Shown piece by piece: positions 1 through 4,715 of a DNA stretch of 4,715 nt. This DNA comes from a virus (taxonomy: Duplodnaviria > Heunggongvirae > Uroviricota > Caudoviricetes). The notes under the pieces are model-generated. The model made no database searches. It had not been told where the DNA came from and saw only the letters and a list, made by a program, of their open reading frames with translations. Every line of letters starts with the position of its first letter. Positions within the stretch are counted from its first letter, which is position 1. Location: the IMG/VR virus record IMGVR_UViG_2541047686_000001; one strand, given 5' to 3'. The translations under genes and the position numbers were made by a program.

Positions 1-303
1 TTCAGCATGAGAAATTGCCTCTGTGGGCCAGGTGGTAAGCACTTCCTGCTCAATCTGTTTAACGGCTTCATTCATGGAAGGCAGCTTTGTCTTCTTCGGA
101 TGGTTATGCCACAGGGACATCGCCACCAGAAACGCGCCGGTTCTGATGGCGTCTTCCACAGTAAACTTCCGGTTGCTGTCTGACTCCGCCTGTTCTGCCT
201 GCCGTTTCATCAGGGCGAGATGCTCAATACGCTGCAGGGCTGACAGTTCAGAAAGCGTGACGGTCACACCGTTATGTTCAAATGATTCGGTTTTCAGGAA
301 CAT
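1..303 (-). CDS. G: Tail assembly chaperone G, N-terminal 101 codons; 3' end lies beyond the window start
   Basis: Reverse-complement translation from the ATG at 303..301 gives MFLKTESFEHNGVTVTLSELS and the codon at 1..3 ends ...WPTEAISHAE, matching lambda gpG from memory. A 15-nt gap to the V stop with a GGAGA Shine-Dalgarno matches lambda V-G spacing. Not in the ORF track because no stop codon falls in the window. Confidence 0.88.
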   Translation of the reverse strand, partial: MFLKTESFEHNGVTVTLSELSALQRIEHLALMKRQAEQAESDSNRKFTVEDAIRTGAFLVAMSLWHNHPKKTKLPSMNEAVKQIEQEVLTTWPTEAISHAE

Positions 304-318
304 CGCTGACTCTCCGGA

Positions 319-1059
319 TTAACTGGCGGTGACGTTGATTTCTGCAACCGCAGCAAACTCACCATTACCGGATACGACCGGAATGTTGACCTTGCCTGCA
401 GCAACACCTTTCACGGTGATGGTCATACCACTGACCGACACGGTGGCTTTTGTTTTATCCGCAGACACCGCACGGAAGCTCTTGTCGGTTGCGCCCTCCG
501 GCTGGAATGCCACGGTCAGCGTGGTGCTCTGCCCTTTCACTACGGAAGCACTGGCGGGTGTCACCGTCATGCCGGTTGTCGCCGTCACCGTGCTGCGATC
601 TTCTGCCATCGACGGACGGCCCACATTGGTGACCTTCACCGTGCGGGTGATCACTTCCTTCGCCGTCACCGCCTTACCGATACTGCTGACCCAGCCGCGG
701 AACACATCGACCGTGCCGTTCGGGAAGCGGATTTTATAGGCTCGGGTATCCCCTTCATTAAACCACGCCAGCAGCGCCTGCTGCCCCTGCTCTCCGGGCA
801 TCCACGCCAGCGTGAAGCTGGTATCTCCGGCAGATTTCTGCCCCTGTCCGGTCGCGGTCCAGTCCGCATCTTCATCATCGAGATAACTGTCGTCATAGGA
901 CTCAGCGGTCAGTTCGCCGGGCGTCAGGTCTTTAACTTTAGCCAGACGCGACCAGTCAACGTCTGAAAGCGGGTTCGCATAAGGGTCACCGTTCCCCTTA
1001 TAAACCCACAGTGTGGTCCCGGCCCCTTTCACCGGTGCCAGAGGATTTGGTGTTGGCAT
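319..1059 (-). CDS. V: Major tail tube protein gpV (246 aa) with C-terminal Ig-like domain
   Basis: ORF 319..1089 translation from [22 protein letters not shown] to the end matches lambda gpV. Start placed at the ATG at 1059..1057, 7 nt after the U stop as in lambda; the track's longer start at 1089 overlaps U. Stop TAA at 321..319. Confidence 0.93.
736..830. repeat. Copy 1 of a 95-bp exact direct repeat, internal to V (codons about 77-108)
   Basis: Base-by-base comparison shows 736..830 is identical to 4621..4715. The flanking bases 735 (t) and 4620 (g) differ. Confidence 0.95.
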
Positions 1060-1066
1060 ATCGTCC

Positions 1067-1462
1067 TCACATTTCATAGGTAATGACATAAGTCAGATCG
1101 GCTGAACTCCACAGGCCCGCATCATCGTCGCGCCGGTAGTCATAGCCACTGGCCACCATACTGGTGATCAAATCTGACAGTGCCGGGATATCGCTCATCA
1201 CCGGATAAATCCGGGACTCCATCCACGAATCCAGCTCTGAATCCGGCACCTGAGCAGGCAGGAAAACTTCAATATGCAGCTCCGCCTGCCAGGTATCACT
1301 GTCCAGCTCTTCGCCCGTGTATTCAGCGCCGGTGAGATAAACGGCAACTGCCGGAAAATCCGCCTCATCAAAAACAGCGGGGCGACCATCAAAAAACGTC
1401 GCCCCGGTGTCATGCTTCTCCAGTGCATCCAGTACGGCTGCACGGAGTTCAGTATGTTTCAT
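1067..1462 (-). CDS. U: Tail terminator protein gpU (131 aa)
   Basis: Translation [31 protein letters not shown]... matches lambda gpU in length and sequence. Its ATG (1462..1460) overlaps the Z stop TGA (1461..1459) in an ATGA arrangement, as in lambda. Confidence 0.94.
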
Positions 1463-2037
1463 CGCTTTATTACCATCCTCAGTTGATGCTGCAGCGCATA
1501 GCCCAGCTCTTTCGGAAGACGCTCACGCCGTATCCGCTCAATATTCTGTTTAAACGCCGTGGTCAGCGGCACCGCCATCGGAATTTTCACCACATCAATG
1601 GGGTAACGATTTTTCCCGGCCACACGCTGCATAACATGCCAGCGGCCATTTTTCAGTTGCTGAATAAACGCGCCGGGAATACGACGGTTTCCCACCACAA
1701 GCACGCTGCCGCCACCTTTCAGGGCTGAACGCTGCCCCTTTTTACGACGCCTGCGTCGGGACAGGACAATCCGCGCGTTACCCAGCTTTATTACGGGCAA
1801 ATCCCCCCGGTTAACCCTGATTCTGGCCTGCGGATTTTTGACCGTGGCCCTTTTCAGCCTGGCCCTTTCCTTTACCAGTTTCCGGCGTACCTTTGTCTCA
1901 CGGGCAACCTGTGACGCCGACTGCGATATCGCGGATGAAGCAACGCGGTTAATGGCCATTGCGGCGGCACCGGGCACCGCCGTTCTGCTGATACGGCTGA
2001 GGTTTTCAACGGCCTGCTCAAGACCTTTTATGGCCAT
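1459..2037 (-). CDS. Z: Tail completion protein gpZ (192 aa)
   Basis: Translation MAIKGLEQAVENLSRISRTAVPGAAAMAINRV... matches lambda gpZ at 192 aa. Shine-Dalgarno AGGGGG lies 4 nt upstream of the ATG at 2037..2035. Confidence 0.94.
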   Translation of the reverse strand: MAIKGLEQAVENLSRISRTAVPGAAAMAINRVASSAISQSASQVARETKVRRKLVKERARLKRATVKNPQARIRVNRGDLPVIKLGNARIVLSRRRRRKKGQRSALKGGGSVLVVGNRRIPGAFIQQLKNGRWHVMQRVAGKNRYPIDVVKIPMAVPLTTAFKQNIERIRRERLPKELGYALQHQLRMVIKR

Positions 2038-2048
2038 ACATCCCCCTT

Positions 2049-2402
2049 TCAGCGGCGACGGTTAACGGCAGGCGGTACGCCCCGCCCAAGCCAGAGATGA
2101 CAGCTTCCGCCATCATCCGGCGAAATCCGGTCTATCCAGAAGTTTTCCTCACCGATGGTCAGCGTGTCGCCGCGCCGCAGCTGCCGCACATCATCAGTCC
2201 GGACAAACAGGAACGGGCTGGAGCCTTCAACGCGCACGCCCTGTCCGGCATAGCTGATATTTTCAGGATCATCAAAAACACCACGTATCACAGCACCGGA
2301 CTGCTCACCGGATGTCATGGTGGCTGACGTTCCCATGTACCCGCGTATCGTTTCATCGGCGCGGGCAATGGCAGCATCGAACAGGTTATCGAAATCAGCC
2401 AC
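2049..2402 (-). CDS. FII: Head-tail joining protein gpFII (117 aa)
   Basis: Translation MADFDNLFDAAIARADETIRGYMGTSAT... matches lambda gpFII at 117 aa. The start codon is GTG (plus strand cac at 2400..2402), preceded by GGGAGG with a 5-nt spacer. Confidence 0.92.
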   Translation of the reverse strand: MADFDNLFDAAIARADETIRGYMGTSATMTSGEQSGAVIRGVFDDPENISYAGQGVRVEGSSPFLFVRTDDVRQLRRGDTLTIGEENFWIDRISPDDGGSCHLWLGRGVPPAVNRRR

Positions 2403-2413
2403 AGCGCCTCCCG

Positions 2414-2809
2414 TTATTGCATTCTGGCCAGGCCGCGCTCTGTCATTTCAGCTGCCACACCGGCAGAGACACGGAACGCCGTTCCCGGCAGCACAAATGC
2501 CACAGCCTCATCCCGCGTGGCGTGAAGTGCATCAGTATGCAGCGTCACCAGTGCCACAACCGTGACCAGATCAGCCGTATCAGTCACGGTATCCGGCTGC
2601 GCTGATACCACCTCATTTTCATGTCCGGTCAGCGCATTTTCCGGGCTGACAGATGTGTCCTGACCAGCAGCGTCATCCGTGTCATCAAGCTCCTCTTCCA
2701 GCTCTGCCACACGGAGTGCCAGTTCTTCTTTCGTCCCCGTCAGGCTGACATCACGGTTCAGTTGCTCACCCAGCACCTGAAGACGGGCAATCAGTTCATC
2801 TTTCGTCAT
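2414..2809 (-). CDS. FI: DNA packaging / head assembly accessory protein gpFI (131 aa)
   Basis: Translation from MTKDELIARLQVLGEQLNRDVSLTGTKEELALRVAEL... matches lambda gpFI. Start placed at the ATG at 2809..2807, which has a GGAGGAG Shine-Dalgarno (plus 2813..2819) upstream; the track's longer ORF to 2848 would run through the intergenic hairpin. Confidence 0.9.
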   Translation of the reverse strand: MTKDELIARLQVLGEQLNRDVSLTGTKEELALRVAELEEELDDTDDAAGQDTSVSPENALTGHENEVVSAQPDTVTDTADLVTVVALVTLHTDALHATRDEAVAFVLPGTAFRVSAGVAAEMTERGLARMQ

Positions 2810-2812
2810 GGA

Positions 2813-2819
2813 CTCCTCC
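2813..2819 (-). promoter_or_regulatory. Shine-Dalgarno sequence for FI (GGAGGAG)
   Basis: Plus strand ctcctcc at 2813..2819 is GGAGGAG on the minus strand, 3-5 nt upstream of the FI ATG at 2809. Confidence 0.6.
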
Positions 2820-2830
2820 ACAGAGAGAAA

Positions 2831-2848
2831 ATGGCCCCGAAGGGCCAT
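2831..2848 (-). promoter_or_regulatory. Candidate RNA stem-loop just after the E stop codon: 7-bp stem with a UUCG tetraloop, followed by UUUUCUCUCUG and the FI Shine-Dalgarno
   Basis: Plus strand atggccc(2831..2837) cgaa gggccat(2842..2848) is a perfect inverted repeat. On the mRNA it reads AUGGCCC-UUCG-GGGCCAU, beginning 2 nt after the E stop. Confidence 0.35.
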
Positions 2849-2850
2849 GA

Positions 2851-3876
2851 TTACGCCAGTTGTACGGACACGAACGCATCAGGGTCAGCCAGCAGCATCA
2901 GCGGTGCTGACTGAATCATGGTGAACTCACGCGCCGGATCGCCGGTGGTCACCCAGTTTTTCGGGTAGCGGGCAGAGGCGTTAATACCTTCGCGCTGTGC
3001 GTCCGCATCCTGAATGCAGCCATAGGTGCGCAGACCGCGTGCCTGAGTGTTCCCCAGCACCATCGTGTTGTCCGGCAGGAAGTTCTTTTTGACGTCGTTT
3101 TCCACGTACTGTCCGGAATACACGACGATCGCCGTATCGCCATACATCCCCTTATAGGACACCGCTTCGCCCAGATCTTTTACCGCTGTCTCCAGCTCGG
3201 AATGAGAGCCGCGACGGGTATCCAGCTTCTCCTTGACGGCTTTGAAGGAACGGAACAGCGCCCAGCCTTTCGGATCAAACACGATGATATTCACCACACC
3301 GCTGGCGTTCAGCGCGTAGGCTTCGATATCGTCGGTCGGGTCATACGTGGACTTGTCACGCTTGCTCCACTCCGTACCGCCGGACTGCGTGATGTTGTTC
3401 GCCACACTGCGGCCCATATCCACTTCAACCGGATCGAAGGCTTCACCGGTCATGGTATATTTGCCCTTAAGCACGGCAGAAACGGCCTGCATCTCTTCGA
3501 CCTGAGCAATGGCCAGCTCTTCGTCTCGCATGTTCTGCAGAATGATGCGACGGCGGCGGTAAGCCGGGTCCGCCAGATTCTGTGGATCTTCATCCGGCAG
3601 GCGACGCAGGGTCATCTGCGGATTCACCTCATGCTTCGGCTTGACATATCCCGGTGTAAATTCAGAGGTGGAGCCGCCACGGGAGCGGATAACCTCACCG
3701 GAAACAATCGGCGAAACGTACAGCGCCATGTTTACCAGTCCCGGAATTTGTGAGAGATAGACTTTCTCCGTGGTGAAGGGATAGCTCTCACGGAAAAAGA
3801 GACGCAGAAACAGCGGATCAAACTTAAATTTCTTCTCATTTGCCGCCAGCAGCTGGGCGGTTGTGTACATCGACAT
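2851..3876 (-). CDS. E: Major capsid protein gpE (341 aa, HK97-fold)
   Basis: Translation MSMYTTAQLLAANEKKFKFDPLFLRLFFRESYPFTTEKVYLSQIPGLVNMALYVSPIVSGEV... to ...LLADPDAFVSVQLA matches lambda gpE. The 1026-nt length equals lambda E. Start at the ATG at 3876..3874; the track's upstream extension uses a non-ATG codon (cac on plus at 3901..3903). Confidence 0.95.
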   Translation of the reverse strand: MSMYTTAQLLAANEKKFKFDPLFLRLFFRESYPFTTEKVYLSQIPGLVNMALYVSPIVSGEVIRSRGGSTSEFTPGYVKPKHEVNPQMTLRRLPDEDPQNLADPAYRRRRIILQNMRDEELAIAQVEEMQAVSAVLKGKYTMTGEAFDPVEVDMGRSVANNITQSGGTEWSKRDKSTYDPTDDIEAYALNASGVVNIIVFDPKGWALFRSFKAVKEKLDTRRGSHSELETAVKDLGEAVSYKGMYGDTAIVVYSGQYVENDVKKNFLPDNTMVLGNTQARGLRTYGCIQDADAQREGINASARYPKNWVTTGDPAREFTMIQSAPLMLLADPDAFVSVQLA

Positions 3877-3889
3877 AAAAAAATCCCGT

Positions 3890-3914
3890 AAAAAAAGCCG
3901 CACAGGCGGCCTTT
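3890..3914 (-). terminator. Candidate intrinsic-terminator-like hairpin in the D-E intergenic region: GC stem flanked by an A-tract and a U7 tract
   Basis: Plus strand gccgc(3897..3901) acag gcggc(3906..3910) preceded by aaaaaaa(3890..3896). On the mRNA it reads AAAG-GCCGC-CUGU-GCGGC-UUUUUUU, lying upstream of the E start at 3876. Confidence 0.3.
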
Positions 3915-3931
3915 AGTGATGAAGGGTAAGG

Positions 3932-4264
3932 TTAAACGATGCTGATTGCCGTTCCGGCAAACGCGGTCCGTTTTTTCGTCTCGTCGCTGGCAGCCTCCGG
4001 CCAGAGCACATCCTCATAACGGAACGTGCCGGACTTGTAGAACGTCAGCGTGGTGCTGGTCTGGTCAGCAGCAACCGCCAGAATGCCAACGGCAGCACCG
4101 TCGGTGGTGCCATCCCACACAACCAGCTTACGGGTGGAGGTGTCCAGCATCAGCGGGGTCATTGCAGGCGCTTTCGCACTCAATCCGCCGGGCGCGGTTG
4201 CCGTATGTGCCGGGTCACTGTTGCCCAGCGGCTGGTAATGGGTAAAGGTTTCTTTGCTCGTCAT
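3932..4264 (-). CDS. D: Capsid decoration protein gpD (110 aa)
   Basis: Translation [110 protein letters not shown] matches lambda gpD. Start at the second ATG (4264..4262), 9 nt after the C/Nu3 stop as in lambda; the first ATG at 4270 sits directly against the GGG of the Shine-Dalgarno. Confidence 0.94.
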
Positions 4265-4273
4265 AAACATCCC

Positions 4274-4620
4274 TTACACTGGTGTGTTCAGCAAATCGTT
4301 AACGGCATCAGATGCCGGGTTACCTGCAGCCAGCGGTGCCGGTGCCCCCTGCATCAGACGATCCAGCGCAGTGTCACTGCGCGCCTGTGCACTCTGTGGT
4401 GCAGCTGCCAGAATGCGGCGGGCCGTTTCCACGGTCATACCGGGGGTTTCGGCCAGCACGCGTGCCTGTTCTTCGCGTCCGTGAGCCTCCTCACAGTTGA
4501 GGATCCCCATAATGCGACTGTTTTCTGCCGCAACCGCTGCGGTGATCTGCGCGTTCACGTCCGGCTGCGCCGCGCTGGCGTTCTCGCCCTCCGTCGCTTG
4601 CACCACCTCAGTAACGTCAG
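4274..4620 (-). CDS. C: C-terminal portion of the overlapping C (prohead protease) / Nu3 (scaffold) frame; N-terminal part is absent and the frame is cut at the repeat junction
   Basis: Translation ...[109 protein letters not shown] matches the shared C-terminus of lambda gpC/gpNu3. Stop TAA at 4276..4274. Beyond 4620 the sequence is V-derived and this frame hits a stop at 4640..4642. The track's start at 4606 is an internal GTG, not the native start. Confidence 0.82.
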
Positions 4621-4715
4621 ATAGGCTCGGGTATCCCCTTCATTAAACCACGCCAGCAGCGCCTGCTGCCCCTGCTCTCCGGGCATCCACGCCAGCGTGA
4701 AGCTGGTATCTCCGG
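4621..4715. repeat. Copy 2 of the 95-bp exact direct repeat (displaced V fragment); it runs to the window edge so true length may be greater
   Basis: Identical to 736..830. Abuts the truncated C/Nu3 frame at 4620|4621, where collinearity with lambda breaks. Confidence 0.95.

What the first reader, a model, noticed from the sequence alone, without database searches (positions are those of the whole stretch)
2829..2850. Perfect 7-bp hairpin with UUCG tetraloop between E and FI
The mRNA-sense sequence AUGGCCC-UUCG-GGGCCAU sits 2 nt after the E stop and is followed by a short U/C-rich run and the FI Shine-Dalgarno. UUCG is a classic highly stable tetraloop. Its position directly after the most abundantly needed head protein suggests a role in differential expression, such as partial termination or attenuation, 3' stabilisation of E-containing transcripts, or an RNase processing site. 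I do not recall a characterised function for it.
Basis: seen in the sequence. Interest (0 to 1): 0.35.

Follow-up and report, generated by a model that had tools for sequence, protein, structure and literature searches.

The report
Terminator-like hairpin after lambda capsid gene
A small, stable RNA hairpin sits right after the major capsid gene of this lambda-like phage; nearly every relative keeps a hairpin at that spot although the sequence differs, so it probably has a function, but it belongs to a kind already annotated in related phages and its role has never been tested.

Summary
On the minus strand, 2 nt after the E stop codon, lies AUGGCCC-UUCG-GGGCCAU (2848..2831, -12.9 kcal/mol). 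It is followed by UUUCUCUCUGU, the FI Shine-Dalgarno GGAGGAG and the FI AUG.

Taken alone the hairpin is not statistically unusual: 28% of shuffled windows contain a perfect 7-bp stem with a 4-nt loop. Its position and conservation are what matter. In 85 distinct regions downstream of E-family capsid genes (E identity 34-100%), every one has a stable hairpin, with 29 different stem cores. In the lambda/N15/phi80 clade the two outer pairs covary. The UUCG loop is not conserved. 57% of the hairpins also carry a U-tract, against 7% of control segments.

The homologous hairpins are annotated as putative rho-independent terminators in N15 and HK225. HK97 and T7 have analogous terminators after their capsid genes. 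A phage L genome paper states that the roles of such intra-late-operon terminators are unknown.

My best reading is inferred, not shown. On Q-antiterminated late transcripts the hairpin forms nuclease-resistant 3' ends just past E, which favours capsid-gene mRNA over downstream genes. It is also a weak terminator for unmodified polymerase. The kind is already known; interest is modest.

The parts
2851..2853 (-). UAA stop codon of E (major capsid protein gene, CDS 2851-3876)
   Evidence: the E protein is 97-100% identical to lambda-type E
2842..2848 (-). 5' arm of the hairpin, AUGGCCC. It begins 2 nt after the E stop, and its AUG is in frame with FI
2838..2841 (-). UUCG tetraloop closed by a C-G pair
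   Evidence: the loop is not conserved in relatives
2831..2837 (-). 3' arm of the hairpin, GGGCCAU
   Evidence: pair probabilities 0.49-1.00 in a 201-nt context
2820..2830 (-). U/C-rich tail UUUCUCUCUGU. It is a weak U-tract (5 U in the first 8 nt) and is complementary to part of the FI SD
2813..2819 (-). Shine-Dalgarno GGAGGAG of FI
2414..2809 (-). FI (DNA packaging chaperone) CDS; its AUG lies 21 nt after the hairpin
   Evidence: Pfam PF14000, E = 1.8e-50

Best explanation
This is a conserved, terminator-like RNA hairpin that marks the 3' boundary of the capsid-gene segment of the late transcript.

Proposed mechanism, inferred rather than shown:
- The late operon is transcribed by Q-modified, terminator-resistant RNA polymerase (established knowledge about lambda Q), so most polymerases read through.
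- The hairpin then folds in the mRNA. When the poorly translated downstream part (FI-FII-Z-U) is cut by an endonuclease, 3'-to-5' exonucleases are stopped at the base of the stem. The rare polymerase that does terminate at the weak U-tract gives the same kind of end.
- The result is hairpin-capped, longer-lived RNAs that end just after E. This raises E (and D) mRNA relative to genes needed in few copies.

Shown here: the hairpin exists, folds stably in context, is kept at this position across the whole E family with sequence turnover and compensatory changes, and usually has terminator anatomy.

Inferred: 3' ends form there, and they change mRNA ratios.
For: - Stability: -12.9 kcal/mol; the hairpin forms in 91- and 201-nt contexts.
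- Position is conserved but sequence is not. All 85 distinct regions downstream of E-family capsid genes (E identity 34-100%) have a hairpin of -9.6 kcal/mol or better, with 29 different inner stem cores.
- 96% of capsid-gene stops are followed within 60 nt by a structure of -11 kcal/mol or better, against 32% of 318 other ORF stops in the same loci (Mann-Whitney p = 4e-25).
- In 29 of 36 representatives the hairpin ranks in the top 10% of same-length segments of its own locus.
- Covariation in the lambda/N15/phi80 clade: outer pairs AU 7 / GU 6 / GC 4 and UA 12 / CG 3 / UG 1; 96% of cells are paired, against 32-57% for slid controls.
- Among close relatives the only stem change is A to G, which keeps a G-U pair, while the tail varies.
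- A high-GC clade keeps the hairpin without any U-tract (L156, L160, L164-L171). The hairpin, not the terminator tail, is therefore the universal part.
- The hairpin stays at the capsid gene's 3' end whether or not the next gene is recognisable as FI.
- The hairpin lies exactly at the boundary between D/E, needed in about 400 copies per head (my own knowledge), and low-copy genes.
- A known mechanism of this type exists. Protective 3' stem-loops stabilise the upstream, heavily translated cistron in E. coli operons (malE-malF, puf; PMC5927463). In a clostridial operon they set the subunit stoichiometry of a protein complex (PMC4423207).
Against: - No transcript 3'-end, coverage or half-life data for lambda could be reached. 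Liu et al. 2013 is not held.
- From my own knowledge, the classical conclusion for lambda (Sampson, Hendrix, Huang and Casjens 1988, PNAS) is that late mRNA is roughly equimolar and that translation initiation sets the protein ratios. That leaves little room for a large effect.
- U-tracts are strongly enriched after these hairpins (43/76 against 25/341 controls). An exonuclease barrier does not need a U-tract, so this points to real termination.
- The stem starts 2 nt after the stop codon, so every terminating ribosome must melt it.
- A 7-bp stem is only a modest barrier.
- V, the major tail protein, is needed in high copy and lies downstream.
Confidence: 0.45

Rival explanations
1. It acts as a leaky intrinsic terminator during lytic growth. 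A substantial fraction of late-transcribing polymerases stop at the U-tract after E, so genes downstream of the capsid gene are transcribed less (transcriptional attenuation, as at T7 Tphi).
For: - The consensus terminator scan picks it up: 7-bp stem, 5 GC pairs, tail TTTCTCTCTG.
- 57% of E-family hairpins have at least 5 U in the next 8 nt, against 7% of control segments. Many distant relatives are textbook terminators with A- and U-tracts: L178, L184, L177, L183, L173, L225, L161.
- The homologues are annotated as rho-independent terminators in N15 and HK225. HK97 carries a putative terminator after gp5, and T7 has Tphi after gene 10.
- Weak phage terminators with read-through are used to balance expression (PMC9163698).
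Against: - Lambda Q makes polymerase resistant to terminators over the whole late operon (established knowledge).
- The U-tract here is poor: 3-4 consecutive U, then CUCUCU.
- The stem starts 2 nt after the stop codon, so a coupled ribosome would block folding at the moment it matters.
- Several clades have no U-tract at all.
- V and all tail genes downstream must still be well expressed.
Confidence: 0.2
2. It is a safeguard against unprogrammed transcription. It terminates polymerases that have not been modified by Q (read-in or spurious initiation in the prophage or early in infection) and has little role in the lytic late transcript.
For: - It has terminator anatomy.
Against: - It does not explain why the element sits specifically at the 3' end of the major capsid gene in every lineage.
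- It does not explain the U-tract-less versions.
Confidence: 0.12
3. Its role is translational. The hairpin and the flanking pyrimidine tract shape the FI ribosome-binding region, either insulating it from E-terminating ribosomes or masking the SD so that FI translation is coupled to E translation.
For: - The spacing from the hairpin end to the next start codon is tight (median 19 nt, interquartile range 16-24).
- The CU-rich tail can pair with GGAG of the SD.
- In the N15/phi80 clade a CUUCC-like tract right after the stop codon pairs with the FI SD across the hairpin.
- 49 of 76 hairpins start within 12 nt of the stop codon, that is, inside a terminating ribosome's footprint.
Against: - Shuffling or deleting the hairpin in silico does not systematically change the predicted accessibility of the FI SD/AUG: wild type 0.38 against 0.36 +/- 0.20.
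- The SD-masking helices are weak, and any pyrimidine-rich tract would be expected to form them.
- The SD is invariant, so covariation cannot test the idea.
- The hairpin persists where the downstream gene is unrelated (L130).
Confidence: 0.1
4. It has no function. It is a chance palindrome or a neutral remnant, or a DNA-level site with no RNA role.
For: - A perfect 7-bp/4-nt-loop hairpin occurs by chance in 28% of shuffled windows.
- More stable local folds exist inside coding regions of the same window.
Against: - The hairpin is conserved in position in all 85 distinct relatives, with unrelated sequences.
- The outer pairs show compensatory changes.
- There is strong contrast with other gene ends.
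- The sequence diversity argues against a sequence-specific DNA-binding site.
Confidence: 0.04

Closest known systems
Stem-loop between N15 gene 8 and gene 9 (annotated 'putative rho-indep. transcription terminator'), and the 'rho-independent terminator' between the capsid and FI genes of HK225; phi80 and mEp237 carry the same hairpin
   Same: It is the homologous element at the same position, between the E-type capsid gene and FI. It has the same GGCCC/GGGCC stem core, 7 bp and a 4-nt loop.
   Different: The closing pairs are G-C instead of A-U. The loops are AUUC or UGUC instead of UUCG. The hairpin lies 9 nt rather than 2 nt after the stop codon. The tail is CUUUCUGGAG, which has even fewer U. 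These records carry sequence-based annotation only, with no experiments.
Putative terminators after the major head gene gp5 and the major tail gene of HK97; the terminator at the end of the procapsid module of P22-like phage L
   Same: They are GC-rich hairpins in a very short gap directly after the most abundant structural gene, inside an antiterminated late operon (PMC8022706).
   Different: The capsid genes are unrelated in sequence and so are the hairpins (HK97: GGGCGGG-GAAA-CCCGCCC + UUUU). Their roles are explicitly described as 'not known'.
T7 terminator Tphi after gene 10 (major capsid protein)
   Same: It follows the same logic of position: a read-through-permitting terminator right after the capsid gene and before lower-copy genes. 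Inefficient terminators balance T7 expression (PMC9163698).
   Different: It acts on T7 RNA polymerase and is experimentally established. It has a longer stem and lies about 48 nt after the stop codon. No antitermination system is involved.
Protective intercistronic 3' stem-loops: the malE-malF REP, the puf 'mRNA decay terminator', and selective RNA processing and stabilisation in the cip-cel operon
   Same: They are stable stem-loops directly 3' of the more abundant, more heavily translated cistron of a polycistronic mRNA. They block 3' exonucleases after a downstream cleavage and set subunit stoichiometry (PMC5927463; PMC4423207).
   Different: Those cases have mapped 3' ends and measured half-lives, and here nothing has been measured. 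REP elements are longer, dispersed repeats, whereas this is a single 18-nt hairpin.

Membership tests
Intrinsic (Rho-independent) terminator | GC-rich stem-loop (stem of at least 5 bp, loop of 3-8 nt) | tested here: met
   7-bp stem with 5 GC pairs, 4-nt loop, -12.9 kcal/mol
Intrinsic (Rho-independent) terminator | U-rich tract immediately 3' of the stem | tested here: inconclusive
   UUUCUCUCUG passes the scan threshold (5 U of 8) but has only 3-4 consecutive U. In relatives, 43 of 76 pass against 25 of 341 controls, and some clades have none.
Intrinsic (Rho-independent) terminator | Transcripts actually end at the U-tract (in vitro or in vivo), and the response to Q is known | not testable with these tools
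   No 3'-end data were available. The lambda reference records carry no annotation here.
Protective intercistronic 3' stem-loop (mRNA decay barrier) | Stable stem-loop in the gap directly 3' of the more highly expressed cistron | tested here: met
   It lies 2 nt after the E stop and forms in context. It is specific to capsid-gene ends: 96% against 32% of other stops.
Protective intercistronic 3' stem-loop (mRNA decay barrier) | Structure conserved while sequence changes | tested here: met
   29 distinct stem cores in 76 distinct hairpins; the outer pairs covary
Protective intercistronic 3' stem-loop (mRNA decay barrier) | Upstream segment is longer-lived or more abundant, and 3' ends map to the base of the stem | not testable with these tools
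   This needs RNA-seq, Term-seq or rifampicin-chase data from induced lysogens.
cUUCGg (UNCG) tetraloop hairpin as a conserved motif | The UNCG loop with a C-G closing pair is maintained in relatives | tested here: not met
   The motif is present in the window. N15 has AUUC, phi80 UGUC, and others have UGUU, UUUC, GAAAU, GCAA or 3-9-nt loops. 26 of 48 tetraloops are UNCG, but most of those belong to one clade.
RNase III processing hairpin (T7 late mRNA, lambda sib type) | Long double-stranded stem, about two helical turns (criterion from established knowledge) | tested here: not met
   There are only 7 bp, and no longer enclosing helix appears in 91-nt or 201-nt folds.
Any curated Rfam family | Score at or above the family's gathering threshold | tested here: not met
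   The best overlapping hit is PhotoRC-I at 14.2 bits against a threshold of 45, E = 4.3.

The most novel reading that the evidence does not exclude
The hairpin is the core of a translational coupling device rather than a transcript-end signal. It brings a pyrimidine-rich, anti-SD-like tract into contact with the FI Shine-Dalgarno. That tract is CUUCC right after the stop codon in the N15/phi80 clade and CUCUCU just 3' of the stem in the lambda clade. Only ribosomes terminating on E, whose footprint covers the stem, would unmask the next gene's ribosome-binding site. This would fix the ratio of head-completion protein to capsid protein at the level of translation, across the whole E family.
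Probability: 0.08. Interest if true: 0.5.

Novelty: already known. Interest (0 to 1): 0.22.

Why it matters
Terminator-like hairpins placed directly after the major capsid gene, inside late operons that are transcribed by antiterminated polymerase, are widespread. One genome paper says plainly that their roles are not known (PMC8022706). This survey shows that in the lambda E family the hairpin is essentially universal while its sequence turns over, so it is under selection. Lambda is the easiest system in which to settle what such elements do (attenuation, RNA stabilisation, insulation or translational coupling). The answer would refine how phages set the stoichiometry of virion proteins, and it would be useful for phage engineering. 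It would not overturn any current view.

Tried and rejected
- Rfam scan of the whole window at permissive thresholds: nothing relevant.
- RNase III site: rejected, because the stem is only 7 bp.
- Significance of the hairpin from composition alone: not significant. The argument rests on position and conservation.
- UUCG as the functional feature: rejected, because the loop is not conserved.
- Hairpin as an insulator of the FI ribosome-binding site: in silico shuffling or deletion gives no consistent change in SD/AUG accessibility.
- N-terminally extended FI starting at the AUG in the 5' arm (ORF 2414-2848; phi80 record JX871397 annotates the equivalent GUG): judged unlikely. There is no SD upstream, the codon is buried in the stem, and the other records start FI at the downstream AUG.
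- Association with FI rather than with E: the hairpin persists where the next gene has no FI signature. This is a weak test, since most next genes may be FI analogues.
- Literature: ten full-text searches found no experimental work on this site. Liu et al. 2013 (lambda ribosome profiling and mRNA-seq) and Casjens and Hendrix 2015 are not held. PMC5737525 has no per-gene mRNA data and no supplements.

Full report
**What the window is.** The minus strand carries a lambda-type late (head-tail) gene block:
- D: 3932-4270
- E: 2851-3876
- FI: 2414-2809
- FII: 2049-2402
- Z: 1459-2037
- U: 1067-1462
- V: from 319.

The 401 bases around the finding are 100% identical to several sequenced lambda-like phages (Lambda_2E9, 1H12, PhiR30_1) and 96% identical to lambda itself.

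**The observation.** In mRNA sense the sequence is UAA(E stop) UC AUGGCCC UUCG GGGCCAU UUUCUCUCUGU GGAGGAG UCC AUG(FI). The stem-loop occupies 2848..2831.
- It folds at -12.9 kcal/mol. None of 200 shuffles of the 22-mer folds as well.
- It is present in the MFE and centroid structures of a 91-nt context.
- In a 201-nt context its pair probabilities are 0.86-1.00 for the six inner pairs.

The description is therefore accurate. Taken alone, however, the hairpin is not beyond chance:
- Dinucleotide shuffles of the window contain at least one perfect 7-bp/4-nt-loop hairpin 28% of the time.
- Ten other 30-nt windows on this strand, all within coding sequence, fold more stably.
- The terminator-pattern scan that picks up this hairpin finds no more sites than expected (4 against 4.2).
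- No Rfam family matches.

**Relatives.**
- Lambda has the same hairpin with the tail UUGUUUCUCUG.
- N15 and an Enterobacter Ravinvirus have GUGGCCC-AUUC-GGGCCAC. phi80, HK225 and mEp237 have GUGGCCC-UGUC-GGGCCAC.
- Phage 21 and PhiR12 have an unrelated hairpin at the same place: CGGGGGC-GAAAU-GCCCCCG followed by UGUCUUUUUUC.

I then collected loci encoding E-family capsid proteins from IMG/VR and from GTDB genomes. I used E itself, an alignment of E homologues, and an alignment of distant homologues. In each locus I located the capsid gene's stop codon.

Results of the survey:
- There are 85 distinct downstream sequences, with E identity from 100% down to 34%. Every one contains a hairpin of -9.6 kcal/mol or better between the capsid stop and the next gene.
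- 76 hairpins are distinct, and they have 29 different inner stem cores.
- 96% of capsid-gene stops are followed within 60 nt by a structure of -11 kcal/mol or better. The figure for 318 other ORF stops in the same loci is 32% (p = 4e-25).
- In 29 of 36 representatives the hairpin ranks in the top 10% of same-length segments of its own locus.
- In the clade that shares the GGCCC/GGGCC core, the five inner pairs are invariant. The two outer pairs covary: AU 7, GU 6, GC 4; and UA 12, CG 3, UG 1. In all, 96% of cells are paired, against 32-57% when the partner is slid.
- Among sequences at least 95% identical in E, the only stem substitution is A to G at the first position, which keeps a G-U pair. 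The tail and the FI coding sequence vary more.
- The loop is not conserved. UUCG, UGCG, UCCG and UACG are common within one clade, but AUUC, UGUC, UGUU, UUUC, GAAA, GCAA and 3-9-nt loops also occur.

**Anatomy.**
- 43 of 76 hairpins are followed by at least 5 U in 8 nt, and 58 of 76 by at least 4. In control segments the counts are 25 and 47 of 341.
- Many distant relatives are textbook intrinsic terminators with flanking A- and U-tracts (L173, L177, L178, L183, L184, L225, L161).
- A high-GC clade (L156, L160, L164-L171, L174) has a strong hairpin and no U-tract, with the next gene's GGAG 3 nt after the stem.
- The hairpin starts a median of 10.5 nt after the stop codon (2 nt in this window). 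It ends a median of 19 nt before the next start codon.
- The next gene is FI by Pfam in the closer clades. In distant clades it is a small protein with no Pfam match, and in one locus (L130) it is a different-looking 74-aa protein.

**What is already known.**
- The N15 record annotates the homologous stem-loop as a 'putative rho-indep. transcription terminator', and the HK225 record as a 'rho-independent terminator'.
- The two lambda reference records annotate nothing there.
- HK97, whose capsid gene is unrelated in sequence, carries an annotated 'terminator, putative' 6 nt after gp5 (GGGCGGG-GAAA-CCCGCCC UUUU) and another after its major tail gene.
- T7 has Tphi after gene 10.
- The phage L (P22-like) genome paper notes a putative terminator at the end of the procapsid module, inside the single late operon. 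[quoted passage not shown] It suggests partial termination, or stopping transcription that lacks antitermination (PMC8022706).
- Weak, read-through terminators are a documented way for phages to balance expression (PMC9163698).
- Protective 3' stem-loops stabilise the upstream, heavily translated cistron in E. coli operons (PMC5927463). In the clostridial cip-cel operon they set the subunit stoichiometry of the cellulosome (PMC4423207).

**Mechanism.** What is universally kept is a stable hairpin at the 3' end of the capsid gene. A U-tract is frequent but dispensable. Lambda's late operon is transcribed by Q-modified polymerase, which ignores terminators (established knowledge), and the U-tract here is poor. 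The stem also begins inside the footprint of a ribosome sitting on the E stop codon. I therefore think substantial termination during lytic growth is unlikely.

My favoured reading is that the hairpin defines nuclease-resistant 3' ends just past E. Most would arise by exonucleolytic trimming after a cut in the thinly translated FI-U stretch, and some by rare termination. Capsid-gene RNA would then outlast downstream RNA. This is inference; no step of it was observed.

Points against this reading:
- The classical conclusion for lambda (Sampson et al. 1988, from my own knowledge) is that late protein ratios are set by translation initiation on roughly equimolar mRNA.
- The U-tract enrichment speaks for true termination.
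- V, needed in high copy, lies downstream.

The rival readings are a leaky terminator, a safeguard against non-antiterminated transcription, a translational role at the FI ribosome-binding site, and no function. I scored them accordingly. The translational idea has some suggestive anatomy: the tight spacing to the next start codon, and pyrimidine tracts able to pair with the SD, including a CUUCC:GGAG outer helix around the hairpin in the N15/phi80 clade. However, in silico removal of the hairpin does not change the predicted accessibility of the FI SD/AUG.

**Verdict.** The feature is real and its position is conserved. It belongs to a kind already annotated in close and distant relatives, namely a terminator-like hairpin after the major capsid gene. 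Its function in lambda is still untested. The new information here is the breadth of conservation and the finding that the UUCG loop is incidental. Interest is modest.

Noticed in passing
window 1377-1406 (both strands), inside gene U: This is the most stable local fold in the window: a 9-bp GC-rich inverted repeat, CGGGGCGAC-N11-GUCGCCCCG, at -18.9 kcal/mol on the mRNA strand. It lies inside the coding sequence of U.
   Followed up: no
window 2810-2848 (minus strand); L003 508-543: The AUG that forms the first three bases of the hairpin is in frame with FI and opens a 13-codon extension (ORF 2414-2848). The phi80 record JX871397 annotates FI from the equivalent GUG in its hairpin arm, whereas N15, HK225, mEp237 and lambda records start at the downstream AUG. 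There is no SD upstream, so this is probably an annotation artefact.
   Followed up: partly
L003, L211, L212, L220, L208, L111 and others: the 45-nt capsid-FI gaps of the N15/phi80/Kluyvera clade: A CUUCC-like pyrimidine tract immediately after the capsid stop codon can pair with the FI Shine-Dalgarno (GGAGU). This forms an outer helix that encloses the GC hairpin; the whole structure is -17 to -21 kcal/mol. It could mask the SD until a ribosome terminates on the capsid gene. The SD is invariant, so covariation cannot test this.
   Followed up: partly
window 2808-2821 (minus strand): A small predicted hairpin, GUGGA-GGAG-UCCAU, puts part of the FI SD and the AU of the start codon in a 5-bp stem, with GGAG in the loop. 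It is present in both the MFE and centroid folds. The predicted unpaired probability of the AUG is only about 0.26.
   Followed up: partly
L091-L106, L118, L123, L126, L128, L134, L136, L138-L146 and others (GTDB genome contigs): Lambda-type E genes at 95-99% identity turn up on short, low-coverage contigs of assemblies labelled Bacillus-like, actinomycete, Akkermansia, Prevotella, Vibrio and others. This is almost certainly lambda DNA contamination of those assemblies.
   Followed up: no
L247 2186-2220 and 4438-4472 (HK97): In HK97 the putative terminators after the major head gene and the major tail gene are each preceded, not followed, by a GGAG-like motif (UGAUGGAGG-hairpin-UUUUAACGUAUG; UAAUGGAGA-hairpin-UGGAUAAGCGAUG). 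Folding of the hairpin would bring that motif closer to the next start codon.
   Followed up: no
window 4366-4382: This is the only other perfect palindromic hairpin with a stem of at least 7 bp in the window: GCGCAGT-GTC-ACTGCGC. It lies inside the coding sequence upstream of D.
   Followed up: no
window 302-321 (minus strand), V-G junction: The major tail gene V is not followed by a hairpin here: the 15-nt gap reads UAAUCCGGAGAGUCAGCGAUG. HK97, by contrast, has a putative terminator after its major tail gene.
   Followed up: partly

Follow-up and report, generated by a model that had tools for sequence, protein, structure and literature searches.

A truncated C/Nu3 frame in a lambda-like prophage contig of Escherichia coli HVH 10 is probably an artefact of draft assembly

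The truncation of the C/Nu3 frame described here is probably an artefact of draft assembly, caused by a spurious edge in the assembly graph, and not a feature of the prophage. In that case the gene would be truncated only in the database record. The window, which is the whole 4,715-nt stretch of DNA that was analysed, turned out to be one entire contig inside the 3.79-Mb scaffold KE698887.1 of E. coli HVH 10 (4-6832164) (GCA_000456165.1). Its reverse complement is an exact match to positions 9892-14606 of the locus L004 (KE698887.1). The strain follows from an H fragment, cut by a gap and found on this scaffold alone, which NCBI lists under E. coli HVH 10 (4-6832164). The earlier note, which was made from the letters alone, had named an artefactual junction as the case that would overturn its own interpretation. 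That case is now favoured by the position of the join at a contig end, by the gap beside it and by the absence of the join elsewhere, and its main rival is a tandem duplication.

All of the genes in the window lie on the minus strand in the order of the lambda late operon (Table 1). The breakpoints were located by alignment with the intact reference phage 1H12 and with the C protein of a closed relative, L012 (NZ_CP145703.1). The C frame is cut at nt 974, the second base of codon 325 of 439. The V piece ends at nt 324, the third base of codon 108. Elsewhere, a single base separates the window from 1H12.

Table 1. Positions of the genes and junction features in the 4,715-nt window
Feature	Position	Strand	Remark
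V stub (V nt 230-324)	4715..4621	minus	exact copy of 736-830
V/C junction, V nt 324 and C nt 974	4620/4621	minus	blunt, no microhomology
C/Nu3 3' remnant, C nt 974-1320	4620..4274	minus	without protease domain, without native start
V frame through the junction, out-of-frame tail to stop	4686..4555	minus	truncated V' tail if the join is real
First in-frame start of the C remnant, GTG, C codon 330	4606..4604	minus	110-aa ORF of gene callers
D, head decoration, intact	4264..3932	minus	coordinates from L012 annotation, zero mismatches
E, major capsid protein, intact	3876..2851	minus	L012 annotation
FI, intact	2809..2414	minus	L012 annotation
FII, intact	2402..2049	minus	L012 annotation
Z, intact	2037..1459	minus	L012 annotation
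U, intact	1462..1067	minus	L012 annotation
V, major tail protein, intact; holds the other copy of the 95-mer at 736-830	1059..319	minus	L012 annotation
G, 5' 303 nt, cut by the contig end (1,280-N gap)	303..1	minus	L012 annotation

The remnant of C starts with the last 2 nt of codon 325, runs through codons 326-439 and closes with a TAA stop at 4276..4274. All of its 114 complete residues agree with positions 326-439 of C in the closed relative, where the protein is intact at 439 aa; the earlier note had estimated about 115 codons. A Pfam search placed Peptidase_S49 (PF01343) at residues 150-297 of intact C (E = 5e-44), and no Pfam family was matched by the 114-aa remnant, from which the S49 catalytic domain is absent. 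There are in-frame ATGs at C codons 239 and 309, both upstream of the breakpoint, and the former is presumably the position of the annotated Nu3 start in lambda. Consequently, a Nu3-type internal start with a ribosome-binding site was not found in the remnant, since both candidate starts are cut away. It is thus true of the record that the C/Nu3 frame is missing its protease domain and its native starts. The C-terminal region common to C and the nested scaffold is present, directly upstream of D and E, and D begins 10 nt past the stop of the remnant. As for the candidate starts themselves, the ATG at codon 309 (L012 12293-12316), which lies outside the window and 16 codons upstream of the breakpoint, has a perfect AGGAGG at a spacing of 4 nt, and the ATG at codon 239 has a poor Shine-Dalgarno sequence. 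Within the remnant, the GTG at 4606..4604 had been taken as the sole in-frame start, but it is the first of ten. Nine further start codons follow with first bases at 4603, 4558, 4510, 4459, 4438, 4432, 4354, 4294 and 4279, and those at 4510, 4438 and 4354 are ATGs. The remark that a GAGG is badly spaced beside this GTG was correct, because the two overlap and the spacing is zero. In the real prophage, the S49 domain and the Nu3 starts are almost certainly present.

The structure of the junction is simple. The 95 bases at 4621-4715 are 100% identical to those at 736-830 and lie 3,885 nt from them. The join connects a downstream end to an upstream point on the same strand and is blunt, and no microhomology was found on either side of it. 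Its topology is that of a novel joint of the tandem-duplication type with a unit of 3,885 bp. The V frame is not fused to the C frame, because it runs through 21 out-of-frame codons and terminates at 4557..4555. In the C frame, two stop codons lie 8-9 codons before the join.

Two other explanations for the position of the breakpoints were considered, and neither gained support. The first was a hard boundary shared with an independent draft of the same prophage (L009), whose contig starts at C nt 973. This coincidence is not significant but a selection effect, because a look-up with the 110-aa ORF returns only contigs that start within the roughly 30 nt before the GTG. The second was that the ends of the unipaths were set by single-nucleotide differences between paralogues. 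This predicts variant sites at C 973 or 1069 and V 229 or 325, and none was present in the five other lambdoid alleles compared.

The same look-up led to an allele in which C codon 324 is changed from CAG to TAG, 2 nt upstream of the breakpoint. At least five independent assemblies carry it (L002 9983-9985; L003, L006, L007, L008), with 12 similar places besides, and because of it gene callers report C in two parts, a protease of 323 aa and the 110-aa ORF already mentioned. Its closeness to the breakpoint of the window is again a selection effect of the ORF look-up. Genuine truncations of C/Nu3 by stop codons thus occur among E. coli prophages.

The junction was searched for in several collections. 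In 5,426 complete E. coli genomes, a 295-nt query across the join found 0 places covering at least 80% of it, and the halves of the query were matched in 3,586 of these genomes. Closed genomes with this very prophage are among those that lack the join, as is expected of an artefact. Among 50,697 phage records the junction was also absent, and the window was matched only as two pieces within a span of 4,620 bp. No plasmid record of the plasmid collection contained it. A 31-mer across the junction had no exact match in GTDB genome contigs, IMG/VR or JGI metagenome contigs. The two junction-specific ORF products were on record nowhere in the gene index. Among the papers searched, none mentioned this accession or strain, and none gave the experimentally determined start of Nu3.

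When contigs encoding exactly the 110-aa ORF were looked up, the identical V/C junction turned up in L004, on scaffold KE698887.1, and the surroundings of the contig could be read there. N runs flank the window contig on both sides, with 3,335 N at the end of the V stub and 1,280 N at the end of G. The V stub forms the last 95 nt of the contig and abuts the 3,335-N gap directly. Beyond this gap lies Nu1 in normal orientation and order, cut at nt 395 (L004 6162-6556). Beyond the 1,280-N gap, the 3' part of H is followed by M, L, K, I and J. The three scaffold contigs are collinear with L012, with 2, 0 and 0 mismatches, respectively. Mapping to L012 gave a true content of 4,805 bp for the first gap and 1,926 bp for the second, so that both were underestimated in the scaffold by a similar factor of about 0.67-0.69. 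The last 44 nt of contig A, which carry the two mismatches to L012, were suspected of being the tail of a paralogue. This was rejected in favour of ordinary lineage variation. The closed genome 118UI matches the 44-nt variant at 100%, and in it C nt 974 lies exactly 4,805 bp further.

The first gap probably holds the rest of C, B, W, A and Nu1, which may have stayed unassembled owing to near-identity with a co-resident lambdoid prophage, and we infer a repeat origin for both gaps. Several lambdoid prophages are usually present in an E. coli genome. A 20-kb query gave a median of 4 lambdoid places per genome, and most of the listed relatives had 4 places for the two-part junction query, which we read as two copies of each half. 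The 131-aa product of the truncated Nu1 was found, exact, on 489 contigs. Many E. coli drafts break at this same point of Nu1, as would be expected at the edge of a sequence shared between prophages. For C, 1,396 distinct C-terminal fragments are on record, many of them named 'S49 family peptidase, partial'. From the C fragments and the truncated Nu1 contigs together, contig breaks in the head genes are routine in drafts.

The intact form of the element is well represented in closed genomes. Over a span of 22,354 bp, the closed E. coli genomes at the head of the listing agree with the non-N bases of L004 at 100.0% identity. In all, the best place reached at least 99% identity in 95 records. 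L012, the one that was examined in detail, carries Nu1, the terminase large subunit, W, the portal, an uninterrupted 1,320-nt S49 peptidase, D and E. There the whole element is a near-complete lambda-like prophage of about 47 kb at icd, running from int to J (L013/L014, NZ_CP145703.1 5,106,748-5,154,111). Its genes include int, xis, exo/bet/gam, a cI-like repressor, O, P, Q, the lysis genes and the full head and tail set. The prophage also carries iss (a bor homologue), a moron block of lipocalin, ybgA and AraC genes, and sitABCD. In closed relatives, an IS1 sits in ninE and the side tail-fibre gene is split. Deposited phages named 'Lambda_2E9', 'Lambda_2G7a', 'Lambda_ev203' and 'Lambda_ev110' are 100% identical to positions 1-4620 of the window. 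The sister phage 1H12, with its one mismatch, is classified in RefSeq as Jouyvirus.

These data bear on the possibility that the join is a real rearrangement and that the remnant is the only copy of C. The prophage would then be without protease and scaffold and defective in head assembly. Such a reading has in its favour just what the contig literally contains, and it is unlikely. Nu1 is found upstream in its normal orientation, beyond a gap whose estimated length would accommodate A-W-B-C, and a simple deletion cannot produce the order V then C. Moreover, identical prophages in closed genomes are intact and complete from int to J at icd. The proposal of a non-functional protease and scaffold in a defective prophage thus finds no support, given Nu1 across the gap and a 439-aa C in the identical prophages of closed genomes. 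The earlier note had advised a search of the source genome for intact C/Nu3, B, W, A and Nu1. They are intact in the identical prophage of the closed genome, but the HVH 10 scaffold itself has a gap of Ns at that place. An intact C is expected upstream, because an assembly artefact and a tandem duplication would both leave one.

The way in which an assembler could have made this join can be outlined. ALLPATHS-LG uses a unipath graph with K = 96, gaps in the graph are filled by reads of the jumping library, 'ignoring their pairing', and the jump fragments span 2-10 kb (PMC3483556). With K = 96, adjacent unipaths share K-1 = 95 bases. The HVH samples have four SRA runs each, with Broad authors as depositors (PMC7067039). 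The use of ALLPATHS-LG and of its library types for HVH 10 is what we infer from this, and the sized N gaps fit. The stub is 95 nt long, which is K-1 for K = 96, and it is located at a contig terminus beside a scaffold gap. For this reason, the stub shows only an edge between the 95-mer of V and C nt 974 and is not evidence of a longer copy of V upstream. The first 95 bases of the contig (V nt 230-324) would be the K-1 overlap of a graph edge that links the middle of V to C nt 974. Most likely, such a spurious edge would come from a read across the circularisation junction of a mate-pair ('jumping') fragment of about 3 kb. In a circularised fragment, the 3' end would be ligated to the 5' end of the same molecule, and a read across this point would give downstream and then upstream sequence, on the same strand and blunt. 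As ALLPATHS-LG feeds unpaired jumping reads into the K = 96 graph, a chimeric edge could enter the graph by this route. Upstream of C nt 974, the real molecule would continue with the rest of C and then B, W, A and Nu1, hidden in the 3,335-N gap. The lack of microhomology supports this mate-pair origin as the most likely one, and so does the span of 3,885 bp, a length typical of mate-pair fragments.

There is a weak point in the explanation by an assembly artefact. To cross the join at K = 96, the graph must contain an unbroken series of 95 different 96-mers that span it. A single chimeric read of 100 nt would be insufficient to supply them, unless patching or a helper step with a small k had bridged the join. 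A real joint at full depth would supply every junction-spanning 96-mer and would give the same contig with the same K-1 stub. A genuine 3,885-bp tandem duplication private to the HVH 10 prophage, from C nt 974 to V nt 324, is the main rival, and we regard it as possible though rather unlikely. The order would be ...B C D E FI FII Z U V'/'C D E FI FII Z U V G..., with the second copy and the novel joint in the window and the first copy, including the intact C, in the gap. The topology of the junction is exactly that of a tandem duplication, and the breakpoints, being off variant sites in the alleles examined, look like arbitrary positions. On the other hand, the joint was present in no other genome, including many closed ones with an identical or near-identical prophage, so that the duplication would have to be private to this isolate. 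The length of 3,885 bp also falls in the range of mate-pair inserts. Spontaneous duplications that arise without RecA more typically show some microhomology, and this joint has none. In addition, the duplication would lift the prophage from about 47 kb to about 51 kb, as much as lambda can package. Of the readings in the earlier note, we judge the artefactual junction to be more likely than the second copy of a tandem duplication.

The size of the first gap does not decide between the two. In the scaffold the upstream copy is represented by 95 nt only, followed by the 3,335-N gap, and a duplication needs 8,595 bp at this place against the 4,805 bp otherwise expected, but the estimated size is non-discriminating because mate pairs from Nu1 to the first of two copies would lead to an equal value. 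The fit of the gap size to a model without duplication is consequently weak evidence. If the duplication were true, the genes D-E-FI-FII-Z-U would be doubled and the genome would be near the lambda packaging limit. A truncated V' (108 aa with a 21-aa tail) and an orphan Nu3 C-terminal ORF without its native start would be added. Even so, it would amount to a minor structural variant, private to one strain, in a phage module that is already well understood.

Several other loci with related sequences were encountered. In the metagenome contig L005 (1-10333; ENA ERZ27287817, contig k141_50749), a lambda-type C remnant lies directly beside a baseplate and tail-fibre module of Mu-like type (Gp45, GP46, Baseplate_J, Gp48, fibre, Caudo_TAP, DUF4376). 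The homology to the prophage begins at C nt 935 and continues through D, E ... J. This contig is either a real mosaic or a chimera. In L011 (1140-10212) and L003 (1-8200), a satellite-like element stands directly beside lambdoid head genes, after D in the former and before a portal fragment in the latter. It is composed of an integrase, AlpA, DUF4222, a D5_N primase, SSB, an E-like capsid protein, a D-like decoration protein and a Nu1-like small terminase subunit, and we take it to resemble the capsid-forming satellites of the PICI type.

The overall result indicates that the C/V join is most probably ordinary and not a feature of the organism. The understanding of head assembly in lambda is unchanged by the truncation of C. 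Nevertheless, the case calls for caution. Scans that treat the contigs of a split scaffold as complete molecules will misread graph stubs as rearrangements and as truncated genes. Contig ends of this kind account for thousands of 'partial' fragments of C, Nu1, G and H among the public drafts of E. coli.

The join can be compared with three known systems. With the contig-end artefacts of de Bruijn and unipath assemblies it shares the K-1 stub at a terminus beside a gap, as well as the topology and the span of a circularised 2-10 kb jump. It differs from them in that the step of the assembler from one chimeric read to a full path of 96-mers is here only presumed. Classical tandem duplications of lambda are known from the genetics of the 1970s as products of illegitimate recombination. 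Like them, the join is a head-to-tail novel joint in the late operon, and its unit measures a few kb. Unlike them, it comes with just 95 nt of the putative upstream copy, and neither a second copy nor an independent occurrence was found. In comparison with lambda gpC, an S49 prohead protease, and its nested scaffolding protein gpNu3, the S49 domain and both candidate Nu3 starts are absent from this record. As for the likeness to lambda, the remnant corresponds to the C-terminal 114 residues of a lambda-type 439-aa C, the genes behind it (D, E, FI, FII, Z, U, V and G) keep the order of lambda, and the gene coordinates of lambda are those used for the reference phage 1H12.

Follow-up and report, generated by a model that had tools for sequence, protein, structure and literature searches.

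A 95-nt direct repeat at the end of a lambda-like Escherichia coli contig most likely reflects a library or assembly artefact

The stretch of DNA analysed here (4,715 nt, referred to as the window) closes with a second, exact copy of an internal part of the tail gene V, placed next to a truncated C/Nu3 gene. According to our analysis, this repeat with its junction is most likely not a biological feature. The junction 4620|4621 is very likely an artefact of library preparation or assembly, of whatever kind, and not a feature of the bacterial genome; as its specific source we propose a circularisation junction of a mate-pair (jumping) library, which we regard as probable. The artefact reading is the best supported one because the repeat forms the last 95 nt of a contig that borders a gap of 3335 N.

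The repeat finder detected a single long repeat family in the window, consisting of positions 736-830 and 4621-4715. As described in the first-pass annotation, the two copies have the same orientation; they are 100% identical with a spacing of 3885 nt, which was confirmed by script. Since the second-longest exact direct repeat in the window has 14 nt, and the chance expectation for such 95-mer repeats in the window is about 7e-51 (both by script), the repeat is real and far above chance. Its assignment to V codons 77-108 was confirmed.

The match between 736 and 4621 cannot be extended leftward by a single base (script): position 736 is preceded by ...GGATTTT and position 4621 by ...ACGTCAG. 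Beyond position 4620, the reference phage reads CCTGCGAAGC, the window ATAGGCTCGG. As the flanks at 736, 4621 and 4620 all differ, the join 4620|4621 is blunt, with 0 shared bases on either side, and the absence of microhomology noted before is thus confirmed. It links C codon 325 (of 439) to V codon 108, so that a truncated C/Nu3 indeed abuts a V-internal fragment. In terms of geometry, position 4620 is connected to position 736 on the same strand, end to start, over a distance of 3885 bp. When the V frame is read across the join, it continues through 21 out-of-frame codons in C and then reaches a stop.

Positions 1-4620 are collinear with Escherichia virus Lambda_2E9 (LR595860.1) with 0 mismatches, in agreement with the earlier statement that the window follows the lambda late operon up to this base. 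Megablast against phage records yielded 100% identity to natural lambda-like coliphages (Lambda_2E9 LR595860.1, Lambda_ev203, 1H12 and others), and the full-window phage match covers just 4620 nt of the phage record. The gene order, on the minus strand, is G', V, U, Z, FII, FI, E, D, C' (Table 1). Gene coordinates were carried over from the annotation of LR595860.1 (the annotation of our locus L001 shifted by 1500). The truncated G gene is called as a 101-aa product with a PF06894 match in the scaffold KE698887.1, from which the window derives.

Table 1. Genes, repeat copies and join in the 4,715-nt window
Feature	Position	Strand	Remarks
G, 5' part, tail assembly chaperone, codons 1-101	1-303	-	cut by contig end
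V, major tail protein, 246 aa	319-1059	-	PF16461 and Big_2; holds internal repeat copy
Internal, collinear copy of the 95-nt repeat	736-830		V codons 77-108
U	1067-1462	-	intact, identical to Lambda_2E9
Z	1459-2037	-	intact, identical to Lambda_2E9
FII	2049-2402	-	intact, identical to Lambda_2E9
FI	2414-2809	-	intact, identical to Lambda_2E9
E	2851-3876	-	intact, identical to Lambda_2E9
D	3932-4270	-	intact, identical to Lambda_2E9
C/Nu3, 3' part, S49 protease and scaffold	4274-4620	-	codon 325 to stop; collinear to base 4620
Blunt join of C codon 325 and V codon 108	4620-4621		no microhomology
Tail, 95 nt, exact copy of 736-830	4621-4715		contig end, touches gap of 3335 N

The source contig was located via two end-specific products, the truncated G of 101 aa and a 110-aa ORF whose start lies shortly inside the C fragment. 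The window proved to be one whole contig of the 3.79-Mb draft E. coli scaffold KE698887.1 (GCA_000456165.1), with N-runs on both sides; its 4715 nt correspond to positions 9892-14606 of our scaffold excerpt L004. Directly before window base 1 there are about 1280 N (L004 14607-15886), and directly after base 4715 there are 3335 N (L004 6557-9891), a run that stops right where the last bases of the window begin in reverse complement (CCGGAGATACCAGCTTCACG...). The repeat thus comprises the terminal 95 bases of the contig and adjoins the larger of the two gaps. The ends of the neighbouring contigs (in Nu1 and in H) align collinearly with the intact relative L002 up to the N-runs, and the base-1 end of the window is collinear with the reference phage LR595860.1. 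Foreign sequence is therefore present at one of the four contig ends that flank the two gaps. The first-pass annotation had proposed to inspect what follows position 4715 in the source and to take a junction that appears only at a contig end as a sign of an artefact. We found the tail to be the last 95 nt beside the 3335-N gap, and what follows it is this run of N, not readable sequence. Past the join, the scaffold accordingly provides 95 nt and 3335 N, as against some 3790 nt for the remainder of a duplicated unit plus about 4805 nt of upstream genes.

The accession block of GCA_000456165.1 is probably one of E. coli isolates of the Broad Institute that were assembled with ALLPATHS. The tail length of 95 equals 96-1, i.e. 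K-1 of ALLPATHS-LG, the presumed assembler of GCA_000456165.1. On the basis of this length, the sized N-gaps and the accession block, we presume that the assembly originates from a K=96 de Bruijn (unipath) graph in the style of ALLPATHS-LG. That the gaps were given definite sizes (3335 and 1280 N) also shows the use of a long-insert library for the assembly.

ALLPATHS-LG builds its unipath (de Bruijn) graph at K=96 from 180-bp fragment pairs and approximately 3-kb jumping pairs, with a spread of 2-10 kb and 101-base reads, and it fills gaps in the unipath graph with jumping reads "ignoring their pairing" (PMC3483556). During preparation of jumping libraries, circularisation ligates the end of a fragment to its own start (PMC3158087, PMC3441570, PMC3483553). 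In the case of the window, blunt ligation of a sheared fragment spanning 736-4620 (3885 bp) would have joined position 4620 to position 736 on the same strand. A read from the ~3-kb jumping library, or a patch built from such reads, would then supply a path across the junction, and the unpaired use of jumping reads for graph gaps may be the route by which the chimera entered the contig end. In a K=96 graph, adjacent edges share K-1 = 95 bases, and a path running into sequence that is present elsewhere therefore stops exactly 95 nt into that sequence. The true continuation, comprising C codons 1-324, B, W, A and the rest of Nu1, would reside in the unassembled gap.

Several features of the join conform to this proposal. 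A blunt join without microhomology matches the ligation of end-repaired fragments and hence fits a circularisation event, and the 3885-bp span falls inside the range of 2-10 kb given for jumping fragments (PMC3483556). The K=96 overlap would explain the anatomy of the tail, its length as well as its location at the contig end, without proving an artefact; the same would be expected for a real junction, so that it does not discriminate if taken alone. For a random chimera in a genome of 5 Mb, such strand, order and a span of 2-10 kb would occur in about 1 in 1000 cases (an estimate made without a tool). For this reason, two realistic alternatives are left, a junction from the jumping library and a local duplication that is genuine, and we judge a random chimera unlikely in view of the specific geometry and span.

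On the other hand, the proposed mechanism has its own difficulties. A single 101-nt read falls short of containing all 95 junction-spanning 96-mers, so that patching or the participation of several reads must be assumed. Moreover, assemblers normally discard chimeric k-mers of low multiplicity, and patchers usually join unipath ends; that position 736 was such an end is an assumption. Compared with what is expected of a mate-pair junction chimera with K-1 overlap, the window agrees in the blunt, same-strand, end-to-start join, the 3885-bp span, the contig end, the sized gap and, provided that K was 96, the tail length, whereas the survival of the chimeric read in the error filters, as well as the assembler and the libraries, are inferred here. 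A similarity also exists to false duplications at the gap edges of draft genomes, where duplicated sequence likewise lies directly beside an N-gap. Those usually repeat the adjacent contig end, whereas the copy in the window originates from 3.9 kb inside the same contig.

The sizes of the two gaps provide a further, albeit modest, argument. With the intact relative L002 as ruler (gene tables and alignments), the second gap measures 1280 N instead of the expected 1908 nt (-33%). The first gap plus tail amounts to 3430 nt, versus 4805 nt expected for an unduplicated prophage (-29%) and about 8595 nt for the first gap in the case of a tandem duplication (-61%). Because the bias is then consistent across both gaps, an unduplicated prophage fits better than a duplicated one. 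This evidence is modest as it assumes the hidden segment to be as long as in L002. As a separate observation, both flanking gaps are roughly 30% shorter than the corresponding L002 segments, suggesting a systematic underestimate of gap sizes in the assembly GCA_000456165.1.

We also searched for independent occurrences of the junction, using a 195-nt query that consisted of 100 nt of the C fragment and the 95-nt V tail, and requiring that one place cover at least 80% of it. By megablast, no such place was found in 5,426 complete E. coli genomes, among 50,697 phage records or among 72,556 plasmid records. Partial matches to the query were present in 3,586 of the 5,426 complete genomes, with a median of two matching places (C-fragment or V-tail half) per E. 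coli genome and up to ten. Neither the 40-mer nor the 22-mer words of the junction occurred exactly in the collections of viral, genome-representative and metagenome contigs, and no recorded gene encodes the 52-aa product of the V-C junction ORF.

An artefact might also have arisen outside the jumping library, either as a ligation or PCR chimera of the fragment library or as a mis-walk of the assembler in the tangled graph of co-resident lambdoid prophages. The position of the tail at a contig end beside a gap would fit this reading. Tangled graphs are to be expected given the median of two and the maximum of ten matching places mentioned above, and other assemblies break their contigs within a few bases of the same spot. 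A random chimera, however, would rarely (about 1 in 1000, the above estimate) produce a same-strand, end-to-start join over 3.9 kb, and a mis-walk in the graph needs shared k-mers, while the two sides of the join have no sequence in common. The junction-spanning k-mers must therefore have been contained in the reads. Taken together, we consider an artefact of this type unlikely.

With regard to the contig breaks, we observed that contigs of unrelated assemblies start near the C breakpoint of the window, at a distance of 1 nt in L009 (GCA_900480125.1 UCZM01000008.1) and of 14 nt in L010 and L011. Since the look-up used the exact 110-aa product, this near-coincidence is probably a selection effect; it would also agree with the idea that this stretch of C is a frequent divergence point among co-resident lambdoid prophages. 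The possibility that the breakpoint marks a polymorphic, graph-splitting site was rejected: an in-frame TAG at C codon 324 of relatives is 3 nt off and the contig start of the other assembly 1 nt off, so that neither coincides exactly with the breakpoint, and the closeness of the contig starts is again attributed to selection.

A real tandem duplication in the prophage, with a 3885-bp unit reaching from V codon 108 back to C codon 325, is improbable in our assessment. The same sequence would result if a deletion had occurred between two prophage copies in tandem, or if part of the population carried the duplication or a 3885-bp circle. The geometry of the join, unit end to unit start in direct orientation, is the one that such an event would leave. 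A K=96 graph would collapse both copies and cut a real repeat at exactly 95 nt as well, with the contig stopping 95 nt into copy 2 and the remainder appearing as gap. Furthermore, the gene set would stay complete, with C to U provided by copy 1 and D to V by copy 2, and many reads carrying the junction would survive the error filters of the assembler more easily. Phage lambda packages DNA up to about 105% of 48.5 kb, and descriptions of tandem duplications in it date back to the 1970s; the phage enlarged from 46,702 by 3,885 to 50,587 bp would remain just inside this limit.

Against a duplication speaks that the junction is absent from all other collections searched (E. coli, phage, plasmid, viral, genome and metagenome), leaving this proposal of the first-pass annotation without independent support. 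Joins lacking microhomology are unusual for RecA-independent duplications in E. coli, the unit size lies within the jumping-library range, and the gap in the scaffold would have been underestimated by about 61%, versus 33% for the neighbouring gap. In addition, the first V copy would be cut at codon 108 and extended by 21 out-of-frame residues, which could disturb tail assembly, and a duplication is unstable without selection. Compared with the lambda tandem duplications known from the genetics of the 1970s, the window agrees in that a later map position is joined to an earlier one, in the unit of a few kb and in being packageable. It differs in that the record holds just 95 nt in place of a second copy, and in the lack of microhomology, the missing independent occurrence and the poor fit to the gap. 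There is a small chance that the isolate harbours, either clonally or in a sizeable part of its cells, a lambda-like prophage whose head and tail genes (D to V) underwent a packageable 3.9-kb tandem duplication by a homology-free join. If true, this would represent a natural case of tandem duplication in lambda, a type of event known for a long time, and be of modest interest.

A deletion scar in a single defective prophage, with a V fragment left beside a truncated C, is barely conceivable: truncated-C junctions do occur elsewhere, e.g. in L005, where a module starts from about C codon 312 after Mu-like tail genes, but the coding strand of the window has V (map position ~9.2 kb) before C (~5.4 kb), an order that no simple deletion can give, and the same contig contains V in full as well as each of the genes between C and V in intact form. 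In its simple form, confined to one collinear prophage, the deletion considered in the first-pass annotation is therefore rejected, because V is joined upstream of C against the map order. From the three readings offered there, the artefact is the one that gained support, owing to the contig end beside the 3335-N gap.

Related C loci showed some peculiarities of their own. An in-frame TAG at codon 324 of C (S49 protease/scaffold) was found in several lambda-like prophage or phage contigs (L002, L003, L006, L007 and L008). In L002 it occupies positions 9983-9985, equivalent to 4622-4624 of the window and hence located just past the join. Due to this TAG, gene callers report C as two pieces, a peptidase of 323 aa and a C-terminal part of 110 aa. 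The exact 81-mer around the TAG is absent from the complete E. coli genomes, the best match having 98.8% identity. The lineage may be defective, the stop may be suppressed or read through, or the TAG may stem from an amber mutant of laboratory origin. In L005 (ENA ERZ27287817 k141_50749, ~9866-9990), the lambda-like C'-D-E...J module starts abruptly at the codon given above, directly following Mu-like baseplate and tail-fibre genes and a DUF4376 gene. This junction, whose breakpoint differs from that in the window, may be genuine (a mosaic or a scar) or may result from mis-assembly of the metagenome.

Finally, L003 (1-7444) and L011 (1140-10212) contain an element with genes for an integrase, AlpA, a D5_N primase, SSB and a second AlpA, which also encodes a 346-aa capsid-E-like protein and a 113-aa homologue of the decoration protein. 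It adjoins lambda-like head genes, namely after C'-D in L011 and before a Nu1-like gene in L003. The element is reminiscent of a phage-inducible island that encodes a capsid and lies next to or within a lambda-like prophage.

In the case of the window itself, the value of the finding lies mainly in quality control. Windows cut at the N-runs of draft scaffolds may end in short foreign tails, and such tails at contig ends can mimic duplications or rearrangements. Two quick checks are available, namely whether the anomaly is located at a contig end and whether its length equals K-1 of the assembler. If performed before any biological reading, they prevent structural variants or gene fusions from being reported on the basis of such tails.
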